This document shows positions 1-64,000 of a stretch of 64,000 bases of DNA, piece after piece. The stretch's first letter is position 1; each line of letters opens with the position of its first letter. Both the position numbers and the translations under genes were made by a program. The stretch comes from Dicyema japonicum (Eukaryota; Animalia; Dicyemida): positions 1,339,773 to 1,403,772 of the forward strand of contig RDEW01000013.1 in assembly GCA_011109175.1 (NCBI GenBank), written 5' to 3'. Under the pieces are notes generated by a model. That model was not told where the DNA came from and did no database searches. It saw nothing but the letters and a program-made list of their open reading frames with translations.

Positions 1-249
1 AACTCAGCGACAATTATGTCGACAGAGATCAAAACTAAATAATTTAATTGGGATAATGCTCACGTCATTCATAAATCTAAGGAAACCTATCCGTTCTTTA
101 CAACCTACCATTTTCGATTCATTTCCTTATCGTTTTTTTAAATGAAATTATTATTTCGAGTCTAGAGTAGAAATGTATGATTCAGTTGGCCAACCAGGAT
201 ATTACTTAAATCATGATAAATTTGAATTAATTAACACCAATTTTTATCC

Positions 250-1110
250 CCGATAAAGAACCGATTATGTTAGTAAAATGTTACTACTAAACTAAGCAAG
301 TGCCAAGTACATTGTACTTGTCCGCAAGTGCACTGCAGTCTGAAATAACAATATTAATTACATGTTTCACTTGTCTGCTTGCTGTTTTGAATATATATAC
401 CATTTTCCTCCGTATAAAAGTTATTATCTTTGAGATATAAATAAAATTCAGGTGCTTTATGTCTATACTAAATATAATATCATACGCCTCTGGAATACCG
501 AATGAATTCCTGCACACGATGACACTATATTATTATCATTAAAAATACTTATAATCGAACATGTCTGACACTAAATACTTGAATAACTTTATCTCTCTGG
601 AAAGTACTACATAAATTTGAAAAAAGTGTACACAACTCTAAGTGATGTTAAATGTCCAGCAAAATCGATTGAGACGTATACAAGGGAATTACACTCTCAA
701 AATTCCTATTAATTTAATAAATATATAACAAGTCGAATGGAAGATGGAAAAGTATATTTGTTTATATATTTTAAACTATCATCTAACCAACAGAAACTAT
801 AATAAGTAATATTAATACAATTCTTCACATGCAGTTCAATAACAGAAAAATTGCCAACATATATAATGTTTTGAATATTTAATCTATCAATATAAGAATA
901 ATTGAGTAGGCCAGAAAGATTACAATTACTCCAAAATCTAAATAATTAATATTTAATACAGATAATTGATCTATATTTTTACATCTCGACAATTTTTCTG
1001 TGTCAAAATGCCGAATGGAAGGGATAGGATGATGAAATTGAACATCTATAGGATAAATACCAAAATGATGAATATACTAGTAACCACAAGAAATTAAAAT
1101 TATTACATAA
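250..1110 (-). other. Possible microintron-containing host gene of unknown product
   Basis: Short open stretches on the minus strand are separated by AT-rich GT..AG segments of about 20-30 nt (e.g. gtaattaatattgttatttcag). No recognisable domain; exon structure unresolved. Confidence 0.25.
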
Positions 1111-1203
1111 ATTAAAGTCGTTATAATTAATAATAATTTTATTAAATAAACTATTTGATAAATAAAGAAAATTAAAAAATAATTTAATAAAATTCACTTA
1201 ATA

Positions 1204-1345
1204 TACAGGGTTTTCCGATTTGTGTAATTACTTTACCATGAAGTTTGATAATTTGCCAAAATTACTAATATCTTTGCCAAAATGTTCAATAATTTTGTCA
1301 AAATGTTTAAAAATTGTGTCATAAAGTTTAATAACTTTTGAATAA
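1204..1345. repeat. Degenerate ~21-bp minisatellite behind a TACAGGGT start (possible Tc1/mariner MITE end)
   Basis: Units such as aatttgccaaaattactaata / tctttgccaaaatgttcaata / attttgtcaaaatgtttaaaa follow tacagggttttcc. No matching second TIR found. Confidence 0.4.
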
Positions 1346-1469
1346 TGTTAATTACAAAATGAGAATATAATTTTAAAGTGAATTCTGAAGAAAAATAAAT
1401 GTTGCTATACAAGGACAGTGTAATGATTATACGGGTTCTATTTTCAAATACGGAATTTAAATCTGTGTT

Positions 1470-2230
1470 GTCTCAGAGCGCATTGCAAATTTAAAACGCA
1501 CATTGGAACTCCATAAGCTTATTCATTATAATCAATTCTCTTGTTTATTTGAAGCTATTCTTTGTTATCCAACAGCTAAAATTGTCCTATTTCTATATAG
1601 GAATTAAGATATGCGGATGACCTGATTTTGTTTTCGAGGAATCAATTATATCAGCATTGATCTTAAACATGCTGCTGTTGGGAGAGTTGTCCCTGAAATG
1701 AACAAAGAAAAACAGACTTAGTACAATCAAATTGGTATGATGAGATTTAGAGGATAGCAAAAAAAGTGGTTTTTGCATGACGATTTGTAAGAGGTTCAAC
1801 AAAGAAAGATATTCTCAACAATAGCACTGAATAGACAAAAATCGGCATTTCTGAGATCGTTCATGTTACAAGACAAGTAAAGTACGACTATACAATACTT
1901 TCGTCTTTTCCATACTTCTCTACATCTCGGAACGTGGGAACTAACTCGGACATGTTTTGATAACCTAAATGCTTTCCAAAGAAAACAACTAAGGACTTCA
2001 TACACTATCCAATCGTGATAAAAACGAAACTTAAACACAGCTTGAAGTCGGAGCATCTGAATAAAATTATTACAAGAACATCGATCTAAAACATGCTAAA
2101 ATAGCATTAGTCGACGCTAATGATGAACAAAGTCTCCGAAAATCGTTATCTTGTAAGAGCGTGGAGATGTCTAACAACCGGATTATCTGAGGGTGGTTCT
2201 TGGACGATTGAATCATTGGAGAAAGCCCTG
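1470..2230 (+). mobile_element. Degenerate RTE-like LINE, RT region
   Basis: Contains a YADD-like motif (atatgcggatgacct). Colinear with 9770-10450 and with the C-terminal half of the intact RTE at 24661-25848. Many stops and indels. Confidence 0.7.
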
Positions 2231-2689
2231 AGAATGTCTGTTAAAAGTAACTACGATATCCCTACCGTAAAATTAGGTCATATTTTTATTTGATAGTAAA
2301 ATTAGGTCAACCGTTGAAGTGATTATATATATTATATGATGACAATAGATGCATTAGTGTCATACTTTTATTCGGAACCAAATGTGGATACCATTAGTGG
2401 ATACTTTCCTTGCTCTTATTCTTTGTAACTATCAGGAACCGTGGAGGTATGGACATATTCCTTAATGATCTAGACATATTCCTTAATGAACTAAATGTTT
2501 GTTTTTGAAAAAAAGTTCCTGAGAGCAATGAGAATTGAAGAAGACTTGTCTCAAACGACTGGCAGTTATTCAACGAATATTGGTTGAGTTTTTATTTATG
2601 TGACGAGATTGGCAATTTTCTGACGATGGATATGTAAATAGCAGCCTCGTTCGGTCTCTGTACTGTTGCTATACTGTTGCTAGACTTTT

Positions 2690-3400
2690 CGTTTATGAAA
2701 AATTCAAATAATAGTAATGGAAACGTCTCAGTTGTGGTTAATGTTACAGATAAAAGCCTTAGAAATAACTAGGTTGCAAATATAATTTCTGACTTGGATT
2801 CTGCGGCTGTGCCCAAAGTGAACCGACGTTTTACAAGGGACTTTATATTCTGCTTTAACAGCTCAGAAGATGCTAGCTTATTTGAATGGGATCTCAATGC
2901 AAAGTTGTCTTTTGGGGATAATGGACACGAACATAGACGAACTAAGTTGCCACCTTCGTAAATTGTATTAAAAAATTTACCAACGTGGTAGAACTTGAAG
3001 AGCTTAATGAATTCCTCTCTACAATTATATCTTCAGAGTTCATTATTAAAAGATTTGCAAAAACTTGCAGAAAGATTACCTATGGCAAAACTAATAATAG
3101 AAAACTGTGGAGAAGCTCAGTCTTTAATTAGACTTGGTTTTAAAATTGGTTTCTCACAAGTCACTGCTGAATGGTTTAAAAAACCTGAACTCCAATGCTT
3201 TCGCTGCCAGTTATTCGGTCATATTGCGCGTTTTTGCAGAAACGTTGAAAGATGCTTGATTTGCTCAGGAAACCAGAGAAGGTCGGAGTGTCAATTTGAC
3301 TCAAAGAACGGTAAAATTCATTATCTGTGGAGCAACTAATTACTTGGCTAACTACGGAAGTTGCTCTTGTGCAAAAACAGCTAATAAACTCAAGATAGAA
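2690..3400 (+). mobile_element. LINE ORF1 (gag-like) remnant with CCHC zinc knuckles
   Basis: ORF 2995-3339 has QCFRCQLFGHIARFC..RCLICSG, the knuckle array typical of Jockey/I-group ORF1. Confidence 0.75.
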
Positions 3401-4046
3401 AAAATTCTTGTTTCAAAGTAAACCTCGCATTGAAAGTGTTGCTAAATGATGTAATGTTCCAGGAAGATCGGTGACAATAAAAATTCGACCAAGTTAACAC
3501 GAACAGAATGAAATCCGATCACTCCTAAGATTACGACCTCGGATCTTGGAATGCAGACGGCTGGTCCAACTTGACAGTGGATCCCTACACAGTCAGTAAG
3601 TTAATCAGCGAATCCAAAAGATCCGAATGACGAGAAGAGCCCACGGTGGACAGAAATATTCAGGAAGAGGAACGTTTTCACAATATTGTTGAACAATTAT
3701 CTAAAAATATTAAAACATGACAAGATCGAAGAAGAATGCTATGTTTTACTTGGCCTGGTTACCCTCCTAAGAAAAGAGGACAGCCACCAAATAAATATGG
3801 AAAGAGGAGATTTTTTCTCAGCATATAAATAAATTAATGAATTGGGGGCAATGTAGTTTGCTTCGTTATATAAAAATTTGAAAGGAAAAATGAGACGATG
3901 TTGAGATTCACAAGATTCTTACCGTCTTAAAGAGAGGATCAAGTCTATAAAAAGAGTATTGATCGAAGTATCAAAAAGTTTTGAACAAGATAGATGGAGG
4001 AGAGAATGCTCCAGGCTCTATCGTAATAATCCTGTCGGGCTTAAGT

Positions 4047-4330
4047 GGCTTAGGTTACGGGTTCGATTCTCGCTGCTGTTCACCTGATGGAAGGTTCCGC
4101 GCATCTACGATGCAGAAAGGGTTTGACGAGTGACGCCGTCATCAGTGGATACTCACTGCGGAATTGAATTGTTTAGAAAGGACCCACACACAAGAAAAAA
4201 AAGAAGTGAAGATCATTCCTTGGTTCTACGATTAGTTAAAAATTAACTGTTCTTTACTTAAATAAAGTGTGTGTCCTGGCTATGCGGAGCTATAAATACT
4301 ATGGCTCTCGTGAAAAAAATTAAAAAAAAT
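4047..4330 (+). mobile_element. 5'-truncated copy of tRNA-headed SINE (family B)
   Basis: Colinear and highly similar to 37665-37981. Keeps the B box ggttcgattc and the A-rich tail. Confidence 0.85.
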
Positions 4331-4353
4331 AAATTGTTGAGATTTTTCGAAAA

Positions 4354-4686
4354 CCGCGTGGCGCCATGTGGTGGTGCGTGGTTAATTGGTAAGTTTTTTG
4401 CTTGCTTGTCTCTTCCTCTTCTCTCTTCCTATTATAGTGGCGTCATGTGTTCCACCTGTCTAGGTGACGCCCAGTGCCAGGCGGGAACGAAAAAGGATCA
4501 TTTGCTCTCCCGCACTCCACTGGAAGGGTTTCCACAACTGATATTGTGAAAGTTCAAGATCGTCTAACCTTTTATGTTGATTCCGGATAGACTCTTTCTG
4601 TAGAAGTGGAAACTGGATACACTTAATTAGTTGTTTACTTTAACTTTTTTCTCGGTGTGTCCGGCTTAATAAATAATAAAAATAAA
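4354..4686 (+). mobile_element. Non-autonomous LINE-derived element (family A), copy 1
   Basis: Homologous to 38771-39070(-) and 56972-57207(-). Its 5' end resembles the start of the LINE remnant at 54109. Its 3' end (ctggatacacttaattagttg...aataaataataa) resembles the GIT-stop LINE tails. Confidence 0.8.
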
Positions 4687-5219
4687 TCTCAGTTTCTAAT
4701 TCATACTGATCTGCCCTACGTTATTTCCTTACTATTCTTCCGATCAACGTGAAACAGCAACTAAATAGCGTCATGTCACTACAGGATATTCTGAGATGGG
4801 AATGTCTGGAGAATGTAAGAACTTGTCGTAAGAAACATAGTAAACTGATGCTTACCAAGGAAAACCAAGATCTTTTAATAAAATCTATTTTAGATTGAAG
4901 TTTTAGTATTTTTATGTGAGAGTTTTAGTCATTTTGTGCGAATGGTGAAGCTGCTATGTGAACGTAAACTGCATTCTCTCCTCGTTGGGGACTGGGGAAA
5001 CAGTTAATGAGTTTGATGAATCTGTTGCGCTGGCTGTATCTTCAGAATATTCAGAATTATTCACGGAGTAGTCGACGATCGATTTATCCAGAGAAAGAAT
5101 CGCACCTTAAAAGGCGATTATCGTCTCGCATTTGTATAATTCGTAGAGACCCGTTTTCTATATTCTTCTGACAGTGGATGCTTAAGATTGTCCACAGCTA
5201 ATTTCCGTGTTGATTATTT

Positions 5220-5870
5220 TTTAACAATCCAAGACCGCGTTAAACCAAGCTAATTATCACGTGATCCAGATGCATAGAAACAACGACCTCATCTTTACAC
5301 CGTGTTCTTGTCTAGAAACAACGACCTCACAACGTACAGAACAGCTGACTGATTTTTCTTTGATCTGGAGTCTAGTCTCATGAGGGCTTCCAGAAACGTA
5401 TATTTGGTTCGGTAATCTCCACAAATCCAAAGTTTCGTTACTCTGAAAGCCTTTTTTGTATTTCCTCGATCTTCCTTTTATTGACGGTCTCTCGAGCCGC
5501 ATGCATATGAAGAAATTGCTCGATACTGCCTTTACAAGTTCATTAGGAGCGGGTGATTACTACTCTTCCATATTCCCGATAAACATTTTAATACTTTCAG
5601 TTTTTTCTCGCATTTCAAAAGAATGTTAACTAAGTGAGGTGTCAGACAGAGTCCATAACAAGTATCACACCCAAAGTCCCTTAACATCTGTTTAAAGGGA
5701 TGACTTTTCCATTTTTTTATTTCACCTACGTTCATAAGAGCCGTTCAGTTCCTTGCAAAAATTCGCAATTTTCCATTTTTTGGTGTCAGAGTATCAAGTT
5801 ACATGCTTCTTATATCATTTAAAAGTATTTGTATGTCAATCAACACAAGTGACGAGGTAACGCACTTGAC
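5220..5870 (-). mobile_element. 3' fragment of Jockey/I-like LINE
   Basis: ORF ends ..MRSLFLCIWIT*, like the GIT* ends of paralogous copies, followed by a short 3' UTR and A-rich tail. Confidence 0.65.
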
Positions 5871-6109
5871 TTAAAGTTAATTTTCCTAAGATAGGCCCTT
5901 CATGAAACATTTGAATGAGTACCCAGGATGTAGATTTTATGTTAGTTATGTCCTTTTTGATACAAATTCAATACGCCTGATTTTACCGTACCGTAATTCC
6001 TTTCAGTCGCTGTTGAAACGCTTAATCCATTCCAACACCATGTTCTTAACTTCCAGATAAGTTACAAGTAAATTAAGTATCATGTAGATTATTTTCCCTT
6101 GATGAGGGC

Positions 6110-6355
6110 AAATGAGAAGAAATACGAAGTGCTACGCGACCGATTTGCGTTCTACCCCATTGTTGTTGAGATGACTGGAGGAATAAGTATGAAATTGTTT
6201 CGTTTCATAAAGAAGTTTGGACGCCTAGCTACACTAAAAAGCCACGACGCATGAGACCCGGAGGTTTTTCCAGATGATCTATGTTGCAATGTTCAGAGGC
6301 AACGGAACGTCGGTAATGTCGGTTGGGACCACGTTTGATAGATTTTTGTGTTAAT
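6110..6355 (+). mobile_element. 3' end of CRE-like (RLE) non-LTR retrotransposon
   Basis: Translates KKYEVLRDRFAFYPIVVEMTGG...FRGN, the RLE C-terminus shared with 50590-50815 and 57740-57975. Confidence 0.7.
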
Positions 6356-6897
6356 TAATTTATTAATTTCGTAATTTCCTTCGTTAACGGTAATAAATCG
6401 AACAATGAAAAAAACTTGTTGAAAGAATTATAGACAATTTTGCCAGTTGTTCTTTCATTCATAAAAATAATAGCAAATAATCTTCCTTGACAGTTATATC
6501 ATGGAAGATTAAACGGAAAAATACACATAGTTTCGCGATATCAATCGTATCGTTTCGTTAAAACTCAATCGATTGCGATCGACCGGTTGGCCCCTGATGT
6601 AGATGAATCAACTTTTTTAGTGTCCTATGTCAGCTGATACAGAAACAAGATACAATTGCTAATTGGTATTTTAAACTGTCGGATAAATTTTGACTTTTCT
6701 TAGAGTTTATTTTCATTAATGAATTTTTCTTTGTGTTTTTTAATCATTTTCTATTACTGACATCTTGGCACACATCTGCACGATTATCAAATAAATATAA
6801 AAATTTTTAAAAATATATTTGAATAAAAACTGAGAAATAAAAATATTTAAGACATGCCAACATGGCCGAGCGGTCTATTATTATTAATCCCAGGCTC

Positions 6898-7335
6898 AGA
6901 ATCTATCATATCAACCTGTGCAAAGAAGATCAATTTTGTAAAAGCCTTCCTTTGGAACTGTGGAGGAATTTATCCGCCAGGTATCGGGACCCTCTACAAG
7001 CAGTATGTCGAGCCAACAATAGGCTATGCATGTGCTGCATGTGGATCTAACCTGTCGGCAACGAACCTAACAAAAATTCAAGAGATCCAGTCAAGAGCAA
7101 TAAAATCCTGGAAAAATATACAGATAAAGAAATTGCCCCCAGAGCACTCGAGTCGATCATAGAGGCAACTGGAGGCAATTTTAAAAGAGGAGGGGAAAAA
7201 GACCCCCGTCTGTATAGAAAATGTGTGGGATCACGGTCGGAGTATGGAGAAAAAATGGCCCGATTATTAAGAGATGCCGGGATCACCTGAATATTAGTTA
7301 GTGGTTAAGACGGTGTTTCTTTGGCTTAAATAATA
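6898..7335 (+). mobile_element. 3' fragment of Jockey/I-like LINE nested in a SINE tail
   Basis: Encodes LYKQYVEPTIGYACAA..KIQEIQSRAIK and ends RDAGIT* with a (TAA)n tail. Flanked by taatcccaggct / taatctcaggct. Confidence 0.75.
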
Positions 7336-7773
7336 ATAATCTCAGGCTTGCCATTGTAAGCCTAGCACAAACAATCATAACTAACTAATCCAAGGAAAGA
7401 ACCATAGAAAGAACATCTGCTTGTGCCCATCGAATCCATCTTCCAATCTTCATTACAGGCTTCCGCTTCCGAAGAGAGGTGGGGAAGTAGGTCCACCCTC
7501 TTACATTTTTGTCCCACGTCCTACCGTCGCGAACATCATTTCATTCTTTAGCGGAATAGTTTTCATAATGCAATCTTCATCAGAGGATTTGGTCACGGAG
7601 AAAGGTAGGAAGATCCCTTTTAACTACTTTGTCGTGCCAGAAGGACTCGTCGCCTCACGAGTGGGATCTGGTTGACAGGATTTGACCTTCGCTGAAAGCT
7701 CCATTTTTCGGATTCGAATCCACGACCTTCAGATCAGATGTCATCAGACGTTAACTTTCAGCCAGAAGGCCCC
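7336..7773 (-). mobile_element. Putative tRNA-headed SINE (family C); its 3' tail continues at 6878-6897
   Basis: Minus strand starts ggggccttctggctgaaag..gtcgtggattcgaatcc (B-box-like) and ends gattagttagtt..cctgagattaataataa. Bounded by the GTCTA duplication. Only one copy in this window. Confidence 0.55.
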
Positions 7774-8714
7774 GTCTAAGGCGGCAGCTTTAAGTGCTTT
7801 CATCTTCGGATGTGTGGTTTCGAATTCCACTGTTGCTATTTAATATTTAACAAATTATTTTATATTTTTATTTCATTTTTAATTGTTTCCCTTCTGGAAC
7901 AGGACTAGCTACGAAATTAAATAGCCATTCGTCTCTGGATTGACCTTTGAGTGCTTCATTCGTGCCAATGAATCTATTGTGGACTGCAAAGGACTTCAAC
8001 CGTCTCATGTAGTGGCTTGTTCTCGAGGAATTTTGTTGTCAAGCGTTCTTTTGAAGTTTCTAAATTTCCGTCACTCTGGAACCCGTAGTCCTGCATCGTG
8101 GACATGGGAAGCACTCGTACAAAGGTAACATTCACACCCTTCTCTCGGGAAAATAATTTATTTGGGATCTGGCCTGTACTGAAACCTTTCCCAGTCGAAA
8201 CTTCATGATTCTGTTTTGAAAGTTAGGGAGGCTGCTTGAACTTTCGATAATTTCAAAATAAGAAAATACGATAAACCTCATTGTGTAGCAAAAACAGATG
8301 TTTTGACAAGAATGTAATGTTTAAGGAGATAACGACATATTCTCCCGAAATTATTTACCACAATAGTGACACGGAATTATTTGTTAAATTAAATTTTTTA
8401 TTCCAAGAAACAAAATAAGTGATTCCGACAAGCTACATAATCCATCATTGATCTTGCACCACCTCATTGGGAATTGGTTGTTTCATGATCATTTGGATAT
8501 GTCTCCTCGGTTATTCATTCAGATTAGTATCAAGAAGGGTTCAGAATCATGTTCTATTTGTCTGAGATTACTTTTCTCTAACTCCAAAAACTTTTTTTAG
8601 AGTAGCCGCACTTTTCTGATCATTAAATTAACAAGTTTATTAAATTTAAATTAATTTAAATTTTTATTTGAATATAATAAAATTTAATTCACAATTAGAA
8701 CAATTGCTGTGAGA

Positions 8715-9518
8715 ATGATCCATTTACTAGGTTTGCGAAATAAATTAACAATAGGAATATATGCGTGCTTAGTAAGCAGTAGATATGTGATGTTTAACAT
8801 TGAAACTTTTAAAACGTCGCATAATAATACAACAATGTGGGGTGTGAAGAAAAAAAACCAAGTTGTAACGTTATTCAGTGGAATAATTGAATTTTCATAT
8901 AAAATTAATAATACTGTAATCACATTATATTTAATAAAGACGAAATATGAAAATTTTAATAATGCGATTTTCAAATTCCGAGCAATAGGACGTTTTGATT
9001 ATATCCTCACATGGGAGAAAAATGATATATCTTTTTTAATATTCGTTAATTTCATATCACCTAATGTATGTGACGTTTCTTGGGGATTAATATGGGTTTC
9101 CACTGATATAAATCATTTTGTTCATTATAGAAACATTTCAAATAGCGGTTATCATAACTGCAGTGAAAAAACTATAATTTTGCCTAAAAATAGAATTATA
9201 AAAATAAAAGATTTGAAATTCCAAATAGCAAAAACAGATAATAACAATATATTTACTGGAAATGGTAGTCTATGATAACCGACATTTAGACCTCGGGTGT
9301 GATTTTGAACGAAATTTAGGATCGATGTCAACACCACATTTGAATAAAAAAGTAAAGACAACAACTCAAGATCATATAAAAAGTACTATGAAATAAAATG
9401 TAATTTTTTAGAATTTAAAGAACAAAAATTAAAAGATTATGGAGTCTTCATTAATTAGTAATTGGTTATTTTGGGTTTAATTATAATAATGGGTTCATTC
9501 ACTATTATCTCATATTAG
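8715..9518 (+). CDS. LAMP-domain-like type I membrane glycoprotein, paralog A
   Basis: Starts MIHLL|GIYACLVSS (signal-like). Introns at 8731-8754, 8916-8939 and 9265-9289. Contains YHNC..IKDLKFQIAKTDNNNIFTGN|DLGC. The last (TM) exon is unresolved, so the end is approximate. Confidence 0.65.
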
Positions 9519-9769
9519 GTGGACTAATTAAGTAATTTTATTTTATTAGCGACAAAACAGTTGACAACCTTTTTGGCTGACGTGAAGTCACTCAACTGCA
9601 CGAATGTATACAACAAAGCGTGGAAAAATCACGAAATGTAATGTACTAAGAAATTAAAATTTTTACTCAAATCTAGCCTTGGTGATGGGTCATAAACGTC
9701 CTTCTCTTCATTTTCCTCGCAGGCTTTGTAACGCAAAAGTTGAACACGTCGTAGGAATGAAACTGAAAT

Positions 9770-10450
9770 TGTTGGGTTGGCTCAGAGCGCGCTCGCATAT
9801 TTAAGATGCACATTCACTCTTCAAAGTGACTCATTATTACCAATTCTCTGTTATTTATCTGTAAGTGCTCTTCGTGATCTGAGAGCTAAATTATATCTTA
9901 CTTCAATCTAGGAATTAATATATGCGGATGACCTAGATTTAGTTTTGAGAACATCTATATCAAAATTTCTTTCAATCATTCTCCTTTAGTGTTTGGAGAG
10001 TTGTTCCTGAAAATAAAGAACAAAAACCGAGCTTTTAAAATCAAATGGAAGCAAACCTACCGATGAGAGTTGGAGAGCAAAAAAATCGGGTCTTTGCTTG
10101 GAGACGGGGAAGATCTTCAACGAAAAAAGATTTTGTCAACAATAGCACTGAATAGACTACAATAAGATAAGTTCATGTTTTAGACCAGTGAAGTACGACT
10201 ATATAATGTTTCGTTCAACCCTTATTGCTCTACAACTCGAAAAAGTGGGGACTAACTGGAATGTGTTTATAACTTGAATGCTTATCACAGAAAGCACATA
10301 TTCCGGGTGAGTAATACCTTTCAAGTTTAAGATAATATGGAATCAAACTTCCTCTGCTCAGGGACTTTCAGAAGGAAGTCACTAACCACTTTGCAATCAA
10401 TAATGAACGTCGATCTAAAATAAGTTAAAATGGCATTAAAAGATAACTTC
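9770..10450 (+). mobile_element. Degenerate RTE-like LINE, RT region
   Basis: ELIYADDLD and GSLLGDGEDL motifs; colinear with 1470-2230. Confidence 0.75.
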
Positions 10451-10619
10451 AAAAGGTTTTGTAAACATTCAATAATCAACTTATGCAAAACAAAAGTTTA
10501 AGTAACCTAATGATTTTTTAAAAAATTGATTTGAAAGTCACAAGTCTTTTAAAAAAGTTGAGAATTTTATCTTTTTGAGATATTTTCTAACAACAAACTA
10601 AACTTGTTCAATTGAACGC

Positions 10620-11960
10620 GACATCAAATTAGTTAATCTTGATGACACTCAAATATTTTATTATTATTCCCCAGCAACATTACGGTAAATGAGAATGAGT
10701 ATCCAATCTAACTAAAAGATCACAGACTGACATGAGAACTCGAAATTGGTGGGACAAGATTCTCGAACCGCTCTCTATAACAGGAGAGAAGTCTTTTTAT
10801 ATCTCAAATTGTTTTTGATGCATTTGATAATGGTCTCGTTAACTTGCTGTTTGGTAGGTTTTTAGTCTTCTAGCATCTCGGCTAGTTTTGAGGTACGATA
10901 TTATTTTATTGGAAAAATCTAAGAATTAAAAATTCAAATAACTTTTAATTATAGAAATTAAAACAGTTGATATTTTACAGCAACACATAGCTCGCAAGTA
11001 ACTCCTACACCTATTTAAATTGGGATTTCTGATTAGTACGGTTATCCGGTTCATTATTGAAAAGTACTTTCATATGTTCATAGCTACTGATGATGACATA
11101 GATAATAAAGGGAAATAAATATTTACTCAATACTGTGTGATGTTACAGAATGGCGGATTCCGTCAAAACCAACAAAAAGAGTTCCAAGAGGCTATTTATA
11201 AAAACATGAATGTAGTTATATCACTTCGACGGATGATCTAATTTCACTATACAGAATAGATACAAGATCATCCTTATTATTACATGATGAACTTGGAAAT
11301 TGAAAAAGATTTTGGAAGTAGGGTACAGTTTTGAGCACAAAAACCAGGCATAACATTTTAAAAGGTAATTTGTTGAAACTTCCCAGAAGCGTCATCCTAC
11401 GATTTACTTATTTGATCTTTACATTCCACGTCGAAGAAATTGTAGAGTTGATGTCTGTGATACGAATACCTGGTACAAAATATTCTATTTGATTTCAGGA
11501 GATAATAAATATTCACACATGATTAGGTTATCAGCTTCAACTTTTAGCGTTAGCATCAAGTACAAGCGAATCGCTTTGAAAGCAAATCACAGGGGCTCCT
11601 ACATGGGGCAATGTTCATGTACCATAAATTGAGAAGAAAAAAATATGTTGCACATTCTGATTGATCACCAAAATAGACCGTGAGCAAGAGGGTCGCCCTT
11701 TTACTTATTTTTGGAAAGAATGATTTCAATTCTTAGACGAGAAGGAAATGAGTCGAATATGATAGGCGGAAGGATAAATTTTCGTCGTTCTATTCAAGCA
11801 AAAGCCAAGTAGGATATCTCTTCCTACAAAGTAAAAATGTTTTAAAATTCAATTTATTTTGGACGTTCTCTTCAGCCTCAAATAATGGAAACTTTTTTAT
11901 CACATGAAGATCCACACACCGCTGAAAGAACGCAAGTCAACCGAAATATACTCGATTAAT
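10620..11960 (+). other. Possible microintron-containing host gene or pseudogene, unidentified
   Basis: Candidate microintrons at about 11365-11386 and 11472-11497, and coding-like composition. No continuous frame or family recognised. Confidence 0.2.
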
Positions 11961-12499
11961 GATTACAAGAAATCTGTTGGAAAGTCGGAACAAATTCCAT
12001 TATCTTTCTTTTTAACGCATTTAAGTTTGCCGAATAAAGTTTATGAAAAAATAAGAAATATTAAATAATTTTACCTTTCTTAAAAAAGTAGTTAACTGTA
12101 TTATTTCAAAACCACTATTTGTTTTTCGAAAAGATGATCAAAATGTTAAATCTACCTATTATACTAAAACAATGTTAAAAGTGCTTAGTAAAATAAGAAT
12201 AATTTAAAGATAATGATATGGCATTTGCTGAGGTCTTAAGGAGAATCTCACCTTCGATATTGCATGTGATTTTTGCGACGTGTAAAAATATCGTAAAAAT
12301 GTTAAAGAAAGGATCTGTTTAACCCTATGGACTTTAAAAATCGAAAACTATTTTTATTCCATAAGAACTACACAAACAGACTTCTGGTCATGCATTTCAA
12401 TGTATCAACAGTAAGACCCATAAATCTAAATAAATAATCTAAAAAATTCTAATCCTAAAAAAGCATAGCGAGTGATAAGTTATAAACTTTTATTTAATA

Positions 12500-13120
12500 A
12501 AAATTATAAATAATTTAGATTCCATGGTAATACAATTAAAACTCCTCTACAGGCATCGATACGCCATGCCTCTCCTCAGCTAGCATACTCTCCAAAGTCT
12601 TCCTTAACACTAGAGTTTGTATAGACCAACACTAGACCATATCCTCCCTTGAGTGCATCCAGGAGACCCTTGAAGAATCTGGAGACAATTCCATCCCAGG
12701 TGATGACCACAGAGATTATTTTTACTTTACGCGATGGATAATCACAAGTTCGTTCTTGTGAAACAAGTTGCAAAGTGATCGACGGTCTTCTTTGCAGAGT
12801 TACAATGTCCGCATAGTTTCCCGTTATCTAAAAACATGTATCGATCCTGAAGTAGACACAGCGTTCCCTCGGTTATAAGGGAGAGATTTCCGTACATTAG
12901 CATCCAGAGGATTCAGCAATATTCACTTCAGTGTCTTTCAAACATGCATAGATATCTTCCTAATTTTTCCCAGTAGATATTCATGTTGTATTTACATCAA
13001 ATTCAACATTGACAAGTCTTCACATATTCAACCATTTCTTTCTCTAACAGTATTGCTTTAGAAGTACCAGACTAATGTTTATAATTTCAATATGTTTACA
13101 AAGAAACATTAAGTGCAACA
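12500..13120 (-). mobile_element. Degenerate R4/NeSL-like RLE retrotransposon, 3' part
   Basis: KVKIISVVITWDGIVSRFFK matches the VIPIVMTWEGIATKYHK motif of 61912-62220. Confidence 0.6.
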
Positions 13121-13649
13121 TCGTTAAGGTTTGGGAAATTTCGGGAACCGCGTGGGTTTTGTGATCCACTCGGATTTGCCGAGTCAATGTTTACTGTCTC
13201 TTGGAAGCTGGGTCTGTTCATTTTATATTTAATAATAAATATGAATTCAAATATTATGAATTGATGTCCATAGAATCTATGGTCTATGGCATACATCACA
13301 ATAGTACATGATTGGATCTAATAATACAACCAAAGAACCTTCCATGTCTCGGATTAATTACCAAACTTTCTTTAAAGAGGGAGTTCTGCCTAAGCGGTGA
13401 TTAGTAATGAAAACATTACCCATTCATAGCAGAATTACGAAATAATTATAATAAATTCTCAACATTAAACTCTTACCGAAAAACTGGAAGGTAAGCCTCT
13501 ATTAAAGCAATTGGGGTTATTAAAGCATCCAAGATTAATATTTGAGGGGATATTCAATGGGCTTGGAAGTGACACAAGAATAGTATTCAACTATTAAGCT
13601 TGACAATCCACAACACAGGAAAATAGCAATAAATTTATAAATCATATAT

Positions 13650-14489
13650 TTATAAATGAAGCACACACATGAAGTGCCATAAACATCACAGCAAACACAA
13701 TCCTCCCAGTATCAGAGTCATCACCTCATATATTCAATACTTCCCCAATTCCTCATCCATTGCATTACTTCCGTCAGTAACAACTTCTCCTTTCTCAATA
13801 AATTGTCTTATAGCAGCATTTTCATTCAAAATCAAGGAATTTTGTAATTCAATGGAGTTGAGTTTCTTCACCATTTCTCATTGAGAGTCAACTGACGGCA
13901 AAGAATTAAGGATTCTGGTGGTTCGGTAATGATTGTTTACGGAGGAAGCCAACAGTCCAATCAAAGCACCGAAAACAGACAAAATCAAAGACAAATATTT
14001 CGCACTTTCAGCACGGAGACGTTCCTTCTCGTGACTGTCCCTCAAAGCAGTAGAAAAAGGTCGAAGTGATCTCTTTCACTTTTCGATGTCCTCTCCATCT
14101 CATCCTTTATTTCTCGTTCCCTGAGTAACATTTCATGCTCCTGGAGTTATTTTATGATCAACCCTTGTAATCAAATTTACATATTCCGGGTTCGACCGAT
14201 CCAGTTTATCTAGTTTGTAGCGAATCGTTGATATCGACTCGTGTTGCTGTTTTAGTTGGTTTTGTAGATCGTAGCGGACTTTCTGGGCAGCCAGTAGGTT
14301 CCGTTCAGCCTGGATTTTATGTAGGACATTACCTGGATGATGTAGTCGTGGGATTTTCGTAGTTCTGATATTCCGAACTGATTTTCGTATTTTTCATACA
14401 ACTTTGATGGAATCAGTTTAATAATTTTGGTAAAATTTAAAAATATCTTTGATCTATTAATTTCACACAGAACCCAACAAATTAAGCAT
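13650..14489 (-). CDS. CCDC51: Mitochondrial potassium channel / coiled-coil domain-containing protein 51
   Basis: Introns at 14454-14478, 14310-14332 and 14141-14162. Spliced protein has [79 protein letters not shown], matching the CCDC51 core. One T is missing in a run near 14055. The 3' end is uncertain because of three in-frame TGA codons before the TAA at 13650. Confidence 0.85.
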
Positions 14490-15289
14490 GGCTTTTTAAA
14501 ATAATATTAATTTTAAATATTTAAATAAATCAAAATTCCCTCCCATTCTTTAAATAGTATAAATCGTTGTGAACAATGAATCTAAGAAGAATGTGACTTC
14601 CATTATAATCGTCACATTCAATTTGTCGTATCGAAGAAGACATGTGAACCTATGGCTAGTGACTTCGAATTGAAACTGATGAATCACACAGAAATAATAG
14701 TTTTGTTCTACTCAGATTTGAATGGTAATCTTATTTTTTCATTTTTATCGTGTGCTTATCTAAAGACCCACCACTTATCGAGAGACCACACTGAGAGTGC
14801 ATAATTCCATGCACACATGCATATTCTGTCCGAGAATTATGCTTTGATTGCATGCCGTTGTTGGTTTCTGGGATCTCATAGACCAACTTAATTTTTATTA
14901 AAAAGCCACAAGATAACCAGAAAGAAGGTTTTATGTTAACGAATTAAGATTTCCTAGTTTTTAGTAACTTCTTGACTCTCCTCAGGTTGTCCGACAAAGA
15001 TCCCATTGTTTTCCGTAAGTGTATTCTAGATTTTCTGAAAAAAAAACACATTCAAAGTATCTTTCTTCGAGACATCTGGATTTTTTAGCTTTGGTAACCC
15101 TTACCTCAAATAAGTTTTCTGGTTTTTAAATAAATTTGGATAGACCAGTTTTGGTGCTAATGTATTAGCAATAATGACCAAAATTAAAATAATTTATCAA
15201 AAATTAAATTAACTATGCTTTTCACGTGGCCATCAAGAACGCACAGTTTTTTTGGTAACTCGGGAGAAAAGAGAGCTCAAATCTCTTAT

Positions 15290-15700
15290 TTAAATATAGA
15301 GTGCACCTATAGAGCAGGAGTGCGAGTCGTAGTCTACTCTGAAGGATTTTGAAGTTCTTATCTCAGGACCAAGAATTCCGTATAAAAAAGAATAATTGAA
15401 GAACAACCACATAAGAAATGCGGTCGACATTTTTAGTTATATCAATAGACAAAAAGACGGTTGTTTCAGGTGGGAGATTTGTTGAATACAAAGTGACGAC
15501 AGGTTGTTGGGAGTGTAATCACGGAGTAATTTACAATGCTCAGTTGTCTGCTATTATCATCTAATGTCATTAACATATGAATAGGTTGTATAGTTCCAGG
15601 TCTCGCACGAGCTGGAGTTTTATATACATAGGATTGATTCCTCTGGCATTTAGGGTGCCAAAAAAGAACGGATTGGTGGATATCAATCGTGAAATAGATA
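15290..15700 (-). mobile_element. RTE-like LINE endonuclease N-terminal remnant
   Basis: FGTLNARGINPMYIKLQLVRDLELYNL aligns with LGSLNCRGLNQCYKKQQLARDLSKYNI of the intact copy. Confidence 0.65.
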
Positions 15701-15757
15701 TTTGTGTGAGATATTCACGTCACCACGTCAGACAAATAATGAATTATTACTACAATT

Positions 15758-16360
15758 AATTTATTTATTTATTTAATAACCCCGAAAAGGGAACACCAAG
15801 AAAGAAGGAGTAATCCAACTAATTAAGTGATCCCGGTACGCCTCAACAGGATCGAGAGGTTTTTCTTGTGTTCCTCCAGAGTATCCACGGCTTTCCTGAA
15901 TAGACGACGATCATCTTTCATTAGGGTTTGAAGAGGAGTGGGGTTTTTCTCCAAATTTCGTGTATTTGAAGCCTTTAGCCTTGAATGGAAGAAACGACTT
16001 GTTTCTTGGCCACACAGACAGATGAAGCCGGAGCCATTATTTTTGATTGCGGCGTGGTCAAGCATTGGAGGGAAAAGATCGGGGGTAGATTCGTTTGACG
16101 TGCTAGTTTTCCAATTAGGGTATTGATCTTGAGTGAATTTGATATCGAAGCTCCATAGGCCCATGAGGCACAAGCGTACTCAATCGTCGGTTTTAGGAGT
16201 TGATTGAACACGACAAGGGCGCATTCCTGTGAAGGTTTGGACTTCAAGAGCGGTTTGATTATATTAAGTTTCCTGAGACCCTTTGTCATGACGTTCTTCA
16301 CATGTTGAGAAAATGTCATCAAAGGGTCAAATGTCACTCCCAGGATAGTTGGACGAATCT
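15758..16360 (-). mobile_element. 5'-truncated Jockey/I-like LINE
   Basis: ILGVTFDPLMTFSQHVK..LKPTIEYACASW, ending RRTGIT*, then a 3' UTR and (TAAA)n tail. Confidence 0.85.
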
Positions 16361-16499
16361 GTAGTGGATATCCGAAGCAAAAAAAAACTAACAATTTTGA
16401 TAGTTAATAATTAAATAATAAATTTTTAAAAAATATTTAAATATATCACGTTTTGTACATATTCATGTTGTCTTGTATTATGATAAAATTATAGATTTG

Positions 16500-16751
16500 A
16501 TGCCTTCTGATTTGCTGTACCCATTACCTCAGACTGAGAAAAGAAAGAACAAACTGAAACGTTTGGTACCATCCCCCAACTCATATTTCATGGATGTTCG
16601 TTGTAGTGGATGTAACACAATAACCACAATATTCAGCCACTCTCAGACCGTAGTGAATTGTCCAGGATGTAGTTTTCCATTGTGTTACCCCAAAGGGGGG
16701 AAATGCAAACTCAGAGATGGCTGTCAGTTTCGCATTAAAGTGGATCAGTAG
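16500..16751 (+). CDS. RPS27: 40S ribosomal protein S27 (eS27)
   Basis: [59 protein letters not shown]; CDS has no intron. The true ATG is at 16500, not the ORF-track start at 16473. Confidence 0.97.
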
Positions 16752-18589
16752 TTCGCATATTTGTTGATTCACTTTTCGTTCTTTTAATCTGTATTTTGAA
16801 CTTATTCTTTTTTGATGAGTGCAAATTTGCTTTCTGATCGGTTTGACTTATTATTTGATGATGCTTTTAGTTTTACTTAAGAACATTGTAGATAATTGTG
16901 TTATGTGTTTAGCATATAATGTAGAGGGTTTATTGCCATTTGATAGTTGGTTATATTTGTATTCTCCCATTCGTACTGTGCGTGTATTTGTTTAATGTTT
17001 ATTTTGGCTAACTTTAAGGGTTAATGTATTTATTTTGGTTATTTTGTGCAGTTTTGGTTTTTAGTATTTATTAGTTAGTAAACTGTCTTTATGGGTTGTT
17101 TGCTTTAGTAAACGTTAATCTAAGTTGGCTTTGTAGCATATTTGTCTCGATTTCTGTGTCTTTTATACTTGATTGGTTAGCTTGATATGTAAGATCTGAG
17201 TGGATCTGCTTTCTTTACTAGTATTTTATTAAGTACTGATACGCCGAGAGAGGCAACAACTTATTAAGCGTTTCGGGTTCACAGAGACGCAGAGAAAAGC
17301 GTTCTTTTATGCACGCAAATCCATTCAGAACCAGAGGAAAGAGAAAACCAGTCAAGTGTTTACAATTGTGTGAACTTCTCTAAAGATAATCTGAGGTAGA
17401 GCGAATAATCTTTTTTGATGGCGTCCTAGCACTAGACGAGTGGATTACACGTCACTAATAGACGTATGAAGAGTGGAAACAAACAATGAAAGAGAAATCT
17501 TTGACCAAGGATGTATTTTTTTGATTATTTTGTATGAATTAGTTTTATTATGATTTATTTTAAAAAAATGAATTAATAATTCTATTATTACTCTCGCATC
17601 AAAACTGACTATTATCCGTATTTACGAGCGGAAATTTGATGCTAACAAAATAGTAAATGCTAATAGTGGACGCTCCTGCTGATTTGGCTTGTTGATGTCT
17701 CTAAGATAGAAAGGGCACAAAGACTAAACTGATCGTTCAATTCTGCTTATATGGGTTGGAAACCTTATTAGAGACTTCCTAAGTGAACAGAAACTTTTCG
17801 TTGAGTTAGGCTTGGGTTCCTTTAATGTTGGTGGGGTGACGTACCAAATATATCCTCATGGTCATCTTTATGACCAATAGTAACATATGAAAACTTGAAA
17901 TTTATTATCGGTAAAAACTATCCAGACTATTTTTCACGTGTCTTCGCTTCCAATTTTATCCAAGATTTTGTCCGACATTTCACTATTATCATTTTTCCAC
18001 AGTAGATTGGTTCCACGGGTGGACTCTTACGATGTAGAGTCAAGAAAAGCAAAGAACGTCATAGATAATCGCGGACGTCCAATAGATCGTCAGATGTAAA
18101 TTATGCTATGTACAGTTGCTTGTATATATGCGTGTATGTTTACATCCATCTCCAACTGCAAAAGTATTCTTGTGTTATTTAGTCACAGTCCTGTCTCGTG
18201 TTATTCCAACCGAGAGTTATACAGTGACAGCTATGACTGCGTGCCTATTTTAAATTTTTTCAAATAGTCAGCAGCGCTCACGGTGATCTCCTCTTCGTGT
18301 AGACATCTGATTCTCTTTACAAGTGGTCCCAACTTTATTTTACTGCGGCAGTAAGTGTTAGACAATCTTATGCCGCAAAAGGGGTAGATTGGTAATTTTG
18401 AAACATATGTTTCGTCGCACCAACAACATAATATTAAAATAAATGCCTCGAAATTATAATAAATGTATCATTAAAAAGTTTGCATTTAAATTTTACTTCA
18501 AATTACGCCAAAAAACGAATACAAAATGAATGGAATAGTTTCATTTTAGTTTTTATTAACATTTTAACTTAGCCTGGTACAAATTGGTA

Positions 18590-20020
18590 GACGGACCGAC
18601 ACCGATCCGAATATGCACCGACCGAGATCTCTGAGCTATTAACTGAGATATACAACAAAACATTCAAATACAACTCATCACTGGATGTGGGTAATGGCAC
18701 ACTATTGCACTACAAAAACCGGGCAAAGCTAAAGGCCCCTTAACGAATTTAAGACCCATCGTACTATTGACGACTCTACGCAAGACACTATCACTTATAG
18801 TGCTGAACAGGATTGGATCTGACATCGAGAACTTTCTCTCTCACGGTCAAAGCGGATTCAGGTCAGGGAGATCTACAGCTGATGTGGTCTGGGGACATCG
18901 ATGGCTTTGTGCAACACATCAAAAGTACAAGGGGGCTATTGGCATTTGGCATGGACATGTCCAAAGCCTTTGACTCTATACACAGAGGGAGACTTTTGGA
19001 TATCTTGGAGAAGTTGGTTGACGAGGACAGTGTCAGAATGATCCGCCTATTACTTGGAACAACGCAGCTAAGTGTACGTTTTGGAAATTTGGAGTCTGTC
19101 CCATTCGAGACAACGTTCGGGGTACCGCAGGGAGATTCCTTGTCACCGGTACTTTTTGTGACATATCTGGAGGCGGCACTCAGAGACTTCAGACTATTAA
19201 TTGGCGATCTACCTCAAACTGAAGTGATTTATGCAGATGATTTCGACCATATATCCAGCGACGAGAAAACATTAAACTATATACGGACAAGGATGCCAGA
19301 TGTGCTAGAAAAATGGTTCATCAAAATCAATACGGAAAAGACGGAGACAACTACCATACGCTGTGAACTAACCCGAACTGATGAAAAATGGAGATACTGT
19401 AAAAAATTGGGGTCGTTGCTCGGAGACGCTGAAGATATCGCTAACAGAAAGATGTTGGCCTTCGCGGCCTTCAGAAAAATGGGAGTAGTCTGGAATAATC
19501 GTAGACAAATTAGCACACAATTACGTGTCGTGAAACCGGTCCTAATGTACAACGCTGCAACCTGGGGAGTCTCACAAGCGGTAATGGACAAACTAGATGC
19601 CTTCCATCGCAAACAACTCCGACTGTTGCTTGGCATCAACTGGCCAAAAAAATTACAAACAAGAATCTATACAAAATATGTACTACAAGACCATTGAGTC
19701 TGGATATCCTGGAATCAAGATGGCGTCTGTTTGGTCACATCTTCGAATGAGCCAGATGACGCCTGCTAAAATAGCAATGGAGAACTATTTCTGACCAGAA
19801 GTGAATAACTCGTTCCGTGGAAGACCTCGCATAACTTTGCCAGAGGTTCTACACAAGGACCTGACCAATGTAGGCCGAAAGCTGAAAACAGGAGATGATC
19901 TAGATACGCTCGGAATACCTGTCTGTAACCGCTGAGCATGGAGGAAGTTAGTCAATAGAATTGTGGAAGAAAGAATAACCTGAAGAAAAATACGGCACAA
20001 GCGGAACCTTAATTAAATAA
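18590..20020 (+). mobile_element. 5'-truncated, degenerate RTE-like LINE
   Basis: RT motifs QSGFRSGRST, DMSKAFDS, GVPQGDSLSP and YADD. Clear paralog of 22905-25893, with frameshifts, in-frame TGAs and a taaataaa tail. Confidence 0.92.
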
Positions 20021-20149
20021 ATTACATTTTTGGTTCTTCGAAAGTGCTATTAATAATATAATTATGTGTAAACTAAACAGAACATAGTTTATGTTTTAGC
20101 ATAGTAAAACTCTCAGTTGCCTGTTACATAATTTATTTAAATAAAGTCA

Positions 20150-20610
20150 CGCTGTCAGGAAGCAAGCCACGCTACCAATGAGACTCGGAGGGCTTGGAAT
20201 TCGAAACTCTGTAGACCTTTCTCTCCCTGTATATCGATCGTCGCTAATGGCCTCAACACCCTTGTTAAGAAGATTATAATCTTCCTCTCTGAATTCTCTA
20301 TTTACAAGGACCCCGGCCATGCTCGTGAAGTCTGGTGCTGTACTGATCAGCTTGCCTTGCTCTTCTCGTTTTCTCAAAGGGGCCTGGAGAGTGTTATATG
20401 CTGGAATTCTTTCGAAGATTTGCTAGTGTCATCTAGCCAACATCGCCGTGCTTGTTTGTTGTTGTCTTCCGAGAACGGTGCCTGGCTCAACGCCATTCCC
20501 AATGGAGTTTTGGGTACAATTCTGAATGTTTCTGTATTGGGATCACATTACGACTGAGATTAAATGATGTGTTCCACATCCGTGCCGATTCGGAGACCAG
20601 ATCAACTGTT
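20150..20610 (+). mobile_element. CRE-like retrotransposon remnant
   Basis: RACLLLSSENGAWLNAIP..LG matches SGAWLGAIPCPNL of the copy at 50165. Confidence 0.65.
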
Positions 20611-21222
20611 TTGGCTTGATTATGTTAATGCTAAAACAGCTTTTTGACTTGGGAATAATTGTTTCAGTGAAATCCGAGTTAGACCGTCTGAAATACTGTT
20701 GAAAACCTCTGCTATCGGTTGATAATAACTACTTTAATGAATTTGTTAAATAATTGCCCCCTCTACCGCTATATATGTCGTTTTTCAACGAGACAAGAGG
20801 CTTACTGTTGCAAATCTCTTAATTGGCTCCAGGTTAAATGCATTTACACTGACCATTAACATCAAAAATAATTAAAGTTATGGATTCTGGGGACATTAAC
20901 TCTAACAGAATGTTTTATACATTTTTTGGAGATATCCATGAGACTTTTTAAATATAGCATATTTAAAGTTATTTTAATTAGTTCGAGACTATTATTATTT
21001 GAAATGAAATTGAAAAATTCAATGTATACGTAACACTAACTTATAGATGACAATCTTCTTTGTGAAGGATGAGCATTTATTTGCAAACTGAAAAGCGCTG
21101 AAGATAATGGGGATTTTTGGGGAATTCCATTAGAGAGAAATCGCGGTTTGGACTTTAGTTATAAAGCAGTATGTATAATCATTTATTATTACGTTTACTT
21201 GTTTAAATAAATAGGTTAATGT

Positions 21223-21355
21223 ATGACCGATTTAACAAAAGGCTTTTAGATGCCTCTTTTGCTATTCTGAATAAAATAGACAAAACGTACGTAATTTCAA
21301 GATTAAAATAGTACAACTATGCATAAATACTAAAAAGCAAAATCTTCACAGTTAT
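21223..21355 (+). repeat. ~130-bp direct repeat, left copy (right copy 22639-22768)
   Basis: ccgatttaacaaaaggcttttagatgcctcttttgctattctg..tcttcacagttat versus ccgaattaacaaatgcttttagatggctcttttgctattctg..tcttcacaattat. Each copy abuts one end of the Ginger element. Confidence 0.9.
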
Positions 21356-22639
21356 TGTGGCGCTCCATGCAGGTTACACCAATTTTAGACGTTACACTTT
21401 GACTATGTAACATGACAGTTGATTTTGACAGGTGACGTTTCATTAAAATCGAAATCTCAATTTCAAATATCGTATTTAAGTAAGTGTGGAGGAATAAAAC
21501 GCCACATAGTAATTGTTCAAAAATGAAACTATAATTCATTAAAACCCCTATCTTGACCCTAATCCAACCATAACCCCTAATTTAACCAAACATATCATAA
21601 CCCTAACCATTTACTAATTCAAATCATAACCTAATCCTAGTCATTTTCCTAACCCTACCACTACCTTGACCGTAATTCTATCTATTAAGCTTTATTAACA
21701 TAGGAGTTTAACCTCATTTTATAGTTTATTTAACCTTACAAATACGGGGTCCTTATTTTTGAATTTTTATGATAAAAAGTAAACACAACATGATGACAAA
21801 ATTACAAAACAGAAAGGCGTAAAAAATTTAACTCGAGATTATTTTAATTTGTGATATCAACACATCTTTTTCGCATTCACAATTCCACTTTTATATACCC
21901 TTTTACTTCCATGAAATAGATAAAAAGGGATTTTCTTCGTGGAAGAATGCAAGCTTTTATTATAATCATACACTACCACCAGTCCAAACATGAAATCCAT
22001 TTTTTATTTTGTTGTATGAAAAGTTTTTTTTGTAACCTACGAGTCAACGTTTGGTTACAACGTTCTACCATCGACTTAAATCCACCAAGTCAATTTGAAA
22101 TCTTTCTCGAGGAAACTTTGCTTTAATGTGAATCATAGGAATTTGAGCTTTTAAAGGTTGGCTTTGTGCACATGCTGTGCATTCGGAACATACATCACGT
22201 ATAATGGATCTTTGATGTTGAAATAATAACTGTCGCAAAATTCTTTCAGTTTAATGATTCCATAATGAGTGGTCAAATGCTTTTTCATTCATTCTATCTT
22301 CTAGTTTGAATATCGTCCCGAGCAATAACACGTTTATGAGCCTCATCACTTGTAAAGAGCTTAGAATCTTCCAACAAGAAAAAATTGTTTTTCTTAATAA
22401 ACCGAAATTTTTGTATTCGTGTAAAATTATGCTTGCATTGTAGATGTGCAACAAAATTATTGTACACTTGGCTAGTCCTGATCATACTTTTAATATGCAT
22501 TTTTCTAACACAGATAATTCGATTTATGAATAAATAGTGAATTAATTGTGGTTAATAGATTTTAGCTGTCAATAACCAAAAAAAATCCAAGGTCAAAGTG
22601 TAACGCCTAAAATTGGTGTAACCTGCATGGAGCGCGACA
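21356..22639 (-). mobile_element. Ginger-type (integrase-like DDE) DNA transposon, internally deleted
   Basis: ~49-bp TIRs start TGT: tgtggcgctccatgcaggttacaccaattttagacgttacactttgac / gtcaaagtgtaacgcctaaaattggtgtaacctgcatggagcgcgaca. Minus-strand remnant VCSECTACAQ..PRERFQIDLVD resembles KRBA2/SCAND3-type integrases. Confidence 0.8.
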
Positions 22640-22874
22640 TGCCGAATTAACAAATGCTTTTAGATGGCTCTTTTGCTATTCTGACTAAAATAGACAAAGC
22701 GTACGTAATTTCGAGAGTAAAATAGTACAACTATGATAAATACAAAAAAGTATCATCTTCACAATTATGGATAAAATAAAATTATCTTTAATTTATGTTT
22801 ATTAATATTTTATTAATTTTATTTGATTTTATATTAATAAAATTTTGATTAACTGTGACAATAACGTTGTGTGA

Positions 22875-25800
22875 ATGTTCCAATTACTAGGTATATAATA
22901 ATAACTATGTCTTCTTCGTATTGCTTACCAGTTTCTCCCCTCACTCTTGGATCCCTCAACTGCCGAGGCCTCAATCAGTGCTACAAGAAACAACAATTGG
23001 CGCGTGATCTGAGTAAATACAACATCTCTGTATGTTGTTTGCAAGAGACGAAAATAACCGAACAAACTGCAGAACTGTTTCAGAATTTTTACCTTTTGAC
23101 CCTCACACCAGACTGCAGGCACTATGGGCTCGGATTTGCTGTTCATCGGCACTTGTTTCACTGTGTCTCAAGAGTATGGGCAGTATCTGACCGTGTCGCG
23201 GTGTTACAAATCAAATGCGGAAACAAACTCAACTCAGTGATCTCCATCATAAATGTATATGCCCCAACCGGAGCACGTGTATCAACGAATATCGAAGAAC
23301 TGGATACGTTTTACTCTACTCTCACAAGTGTGTACAACTCACTTTCATCCTCTTACTTTCTTTTTATCGCCGGGGACTGGAACGCCAGGGCCGGAAAAGC
23401 AAGACCTGGTGAAACGTGTATTGGATCCCACGGTAGAAACCGCCGTAACATCCCCGGAGAGGCATTAATACAATTTTGCACGGCATTCAACCTACTCATA
23501 TGCAACACTTGTTTCAAGCACCCGGCAAGACACAGGACCACGTGGGTTGGTACCAGAAAAGGCAAATCTGGAAACACAGTCAATATATACAATCAGATCG
23601 ACTATATTATCTGCAAGCAACATCAGAAGGCCCTCCTACAGGACTCGAGATCTTACGGTGGACTTGAAACAAGTAGCGATCATAAACTTGTGGTCGCCCG
23701 GCTAGTACTTAAAAGAATCCATGGAATACACGGGAAACACAAAGGCCTTACCTCAGTACGTTTCGACACTGAGAGGTTACGCTACGAAGAATCCACCAAA
23801 TGTCGTTATAGTGCAGTTCTGAGAGATAGCATCAACAGTATTAACCAAAATCAGCCGACAAACAGCTTATGGGATGAAATAGTGGTTGCTATCCAAAACA
23901 CAGCCTTTAGTGTGCTTGGTCACATCACCAAATCTCGTCACAAACAATGTAATCCGGATATCGGACAACTCTCTGTAACACAGAAAGAGCTCAGACTCCG
24001 GATGGAAAACACAAACGCTCCGGAAGATATCAAAGTACTGCGCACCCAGAGAGGGAGAGTCTTAACGAAGATCAAACAAATACAAAGATTCCTTGCCAAA
24101 AATGAAGCTGAGGAGAAAATCTCAGACATATTAAAGTACAAGAACGGACCAAGAATGTTCAAAGCAATCCGGCTTCTTAGCAGAGAAAACTGTCCAATTT
24201 CGTTAACTGTCCATGACAACCTTGGTCACGACGTTATCGGGACCATTAACAAAGCAAACGTTCTGGCATCCCATTTTGACCTTATGTTCAACAAACAGGA
24301 CGCGGCTGACCAAGCAATGAAATCTCGGAAGTCTTACAAGTACACTCTAACTAGCCCTATTACCATATCCGAAACTCAACAAGCTATTAAAAAATTAAAT
24401 ACCGGAAGATCTGCCGGACCAGACTTCATTACTGCAGAACTTTTACAATACGGCCCGGAGGAGCTAATTGAAATGATTACTAACATTTTCAACCGGTCTC
24501 TCGAGGGTGCAGATGAACTGGAACTGGGAAAAGGGTGGCTAATTCCACTACAAAAACCGGGAAAAAGTAAAGGCCCCCTCACAACTTCAGACCTATTATA
24601 CTCCTAACCTCCATACGAAAAACATTATCCCTCATTGCTTTAAACCGAATAAAGGAGAGGGTGAACATATTTCTTTCGGACGGCCAAAGTGGATTCCGGA
24701 CGGGCAGGTCCACGGCTGACGTGGTATGGGGGCACAGGTGGTATTGTGCCCTGTGCCAAAAATACAAAAAATCTATTGAGATACTTGGTATCGACATGTC
24801 CCGTGCGTTCGACTCGGTGGACCGTGGAAAACTTATGGAAGTGTTGGAGAGTTTTCTACTGCCTGACGATGTCAAAATAATACACTTACTCATGCGGAAC
24901 ACTCAACTTGCCGTCAAAATTGGTGACTCTACCTCTAACTTTTTTTCGACCTCACGTGGAGTTCCACAGGGGGACTCACTATCCCCGGTCCTCTTTATTG
25001 TCTACCTTGAGGCCGCACTAAGAGAGTTCAGACCCCTGGTTGGCAACAATTATAACGAGATAATCTACGCGGACGACCTGGACTTTGTTTCTGAGGATAT
25101 TCAAGTACTTCAACACATGCTTAACGTTCTTCCACACGTATTCTCGAAATGGTTCTTAACCGTTAACACCGATAAAACAGAGTTCACAACACTTACACGC
25201 AATGATCGAAGATCGGACGAGTCTTGGAGAAAGCAAAAGAAGGTGGGTTCGCTTCTCGGGGACTCAGAAGATGTTTCTCGGAGGAAAATCCTCGCAATGT
25301 GTGCACTAAAGAAAGTATCGAATATGTGGGGTCATAAGAAGAGGATGGGATTAAACACCAAACTCAGAATATATAAGGCTTTTGTCATCCCCGTCCTGAC
25401 CTACAATTCAGGCACTTGGGGAATCTCTAAACAAGAGATGGACCGTCTTGACGCTTTCCACAGGACACAATTGAAATCAGTAATCAAGATCAAGTGGCCT
25501 AAGAAGATCTCAAACAATGACCTCTACTCGAAGTGCAAATCTGGTATACTATCCGAGGAGATCTTCAGATCAAGATGGAGTCTCTTTGGACATATCTTAC
25601 GTCTAAATGCTCAAGTACCCGCGAATATCGCCATGGAAAACTACCTAATGCATACGGGAGCCGGTTTCCGTGGAAGACCAAGAGTCACACTCCCAACTAT
25701 TTTGAATGGAGACCTATCGGCTGTGGGACTGAAGCTCACTTCCGCAGACGACTTAGATACCTTAAGGGAACTGGCACGAAGTAGAGGGTCCTGGAAAAGG

Positions 25801-26727
25801 CTGATAGAGAGGATGGCTAGAAATACGGCACAAGGGAGGCTTGATTAATTTTATGACTTCTCGGGAGTGCTTTAAATAATAATAAATAATAAAATATAAT
25901 AATAAATAATATCACCAGTATATTCATGTATAATAATTTGTAAATCAACAATGAGTGAAATTATAACTTCAGTAATATTGGATAATGTAGTACCAATGTG
26001 GGTTGTTAGAGAGGATGCTCGGACTATAGTATTATTTAAAGGAAAAATTGATGTTTCGTACAAAATTAATAATACTATAATCACATTATATTACTAAAAA
26101 GATTTTACATGAAAATTTTAATGATGCAAAATTTGATTTTAAAAAATTTGAAGGTGGTCAATTTAAGTTTTCATGGACGAAAAATGGCATAAAAATAATA
26201 TTTACCACCAAATATCATGCTTCAGCTAATTTATTATTAGTTCGTTTGGAATTATTAGCATATAAGGATAAATGTATAGAAAATGGTTTATTAATTTAGA
26301 TCATGACGAATTTGTTGATTTTCCAGAGAAATTCACAAATAACAGTTATTATAAATGTAGCAAATGTGTTGTGTATTTCCCTCCATATGGTAATGTCACT
26401 ATTAGTGATATGAAACTACAATTATTGAAAACAGATAATAGTACAAGTTTTACCGGAAATGGTTATTTTAATTTAATCATTATTTAGAATTCGATTGTAA
26501 ATTTGGTAATGGAAAAAATCTCAAATTAAAGTCAACAGCTTTATTCACTACAAAAAGCAAAATATATGCATCAACAACTATCATTAGTCCAAAAAGTACA
26601 TAAAAATATAAATATAGATAACAAACATATAATGGCAGTTTTTGTAATTGGGGGAATTACAGTTATTGTTGGAATATTTTTGATATTAAAACGACGGCGA
26701 AGACGTTATCATTCATTAACTCATTAA
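22875..26727 (+). CDS. LAMP-domain-like membrane glycoprotein, paralog B (LINE in intron 1; possibly pseudogenised)
   Basis: Exon 1 at 22875-22890 (MFQLL); exon 2 from 25919 (VYSCIIICKSTM..). Further introns at 26077-26101 (AT..AG), 26274-26299, 26462-26487 and about 26596-26617. Ends with TM segment AVFVIGGITVIVGIFLIL then KRRRRRYHSLTH*. Confidence 0.8.
22905..25893 (+). mobile_element. Near-intact RTE-like LINE, single APE-RT ORF 22907-25848
   Basis: APE motifs SLNCRGL, LQETK, NVYAPT, GDWNA, QIDYI, SDH; RT motifs QSGFR, AFDSV, VPQGDSLSP, YADD. One missing A near 24583 splits the ORF (restoring it gives LTNFRPIILL). (TAA/TAAA)n tail; 12-bp TSD ATATAATAATAA at 22893-22904 and 25894-25905. 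Confidence 0.97.
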
Positions 26728-28101
26728 ATTATTAATATTTAATATGTTTTTTAAGTCACAATTTTGAGATTATTTAGTTGACTAATTGTACAACATTTCA
26801 TCTATGAATAAATATGCAAAACATTTGTATTTTAAATTGTTGAGTTACCGTTGCGAGAAACAGATAGTCAGATTGTATGTGAAGTACATTAGAAGGAAAA
26901 AAAGAAGGGTCACTTACGTTACCAGATAATAAAAATATAATTTTTGCCATCAAAGATCGTTGTGGCAACTGAAAAAATTATTCAGTAGAGAATATTTATT
27001 TTCTACAAAAAAATTTCTTTGATTATTCCCGTAGTTCATCCAAGCCATCTGAGACGCTTCATAATCTTTTGAAGGGCTTAGTATAGGATAATGGTGGAAC
27101 ATTAATATAATAGTGCCACATATCCATCAAATTGAGAATTCACTCCCGATTCTTTAAATGAAAAAGACCGATAGATGACAAGAACTTTACAATCAAAAGT
27201 GAACACTTACTGATATCTTTCAGATAGATATGATGTAAGTTTGGACAAGAGACCTTGTTCCCCAAAGTGACAGGAAGAGCGATTCCATATAACAAATTAA
27301 CTTTTAGTTTAAAAATAATGTCAGAAATGTCTGATGCCCCCTTATTGCTAGAAATGTCTACTTAATTTCGAGGTGAACGAGAACTCTTGTCTTTTCTATC
27401 GTCAGCATAAAAGGTGAATGACTTTGGAGATATTACAAATTACAATTTCCGAACAAAGCAAGTTTTGTAAGTACGTAGAATTCGTATTCGAATTACCCAA
27501 CATTGAAAGAACTCAACAGACCAGATGTCATTAGAACTCGAGGACCACATAATGATAGTTAATAAGATCATATGTCGCCAATGATTTCCCAATACTAAAT
27601 AAATCAATATTCGATATACTAACAGTCATAAAATGAAAATAAACTAGCATCTCCACTATTTAACAATAACTATGTCGGACAGGTTTAATTACTTTGCATA
27701 AAAATACTAAAAAAATTGAAAAAAAATCACACTGATAGCTAAGAACAAGAGAATATTCACGAACGATTGCGATCCAGAGGCATTTACGGAGTCAACGCCG
27801 TTCCTGCATTTCCAATCACAGGGGATACCTCTGGTGACAGATCAACAACGCGGTGAATCGCAGAGGAAAAAGGATAAACGAGAGAGGAGATGGTTGTCAA
27901 GCGCATTTACTGCATGAGGGGAGATGCGTTTTCGATTTGAGAGCAGTCACATAATTGGAAGATGAACCGCACTAATCGCTATTTAATGGGTTTTATCTAT
28001 CAAAATATGAATTGATTTAAATTATTAGATAACTGTTTATCAACATGTCATAATTCTCAAATAACTGATTGTAATATTTGATTATACCAACAAATTAAAC
28101 A

Positions 28102-29226
28102 TTATAATTGAGAAATTGCCTTGCTCTCTCCAAGATAGACTGTTCTGTAAATATTGTTGAGACGTTCCACCACCAAGAATGTAATTATCGTGTGAGGGGC
28201 CAGTCTTGAGAAATAAGCGGTGAATCCCTTCCAAAGTGAGAAAAACCCCTCGCGTTGACTACTTTTATTAAAACATCCTAAATTGAATTTATGACAAATT
28301 ACAATCATCCCGTTGTATTCCCGAGTCTTCATACTCTGTAGTCTCGTTTTCGCCATATCCACGGGAAGGGACACAACAGTGGTGAGAAATCCGCTCATTG
28401 TCCCCGCAATCAACTGACATTTCAAAGTCTCCGTTCCAAAAGACTCTAATATTAAGAGATTCACCAAACCATTATTTAAGTTGTACAGAATTTCTTTAAA
28501 TTGAGAATATGAGGCCAACTGTGATGCATTCACAAGAATTGCCCTAATCACAGTGGGAAGTGACCCCTAATTGTACTCAATCAAGCTAACCCTCCAAAGA
28601 GTGGTCATTCCTTCTTCCTTTATCATTCTTACAAGAGCGTCTCCGACATGCCTATAATTTCTCCTTTTGGACGGTTCCAACCTTTAAAGCAATCAATTGG
28701 TCCCTTACCTTCCATCCGTGGCCATTCGTATGAGAGAAATCTCAGCAGGGGTACCACAGAATGCTCCCACAGCACCAGAAGTCATTCCAATACCCAATTT
28801 CGCGCCCAAACCAGGACTGACTCCTTCATTTCTTAAATAATAAAAAACAGATGACCTTCTACGAAAAGTATCGAATAAATATGAGTAACAGCCCAGTCGA
28901 ACAGTTGTATAAGATGCTTGCCGCAAAATACCAGCTGATAATCTGAAATCGATAAGAGAATATAAACCCGGAATACATGGCGAGGGCTCCTTCATTTCTC
29001 AAAATCGTCCTGAAGGCTTGAGCTGTGGAGGAAAACTCCTTTTGCCGAGAACCGGAACCTACCAAGTCTTACAATTAAGTACCGCTCATTTGTATTCTAT
29101 TTTTAACCACATCCATTGGCTGGACTATTGTAGTCGCGAAAATCCTGAGATTAATCACTAAAGGTACCCTGATAAACCTGCGAATGTAAATTTAAGGTAA
29201 AGAGGTGTAGCCTGGTTATCTTTCAT
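28102..29226 (-). CDS. SLC25A11: Mitochondrial 2-oxoglutarate/malate carrier
   Basis: Spliced protein has VQPMDVVKNRIQ, GLSAGILRQASYTTVRLG, GTPAEISLIRMATDGRL, RAILVNASQLASYSQFK, SLPVDMAKTRLQ and RLAPHTIITF. Introns at 29145-29167, 29059-29082, 28943-28967, 28832-28855, 28682-28708, 28567-28590, 28446-28469 and 28278-28302. One apparent missing base near 28256. Confidence 0.93.
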
Positions 29227-29699
29227 ATCTTTATTTGATTGTCAGTTTATTAAAATTTGAATTAAAAAATGATTTTAAATTATTTATAATTATAATTTAT
29301 TGAAATTTTAATTCTGATAATAATTTGAAATCACTTTATAATTCGAAGATTAATAAAAATTAGGATTAACAATAATTATTCCATATTCTTTTTTAGGTTG
29401 AGCTAGTGACACGGGTCAATTGCACGAATTCTCAATCAGGCATAAGGCTATCAGAGAAATCTTACCGCCAAGACCTGAATACTTACATTGGCACTAATAG
29501 ATGCTTTCAAGAGACGAAAATCAAGTGTGACTCAGAAATGATGGTAATATAAATAGATTTAAGCTATGGCAATAGTACTTCATATGCTTAACCACATATT
29601 GAAAGTCATAAATTAAACCACTGTAGATATATTAGTGATAAACTAATTATTTTGATGTGTTCATGTAGGATTATACAATAGATCAGGTAACATAGTGGT

Positions 29700-30910
29700 T
29701 AGTTTTTTGTTGCGTCACATTTGGCCGTGGAATGCATCCCCAAATCAATTCTTATTTATTGGTCGAAAGATTTCCTTTATGCTCTTTCTATCTTTCAATT
29801 TCTAGAGGCATCTTCGGATTCACCTAACTCCGGAGACGCTAATTGTATGGATTCTTCTTTTTTCCACTCAGCTGAAGTGGTTCCTATAATAATGGATATT
29901 TTGGAATTAACGTGGTAATAGGAATGACTGGGAACAGAATAAAAACTCTTTCAGCTATATCCCGGGATATTAAAAAGTTAAGGGTCTACAGCTTAGATAT
30001 TTTTTTCTGGACAGCGAAGAAATAAGCTTCTGGACAGGATTTTCTTGCAAGAAGACTTCCTCAGTACTTTCGCCCCTTTGAATGAATGTTATAAATCTTT
30101 TTCAGGTTCGTCTCGGCAAGGTTTGTCTCCGTAGCTCCATGTGGATAACCAATTGTAGGTTCAATGTACTGCTTGCAGATGGTATACAATCAATTTATCC
30201 ATTTGGAGTCACTAGATCTCCCAGAAAAGTTTTTATGAAGTTAATCTTCTTCGTAAAAGGAAGATTTTCACATGGGTTAAAGAGGTAGAGAAAGTGTGAA
30301 GGTAACTCGGAGGATCGTCTGGGTCCTGTTTTGCCGGATAGTTTTCCCGTCTAATTTGACGTCAATCATAGCTTTCCATTCTCCTGTTTGACGTGAAAAG
30401 GGCAAAATTGACTTCTCCGGACTTGCTCTCAATTTGCTTACATAAAATCACAAACTCAGATTATTCAAGCTGTCCTTTAATCTATGCGTCGCTTCGATAA
30501 CACTCTCATCCCTCGATGCAACAACTATTTCATCCGCGTAGGACAGAAATTGTGGAATTGATGAGTCATTCGTAATAACATTGAATAATAGGGGAGATAA
30601 TGGAGAACCCTGAGGAACTACATTTGGTAATTGTCTCGATCGATTACTCTTGCGTATTCGCCCCCTGAGACCGCTCAAGAATTTTCCCAACCATAACTTT
30701 AGATTTTCGTCAATTATAAAATTTTGTGGTGGATGATCTTCATCGGAACAGAATCAAATGCCTTCTGGATGTCGATTTAGCAGACTAATCGATTTTTCCA
30801 ATCCGGGTATTTTGTTTAGGTCATCTTTTATGAATTCCTTTAATGTATTTAGATGTGAGACAGTCAATCGCCCCTCTTTGAAGCCATGCTGAAACCTTGC
30901 GTCTTGGAAA
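29700..30910 (-). mobile_element. Degenerate LINE RT region
   Basis: FQHGFK, DIQKAFDSV, VPQGSPLSPLLFNV and YADE motifs, with stops and frameshifts. Confidence 0.8.
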
Positions 30911-30983
30911 TAAAAGCAAATATTTTTCATAACCTATATCAATTTAATTATTAAAAAATTAAAATTAATAATTTGATTTTATA

Positions 30984-31255
30984 AGGTTATCTGAAGCAGT
31001 TGGGGGTAGATAGGAAGCTCCAGGCCTATCTACAGTCCACTGTGTTAAAGCGGACCCTAGAGAGCTTGACACTGGAGTATAGGAGGCAGAGCCCTGAGAT
31101 ACCATATGGGCAGAGGGTTCAATTTGACAATGCGCTCTCGGAGTTATTTCAGCAATCAGAATCGAACCTGCCTGAGGAGGCTGGCGAACAGGCAGGCGAA
31201 AAAGGTTGTTGGTCAATAAATATATTAACTTTTTTATTGTTTGTTAAATAAAGAT
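30984..31255 (+). mobile_element. 3' tip of R4/NeSL-like RLE retrotransposon
   Basis: Near-identical to 61992-62256 (GVDRKLQAYLQSTVLKRTLESL). Confidence 0.8.
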
Positions 31256-32329
31256 GAGTAGCTTAATTTGATTTTATAAAAAAATAATTATTTAAAAATG
31301 TATCGTGTGCTAATGAATGTGCCCTCTAAAATTTAATTAATTTTACTTTTTAGTGCCAGACAAATATCCAGATGTTTTTGGGTTCAAATCTGCTGCGGTA
31401 CATTCCGGCCAAAAGTTCCATGTATCTACGATACTTCTGAGTTTGAAGAGTAACGACACCATCAGTGATAACCCAACTTGAGAACCAGATAGCATAAAAG
31501 GACTGAAATGGAAAAAAATAAGATGGGAATATACCTTGAATCCTTCTCAGTCGGTGTTAATTAGGTTATTTTTAGACGTTCTAACACATACATTTACAGA
31601 GACCTTCGATAATTGTTTCTGACAATATCCTTATCTTGTAAAAGGAATGAAGTCACTTTGTCTACTAATCAGCGATTACTGGCCATTGATGTCTGTTATG
31701 GAATAAATCTAATTTGTTATATTCCTTGTTACACAATCTCTGTATGTTAACTTTGACAGATTTATATCAATCTGTTTGTGTTTGAACTAACAATCCATCT
31801 CCAAGAGAACTGGAATTACCCAACCTTGTCACTTGTTGAAATGGATATCTCAAGTTAGATTGGTTCATACTTCAATAGTCTTGCTAATATTCCATCAGAG
31901 ACCGGGAATTTTACATTTAAGTCTTAACATAACCGATATTGCTTCCCCTACTATTATTAGATTTTTAAAGCCATCAGAATTGCTTTGGATTGTATATTTT
32001 GTAGTTCATATTAGTGTTCTGACATGAAATCCGATTTTTATTCTTATTCGTAAGAATATTCATTTATTTGTCGATAATAGTAACATCGTCATTATTTGTC
32101 GATAATAGCTCATTCATTATACATATTTCCTTTAACATCTTTGATTATTCTCATATTTTAACTTCACAGTTCCTTGTTTTATTCATTTTTTTAGTTTTTT
32201 ACTTTTTGTAAGCTGCAGGTTACATAAATTTTACTAACTCTTTAGTTTTGTGTAAATCGAGCTTTTCCATCCATAAGAAGTGATCTCCTTATTGATTGTA
32301 TTGGTGTCTCGTCATGGAGGTGCGGCAAG

Positions 32330-32630
32330 TGGTGACAAAAAATGTATGGAGTAATGTATTTGCTGAATTTATTTCTAACTGCTGGCAAAAAAAATTTCGA
32401 CAATCTACTTAAATTGCATGAATAATATGAAGAAATATTTAATAATGCTATTGATGAATGTGAGATTGAAGAAGATAATGATGAATATCTCTATGAGGAT
32501 ATAGACACTCATCCACCAAGGTCAAAAACTTTTTGATGGAAAACCTAGAGCAAACATTTTTGATTCCAGACTATTTCATGATTTTTATGAATTCAGAAAG
32601 TGACAGTAGGAATAAATATAAACATTGAGA
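32330..32630 (+). mobile_element. pogo/Tigger transposase C-terminal remnant
   Basis: WSNVFAEFISNCWQK followed by an acidic tract. Confidence 0.45.
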
Positions 32631-33269
32631 GAAATAACTGATTACCTTAAAAATAATGTTCTTTTTGATTATTTATCGAGATATATGGAAATTTTCTATT
32701 TTGGGGAAACCTCAAGTGCCCCAATTAGAGGTCGGGCTGCATCTCACGTGCAACATAACTGAAAGGATAAATAACCTTAAAGCCTATTTTGTTTAAATAA
32801 CTAGCTTATTTTGTTTAAAAAATAACTAATTTAAAAATAAAGCCTTTTTTCATTTATAATATTTTAAAATTTTTTGATTGAAAATTAATGTCGAATTTTA
32901 ATTCTGATTATTCGTGAAGCAGTTTTCTGATAGATCCTTACAGAATTAAGAAAAGTTTAATTATTTCTAATTCATTTCACTGATCACTGCTTTTGAGAAT
33001 AGTTTGAAAAACTATATTGTCTTACTCTCATCCTTCATAAGTCAATTTAATGTTACCTTAGGAAATGATTTCCAAAATAGTCTTGAATTTATCATATTAT
33101 TAAGTAATCTTGAGCGAATATCGAGGGAATAGTCAATGGCTTTTTGTTTATTTTATTTAAAAAATTAAAATATTTTTTTAGTTATGATTAACTAAAAGTT
33201 TTAAAGTAGAATTAATACTAACAGAAAAAATTTGTGTAAATTATTCTAAATCTCTGAGCCAATGATGTT

Positions 33270-34070
33270 ATGTGGTGAATACAAGAAGCTGAGCCTTCTT
33301 GAGTGCTTGTTCCACCACAATGGAGTTTGTCAAAACTACCGACAAGTTTGCAGAAACGAAGGGAGAACATTGACCATTTACCTGACGATTACAAGTTTCA
33401 ATGTTTTTGTCATTATTTATTACAACTGACAGAATCTCGGTCTACCACGAAAGCAACTCTCTCGACATACATAATATCCTTCATAGCTATATTTTCTGGG
33501 AGGTCATGACCATCATCAATATATTCGAGAACAGTCTCCACCTAGATTTTGTGATTTCCAAACTTATTTTAGCCCTTTTTTAGATTGCACTATTCGAATT
33601 CTGTTAGGTCAATCTGTCCAACTAAGTTCTCACGTGACTTCTATGGAAAGGAATCGACCTTTCTGCTTCATCTTTTGTGTTCGCACATTCCCACTATTAA
33701 ATCGTGATATGAACTTCACGAAGGAGTTGTAACTCTATTCTGAGATTAAAATTAAATCAAATTTTCTATGAAAGATTTTAACATGTCTCCAATTATCTTC
33801 AAGTGTGTAATTCATACTTTTATTTATTTCCGAGACTCCTTCTAACCAGAGGAGCCATTTCTCAATCAGATCTAAAAATTTTCCAATATTCCAAAGTTTC
33901 CTGGTTTTCGAGATTGGGGAAACATTTTCATAAATTATTTTACATTTATCTCGGTATTGTCTCTGAGTTCTTTCATGACTGCTTTCAAATATCGGACCAA
34001 CAGAAATGCAATGAGTCTCAATGAGTTTCTATAACCTGTATGTCCTCAAATACTAGTTATACTGTTGTTA
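33270..34070 (-). other. Possible host gene of unknown product
   Basis: Open coding-like blocks (VETVLEYIDDGHDLPENIAMKDIMYVERVAFVVDRD; VVEQALKKAQLLVFTT*) with candidate short introns. Not identified. Confidence 0.3.
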
Positions 34071-34786
34071 CAATAATAGTAGTCTTCAATTAATTTTATA
34101 TATTTTATTAACTTGTTTAACATTTTAAACTCGTTAAATGTAATTATAAAAAACCAAGAGAAAAATCAAACTAATGATCATGACGCGTTACAGTAGAGCT
34201 CTATATAGACATGACAAAATCATGATTCGTCGACAGGGAGGAAATGGTCTACCGGTAGAATAAAGAAATGGATCCTTTTGTTAATCTTTTTGCTAATGGT
34301 CGGAACTTGGTTTGGGACACTATTTATGTTGATACATACTCCAAAGAATTTAACCGCTTCAGTCTAGTCCGCAAGACCGGCTCGATGATTCAAAGGTTCA
34401 CAAAAGATCTACGTGAGACTGGTTACTTCGAGAGCGTATCTCGATATCTATCTGAGAGGAAACAGCATTGCCATTCAAGCTTCCTAACTTTTAATTTATA
34501 TTTATTTTAAGAAATTTTAACAAATCAAAAAATTATTTGAAATTAATATTTAAAAAAACAAATAGCACTTTAATGGCTTTTTAATGTATTTGTTCAAAGA
34601 AACGTATAAAATCTGAGAGAAATATCTATTTACATTATCTGTTTCTCGAATGATCTCTACTAATCTATATATTTAATCTTACTTTTTTTATTTGAGTTTA
34701 TTTTTTCTTTGATAAAATATTAATAAAAATAATTAAGTCATAGTAAAATTAATTTTTAATGTTAATTATTCGTCATAGCAACACTA

Positions 34787-35493
34787 ATGTTTCGTGACTC
34801 AAATAAGAATCGATACAACAAGAATATTCTCATTGGGAATTGGTATGAAGAACGACAACAAGTTATTATCGACATTATTTAGTGGCAACAACACAAATAT
34901 ACACCCACCACAACATATGAGCACGAGTTTAAGCTTGTTAACCAGAATATGACAAAAAGGAACTGTATAAGACAACCACTGGAACAACTTAATAAGCATG
35001 TAACGATTATTTATAATGTGGACATTTAACAACTGTGATTCTCAATCAACTCCATATATTACCTGGTATGAGGAGAACTACAATGGAAGAGAACAAAATA
35101 GTAGAATCCCTCCAAAACGGACGTGGAAGTCAAATGACATGTGTTGGTTTCCTGAAAAGTCAGATTACCCAGCAGAAGGTTGATTTTAGTTTAAAGTAAG
35201 GTGAACCGATGAGATTTGGTATTTTGAACAAACTCGAGGACCGATGGAGAAAAGATCAAAGAGAAGCCCTCAAGCCTTCATTTTTGTCTGAAAACAAAGA
35301 ATTATATGGAAATTTCAGTGAAATCCCAAATTCAGAGCAAACTAACAAAATAGTGTGTTCAATATCCAATAACCCGTAATTTAATGATTTATTGAGATAT
35401 AATAAAATATCACACAAATTACAACTGAGAGGCCAAGGAACACCAATTAGTAAGGATCCTCAGCCTTCATTAGACAAGTTGGTGTTAACTTGA
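34787..35493 (+). CDS. CFAP107: Ciliary microtubule inner protein, CFAP107 (C1orf158)-like
   Basis: RYNKNILIGNWYEER; YITWYEENYN..PPKRTWKSNDMCWFPEKSDYP..P.RFGI. Three 21-22-nt introns; one unresolved frame break near 35005. Confidence 0.7.
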
Positions 35494-35511
35494 ACATTTT
35501 AATTTCTAATT

Positions 35512-36627
35512 TATTTAACAAAATAATTTGAAACAGTATTTGAATTATATCTTCTTTTTATGCATACACGTGAGTTAACTGCTGGCTCATCCTCACCCTC
35601 TCTCCGTATTCTATCACCATATTTAGGGTCAACATAATAATCACAGGTGAAATCAGAGTCAAGTGTTTGAATCATACATTTAGTTTTTCACATCCAAAAT
35701 TTCAAAAAAAACTGTTGTAAAACCAATTAACTACTCACGTGAACCCAAAACGCTCCAACAGTTACCTCATCTTATCCCAATGATCCCACCTTTAGCACAA
35801 CCAAGCACATGTAGGGTGTATAACCGGATGGTCATAATCGCACAGGCATAGGAAATTGGGATTCTATCTGTTCTTAGGAAATTGGGATTCCAGATGAGTC
35901 TTTTCGAGAAATCCGTAGCTACTTGACTTTGAATGACTTTTTCATTTCAGCTATTCGAAGACGGACCAAGACACGAGAGATGTTGTCCGCCCAGAAGATT
36001 GATGATACGTTTTTTGATAGCATTATTAGGAATTCAGTCGTTAACTATATCAAGTCGTGACTCAATGAACTCATTCTCCGGAATAGTTCTAAGTGTGCGA
36101 ACAGTCACTGAGTTCTTATTTGAGGAACATGTCTTTATAAATTTAAACTCTCAAACAATCAAGAACGATTAGGCATAAATCCTATTAATTTTCACGACAA
36201 AATGGTTAACTTTCTAAGTAGTACGAAAAAGGATAATCTGTTTTCCCCACTCCAGAAGGAATTCACACATCCGCAAAGACTGAACGTTTCTTCCCTTTCC
36301 GTTGGTTCTGGGTGAACTTGTATGTGACATTGAAGGATTCTCTGCTTCTGTGACCGTAGGAATTGAACACATTTAATTAACTGTTAACATTTTCCAAATG
36401 GATACTGGGTAATAATGTAAATTACTTGAACCATGGATCTCAGTGGACCACTCAAGAAGAGTCCGAAAATTGATAGAATCCTGGATTATCTGATTAGTTG
36501 GCTGTAATACCTTCTTTCGATTAGAGAAAAGCAATGTTCACCAATTCCAAGATCAGTAACGAGAATTCGTTCACTGTAGGCATAATTCAAACAATATACC
36601 TTTAAGATTGATTTTTATTTTAACCAT
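35512..36627 (-). other. Putative microintron-rich host gene or pseudogene, unidentified
   Basis: Several clean minus-strand microintron candidates (gtgagtagttaattggttttacaacag, gtaatttacattattacccag) and a long frame broken only by TGA codons. No confident family. Confidence 0.35.
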
Positions 36628-36714
36628 AAATGATCAACTAGTAAATTTTGCAAAAATATATAAATTAGTGGATTAAACATTATTTAAAGTAAATACATTA
36701 TTTACATTAATAAT

Positions 36715-37211
36715 TCAAAGCAGAAAACCATCATTCAGTGTATCCACCATTTTAGAGAGTAAAATATTCCAAGCCTCCTCAATATTTTCTTCATAATTGT
36801 CTCCCAACATGTCCCGAATAACACTGATAATCGCCTCTATGAAAGATTTAAAGTATTCCCCCCTTGAATCCTTTAATATATTTTGTGTTTAGCTCCAATT
36901 TTTAAGAAAAAAGGGATTTGACGTCATCGAAATTGTTAATATTAGTAATCATCGTATTAAGACTTATTGCAATCCTCTTGAAGTGGGCATTGGATAAATC
37001 ATTCGAAACTATTTCTCCCCAAGTTCACCAAAATTAAAGAATTTTTTATATTCTGGATGTCTTCTGAATACTTCCGTGAATATAAGCATTCCAAAATTGG
37101 TAAGATTGTAAGAACATACCCTCCAAGTCAACTCAATAATCTAACCTGACTAACTAAGCCAACCTTTATGTGTTTGCTTGTCAATTCATTTTTCGACGTT
37201 CTGTTGCCCAT
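36715..37211 (-). CDS. Globin with predicted N-myristoylation signal (three homopolymer frameshifts)
   Basis: MGNRTSK..IIELTW..FGMLIFTEVFRRHPEYKNSF (CD1 Phe)..NAHF (E7 His)..IGAKH (F8 His)..EEAWNILL. Intron at 37141-37163 (23 nt). Confidence 0.8.
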
Positions 37212-37664
37212 TAATGAGCGTAAACTAACCAATATTATTTATATTGACATGTTTTCTCTAAACCCTCATTTTAATCATTATTTCAAGTCACGTAATTGAA
37301 ATTATTGGATTTTTCAAATTTGGTCGCCTCGGCAACATTCTCCGTCATCGACTGGAAAGACTTCTACCACATCTCTTTGGTGATTAATTTCAGATTTAGT
37401 TTAATCTCCAGATATTATTGGAATTCTTTGTTCAATTACGTAACATTGGTTGTTTAACTGACGTTAGGTTTATTTACTGTAATATTGGTTAAATGACTTA
37501 TGAGAAGAAAGTCACATAAACAGATCTTGAGAGATATCCCCAAATACTAATGATTAGGGAAATTCAATCAATATTGATAGGAGAGAATACAAATAATATA
37601 TAATTAATTATTTAAACAATTCATATGAAAAAATTAATATGATTTGTCTCATATTGGTCTGAAT

Positions 37665-37981
37665 AGCCGGGTGGCATAGTGGCTAGGGCTAACCTAAAGT
37701 GGCTTAGGTTACGGGTTCGATTCTCGCTGCTGTTCACCTAGTGGAAGGCTCCACGCATCTACGATGCCAAAAGGGTTTTACGAGTGACGCCGTAATCAGT
37801 GGATACTCACTGCGGAACTGGATTGTTTAGAAAGGACCCACACACAAAAAAAAAAGAAGTGAAGATCATTCCTTGGTTCTACGATTAGTTAAAATTAACT
37901 GTTCTTTACTTAAATAAAGTGTGTGTCCTGCTATGCGGAGCTATAAATATTATGGCTCTCGTGAAAAAGGCTATTAAAAAA
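37665..37981 (+). mobile_element. Full-length tRNA-derived SINE (family B)
   Basis: A box tggcatagtgg, B box ggttcgattc, 3' stem-loop gagctata-aatat-tatggctc and A-rich tail. 12-bp TSD ATTGGTCTGAAT at 37653-37664 and 37982-37993. Confidence 0.92.
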
Positions 37982-38307
37982 ATTGGTCTGAATCAATCAG
38001 TCTTATATCTGTGCTGTCAATAACCATGATAAAACATAAATTGACAGAATACTAAATTGTTGTGAGTAAACCAGTTCTCCATTCAGTCAATAAAGTTAAT
38101 GATCGGAAATAAATATGTAATCATGGGTTAATCACTTGAACCAAGTTTCTATTGAGACGTAAAACTGAAGATAGAAGTCTCGCAGAGTTTGCTTTTAAAC
38201 CTGTTCTATTCAACACTCTCATGGCTAATATACAGCTACTGAGGACATCAATATGGAAATTCTTCTTATGCAAATGACGTCCTTGTGCCAAGTTTCGAGA
38301 AAGATAT

Positions 38308-38402
38308 AAAGATATAAATAATCTATCCTATCTTTGAAGATAAAAGATATAAATAATCTATCCTATCTTTGAAGATAAAAGATATAAATAATCTATCCTA
38401 TA
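38308..38402. repeat. 35-bp tandem repeat, about 2.7 copies
   Basis: gatataaataatctatccta recurs at 38311, 38346 and 38381. Confidence 0.95.
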
Positions 38403-38770
38403 GATATAATAATCTAAGGAAAAGCTATTAGAAAAAATAAGTCTTTCATGTAATTCTATCACAAGAAAATTGCGATTTAAAAAGGAGATTTTCTTCTTTG
38501 TGTTCAAATACGTCATCATACTCATCCTTAATAATGGCTTCGAGGGCTAATTAAACTAACATAAAGGTATCAAACTTGTCTTAAAGAAAAACTAAAAAAG
38601 AACTCACAATTGAAGAAAACGATCTGATGTAACAAATCAAACGGAAATAAATGAAAAAAATAGTTAACTCTGAAAGAGTCACTCTAGATACTAATACAGT
38701 GTTTCTCAACGGGGGCGATTAGCCCCTATATTTGTCCAGAGGCAATTTTTAATTAATGATTTTTTAAATT

Positions 38771-39070
38771 ATTTATTAACCCCGGATACACCGAGAAAGA
38801 AGTTAAAGTAACCAACTAATTAAGTGCATCCAGTTTCCACTTCTACAGAAACAGCATAAAGGGTAAGACGTCATTACATGCAGTTGTGAAAACCCCTCCA
38901 GTGGAGTGGGGAAGAGCAAATGATCCTTTTTCATGCCGGCCTGGCACTGGGCGTCACCTAGACAGGTGGATCACATGACGCCACTCTATTAGGAAGAGAG
39001 AGGAGGAACAGACAAGCAAGCAGAAAATTTAAACCAATTAACCACGCAGCACCACATGGCGCCACGCGGC
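38771..39070 (-). mobile_element. Family A non-autonomous element, copy 2
   Basis: Reverse complement is colinear with 4354-4686. Confidence 0.85.
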
Positions 39071-39088
39071 AAATCCGATTTTCAGGTT

Positions 39089-39450
39089 TCAGCATTTTTT
39101 TAGCTGACATAGACTGGAACTCTTGGAGTACTTTTCATTGAACTTTTTAAGTACGAGGTTCCAGCCACCTCTAGGTATTTTTCCAAATCTTTGTTTCGTG
39201 GCAAGAAAAATCTGAGATACCCACTCAGCTTCAGAGACACAGTGGACCTCTTCAATAATGGCAGATAGTGAATGCAAGTTGGTTTTGGCACCAATATTCC
39301 AACGATGTTGATATTAGTTCTTGTGACATTATCCAGCCCCACAGACAACGGTCCTGCTTCTACTATACTATCTTCTTTATTTGATTTTGCAGGAAGACCC
39401 ATAGGATTCGATTTCTCTGTATGATTAGAAACGGACATGCAACACCACAA
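39089..39450 (-). mobile_element. Probable N-terminal fragment of an RLE-type retrotransposon ORF
   Basis: FLATKQRFGKIPRGGWNLVLKKFNEKY resembles myb-like N-termini of R2-group elements. Weak evidence. Confidence 0.3.
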
Positions 39451-40248
39451 CTATAATAGTTATGAAATATTTAAACTTAAATTTATTTTAAATAATTAAA
39501 TAATATAGCATGCATGGTATCTGTTAAAAAATAAAAAAATAAATATTTTCTTCTGGTTTTAAATAAAATAAGCCCATGTGTTTGCAAATGGTGTTGAGTT
39601 TGATAACGAAGCGATTATCCATCTCGTTTATTAGAACACGAGCAACGCAAGCATCTTCAATCACTAGAAAAAGATATTGAATTAAAAGTCATAATTTAGT
39701 CTCTGCGATTGATAATAGCCATGGTCGGAAATGTTGTGCATTTATGGGGAAGAAGCGTAATAATTTGAGCATCTGCAAAAGACTAGACATCAGAATAGAA
39801 TCCCAAATAAGAGCATCTACCAAACCTTCACTAAAGTAAAGGGTTTTTGAAAAAATTACCAAGTAATCATAATATTACTATAGTTATTATAGTGGGGAGT
39901 TAAATTATTGACAAGGGTTAAAATTTTATAGGGGCGATACAAAAAAAAGTTGAGAAACACTGATCTAATATATAAAACTACGGGATTTGTAAAAAGTAGA
40001 GATGGGTACTGGCAAACAGTCCAAGTTGCATGATTTACAGCACTCATCTCATTTACTAACCGCTTGTTTTGTTAATAATAACAACCTCCTAATAACTATA
40101 CCACCCTGACCTAACTTCATTAGTAATCCAATGTATTTTTTTAAATCAAAAATGAAGGACAAGTCTGTCGTTAAAGATCAATAGTCTTGTAAATAAAGCA
40201 GTTGTTTATTAATAAATCATATATTAATGAGAACAAAATAAGTGAGCA

Positions 40249-41062
40249 TTAATAATTAAAAATCTTCAAACTTAATGAATAATAACGTCTTCGGCGAAGT
40301 TTTAAAATGAAAATAATTCCAAAAATAATTAAAATTCCAACAATTACACAAACAGGCATTATATATTTGTTATCTAATTTTTATTATATAAGGTACTTTT
40401 TCGACTTTTTTTACTGGCAGTTGTATAAACTGTCGATTTTAAAGTATTATTTGTAAGTTTATCAAATTCACATTCTAATGCTAAACCATGATTAGTCTTA
40501 AAATAACCATTTCCAGTAAAACTTGTACTATTATCTGTTTTCCATAATTGGGCTTTCGTTTTTGTTAAAGTGAGAGATGCATTTTCTGATAATAGTATAA
40601 CCTGTTTAGAGCAGCTATAATAAGCATTTCTTGAGATTTCATAAAAATCATTAAAATCCATATTAATTTTTATTATTGCTAGAGAATAGTAATAAATTCA
40701 AGTCAACAGCAAACAGATTGGCTGATATTATTATGATTTTCATTTGCAATTTTACGTCGTTCTTTTTCCAAGAAAGCATAATATTATCATGTTCTAATTT
40801 TGTGAACTCAAAATGACCATTGTCTAAATTTTCATACATAATCTTTTCTTAAATAATATAATTACAGTTTCATTAATTTTGTATGCCACGTCAATGTTTC
40901 CACTAAATAATGCTATAACCCTATAGTCCTCAATTACAATCCACTTTGGCACTCTGTTATCCATTATTACTGAGGTTTTTATTTCACTCATTGATTTATT
41001 CATTACTAGACACGAATACACTAAATATATTAGATTATTTTTGAAACTTATAATTCTAACAT
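40249..41062 (-). CDS. LAMP-domain-like membrane glycoprotein, paralog C
   Basis: Same exon layout as A, B and D. YYSCSKQVILLSEN..KAQLWKTDNSTSFTGN|ALECEF; one stalk module; TM then LRRRRYYSL. Single-base indels in exon 1 and near 40668. Confidence 0.75.
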
Positions 41063-41227
41063 TCTTAAATTCACTGTTCTAAATATTGTTGTATTAATTC
41101 AATTTTAAAATTTTATTAATTTTATATTTAATAACTATATATTATTAAAAATAGAAAATTATAAATTTTCTATTAAACTTAAAAAAGTTTTGATTTTCAT
41201 AAATTAAAAAAAATTAGTGGTATTGGA

Positions 41228-41410
41228 TTTTTATTTATTTATTTAACATCCAAGACCACGGTAAAACCAAAACTAACTATCACGTGATTCCGATGCGCTC
41301 CGCCAAAATCCTCATTCTTTCCCGGTGATCCTCCCTCGTACCCACACAAGCTCGTACTGCGCGACTGACTGTATTTGCAGGGCCACCTTCCCGTATGCCG
41401 GAGTTTTGTT
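41228..41410 (-). mobile_element. Short 3' tip of GIT-stop LINE inserted upstream of paralog C
   Basis: EDHRERMRILAERIGIT* plus (TAAA)n tail. Absent from the homologous flank of paralog D (52180-52230). Confidence 0.8.
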
Positions 41411-41699
41411 TGCTATAATAGAATTACCTATTTGACCACATCTATTTGAGTAAATTATACAGGTATTTGTCATTACATATTACAAAATTGAGTTGCTTGA
41501 GTATAGGAAATCAAAATTAAGTTTTTTAATCTGATGATCTGAGGGCGATACGAGAAACAGGGGAGGATGGAAACGACTCACAGCACGTATCCAGAGATGC
41601 ATGGAAAGTTAAATCTCAAATTAGCTAACTTTTCTGGTTCTGCGGACATTGCTAATAATAATAAATGGGTTCGAAAATAACCTAAACGAGAAAGAAGAT

Positions 41700-44100
41700 C
41701 GACTATTAATACAGATAGGATAGAACTTCGATGAGAGATGCTATCTATGACTCTACATCAACACGAAATGAACTAGAAGACGAGTTTAAGGTCGCAGTAA
41801 TTCGTAATTTTCGACGTTTTTTTGATTAACAGAGAACCTAACCTGGAACGACATAGTTCATCGTTCTGATAAATTGTTGTAGATACTGGTCAAACTCTTT
41901 TGCTCTGACCAAATGACGTAGCCGCCACGGCCCGGAGGAATTTGAGCTTCTGAGTTTTTTCGCCTACGTATGAGACATGTGTTGGAAAGGGTAAGGAATT
42001 ATCAAATGTCACACAAAGTATTTTATAATTTTTAACAACAGAAGGAGAGTGTAGTTTAGAAATAACGTTGGTTCCAATTTGAATTGATCAGGGTCTGTAA
42101 CTAAAATCGTGGTTATGGATTTTCGTTAGAAGATGACGAGATTTTTGTCCATCCAATTGAAAGTTTGTCAATATGTTCTCTCATGACCAACAGTTAAGTC
42201 ACAGTAGCGACAGGCAATAACGACATCATCGCATAAGAAAGAAGTGTTTCTTGCTTTGTTGGTAAGCTTACTAGATGAAGATGAAGCAGGGCTGGAGATA
42301 GCATCTCACCCTGAGGAAGGTATCGTTAATGAGAGTAGGTTGACATAATAAAAGAACGACCAACGGGATCAGAGATGAGAGTGAGCAGCCATAATTTCAA
42401 ACGGAACGGGATATTTGTAGAAAAGATTTTACTGCTAGAACATGTCTGGATGTCCGGTCAAAAGCTTTGTTGATCTCAATAGGCGCAACAATTGTTCTTC
42501 TTGAGGTTTATTGATGTTTAATCCATTAAAAATAAATTTAGCCAATTTACAACGATTGGTCATAGTCAAATAAGCATTAAACCCATGTTGGAATTCGAAA
42601 AATGACAGGTACGGTTTGATTGAAAATAGTAGAACTCTTTCAGCAATCTTCGAGACAACAGACGAGAAGGAAATAGGACGATAAGAGTGGTTAGATGGGT
42701 CGTGGGTAGGCTTCAAAATAAGAATGATTGTGAATTTTTTCCTGAGCCGTAATTTATTGAGTGTTCGATTAAATTGCCAAAAGCCCATTAGGTTCTAGCA
42801 GACCCTTATGCATTCGAGTTTCGAGAGTTGTTTACAAGTTGAGTAATTAGAGTCTGCAGAATAATGAAAAACTCAACTAACTTAGCATACGATCTCTTAC
42901 AGCAGAGTTCTATTTTTAGGAAGGTGGCTTATCTTCAAACAATTATCCATTAATAAGTTGGACCCGTCACGGAAGGATAAGACAATTTTTTTAGAGATCA
43001 CTTGAGTGGGATTGAGGTTGCGTTGGTCTGTAATGTATCTTCTTAAGGGTTCTACAAAAGACAGAGGATCCGGTATAAGGGAGTAGAAATAATTTCATTC
43101 CATTATTTCGGCTGTATTTTAATATTAGGTCGACGATACGTTTATTGAATTCAAAGAAGATATTCGATTCGCCTTCACCAGAGTTGATCGATTTGATCTT
43201 CCGGCGTCGTTTGGAAATATTTATAATTTCAGATGGGAAGGGAAGTGAACCATAATTAGCAATGAAACCACATGGAATAAAATTTTGTCTTCAGCAATTG
43301 GACAGTTGGTGAAGAACTCGACAGTAGCATCAAAAGAGCTGAAAGAAGCACAAAAAAGTCTTTAAGTACGCGTTAGGTTTCGTTTCTGTAAAATCCCACT
43401 TTACTCGTTTATAGTTTATATACGTCCTCTTAGTTTTATGGTTGAAGGTAATTAAAATTGTGTTGTAGTTAGAGAGCATAAAGGACGTCATATTGATCGT
43501 TAGAAAATAGCCATGCATGATGATGAGAGTTAAAATAATCACATATGATAGTTAGAAAATCTGTGGGAAATAAACATTGACAATAGTAAAGAGGACTTAT
43601 TTACCCGGATATGTTAAATTTTAATATGAGGATCCTCAGATATGAGAGATAATAAAAGTTGAAGAATCAGCAAGAGGAATAGTAATGTGCACTAGAATAA
43701 GTAAACCATCCCCATCTGTACTGGAGGCGCGGTAAGAATGTAATACAGAATAGTTCTTAAAGTGAGGAGTCTTGGAATTCGGTGTAAGTTTAGTTTCTTG
43801 GATAAGGGAAATGTCCAAACTATGACGTAAATCGATACGTTTTTAGTTAATACCGTTGATGTTTAACTAGATTATCTTTATCTTTCGCTGAAATGCCACG
43901 GGTCTAAGGTTAGGTTCAACATCATCACATATGATTAAAGAAATCTGGAAATGGTAGTTTGGCGTCGTCCCATAGCCACTACAGAGCAAACTATTTGGTA
44001 GTTGTTAGGTAAGAAAAAGTAGGGTCTGTTTGTCACAAATGTAGGCAGTTTTCTCCACGAGAGGTGAAAACCAACAAAAGTAATTACTAATTATTATAGG
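41700..44100 (-). mobile_element. Degenerate Jockey/I-like LINE (APE + RT)
   Basis: LNINGIN, SLIQETKL, YRPISFSSVVSKIAER, FQHGF and YADDV motifs. Confidence 0.85.
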
Positions 44101-44653
44101 GTTTTACTATCACTAACGACACTTCGTCAATCAAAAACGACAATAGTCAATCAATAACGCCAGAAAATTAATTTTACAACAATACTTAAACACAAAAAAT
44201 TATTCATTCATCGATTATTTCGCCATTAACTGCTCTCATAATGCATCCTTTCATCTTCTGAAGTATCCTCCACAGTCTTCAGGGGTAATCAATTCGAAAA
44301 AGATGTTTTTGCTGTAAATCATCAATAGCAGCCCCTCTCCTCACAGATTTCTTCCATTTTGAGAACAAATTCTAAATTGGATTAAGGAATGGTGAGTATG
44401 GAGGAAGATATAGTATCTTGAGGTTGTGGGATTGGATTACTTCGTTGAGTCCATTTTAATGGTGAATCCTAGCATTGTCCAAGATGAAGTAGTGATCCAC
44501 AATTCCTTTAGTTGTCTATGACAAAGTAGGGATCCACAATTCCAACTTCGTCTATAAAGACTATTCGGCTATCCCCAACGTCAAATAAAATTTCTTGGAA
44601 ATTTGTCCCATGTTCCAATCGTGTCTCAATGGTTCTTTTACAGTTTCTTCTCT

Positions 44654-45100
44654 AATAATTATTATTATTAGCACCAAGATCACTGGGTCAAAGAGAAAGA
44701 AATAAAAATTTCTCATCTAACTAAGTGATCCCAGACAGACAAGGAGAGGACGAGTCCGGTGGGGTCGAGATTCCTGAACAGCTCTTCTCATTGGAAATGG
44801 CATCGGCTCAAAATTTCTGTATGACTGTAGATATTTCGATAGTGTATGAAATAGAGGGCAACTCAGTAAACTAGCCTCCTTTAAGAGTTTCCGTTGTAAT
44901 TTGATTAAGAGATTTTCAATGGGCTGGAATTTGTGTTGTGGTCCAATTATCCTTATTGCGGTCTACTCGACTGCGGATAGTTTCAATAATCGTGAAATCT
45001 GCATTGCCCATAAAGTTTCTTCTCTAAGGAACAATGTTGAGAGTTTTCACTAGTGAAATTCATTTTAATAGCGATTGATGGTATTCGATGCGAAGAGATT
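44654..45100 (-). mobile_element. 3' fragment of GIT-stop LINE
   Basis: Ends CLSGIT* tagttag with a (TAA)n tail. Confidence 0.6.
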
Positions 45101-45489
45101 TCACCCGATGTTTTGCATAAGAAGCGCCGGAAGAAGACCACGTCACGCTGCTCTGAACTATGTATAAATTAATATAGTCATCTGTTAACTCAGAAATATT
45201 TAATGGATACAAAGATCGCGTCATCTCATTCCTGGAATTGTCAAACAGAGTCGGTATCGGGATTTCTCTGCACAATGAGCTCGAAGAGATCCTAGATGTG
45301 GAAGAAGATCGGCTTTTAATTTAGATAGGAGAGTTAGTAGATTAAAAATGACAATCTTTTGATGAGGGATGCGATCCTCGACAGTACATCAACACAATAT
45401 GAGATAGAAGACGGGTTTAGGTAGCAAGAGATGAGTCCAGGCTGTGGCATGGCTTGTGTTACAAGAAGCTATAAAAAATTTACGTTTCA

Positions 45490-46798
45490 TCTATATAATA
45501 AAAGAATAAGTTGTCAGTCTGTCTGTCCGTGCGCACTTATATAGCTAAAAAAGGATATGCCTAAAATAATTGGAAAATAAAATGATTCGACCTCTTCAAG
45601 AGATTGGTAATTTAGAAAATTAAAATTCTAAAGAGTTTAAAAAAAGAGATTCATTAGAAAATAGGATGATTCGACCTTTTTCTTTTATCTGTTACTGAGA
45701 AAATTGAAATTAAAAAAAACTTAAATAGAATATTCATGAGGTTACTGAACTTCAAATAACCAAAAATTAACAATGGATAAACCAGCAGATGAATTAAATG
45801 CATGTCTGAAACCATCGTATTTGTGGACTTTTGTAAAAAAGGTAAGTTTAGATGTAAATATTCGTGCACAAAACAAGTCATAATACCTTCGCTAAGGTAA
45901 TTTTAAATGTAGGTAATGGAGCACTCGAAAAAATTCAGAAGATTTAAACTTCCTGAAAAATTATGTATAAATGTACACAGCCCAGAAAATTTATTGACTT
46001 TTTTATCCAGATCTGCAGGAAAACTACAGGTGTTTCGACTGGCTTCGGGAAAGAGCTATACTAGCACCACTAAATGATGAAGTACAAAATATTAACTTGG
46101 ACTTACTTATTAAATTACCTGGGTTACGACGTATTTATAAATCTATTGATGTAATTATGAATCAAGAATCAGCATGTGAATTTCCTGTGGAATTTCTAAT
46201 TTCTTTAGAGCCGTCAGGGATGCCTCATCATACTTTAAAATTAAAAGTAGCAGTTGTTCTATTACGAAATCTAGAATCTCAAGGATTATGTAATGGTACA
46301 AGATTGGTAGTAAAAAATTTGATGTCTAATATTATAGAAGCAACGATATTAACGGGGCGAAATAAAGGAGAAGACGTTTACATTCCAAGAATTCCAATAA
46401 TTTCGGATAAATTACCATTTAATTTAAGAGACTACAATTTCCATTGAAGTTGAGTTTCGCAATGACAATCAACAAATCACAGGGAAAAACTCTTAAAGTA
46501 GTAGGTTTATATTTAGCAAGTGAATGTTTTGCACATGGACAGTTATATGTAGATTGTTTTAGGGTAGGTGAACGAGAAAACCTATTCATATAGACAGAGG
46601 ACGGTCGTACAAGCAATGTTGTATATCAACAAACATTACAATAAGATATTTGATAATTTTTAATATAACAATCAGTTTTTTTTAAAAAAAATAGTTTAAT
46701 TAATTAAATATAATTCACTAAGAAAAAAACTAATCTCCGCAGGAGCGAAATAGGAGTGAACTCTGAAGGTGTGAACGACAGCCGTCCGCAAGACCTAG
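45490..46798 (+). mobile_element. Non-autonomous Helitron with Pif1 helicase remnant
   Basis: 5' TC (tctatataataaaag plus a ctgt microsatellite), 3' CTAG after a degenerate hairpin, inserted between A and T. Encodes ERAILAPLN, GLCNGTRL, FAMTINKSQG and FAHGQLYV. Confidence 0.9.
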
Positions 46799-47249
46799 TT
46801 ATTAATAAAGTTCTTAAAGCGTAAAAATATATCAAAATAAACTACTATTAATATGACATAACATTTATTTTAAAGACCAAGATAAGGAGATAGTTAAGGG
46901 GGACTAGTTTATTAAAAATTTTGCAGTGAAGCCTTGATTCTTTTGTAGTTTTACTCCCTCTAGCTTCAAAGTCTTGTCTGAACGTACGTGTCGTTCACTT
47001 TGGTCCTCCGGAGAATACCCTCGATCCGTTCCACTCCACGCTCCCTACGGTGTCGATCATTGTTTCCTCTTCTTGTGCTTCTTCACCTCTTTTATGAATG
47101 GCCAACTTGATTGACATCCTCCTCGTCTTATCCAAAGTTGTTTTTGTTTCTTTTTTGGGCGAAAATACTATCCTTCACGTCCGTAGATGAGTGAAGGCAG
47201 AATAATTCTTTCAAAAATAAAAATAAACGTCTCCTTTTTCAAATCGAGT

Positions 47250-48570
47250 TCCGTAGACACAGAAGTGCTTGATAAGTCTTTTTCTTTTTCATTTTGGAAT
47301 TTTCAACATTATCTCCTCTACATCCAAAAGAGATACTCAAATAACGCAGATGATCAACATTGCTGATACAACAGAGTGTGTACTCTTGTTGAAAAAACTT
47401 TAGTGTGAAATTCTAATAGCTTTTGACTTTTCCATTGAGAGACATAAACCACGGGATTTATAGAACCAGAGAATTTTTTTCCAAAAATTCACGTAATCTT
47501 CCCTTAGACACCACCGGACTATTCAAAACATCCGATATCAGTACATGTTCTTCGTAAATTATTACGTTATTACTATGATTCCTGAGACCTGGAAAATCTC
47601 TCATGGGACTCAAGACTGAGCCTTATCGCACACCTCTCTCCATTACAATCGCTTCAGAAGTTAATTCTCCAAATCTCTAAAATGATTTTTTTCTTGTCAG
47701 AAGATTTTTCACCCAATCTAATAAAAGTTTTGGGTTTTAGCCGCGACTAGCTAACAAAACAGTACATCATGCCTTACACTATCGAAAGCCTTTTTTGATG
47801 TATTCAGGCAGACGACACTCAGATGATATTTGAAGTTCCTAACCTTCACAATCTGAGAGTTCAAGATGAAATTAATTTCCATGTAATCTCCCTATTGAAA
47901 GTGCCATTGTTCCTTGCTGAGAAAATTCAGTGATTCGATATGACTCTGTGTTTTTTTAGATAATAAATCAGCCTCGCCATGATTTTTGAAATTGAATTTA
48001 TTAGACAAATGGTCTTGCCAATGGAGTCGACATCTATTTTGTCTGTTTTGTGATCATCCGAATAATGGAATTTTTCCAAGCTTGATGTACATATACCATA
48101 TTGAGACTTGCTCTAAATAGGTAACGAAGGACTTCAAATAGAAAATTCAGACCCTCCTTGAATAGTTGTAACCATATCCCGTCCATTCCAGGAGCTTTAT
48201 CTCCGCATTCCATAATGGTTTGATTCACCTTTTCACGCGTTATGTCTCAACTAGCTCGTCAAGAATTTTCATACTCGAAAGAGATTTTTCGGGCACCAGA
48301 TCCTTTGGATCAATCTCTTGAATTTTCTCGAGCAGCTCACGAAAAGGATTAGGAACATTCGCTTCGGTGATGACACTGCTATCGGATCTCTACAAATTAA
48401 TAACATCTGATTTAGATCCAGAGGCAACAAGCCTCCCATAAGACTTCTAGAATGTTGGATTCTTGGTATCCAACTTTCCTGTTTCAGTCCTCCATTTTTA
48501 TTGACTTTTAAAATAAGAAATATAGTCTTCAGATTAACTCGTACATTCTTTTTAGAACTTTCGATCACAC
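47250..48570 (-). mobile_element. Degenerate LINE RT region
   Basis: KAPGMDGI..WKNSIIRMI.K and a KAFDSV-like motif. Confidence 0.7.
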
Positions 48571-49339
48571 AATATAGACAATATCTTAGTTTTCCACAAA
48601 GGCGATTTTGTTCTGAAATTTCCAGCTTGATATGGGTAAGGACAGTGGCTTTAAAATTTCAAGAGTAAATAGGTTTAGCGAAACAATATGGATACTCATC
48701 CATAGCACCCACAATGCTTGCGATAAAAGTCCACATCACAGGGCAACAACATAGAAGACGACAAAGAATATAGTTTATCCGTTATGAAAGACATGTAGTG
48801 ACTCTTGTTTTGAAACTTCAATATATGGAAATTCAAACCGAGATTAATGGAATTTCTTTTAATCATATCGTTTTCTCATATATAAAAAATATATTGGCAA
48901 CAGGAGTACAAAGACTCACTCTGATATAGAAAATACAAATATTTTTATCTAGGTAAACGATCTTTATAGGAATAATATTAATGCTTTAAGGCCATCTTGA
49001 TGAATTATGCCCCATCACTGAATACTTCATTTTAGAAGCTGATCGTATATAGGAATCACACACAAGTAAAAAATTAAGTAAAAAAACGTTCCTTGGTTCT
49101 CTTACTACGATTAGTTATCATAATCTTTATTCAAATAAATTGTGGAACTATAAATATTATGGCTCTAATTAAAAGTGATGTGTTTGTAAGGCCATCTCTT
49201 ATAACCAGCAGCCAAGTTCGAATACAAACTCCGTCTATATTTTTCCAACCAAGTAAAGTAAATCGTGAAATAGATTATAGTTCCCATAATTGTGCATAGA
49301 AAAAATCTGAAAAAAAGTAATTAACTAAATAATCATAAA

Positions 49340-50815
49340 AATTTAACCATTGATGATGTTGTGAGATCAATCGATGCACAGCTATATCTCTGGTATCTCG
49401 ACGATGCCGCAATTGGAGGATCATTCAAGGAAACGTACAATTCATTATGTAAAGCGTTACCCGCTTTAAAACACTTGGGCTTGAACATCAATGTTAACAA
49501 ATCAGAGCTAATAAATGTCTATATCTAAACACGACTTTCTATCAAGAGTCTTTTAACGAACTGCTTCCTGGGATCCCGACTGTGCCAGTTGATAAATTAT
49601 ATTTCCTCGGATGCCCACTCAGCGAAAAAGAACTCAAGTACTATCTACTTTTTACAAATGAAGAATTACACGCCTCGCAAAAGATTGTCATGTCTCGACT
49701 CTCACACATCCTTTTTCCAGATGAGAAACAACATCGGACTACCCAAGCTTTTATATCTACTCCGATGTTCACTCTGCTACGAACAATATGACAGTCTACT
49801 TTTGATATACAAATCTCTCAGACAAACTGTTGAGTCACTAATTGACGTCCGCTTCTACAAACTTGGTTGGAAGCAATGTAAGCTTCCCTCCGTATTTGGG
49901 GGTGTCGGTCTAAGATCGGCGCTGGAGGTCGCGTACCCGGCATATCTATCGTCACTCTTAAGCTGCAGCCATTTGACACGGCAAGTCCTTCATAACACTA
50001 TTGGACATCGCTGAAATGAGTCACTTGACGAAGCTTCTCGGAAATGGAACGGGTCCGGACTCAAAATCTCCGAAGACTCAACGAAGCAAAGTAATTGGGA
50101 TAACATTGTCTGCTCAAAATTTTGGAAGACCTTATAAAGAAGCAAATCAACATCGTCTGCTTGTTTGGTGTCAGCTTCAAATGGAGGAAGTGGAGCATGG
50201 CTTGGTGCAATACCTTGCCCAAACCTCGACTTTTTGGACGACGATTCTTTGAAGATTGGAATCGGACAAAGGCTAGGACTAGACGTTTGCCAGGAGCACC
50301 GATGCCGATGCGGGAAAACAGTCGATGCGAAGGGATTGCACCCGCTGTCCTGCAAAAAAGGGCCGGAAGAGGAACACGTCACGCTGCTCTGAAGGCTACA
50401 GGCTTCCCAGCACAGTTTGAACCAGTGGATTTTGACCGAGGAGATAGAAAAAGACCTGATGGGATAACCCTTTTCTTTTTCAAATCCGGAAAATCTTCGG
50501 TCTGGGAACAACTTGTGTTGACACGTTCTCTAACACGAATCTTTACAAATCAGTTTAGACACCTTGAGCGCCTCCTTCGACATCGAAAAACCTAAAAAAA
50601 AAATATTCCTGCATTGGGGACCGTTTGCGATTTACTCAAGTTACGGCCAAGTCATCGGGAGCCGTTGGTCCAATGTCGGCTGAGTTCTTGCGCGAACTCG
50701 GTGGAATGCTTGCCAGGAAAAAAAGATAAACGAGAAGGGTTGTGGATGAGACAAACGATTTGGAAGGCCATACTCGAGGGAACACGTTCTCGATCCACGC
50801 AGCTTCCTCAACTAA
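49340..50815 (+). mobile_element. Degenerate CRE-like RLE retrotransposon (RT to RLE)
   Basis: WYLDD, LPKLLYLLRCS, LP..FGGVGLRS, SGAWLGAIP, CRCG..HPLSC and DRKRPDGITL motifs. Confidence 0.85.
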
Positions 50816-50884
50816 CATTTGCTTTTCTGTTAAATAATTGTCATTTTTTTCTAAAAAAATAATTTAAGTAAATTAAATATTATA

Positions 50885-52044
50885 TTAAACAGAACCAATT
50901 AAGTTAGTATAATAATCTAAAATATTTGTAGTTAATGGACGATAAGGTCTTCTGTGATATTTTAATATTAAAAAGATTCCAGCAATACCTATAATTCCGA
51001 CAATTACAAAAACTGCAATGTATTCTAAATTTAAATATTTTAGGTACTTTTTAGACCACTGTTTGCTAAACTATATGTTTTGGCTATCGTAGAGAAAAAA
51101 CCTGTTGAGTTTAAATCGTTATCTGCATTAATTATTTATCTACTTTTTCGAATATTTGTAATGATAGTTGTTGCAATAGTTTTTGCATTCGTAGTCGAAA
51201 AAACAGTTGTGTTTAATTCGCTATCTAATTTAAGTGTATTAACTACCTTTTTGACTGCTTTGACTGCTAGTTGTGGAAATAAATGTTTTTGGATTCGTGG
51301 TCGAAATACTTGTCGACTTTATTTCGTCTTCTAAATTTAAGATGTTATGTACCTTTTGGACTACTTTGAATACTAGTTGTAGCAGTATATGTATCCTGGT
51401 TCGTGATGACTAAAGTTGTTGATTGGAAATCATTTTTTTTTGTTTATCAAATTCACATTCTAATGCTAACAATGATTAGATGTTAATAACCATTTCCAGT
51501 AAAACTTGTACTATTATCTGTTTTCAATAATTGGGCTTTCGTCTCAGTTAAAGTGAGATTCACATTTTCTGATATTATTATAACCTGTTTAGAGCAGCTA
51601 TAATATGCATTTTTCGGAATTTTATAAAAATCATTAAACCCCACATTATTTATATTATTGCTAGAAGATAGATATATATCTAAATCTACGGTAAACAAAT
51701 TGGTTGATCTTATTATGGTTGTCATTTGCAATTTTACGTCGTTCTTTTTCCAAGAAAGCATAATATTATCATGTTCTAATTTTGTGAACTCAAAATGACC
51801 ATTGTCTAAATTTTCATACATAATCTTTTCTTAAAAAATATAATTACAGTTTCATTAATTTTGTATGCCACGACAATGTTTCCACTAAATAATGCTATAA
51901 CCCGATAGTCCTCAATTACAATCCACTTTGGCACTCTGTTATCCATTATTACTGAGGTTTTTATTTCACTCATTGATTTATTCATTACTAGACACGAATA
52001 CACTAAAATATTAGATTATTTTTGAAACTTACAAGTTTTAACAT
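50885..52044 (-). CDS. LAMP-domain-like membrane glycoprotein, paralog D (four stalk modules)
   Basis: MLKLV|MYSCLVMNK..; close duplicate of C. Stalk exons at 51247-51330, 51144-51224 and 51048-51122. TM segment IAVFVIVGIIGIAGIFLIL then KYHRRPYRPL. One homopolymer indel near 51435. Confidence 0.8.
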
Positions 52045-52849
52045 TCTTACAGTCACTGTTCTAAATATTGTTATATTAATTCAATTTTATTAATTTTATA
52101 TTTAATAACTATATATTATTAAAAATAGAAAATTTATAAACTTAAAAAATTTTGGATTTTCATAATTTAAAAATTAGTGGTATTGGATGCCATGCTATAA
52201 TAGAATTACCCATTTGACCACATCTATTTGAGTATATGAGTATTATTAAAGATTGGTGTAGCATGAGCAGATTCAAACTCTCTTAGAAAAGTTTATCGGG
52301 GTACGAATTAGTCGTGTCAGGAAACAATTAAAGCAAGAATACATATTTCATTATAAATTTGCATTCATTACACTATTTAGAAGTAGAAATATATTTTTGT
52401 GGAATATATATGTAAGATATCAGAGTAAGAAAGAATGAAGCTCTCCAAGACCTTCAATTTATTCGAAAGCTACGCATCAATTAGGAAACATTTCTATTTA
52501 TCTTTCATGAGATTATTCTTCCACTTTTAATTTATAGATGTAAAAATTGTTTTTCTTGACAAAATATTTCTACTCAAAAAAACAAGGAGAGCGGCAATCA
52601 AATTTGCATTAAAAAGATTGCAAGATTAGCTATAAGAAGATAAACTTCTAGAGTTAATCAAGTGACTGGTCGAAGGGAGGATAAGTGGTTTTACGATAAG
52701 AATCAAAATCCAGAACAAGTACATATCGATGAGACCTAACTAAGGAGAAGAGGGAAACCTGAGAAGTGTTCAAGACTCGTGGCAGGACTATAAATACATA
52801 GCCCTCCGACTATCTTCTAACTTATGTTCATTAATAAACCTGTTTTTTT

Positions 52850-53990
52850 CAACAAATTAAAATACAGGTTAATTACTCAAACCGCATTTGAAATTCAAAT
52901 TTTCTGACTATGTGGTAGTCCGCAATGACTTGGACAGGAGTTCTGGCGGGGGACTTACAACGATTGTTAGAATTGGATTCACGGATGTTTGTCACTTTTC
53001 TGTGCGAGAGTGACAGAACATCTCTTTTGAGTTCTTACTCTCCCATGTAGTACGGCCTACTCACATGAATGTCTACATTCTACCCAGTGGGTCGTGTCTC
53101 CCTTCATACAATCCCAACATATTGAGTGTACAAGAATTAAAGAACATCATCTGTGGTGATCTGAACAGAAAGGACTATGGTTCAGCAGTCAAAAATAATC
53201 TATCCTCAACTCTCAGGGTGATCTTAACATCCTCAACAACCCAGATTCGCATAAAATGACCCCTCAGAGAACTACTCGTGAACCTAGTTTTTCAAGTGAC
53301 CATAACCTCATTATTATACGACTCAAATGTAAAAGTTGTGGCACCGTCAAACGATGAAATTAAACAATTTGGCGAACGTGAACTGGGCGGACTTAACTAT
53401 GTATGTGGATTCTCAACTTTTTTGAAACAGATAACGGATATTCTCAACTTGATTCCAAATTATGTTCACACACTACTCTCATAAGGAAAAGGAATATTCT
53501 CAGTCAGCTCCCTACCAATAAAGAATACAGTAAAAATCGCTAACTACCTTATCAATGTATATAAGTTACAAAAACCACTCAAAGTCATGTAAAATTAATA
53601 CTCGCCCTTACAGACGATTGCAAATTCCCAATATTACTTTTTTCACTATCAAACAAGTACAGATGACAATATGTTCTTTACGGAATTTGCGTGCCTGTTA
53701 CCGATGGAGTGTATGCAAGTCACATGAAGTAATTGGGGATTCAGGAGATGTTGATTTTTACAATTACTTTGTGAACATCCACATCGTCCAAAACATGGGA
53801 AAATTCGATTATTACACCAATTTTAAAATCTGTAAAATCCAAAAACGATCAATTGTCATACCGGCCGATTTCTTTGACATGCAGTCCCAAGGGTGTTAGG
53901 AAAGTTAGTCCTTGTAATGATTAAATCCGATCTTCAGGCGTCATATTTCCAACATGCATGCAAAGCTATCTGCTGTCCGGGGCGAGTGCA
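52850..53990 (+). mobile_element. Highly degenerate LINE (APE/RT) remnant
   Basis: VVRND..GGGL, NVYI.P, ICGDLN and YRPISLTC motifs. Confidence 0.6.
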
Positions 53991-54108
53991 TGATATTTCC
54001 TTATAACTTTAAAAATCGTGATTAAATAAATTATGTTGTCATACATAACAAAGAATAAATGAAAGATCAACTAAGAGTGAGAAGTATAATTATTTAATTT
54101 ATTGACAA

Positions 54109-54930
54109 TGCCACGTGGCGCTATGTGGATACTTGAATTTAAGATTTTTTGTCTGTTTCTTCTGTTCCTTCTTTTACCTTTTGGCTCTAGGGAGCTTTAA
54201 TGTTAGCGTGCGTCATGTGGTTCACCATCTCTGGTTGGGCTAAGAAGTCACTTACCTCCATGTCCAATCGCTCCTTTGCTCATGGAAGACCTCAAGTATG
54301 TTTTTATTTGTTTTAACTTTAAAAAGAACGTTCACAACTGTGAGTATCAAAGAATTCAATGCGTAAAGTTGGAAAAACATCTCAACAAAACTTAATAAAG
54401 TAAGAAAATCCTACGCATTTTTTTGAAAAGTTCTGTTTCCACTTCGGAAAAATTTAGGACAGCCCCGATTTCTTTGTAGAGAGAATATGAGTTCACGTCA
54501 GTCTCAATTCCTTGTTTTCAATATCAATTGAATCAAACAAAATTTAAAATTGTTAGCGAGCCTGGCAACTGTAAAATCCTTGGCGTCACCTATGATAATT
54601 TTTACAAGGACATCCTGGAGAAATAACACCAGAAGTTGAATGTCCCAAGACAATTGTTGTGAAGAGATTACTTAAATTATACAGTCAAGTCATTGTTCCC
54701 CTAAAAAATATGAATGAGACTCATGGAAGATTCACTCTTACGTCGTCTTCTGACAAAATTATACCTTACACGAGCAGACCGCCTTTTACATAGTCAAACA
54801 GATCCTACCATCGTCATCTCGACACGCTCCAAAAGCGACTTCAGCTTGGCACTATGATCCTCCTCGAGCCCACAAGTACGCATCAGCCGTATAATTGGTC
54901 TCTCCTCGTAGCAACAGCATTCATTAAAAA
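54109..54930 (+). mobile_element. Degenerate internally deleted LINE whose 5' end matches family A
   Basis: gccacgtggcgctatgtgg..gcgtcatgtggttcacc resembles the family A start; KILGVTYDN RT motif near 54575. Confidence 0.55.
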
Positions 54931-55494
54931 TTTCGGATTAATTAATTTTTTTTTATTATATATTTAAATTAATTTACATTTTAAATTTGAAATTTAACAC
55001 TATCACATGGTTAGAAAGACAACCGAAATTTTTATTGCACAGAAAAGAAATATTTGTGAAACAAAAATACATCAAAAAAGACTCTCAAATAATTATTACA
55101 TATCCGGGAAATAAAAATGGGCTTTTATTTGAGAATTTCAACACTTTCAGAAATTCTTAAAAATCGTGAAAATGGGAAAACTGTGAAACTATGATTAACA
55201 AGTCAAGAGAGCCTGATGGTAAATGTCGCATGCAACTACGGTTACAGTGTTAAATAAGAACTGTGAGGACCACTGTATTAACTATTTATTTTTTATTAAT
55301 AATAAAGATAATGAAAATCACTGACCCTGATAATCGGATCACGAAGAGGAAAACTGATAGGAGAGAAAGGAGTTGCTATGTTGAGCGTATTTCCTTGCAA
55401 ATCGTCAGGGTAAATGCATTCGATTATAGAACAGCCAGTAATTGCTAAATGTTATTTTTTTGTCTTTAATTGGCTTCGTAAACTGAAAAAAAAA

Positions 55495-56210
55495 AAACGA
55501 GATAAAGTACTGTAACGCTTATTTTAGTTTAATCGTAATAGCATGTGACGGTAAACATAATCAACTTGACACTTATTGAATGGATTTCAAGGATGGATGC
55601 AATCAATTAATAAGTTAAAATAAGTTGACCCTGACGTATTGCTAAAAATGGATGAAAACTGATTGATAATGCTCCAAGCCACGTTTTAACGAAATTTTCT
55701 CAAAACACTGAAAAACACAACTCTTCATCTTCAACCAAAGGATGCAGAACTTTAAGCATTATTATAGAAAAATGCCTATTTTGGATTATATGCCTTTTAT
55801 TTGGAAAAAGAATGTTTTGTGAATTTAATGAAGGGCATCATTATGGCATCTCACACATGGATTGAAATAAAAAAAGAAACAATAAAAGTTGTTTCAAAAA
55901 GACAGGGACAATAAAATGTCTCTATTTATTCGTTAATGAAGATACCCTGTAAGATCATGTTTTGAATGTGTACCAAAAAGAACTGGAAGAACTTTCTAAT
56001 GTGAAGAAATAACTCACAGAAACGCTCGACTAGAACAAAATCGTTACGCGGCAAGGAACTTATTGATGGTGAAAATGGAGAAATTTTGCCAATACAACTA
56101 TTAAATGCAATTAACATTATTAAAGAAAGTACAAAATTCAATGAATTTTCAGAAATGATAGTATCTGGAACATTGAAAAATTTAAATACAATAGAGTTAT
56201 AATTGTTAAT
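55495..56210 (+). mobile_element. pogo/Tigger DDE transposase remnant
   Basis: IDNAPSH, NTTLHLQPKDA and NFKHYYRK motifs. Confidence 0.7.
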
Positions 56211-56504
56211 TTAAAGGAATAAGAGACGGTCTACGATTTACTTTAGTAAAACATAATTTTTAATTTATTATGCTACGTTTTTTATTCTAATATATTAAAA
56301 CATAAATATTAATTACAATAAAATTAGCATATTTATTTCCTTCACAATCCGAAAGGCACCAATTTTTTTGTTCGGATTAATGAGGGTTTTACTCTATTTG
56401 TTTCCATTAATAAATTCTGTGTAAACCAAATGTCGCTTTAATAATTAATGATCCCATTTATTTTACTTTTTTAAGTAAAAGAGAATTTATTTTTTTATTA
56501 TAAA

Positions 56505-56810
56505 TAACTAGGACGACAGATGGCGATTACCTCTGATAATCGCCATTTCGAGCCTCTGCTACAACCAGAGCCTCTCCCGTGGCTCACACCTTTTTGAGGC
56601 GAGTTTGCTTCCAATGCTGGAGAGAAAGCGTCCGTCTTCGCTCCCACGGTTCCAGTTGTCTCCACAGTAATGGGGTGAAATGGTATTGGTCTCTGAGGGA
56701 TTCGTATTTACGCTTCCGCCTGGTCGGCTGCGTCTCCAGGAGAGTGCGTCGCCGTCAGCGGTCTGGCCCCTGAGAATATGTCCACACACGTTGTGTCCCA
56801 GACCCATTTA
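56505..56810 (-). mobile_element. 3' end of CRE-like element
   Basis: FLSSIGSKLASKRCEPRERLWL..AIIRGN. Confidence 0.7.
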
Positions 56811-56971
56811 TTATTCAAAGATTTAATTAGTAGTCCATCACAATAATCCTTCGAACATTCATTATGTAACAAAATGATAAAAATGTTTTTTATCTAAATG
56901 ATTAAATAAATTATGCCTAGTAAAGGAAGTATAGTCCTTTGTTTCTTGGTTTGTTATTTCCTTTCCATTTA

Positions 56972-57207
56972 ATTTATTAACCCAGGTACACCGAGATAAA
57001 ATTAACAGTTAACAACTAGTTAAGTGTATCCAGTTTCCACTGTTACAGAAACAAAGTCTTCAACGTTAAGTCCTACAGAACCAACATAAAAGGTAAAAGA
57101 CGTTCATTCCTTGCCGTTGTGGAAACCCATCCAATGGAGTGGGGGAGAGCAGATGATCCTTTTTAATGCCAGTCTGGCACGGGCACCACCTGAGACATGT
57201 GGATCAC
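56972..57207 (-). mobile_element. Family A element, copy 3 (5'-truncated)
   Basis: Colinear with 38771-38975. Confidence 0.8.
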
Positions 57208-57314
57208 AAAACCACATGGATTTTCTTGAGACATACATGTATTTCCATAATAAATACATTTACAATCAACTATTGCAAAAATATCTAATTTTTTGATTCA
57301 ATTTTTAATTTGAC

Positions 57315-57975
57315 TGTATTCGGATTGGGATCGCACAACGCCTGGGAGTTGATGTTTGTGTCGAACACCACTGTCGTTGTGGAGGGATCGTCGATGCCAA
57401 AGGGCTGCATCCACTCTCGTGCAAACGGAGTGCGGGCAGAGCACCCCACCATGCTGCTATGACAACATTGTCATGTGTGCTCTTGAAGATGCAGGCTTCC
57501 CGGCAGTACTGGACCCCGTAGGATTTGATTGCGGAGACGGAAAAGACTGGATATGTTAACTATCTTTCCGTTTACTGAGGGAAAATCGCTCGTATCATTT
57601 CTGCGTTTTCTCTTTGTTGTATCTTTTCAAAACAATCCCCACTGCTTGTAATGAGCACTCTTGAGGATTCTTTCTCGAACTCGATGATACTCAGCTCGGC
57701 GCAGTCTGCTGGATCGGCAGTCGATCTGGCCGAGAAAATCAAGATTAAAAAATATGGCGAAATTGGAGACCGCTACCGTTTTGTACCGGTGCCAATCGAG
57801 ACGTCTAGTGCGGCGGAAGTATTATAGTCTCTTTCCTGAAGGAAATCGGGGGAAAATTAGCCCACCGTAAAAAATACGTGCGGGAAGCGGTCTCTGAGGC
57901 AACGAATTGGGATCGCAGTTGTTTGCGGAAACGCTTACTCCGTAATGTCAGCAGCCGCTTTCCCCCATAGTTAAT
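57315..57975 (+). mobile_element. 3' part of CRE-like element with a foreign 57-bp insert
   Basis: RIGIAQRLGVDVCVEHHCRCG..HPLSC; KKYGEIGDRYRFVPVPIET; AVVCGNA. Confidence 0.8.
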
Positions 57976-58214
57976 AAATAATATTTTATTGTTAAATATA
58001 ACATTTATTTTTAATATTAACTTCTAAAATATATGATCTTAGGTTGTTAGAAAAAATAAACAATTCAGTTTAATAATTAAATTTATAATTTTATAATAAA
58101 ATTAACTAACGATTATTATAATTAGTAATAGTTAGAGAATCTTATCAAGACCCTAATTATTGGACCGTTAATTATAGTTTACGTTTACTGCCAAGAAAAG
58201 AATAAATCCAAAAA

Positions 58215-58889
58215 ATTAGCTCTATCTCCCTTATTTTTGGTGGTCCATTATCATTTGAGGTCACATTTGGCTCCTTATTTTTGGTGGTTCCGTTGTCATC
58301 AGTGGCCTTTATCATCATTATTAGAAGCTAAACTTAAAAAGATTAATTACCTGGAATTTCTTCTAAACATCCCTAAAACCATTTCAGGAAATGTGAATAC
58401 TCAATTGTGAATTTTGACACATGTCTTAAATCATGAATAATTATACTCATGGTCATGAATATAATGATTCATTAAACAATTTTTATTGCAATCGCTTTCA
58501 GTCGCTTGGACGTACCAACCCCAAGCACATGGAATAACTAATGAGATAATTTCTGCGTTTTCTCTTTGTTATGTCTTTTCAAAACAATCCCCACTGCTTG
58601 TAATGTGTCAAACTGATCCCACCAATGAGACACCCACTGGTAATCCACCTTCTTGAGTTTTGACAATGACACCTCTGAGATTTTGTTTAAATAAATACTC
58701 AAAGAATAGAAATGCATCTGAATTATTGAACAAACTCTGATTCTTTGTATATACGGCAGCATTGCAAAGATCACTTAGTGTAGTGTCGTTGGTAAAATGT
58801 ATTTTTGTAAGTTTTAATTTTACTTTGATTGTGTCAAAATACTGAATTATGATCAAATATATACTTTTGTGAAAATTTAAAAATTTCAT
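58215..58889 (-). pseudogene. Reprolysin/ADAM-type (M12B) metalloprotease pseudogene
   Basis: GVSLVGSV(C)DTLQAVGIV..SH*LFHVLGVG(H)..C..NCLM. The HExxHxxGxxH motif has TAG in place of Glu (58538-58540); a Met-turn follows; frameshifts present. Confidence 0.6.
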
Positions 58890-60019
58890 TAAATTACTGT
58901 CTCATTTCTCCTCATTGTAGTTGAAACCTTGAGAGCGCGAAAGTTTAAAATTCATTGCTTTCGCTGATTTCACATATTTGCATGGACGACTGGCAAACGG
59001 TTACATTTTGTGACCTTAAAAGTGTCAAATCAATATATTTGATTATTAGAATTTTATTTCATAATTACATATGCATAACAGTAGGTTCTTTATATATTCG
59101 ATTGAGGAATTCTATGATCACGGCCATTTGTGTTTTCTTTGATTTTCTGATCGCTATATCCCTACTTTCCTCAGACTATATTTCGGCTTGTCCTCCAGGT
59201 CTCGGAAAAAATTGTAACAGCATCCATTCACTTTGATGGGTAACAGATACTAATCCTCTTCCAAGCTTGTCTCTGGCAGATGGAGTCTTTGTTTTCGGTT
59301 TATGGCTTTGAACATGTTACCCGAGTTCAATCTTATATTGGCCAGTTTCGATCTTCTTTTTAACTCCATCAAATATTAACTTCATCACGCCGTTTATCAA
59401 GACGTTGCTTTTTCTATCCTGTAGCACAGTGCATTGGCTGGTGGCATTTTTATTATTGGGCGTGGAATTCAAAATTTGGGCAATGGAATTTTTAAAGATA
59501 AAGTTCCCAACTAAGTGATCTCAGATCGACACAAAGGAGGTCTATCTACGTGGACGAGAATCCTGGATGGTTCTTTAGAAAGTATATGTGGTTATTTTTT
59601 ATCTAGGACGGTTTTTAAAGCATGTTTCATGGCTTCTAGAAAGGGATGTTAGGCAGAGTACCTGTCCTCATCATCTTCTGTTGTCGTCAGCTTCCTGGAT
59701 GACAGACAGTTTCAGGATAGAAGAGAGTAGATGATTGACACATTCAAAAGCAAAATTTTAAACTGCGACGCCGAATTAAAAAAGGAATTAATAGACCTAA
59801 AAAAGACATACAGTCAGACCCCGATTCGGAAAAAAACCTACACTGGTTTTGGAACAAACTCAAAAAACAAATCATAGAATTCTAGACCGATTCTTCAGCC
59901 ATTAGATAATGTAATTATAAAATCCTGGATAATTAATCACGAAGATCTATACTTTATCGGCTAAGATTATTTTGGAATTCCTTAACAAAATTAAATTATC
60001 ATAATTATAGAGAAATATA

Positions 60020-60920
60020 AACAAGGAAGAAATTTATGATGAAATTATTATCCAATTTAGTTATCAGATCCCGAAGAGCAGCTCCCAGATAAACAACAGA
60101 GAATTGTTGATAATTAGTCACCTGATGGAGCGCCAATATATGTTGAGTGTTTGCGAGTGTTCTGAGGACCCTGACTTTTAATTCCATGTTTGAAAGTAGA
60201 ACTCGTATGATCCTTAAACTGTCTTCGTCTAGTAACTTTTCTATTACTCACATGAATTTTCTCTAAAAGTCTCAATAAATCAATCACTAGATAGAAGTGT
60301 GCCTCCGTAGGATCGTGAGATCATTAATTACATTTAAGATTATGACAGAAGATTCTATAATCTATCTGATTGTAGATAGGAGCTGTCTTTCCATCCTGAT
60401 TTTTCCTTTGTCTCATCCATGTAGAAAAAAGTCTCGCTGGATGTTTTAATACCGTATTACACAGGAAAAGATCAAATGAAGGCGGAAATAAATCAGAGCA
60501 ACACCATTAAGGTTCTTCATTCCACTGCTATGAGCTCCAAGAAAGTTTCATTCTGAAGTGTTCCCATTTTTGAGTTCTAATCGCCTGCAAGGAAGGTGTG
60601 GGAAAAGCACGTATATCCCAATAACCACGACGAAATCCGAGATTTTTAATTTCTTGAGGGACGTTCTCAATTGCTATGCCCATTTTTTGGTGCCTAAATG
60701 TTAATAATCGTTAAGGCGTTTTCCCGTAGTATTGATATACCGTCACTGACACTCCAGCACTTTTGGATCGAGTTGGCAAATCTTTTGTGTACCGCAAAGA
60801 AAGACCTTTCCATAGTGTCGACACTCAGGTTTAATGAATATTAACCTGTATGTTCCCGCTACTTTTCCCGGATCTCTGTTTAAGCTTAGTCTCTTGGAAC
60901 AAGCGATAGACTCCATAACG
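60020..60920 (-). mobile_element. Internally deleted RTE-like LINE remnant
   Basis: CLFQETK, ECRHYG, YNQIDY, SRSYGG and VYLGAALRD motifs as in the intact copy. Confidence 0.75.
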
Positions 60921-61904
60921 GACGAGATACATAATAAACTGAGTTCTTCGAAGAGAAGAGGATATTCCTATAACATTGCGATTTCTCCATAAGCCAACTT
61001 GATAGCACATCTTGTAGATATATTTGATAATTTAACAAGCTAACTGATCTAGCTACTTCGACTCCATCAAAAGTGAGTCTCTTCACTTGGATGAAAACGC
61101 AAAAGCGACATCGCGATTGCTTTCTTCTTTCCTACATTGACGTAATCTTTGTGAGATCCATTTTCAGAAAATCCATGATCTTAATTTGACCCATACTAAC
61201 GTAATCATTAATTCTTTTCCTATTCTTCCCAATTCAATAAACCGGACATTTTCCACATTTTTTTAATTCGCTCAATATGTACCAAAATTCTTTTCAAAAA
61301 TAAAGATTGAAATTTTCTCGAGCTAGAACTAATATATTATATGAATAATAATCACTTTCGAATTAGAGTGTTCTACTTTAGGTACTTCACTCATCACTTA
61401 ACTCTCGTCATATTAATACTTGTCTACTCTAGTATATATAAGTTGTTCTCGCTAGTCATTTTTAAAGAATTATTCTTGTTTCTTATCTACGGATGTGAAT
61501 GGTGGTATTTTTCCCCAAGAGAGAGACATTAACAAACCTTCTTGATAAGAATAGGAAGATGGCGATCAAGAACTATAAAACTACTTCATAACGAAGACAG
61601 TCCAATTTATCGGAATATAATTGGAAAATGAATTTTAGATATTTTTGTGATCATATCAACGATGAAGTAGATAGCAGCAAGAAATTTAGAGTGTGAAGTC
61701 ATTAAGATACGGAAGTGGTTTATAATGCTGGTTAATAATGCTTCTTAATGTCATCCAAGAAAATCTTGAAATTTTCTTTAATTATACAGATTTAAAGAAA
61801 GTATCGTGAATTCACTACGAAAGAGAACAAAATCACATGAAAATGACAGATTTTTATCAAAAAATAAAGTATTTTTATTTTTAATAAATATTATAATAAT
61901 TTTA

Positions 61905-62256
61905 TATCGAGATGGGGCAGATGCTTGGTTGCAAGGTCCTCGTTATTCCTATAGTAATGACGTGGGAAGGAATTGCAACAAAGTACCACAAGGGTTATCT
62001 GAAGCAGTTGGGGGTAGATAGGAAGCTCCAGGCCTATCTACTGTCCACTGTGTTAAAACGGACCCTAGAGAGCCTGACACTGGAGTATAGGAGGCAGAGC
62101 CCTGAGATGCCATATGGGCAGAGGGTTCAATTGGACAAGGCGCTCTCGGAGTTGTTTCAGCAACCAAAATCGAACCTGCCTAAGGAGGCTGGCGAACAGG
62201 TAGGGGAGGAAGGTTGTTGATTAAATATATTAACATTTTTATTGTTTGTTAAATAA
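61905..62256 (+). mobile_element. 3' end of R4/NeSL-like RLE retrotransposon
   Basis: CKVLVIPIVMTWEGIATKYHKGYLKQLGV..AYL.STVLKRTLES; duplicate of 30984-31255. Confidence 0.8.
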
Positions 62257-63250
62257 AGTAATAATTTTATATTATAAATTAATTTATCCACATTTTTATT
62301 AAGATTTTCATCAAGAACTTCATTTTGGTGAAAACCTCAAAATTGTGGAATTTCCGCCCCATTTCTGGTTCTGACTGTATTATGTTGTATTTAAGTTGGA
62401 TTTGACTCTTAAATACTTTCTATTATTGAAAGTGTAATTGTCATCAAAACTTGCCTATTTTATTTCCAAAAAGAGAATTTCATATAATCTATGTTTACAG
62501 ATTAGTGATATCATTTTAATATGGTTTACTATAGCTGGTGAAAATAATCCTTTTACAGATGTTAACTGTCTCTCAACATCATCTTACCTAATAACTCCAA
62601 ACAGCTGATAGACGTCTTTACTGTTTATAAAACATTCCTAATTACAATGACTTGTCATCGTGTGTCCTTTTGCAGCTAATTTGTTAATATATTATCTAAT
62701 TAGTGAAATTAATTTAAAGACAACTCCTAGTTGTGACACTGTCAACATCATAATGTCAATTCTAGTTATTTTTGTTATAAGTTTATCAAAACCACAATTA
62801 AATAACAATAATGTTTAAAGATTAGAGACTTAAGACTCTACGTGGAGGATCTCTGATAGCGACCCAATATGGCTTCCAACGTGTTCGCAAACCTGGAGTT
62901 AATTTCACTTCAAAGTTAAGCACAAGTGTCCAAATTAACAAATTTCAAGTCAGTATTTTTGTTTATTCAACGTTTTGTAGTAAACTCGTAAATTCGATGT
63001 CTCTAACTTCCAAGTTTATTCATTCACTTTAGAAGAATGAAGTCCAAGTTGATAATCCTCACAAGCTAAAATGTATTTCGAATCAATCACCTCCCCCATG
63101 CTCATGGGAGGAAGGGAGAGTTTCATATATCATAAAGCTAGGTAGACATTTCATCCAATGAGGTATGCCTTATCCTCAACCTTTGACCATATATGTATAT
63201 GTGAGTATTATTTCATATCTTACGACCTCCACTAACTTAGTGAGGTAGAC

Positions 63251-63367
63251 CAGTGATCCCCAACTTTTTTGTTGCTGCGGCTTGGAGGTAGATTGTTTAC
63301 TTACAATTTACATATACCATCGTATCAATTGGTCTACAGATCTGCGGCCCGTCGGTTGGAATCACTG
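63251..63367. mobile_element. hAT (Charlie-like) MITE
   Basis: TIRs cagtgatccccaac / gttggaatcactg; both 8-bp flanks contain TAG. Related ends near 18321, 38697 and 39962. Confidence 0.7.
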
Positions 63368-64000
63368 CGTTAGGTAACATAAAAGCGCGAGAATTTCTTT
63401 TGATTTGATAAAAAGATTTGGTGTGCAGTCCTCTTGACTATCCAATCTACCAGTTTTCTCCATGTAACTTTCCTCCTCGAACGTCGTCGCAGTTCATCTA
63501 GGAAAGGACTTGTGTTTAGTGTTCGATGTGGGTCTTTTGAAATTGAAAGTTGCAACCGTAAAGGGGTAGAATAGACAGACTGAGATTACGATAAGGACAG
63601 ATATTATTAGAGCCGTGTCAACCACTCACTCAACATATTGATCAATCAAGAACCAGTTTCCTACTATTGAAGAGGCAGGGGGTAAATAGATGAGGAATTA
63701 TAAGATAAATGTATTTATGTGATAAAGCTCTTCACCTCTTAACATTCTAACCAATGGGGTGACTAGTTTTCACAAATGACCCCATTAGGAAAATGTTGTG
63801 GTGGACTTTCTAATAAAACGGTAAAGACAATCCTTGAGAAGATAATGACTTTCTGTGAGAATCTTTTGGTCTGCGGATCAAATCAATTGAGGAGAGACTC
63901 CAGTGAAGAGTCAAGGCTTTCCAAGGAAGGACCATGTCATCCGAAAGTCCATCAACTATAACTTAACTAGTCGAATGACTTAGAAACAATCAATCCGAGG

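What the first reader, a model, noticed from the sequence alone, without database searches (positions are those of the whole stretch)
22875..25918. A full 3-kb LINE inserted into a 27-nt microintron, positioned to use the host promoter
Seen: removing the element and one TSD copy restores GTATATAATAATAAATAATATCACCAG (27 nt), the same first intron as in paralogs A, C and D. The intron is now 3028 nt, about 110-fold longer, with donor and acceptor intact. The LINE is in sense orientation and has only 2 nt before its ATG (22907), so it carries essentially no 5' UTR or promoter. In unspliced RNA, host exon 1 becomes a 7-codon uORF (ATG TTC CAA TTA CTA GGT ATA TAA) ending 8 nt before the LINE ATG. 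Inference: a natural test of whether a spliceosome tuned to 21-30-nt introns can remove a kilobase intron. If it cannot, the host gene becomes a promoter for a near-intact retrotransposon. The TAA-rich target resembles the element's tail, so AT-rich microintrons may be preferred targets.
Basis: partly seen in the sequence, partly recalled or inferred. Interest (0 to 1): 0.78.

Follow-up and report, generated by a model that had tools for sequence, protein, structure and literature searches.

The report
Truncated LINE inserted in a microintron
A young, 5'-truncated retrotransposon sits inside a 27-base intron of one copy of a multi-copy gene in an animal with tiny introns; it likely knocks that copy out, and splicing is predicted to fuse the host's first exon in frame to the retrotransposon instead of removing a 3-kb intron.

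Summary
The insertion is real in the window: an APE+RT LINE (22905-25893) with a perfect 12-nt target duplication sits in intron 1 of a multi-copy, possibly LAMP-like gene, giving a 3,028-nt GT-AG span.

(1) It is not 'full'. Public contigs show the family has a GC-rich leader of at least 27-32 more bases; this copy is 5'-truncated just before its ATG.
(2) Contigs from sample S1 hold three empty-site variants and none listed bridges the filled 5' junction, so the insertion is likely polymorphic or private, and redundant copies exist.
(3) This host copy also lacks the GT of intron 2, which spoils the 'natural test'.
(4) Kilobase introns are already annotated in microintron animals.

New point: the first AG at least 19 nt after the host donor lies 41 nt away, inside the LINE, and using it joins host exon 1 in frame to the LINE ORF ahead of its first conserved motif. 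If the copy is transcribed, the likely product is an exon 1-LINE fusion RNA, not a uORF transcript or a spliced 3-kb intron. No RNA from this allele was seen. An ordinary event in an unusual genome, with one testable prediction.

The parts
22875..22890 (+). Host gene B coding exon 1 (ATG plus 5 codons and 1 base); unspliced it reads on as a 7-codon uORF ending at 22898
22891..22892 (+). Host intron 1 donor GT
   Evidence: same position and phase in paralogs A, C, D
22893..22904 (+). Target-site duplication, 5' copy; its last base also matches the family leader (1-nt microhomology)
   Evidence: loose ends begin before 22904
22905..25893 (+). RTE-like LINE, 2,989 nt, coding-complete but 5'-truncated (leader lost)
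22907..24607 (+). LINE ORF, endonuclease half (PF03372), from ATG to the stop reached after the frameshift
22930..22931 (+). Cryptic acceptor AG, the first AG after the host donor; defines a 41-nt, 71% AT intron whose removal puts exon 1 in frame with the LINE ORF (predicted)
24574..24578 (+). C run at the frameshift between the endonuclease and RT frames; some contigs of X1, X5 and X7 have a longer run; mutation or assembly error
24571..25848 (+). LINE ORF, reverse transcriptase half (PF00078), ending at stop 25846-25848
25849..25893 (+). Short 3' UTR (about 24 nt) and TAA-type tail with AATAAA at 25881 and 25888; a GT at 25867 could pair with the native acceptor as a 52-nt intron (predicted)
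25894..25905 (+). Target-site duplication, 3' copy
25906..25918 (+). Rest of host intron 1 with the native acceptor AG at 25917-25918
25919..26076 (+). Host exon 2
26077..26101 (+). Host intron 2 position (25 nt); starts AT, whereas paralogs A, C, D start GT; retention gives a stop after 64 codons
   Evidence: a 25-gap contig of X7 spans it
26102..26727 (+). Host exons 3-6 with introns 26274-26299, 26462-26487 and 26596-26617; the exon chain encodes 241 aa with an N-terminal hydrophobic stretch, a C-terminal hydrophobic segment and a short basic tail with a Tyr motif (LAMP-like, unproven)
   Evidence: weak fold hint

Best explanation
A 5'-truncated RTE-like LINE sits in the first microintron of one copy of a multi-copy membrane-protein-like gene, likely inserted recently by target-primed reverse transcription, and it likely knocks that copy out. 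Shown: 12-nt duplication, TAA tail resembling the target, lost leader, empty-site contigs, and a second lesion at the intron-2 donor. Inferred: the endonuclease nicked a TAA-rich site that paired with the RNA tail, and cDNA synthesis stopped just upstream of the ATG. Predicted: if the host promoter still fires, the short-intron machinery pairs the host donor with the first AG 41 nt away (or leaves it unspliced), not with the AG 3 kb away. That RNA would join exon 1 in frame to the LINE ORF and could end at the AATAAA signals in the tail. No host protein would result, and close empty copies would cover the loss.
For: TSD, tail and domains. Same GC-rich loose end before 22904 in one contig each of X2 and X3 (27 and 32 nt). 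From the X2 depth bins, contigs starting at 22904 carry about 1,000 against 1,129 for the next element contig, so most 5'-complete copies likely have the leader (my arithmetic). Three empty-site contigs account for all depth at 22881-22902 in X2 (167.5+65.7+31.3=264.5) and X3 (205.7+74.8+36.4=316.9). Many element contigs have 0-1 differences from this copy, and the two near-fixed differences listed for X1 within the LINE are synonymous: young. In 20 of 20 modelled GT introns of the window (22-27 nt, median 24.5) the acceptor is the first AG at 19 nt or more. The 41-nt splice is in frame and replaces only residues 1-8, while all but a few of the best 150 homolog matches start at residue 8 or later. 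Intron-2 donor is AT. RTE elements in introns and AT-rich sites are described (PMC1291365 passages).
Against: No RNA from this allele was seen, so every splicing statement is a prediction. The first-AG rule is partly circular: 17 of the 20 acceptors were chosen by that rule, checked by open frames and, for the carrier gene, by 51% identity over 260 aa to a homolog. 41 nt is longer than all 20 modelled introns and above the 90th percentile (32 nt) of the best-fitting published genome. Long introns are annotated in such animals. The window seems to carry residual single-base errors (a frameshift in a conserved carrier gene), so the A at 26077 and the LINE frameshift may be errors. No listed contig bridges the filled 5' junction.
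Confidence: 0.55

Rival explanations
1. The 3,028-nt intron is removed at useful efficiency and the insertion is a tolerated intron expansion.
For: Native donor and acceptor are intact, and the AT-rich sequence before the acceptor is duplicated. In the supplement table of PMC13644364, Henneguya salminicola (annotated with Iso-Seq) has median 27 nt, 90th percentile 978 and maximum 16,378; Myxobolus rasmusseni median 22, 90th percentile 2,911; Dicyema japonicum maximum 2,855, with 1,216 of 29,387 introns over 100 nt. The paper found no extra signals in long myxozoan introns.
Against: A CAG acceptor lies 41 nt from the donor and a GT 52 nt before the native acceptor. 3,028 nt exceeds the longest annotated intron of the best-fitting genome. 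Even if spliced, the intron-2 donor is lost in the window sequence. No 22890/25919 joint was listed in the four runs laid, which is no evidence either way.
Confidence: 0.15
2. Promoter and start-codon capture: the copy is an active source element whose full protein is translated from the host ATG through the 41-nt splice.
For: In-frame fusion keeps all conserved endonuclease sequence. AATAAA signals lie in the tail. The only coding break is a 1-nt shift in a homopolymer where some contigs of three runs have a longer run, and the window has a similar break in a housekeeping gene, so the ORF may be intact in the animal. Close relatives of the host gene appear as intron-less contigs in X7, which suggests the family is transcribed.
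Against: In-frame by chance is 1 in 3. No transcript of this allele was seen. No daughter copy beginning with host exon 1 fused to the LINE was listed among the loose ends or joints shown (33 loose-end rows not shown). The family has its own leader, so it does not need this route.
Confidence: 0.12
3. The host copy was already a silent pseudogene, the LINE landed in dead sequence, and nothing is transcribed.
For: Intron-2 donor lost. Paralogs C and D also have broken frames. The window's copy differs from laid contigs (100% T at 22853; 9 differences in 245 nt from an X7 contig).
Against: The rest of the 241-codon exon chain is open and the other splice sites are canonical. The breaks in C and D are single-base and may be assembly errors.
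Confidence: 0.13
4. The filled site is an assembly artefact joining an empty gene to a repeat.
For: No listed contig bridges the 5' junction, and the window's base at 22853 is absent from X1-X3 contigs.
Against: The two flanks are contiguous halves of one gene with an exact 12-nt duplication and only 1 nt of homology at the 5' join, which an assembler is unlikely to invent. Sample S1 differs from the window in the flanks generally, so it is likely another isolate; contigs show presence, not absence.
Confidence: 0.05

Closest known systems
RTE-clade non-LTR retrotransposons (C. elegans RTE-1; Schistosoma SR2, SR3, Perere-3), as described in PMC1291365 (passages)
   Same: About 3 kb, one APE+RT reading frame of about 980 aa, very short 3' UTR ending in AT-rich short repeats, AT-rich targets, copies in host introns, 5' truncation common.
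   Different: No labelled RTE protein was available for a tree. Nearest database relatives are only 48-51% identical and mostly unnamed; named ones are from Phytophthora, Achlya and Elysia. The host intron here was 27 nt.
Host-promoter co-transcribed LINEs (R2 with HDV-like ribozyme; Perere-3 with twister variants), PMC8501958 (passages)
   Same: An element that would be transcribed from an upstream host promoter.
   Different: Those carry a 5' ribozyme that frees the element RNA as a family trait. Here dependence comes from truncation of one copy; Rfam found nothing in the region or in 20 related loci, and the full leader could not be examined.
Microintron animals: Dicyema japonicum and myxobolid myxozoans (PMC13644364, PMC6736024, PMC6543705)
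   Same: Window introns 22-27 nt, median 24.5, reduced GTA/GTT donors; GC 34.8%. Best fit is D. japonicum (median 24, quartiles 23-25, GC 36.7%).
   Different: The taxon was not established by any search. The searches found no paper on a LINE inserted in a microintron of these animals.
LAMP-family membrane proteins (host gene)
   Same: N-terminal hydrophobic stretch, all-beta predicted domain, C-terminal hydrophobic segment, basic tail with a Tyr motif (pattern recalled); LAMP-1 and LAMP-2 domains ranked 6 and 9 in Foldseek.
   Different: No Pfam, PDB-sequence, homolog or Atlas hit; model pLDDT 43 and E-values 0.06-0.08, so not significant.

Membership tests
APE-type non-LTR retrotransposon (LINE) | APE endonuclease upstream of reverse transcriptase, no LTRs | tested here: met
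   PF03372 E 5e-8 and PF00078 E 1e-31; no long direct repeat at the ends in the self-comparison
APE-type non-LTR retrotransposon (LINE) | Short target-site duplication and simple-repeat 3' tail | tested here: met
   12-nt TSD, TAA-type tail, empty-site contigs
RTE clade | Single ORF of about 1,000 aa with APE and RT | tested here: met
   The two frames together cover homolog P0121 from residue 15 to 987 of 993; about 980 codons; one frameshift in this copy
RTE clade | Very short 3' UTR with AT-rich short repeats | tested here: met
   About 24 nt plus TAA repeats; criterion from PMC1291365
RTE clade | RT phylogeny groups with named RTE elements | tested here: inconclusive
   Tree of 85 sequences had no labelled RTE reference; the element groups with a second window LINE (support 0.98) among unnamed relatives
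RTE clade | No large ORF1 upstream | not testable with these tools
   Only about 30 nt of the family leader were visible; they hold an in-frame stop 7 codons before the ATG
Full-length autonomous copy | Complete 5' leader | tested here: not met
   Family contigs continue at least 27-32 nt upstream of 22904 with a sequence this copy lacks; a 16-nt piece of it is absent from the window at up to 3 mismatches
Ribozyme-headed co-transcribed LINEs (R2, Perere-3 type) | Self-cleaving ribozyme at the 5' end | tested here: inconclusive
   No Rfam match in 22400-26200 or in 20 of 80 related loci; the lost leader could not be scanned
LAMP family (host gene) | LAMP domain by profile or structure | tested here: inconclusive
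   No Pfam hit on three contiguous pieces; weak Foldseek ranks from a low-confidence model

The most novel reading that the evidence does not exclude
In a genome that splices by nearest-AG rules, a LINE dropped into a first microintron is not buried in a long intron but exonized: the host donor re-pairs with an AG 41 nt away inside the element, so the host promoter and ATG drive a complete retrotransposon protein. A leaderless, truncated copy is thereby turned into an active source element, and microintron genes act as built-in gene traps for LINEs.
Probability: 0.12. Interest if true: 0.6.

Novelty: new member of a known kind. Interest (0 to 1): 0.3.

Why it matters
How 20-30-nt introns are recognised is stated as open in PMC13644364. 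This allele offers three distinguishable junctions from one donor (41 nt, 3,028 nt, or none), with empty copies as controls, so it could show whether such a spliceosome takes the nearest AG. If the fusion is made and the ORF is intact, it would be a route by which truncated LINEs regain expression. The value is limited: it is one allele in a redundant family with a second lesion, seen in one assembly, and a genome-wide RNA check of already annotated long introns would answer the general question better.

Tried and rejected
No whole genome is held for the window, so no genome-wide survey of insertion sites or 5' ends was possible.
No RNA holder listed; this is no evidence on expression.
X7 and X5 have no cover over exon 1; no evidence either way. 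No 22890/25919 or 22890/22932 joint was listed in either laying.
Rfam: nothing in 22400-26200 at E up to 1, nothing in 20 of the 80 related loci at gathering score.
Host protein: no Pfam family, no homolog among 47 candidates, no Atlas hit, one PDB sequence at E 3.8, model pLDDT 43, no fold match at E up to 0.001. The queries were contiguous pieces, some with retained introns, so these blanks are weak.
Taxon from the carrier gene: best 120 of 357 hits were 40-48% identical, none named as dicyemid or myxozoan; uninformative.
RT tree gave no clade label and no basis for a horizontal-transfer claim.
No convincing TSD for the second LINE at 18609-about 20065 (best 8 nt).
Microintron targeting: rejected as unsupported; one case, and the few other 3' flanks seen as loose ends are too short and too few.
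The idea that the 27-nt gap in an X7 LINE contig is a spliced microintron could not be tested: the gap was not located; three 27-nt GT-AG candidates exist.
Earlier findings of this scan: none near or by words.

Full report
Observation. The sequence matches the finding. The host ATG is at 22875 and the LINE ATG at 22907; the longest direct repeat flanking the element is 12 nt, at 22893-22904 and 25894-25905, and it occurs nowhere else in the window. Paralogs A (ATG 8715, +), C (41062, -) and D (52044, -) have an intron at the same codon and phase, of 24, 27 and 26 nt, with different sequence. The element encodes an APE endonuclease and a reverse transcriptase in two frames that meet at a C run, 24574-24578. 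It ends in a 3' UTR of about 24 nt and a TAA-type tail.

Genome context. Twenty modelled GT introns in the window are 22-27 nt, median 24.5, mean 77% AT; eight of them lie in a mitochondrial carrier gene whose spliced frame is 51% identical to a homolog over 260 aligned residues. GC is 34.8%. Published tables list two animal groups with such introns; Dicyema japonicum (median 24, quartiles 23-25, GC 36.7%) fits best. This is a fit, not an identification; the carrier search gave no close named relative.

The element is truncated, not leaderless by design. Database relatives are single frames of about 1,000 aa, the best at 48-51% identity; the 18 inspected start 8-32 residues before the first endonuclease motif, and this ORF starts 15 before it, so the coding region is complete. 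Laying contigs on 22760-23060 (4 runs) showed one contig each in X2 and X3 (one sample) that matches from 22904 and runs on upstream for 27 and 32 nt with the same GC-rich sequence. That sequence has an in-frame stop 7 codons before the ATG, and a 16-nt piece of it is absent from the window. From the X2 depth bins, contigs starting at 22904 carry about 1,000 against 1,129 for the next element contig; I infer that most copies reaching the ATG have this leader. The window copy therefore lost its leader at integration, with one base of microhomology. As a weak lead, the visible leader contains TGACG, which also occurs within 150 nt upstream of the ATG in 5 of 12 related loci with a usable start (0.98 expected, 0 of 300 shuffles reached 5, top of 1,024 five-mers, but noticed after the fact). 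It may be an internal promoter element that this copy lacks.

Age and polymorphism. Many element contigs have 0-1 differences from this copy. The two near-fixed differences listed for X1 inside the LINE, 25716 and 25753, are synonymous (147 rows of that table were not shown). X1 has two joints skipping exactly 3,001 nt, which is the empty site. In X2 and X3, three empty-site contigs with 1, 4 and 5 differences explain all depth at 22881-22902 (264.5 and 316.9), and all contigs of X1-X3 read T at 22853 where the window has C. So sample S1 shows several close empty copies or alleles and no listed filled one. Contigs show presence, not absence, and S1 differs from the window in the flanks generally, so it is likely another isolate. 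The filled allele thus rests on the window alone, though its anatomy is hard to produce by misassembly.

The host copy has a second lesion. Its exon chain gives 241 codons, but intron 2 begins AT at 26077 where A, C and D have GT; retention stops the frame after 64 codons, and the two nearby GTs give out-of-frame introns of 44 and 49 nt. Two X7 contigs spanning introns 2 and 3 have gap totals of 25 and 26 nt, the sizes of those introns, with 9 of 245 and 2 of 165 other letters. I infer these are spliced RNAs of close relatives, although the run is labelled 'DNA?' and gap positions were not printed. Caution: the carrier gene has a single-base frameshift near 28255, and C and D have single-base breaks, so the assembly likely carries residual errors. 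The LINE frameshift, where some contigs of X1, X5 and X7 have a longer C run (12% of X1 depth, about half in X5 and X7), and possibly 26077, could be errors. The protein resembles a LAMP by layout (recalled pattern); tests were inconclusive.

How it most likely works. Insertion by target-primed reverse transcription at a TAA-rich site like the tail is inferred from the anatomy and fits described RTE behaviour (PMC6007223 and PMC1291365, passages). For splicing, the acceptor is the first AG at 19 nt or more in 20 of 20 modelled introns (partly circular, as 17 were picked by that rule and then checked by frame). After the insertion the first AG downstream of the host donor is at 22930-22931, a CAG closing a 41-nt, 71% AT intron. 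Splicing there puts exon 1 in frame with the LINE ORF, replacing only its first 8 residues, ahead of motif I; the second AG (77 nt) is also in frame but removes that motif. At the other end a GT at 25867 could pair with the native acceptor as a 52-nt intron, and AATAAA lies at 25881 and 25888. The predicted product, if the promoter fires, is an exon 1-LINE RNA and no host protein. None of this was observed in RNA.

Against the 'natural test' framing. The supplement of PMC13644364 lists annotated kilobase introns in microintron animals: H. salminicola 90th percentile 978 nt and maximum 16,378; M. rasmusseni 2,911 and 68,900; D. japonicum 32 and 2,855, with 1,216 of 29,387 over 100 nt. These are annotations, not per-intron proof, and 3,028 nt would exceed the dicyemid maximum, so the question keeps some force for that lineage. 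Transcription of LINEs from host promoters is also known (PMC8501958 passages). Microintron targeting is not supported by one case.

Papers seen: PMC13644364, parts 1-2 of 3 of the main text, a supplement search and supplement part 1 of 64; passages only of PMC6736024, PMC6543705, PMC1291365, PMC6007223, PMC2222250 and PMC8501958. Nine searches listed no report of a LINE inside a microintron in these animals; most subscription papers are not searched, and unread supplements may bear on this.

Verdict. A real, young, 5'-truncated RTE-like insertion that likely disables one redundant gene copy: a new member of a known kind. Its one sharp feature is the predicted 41-nt re-pairing that would fuse host exon 1 in frame to the LINE. 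Interest 0.3; the source-element reading has probability about 0.12 and would deserve about 0.6.

Noticed in passing
window 26274-26299: Gene B has a 26-nt intron that paralogs A, C and D lack; an X7 contig spanning it has a 26-nt gap total. Intron gain or loss within the family.
   Followed up: partly
window 28105-29230 (-): Mitochondrial 2-oxoglutarate/malate carrier-like gene with eight 23-27-nt introns and a single-base frameshift near 28255, which suggests residual indel errors in the assembly.
   Followed up: partly
window 41048-41062 (-), 40663 (-), 51410-51450 (-): Paralog C has a stop in exon 1 and a later frame break; paralog D breaks near an A run. Pseudogenes or assembly errors.
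   Followed up: partly
window 18609-20065 (+): A second, 5'-truncated LINE of a sister family (68% nucleotide identity over 338 nt, tree support 0.98) with a similar 3' end.
   Followed up: partly
window 24445-25362: An X7 contig matches the LINE with 0 substitutions but 28 gap letters, by arithmetic one inserted and 27 missing; the gap was not located.
   Followed up: partly
L002, L003, L029, L038, L056, upstream of the LINE ATG: TGACG occurs in 5 of 12 related LINE leaders (0.98 expected) and in the leader this copy lost; possible internal promoter element.
   Followed up: partly
window 22905-25893: Runs filed under other organism labels (X5, X6) hold pieces of this LINE at about 98-100% identity; mixed samples or a shared element, not examined.
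   Followed up: no
window 45998-46444 (+): Pif1 helicase 2B-domain fragment (PF21530), possibly a Helitron remnant.
   Followed up: no
window 60283-60865 (-), 10004-10309 (+), 1791-1994 (+): Further decayed LINE remnants.
   Followed up: no
window 4040-4688, 37694-39069, 56972-57208, 30985-31280, 61993-62278: Short dispersed repeats of 240-340 nt at 73-93% identity, unclassified.
   Followed up: no
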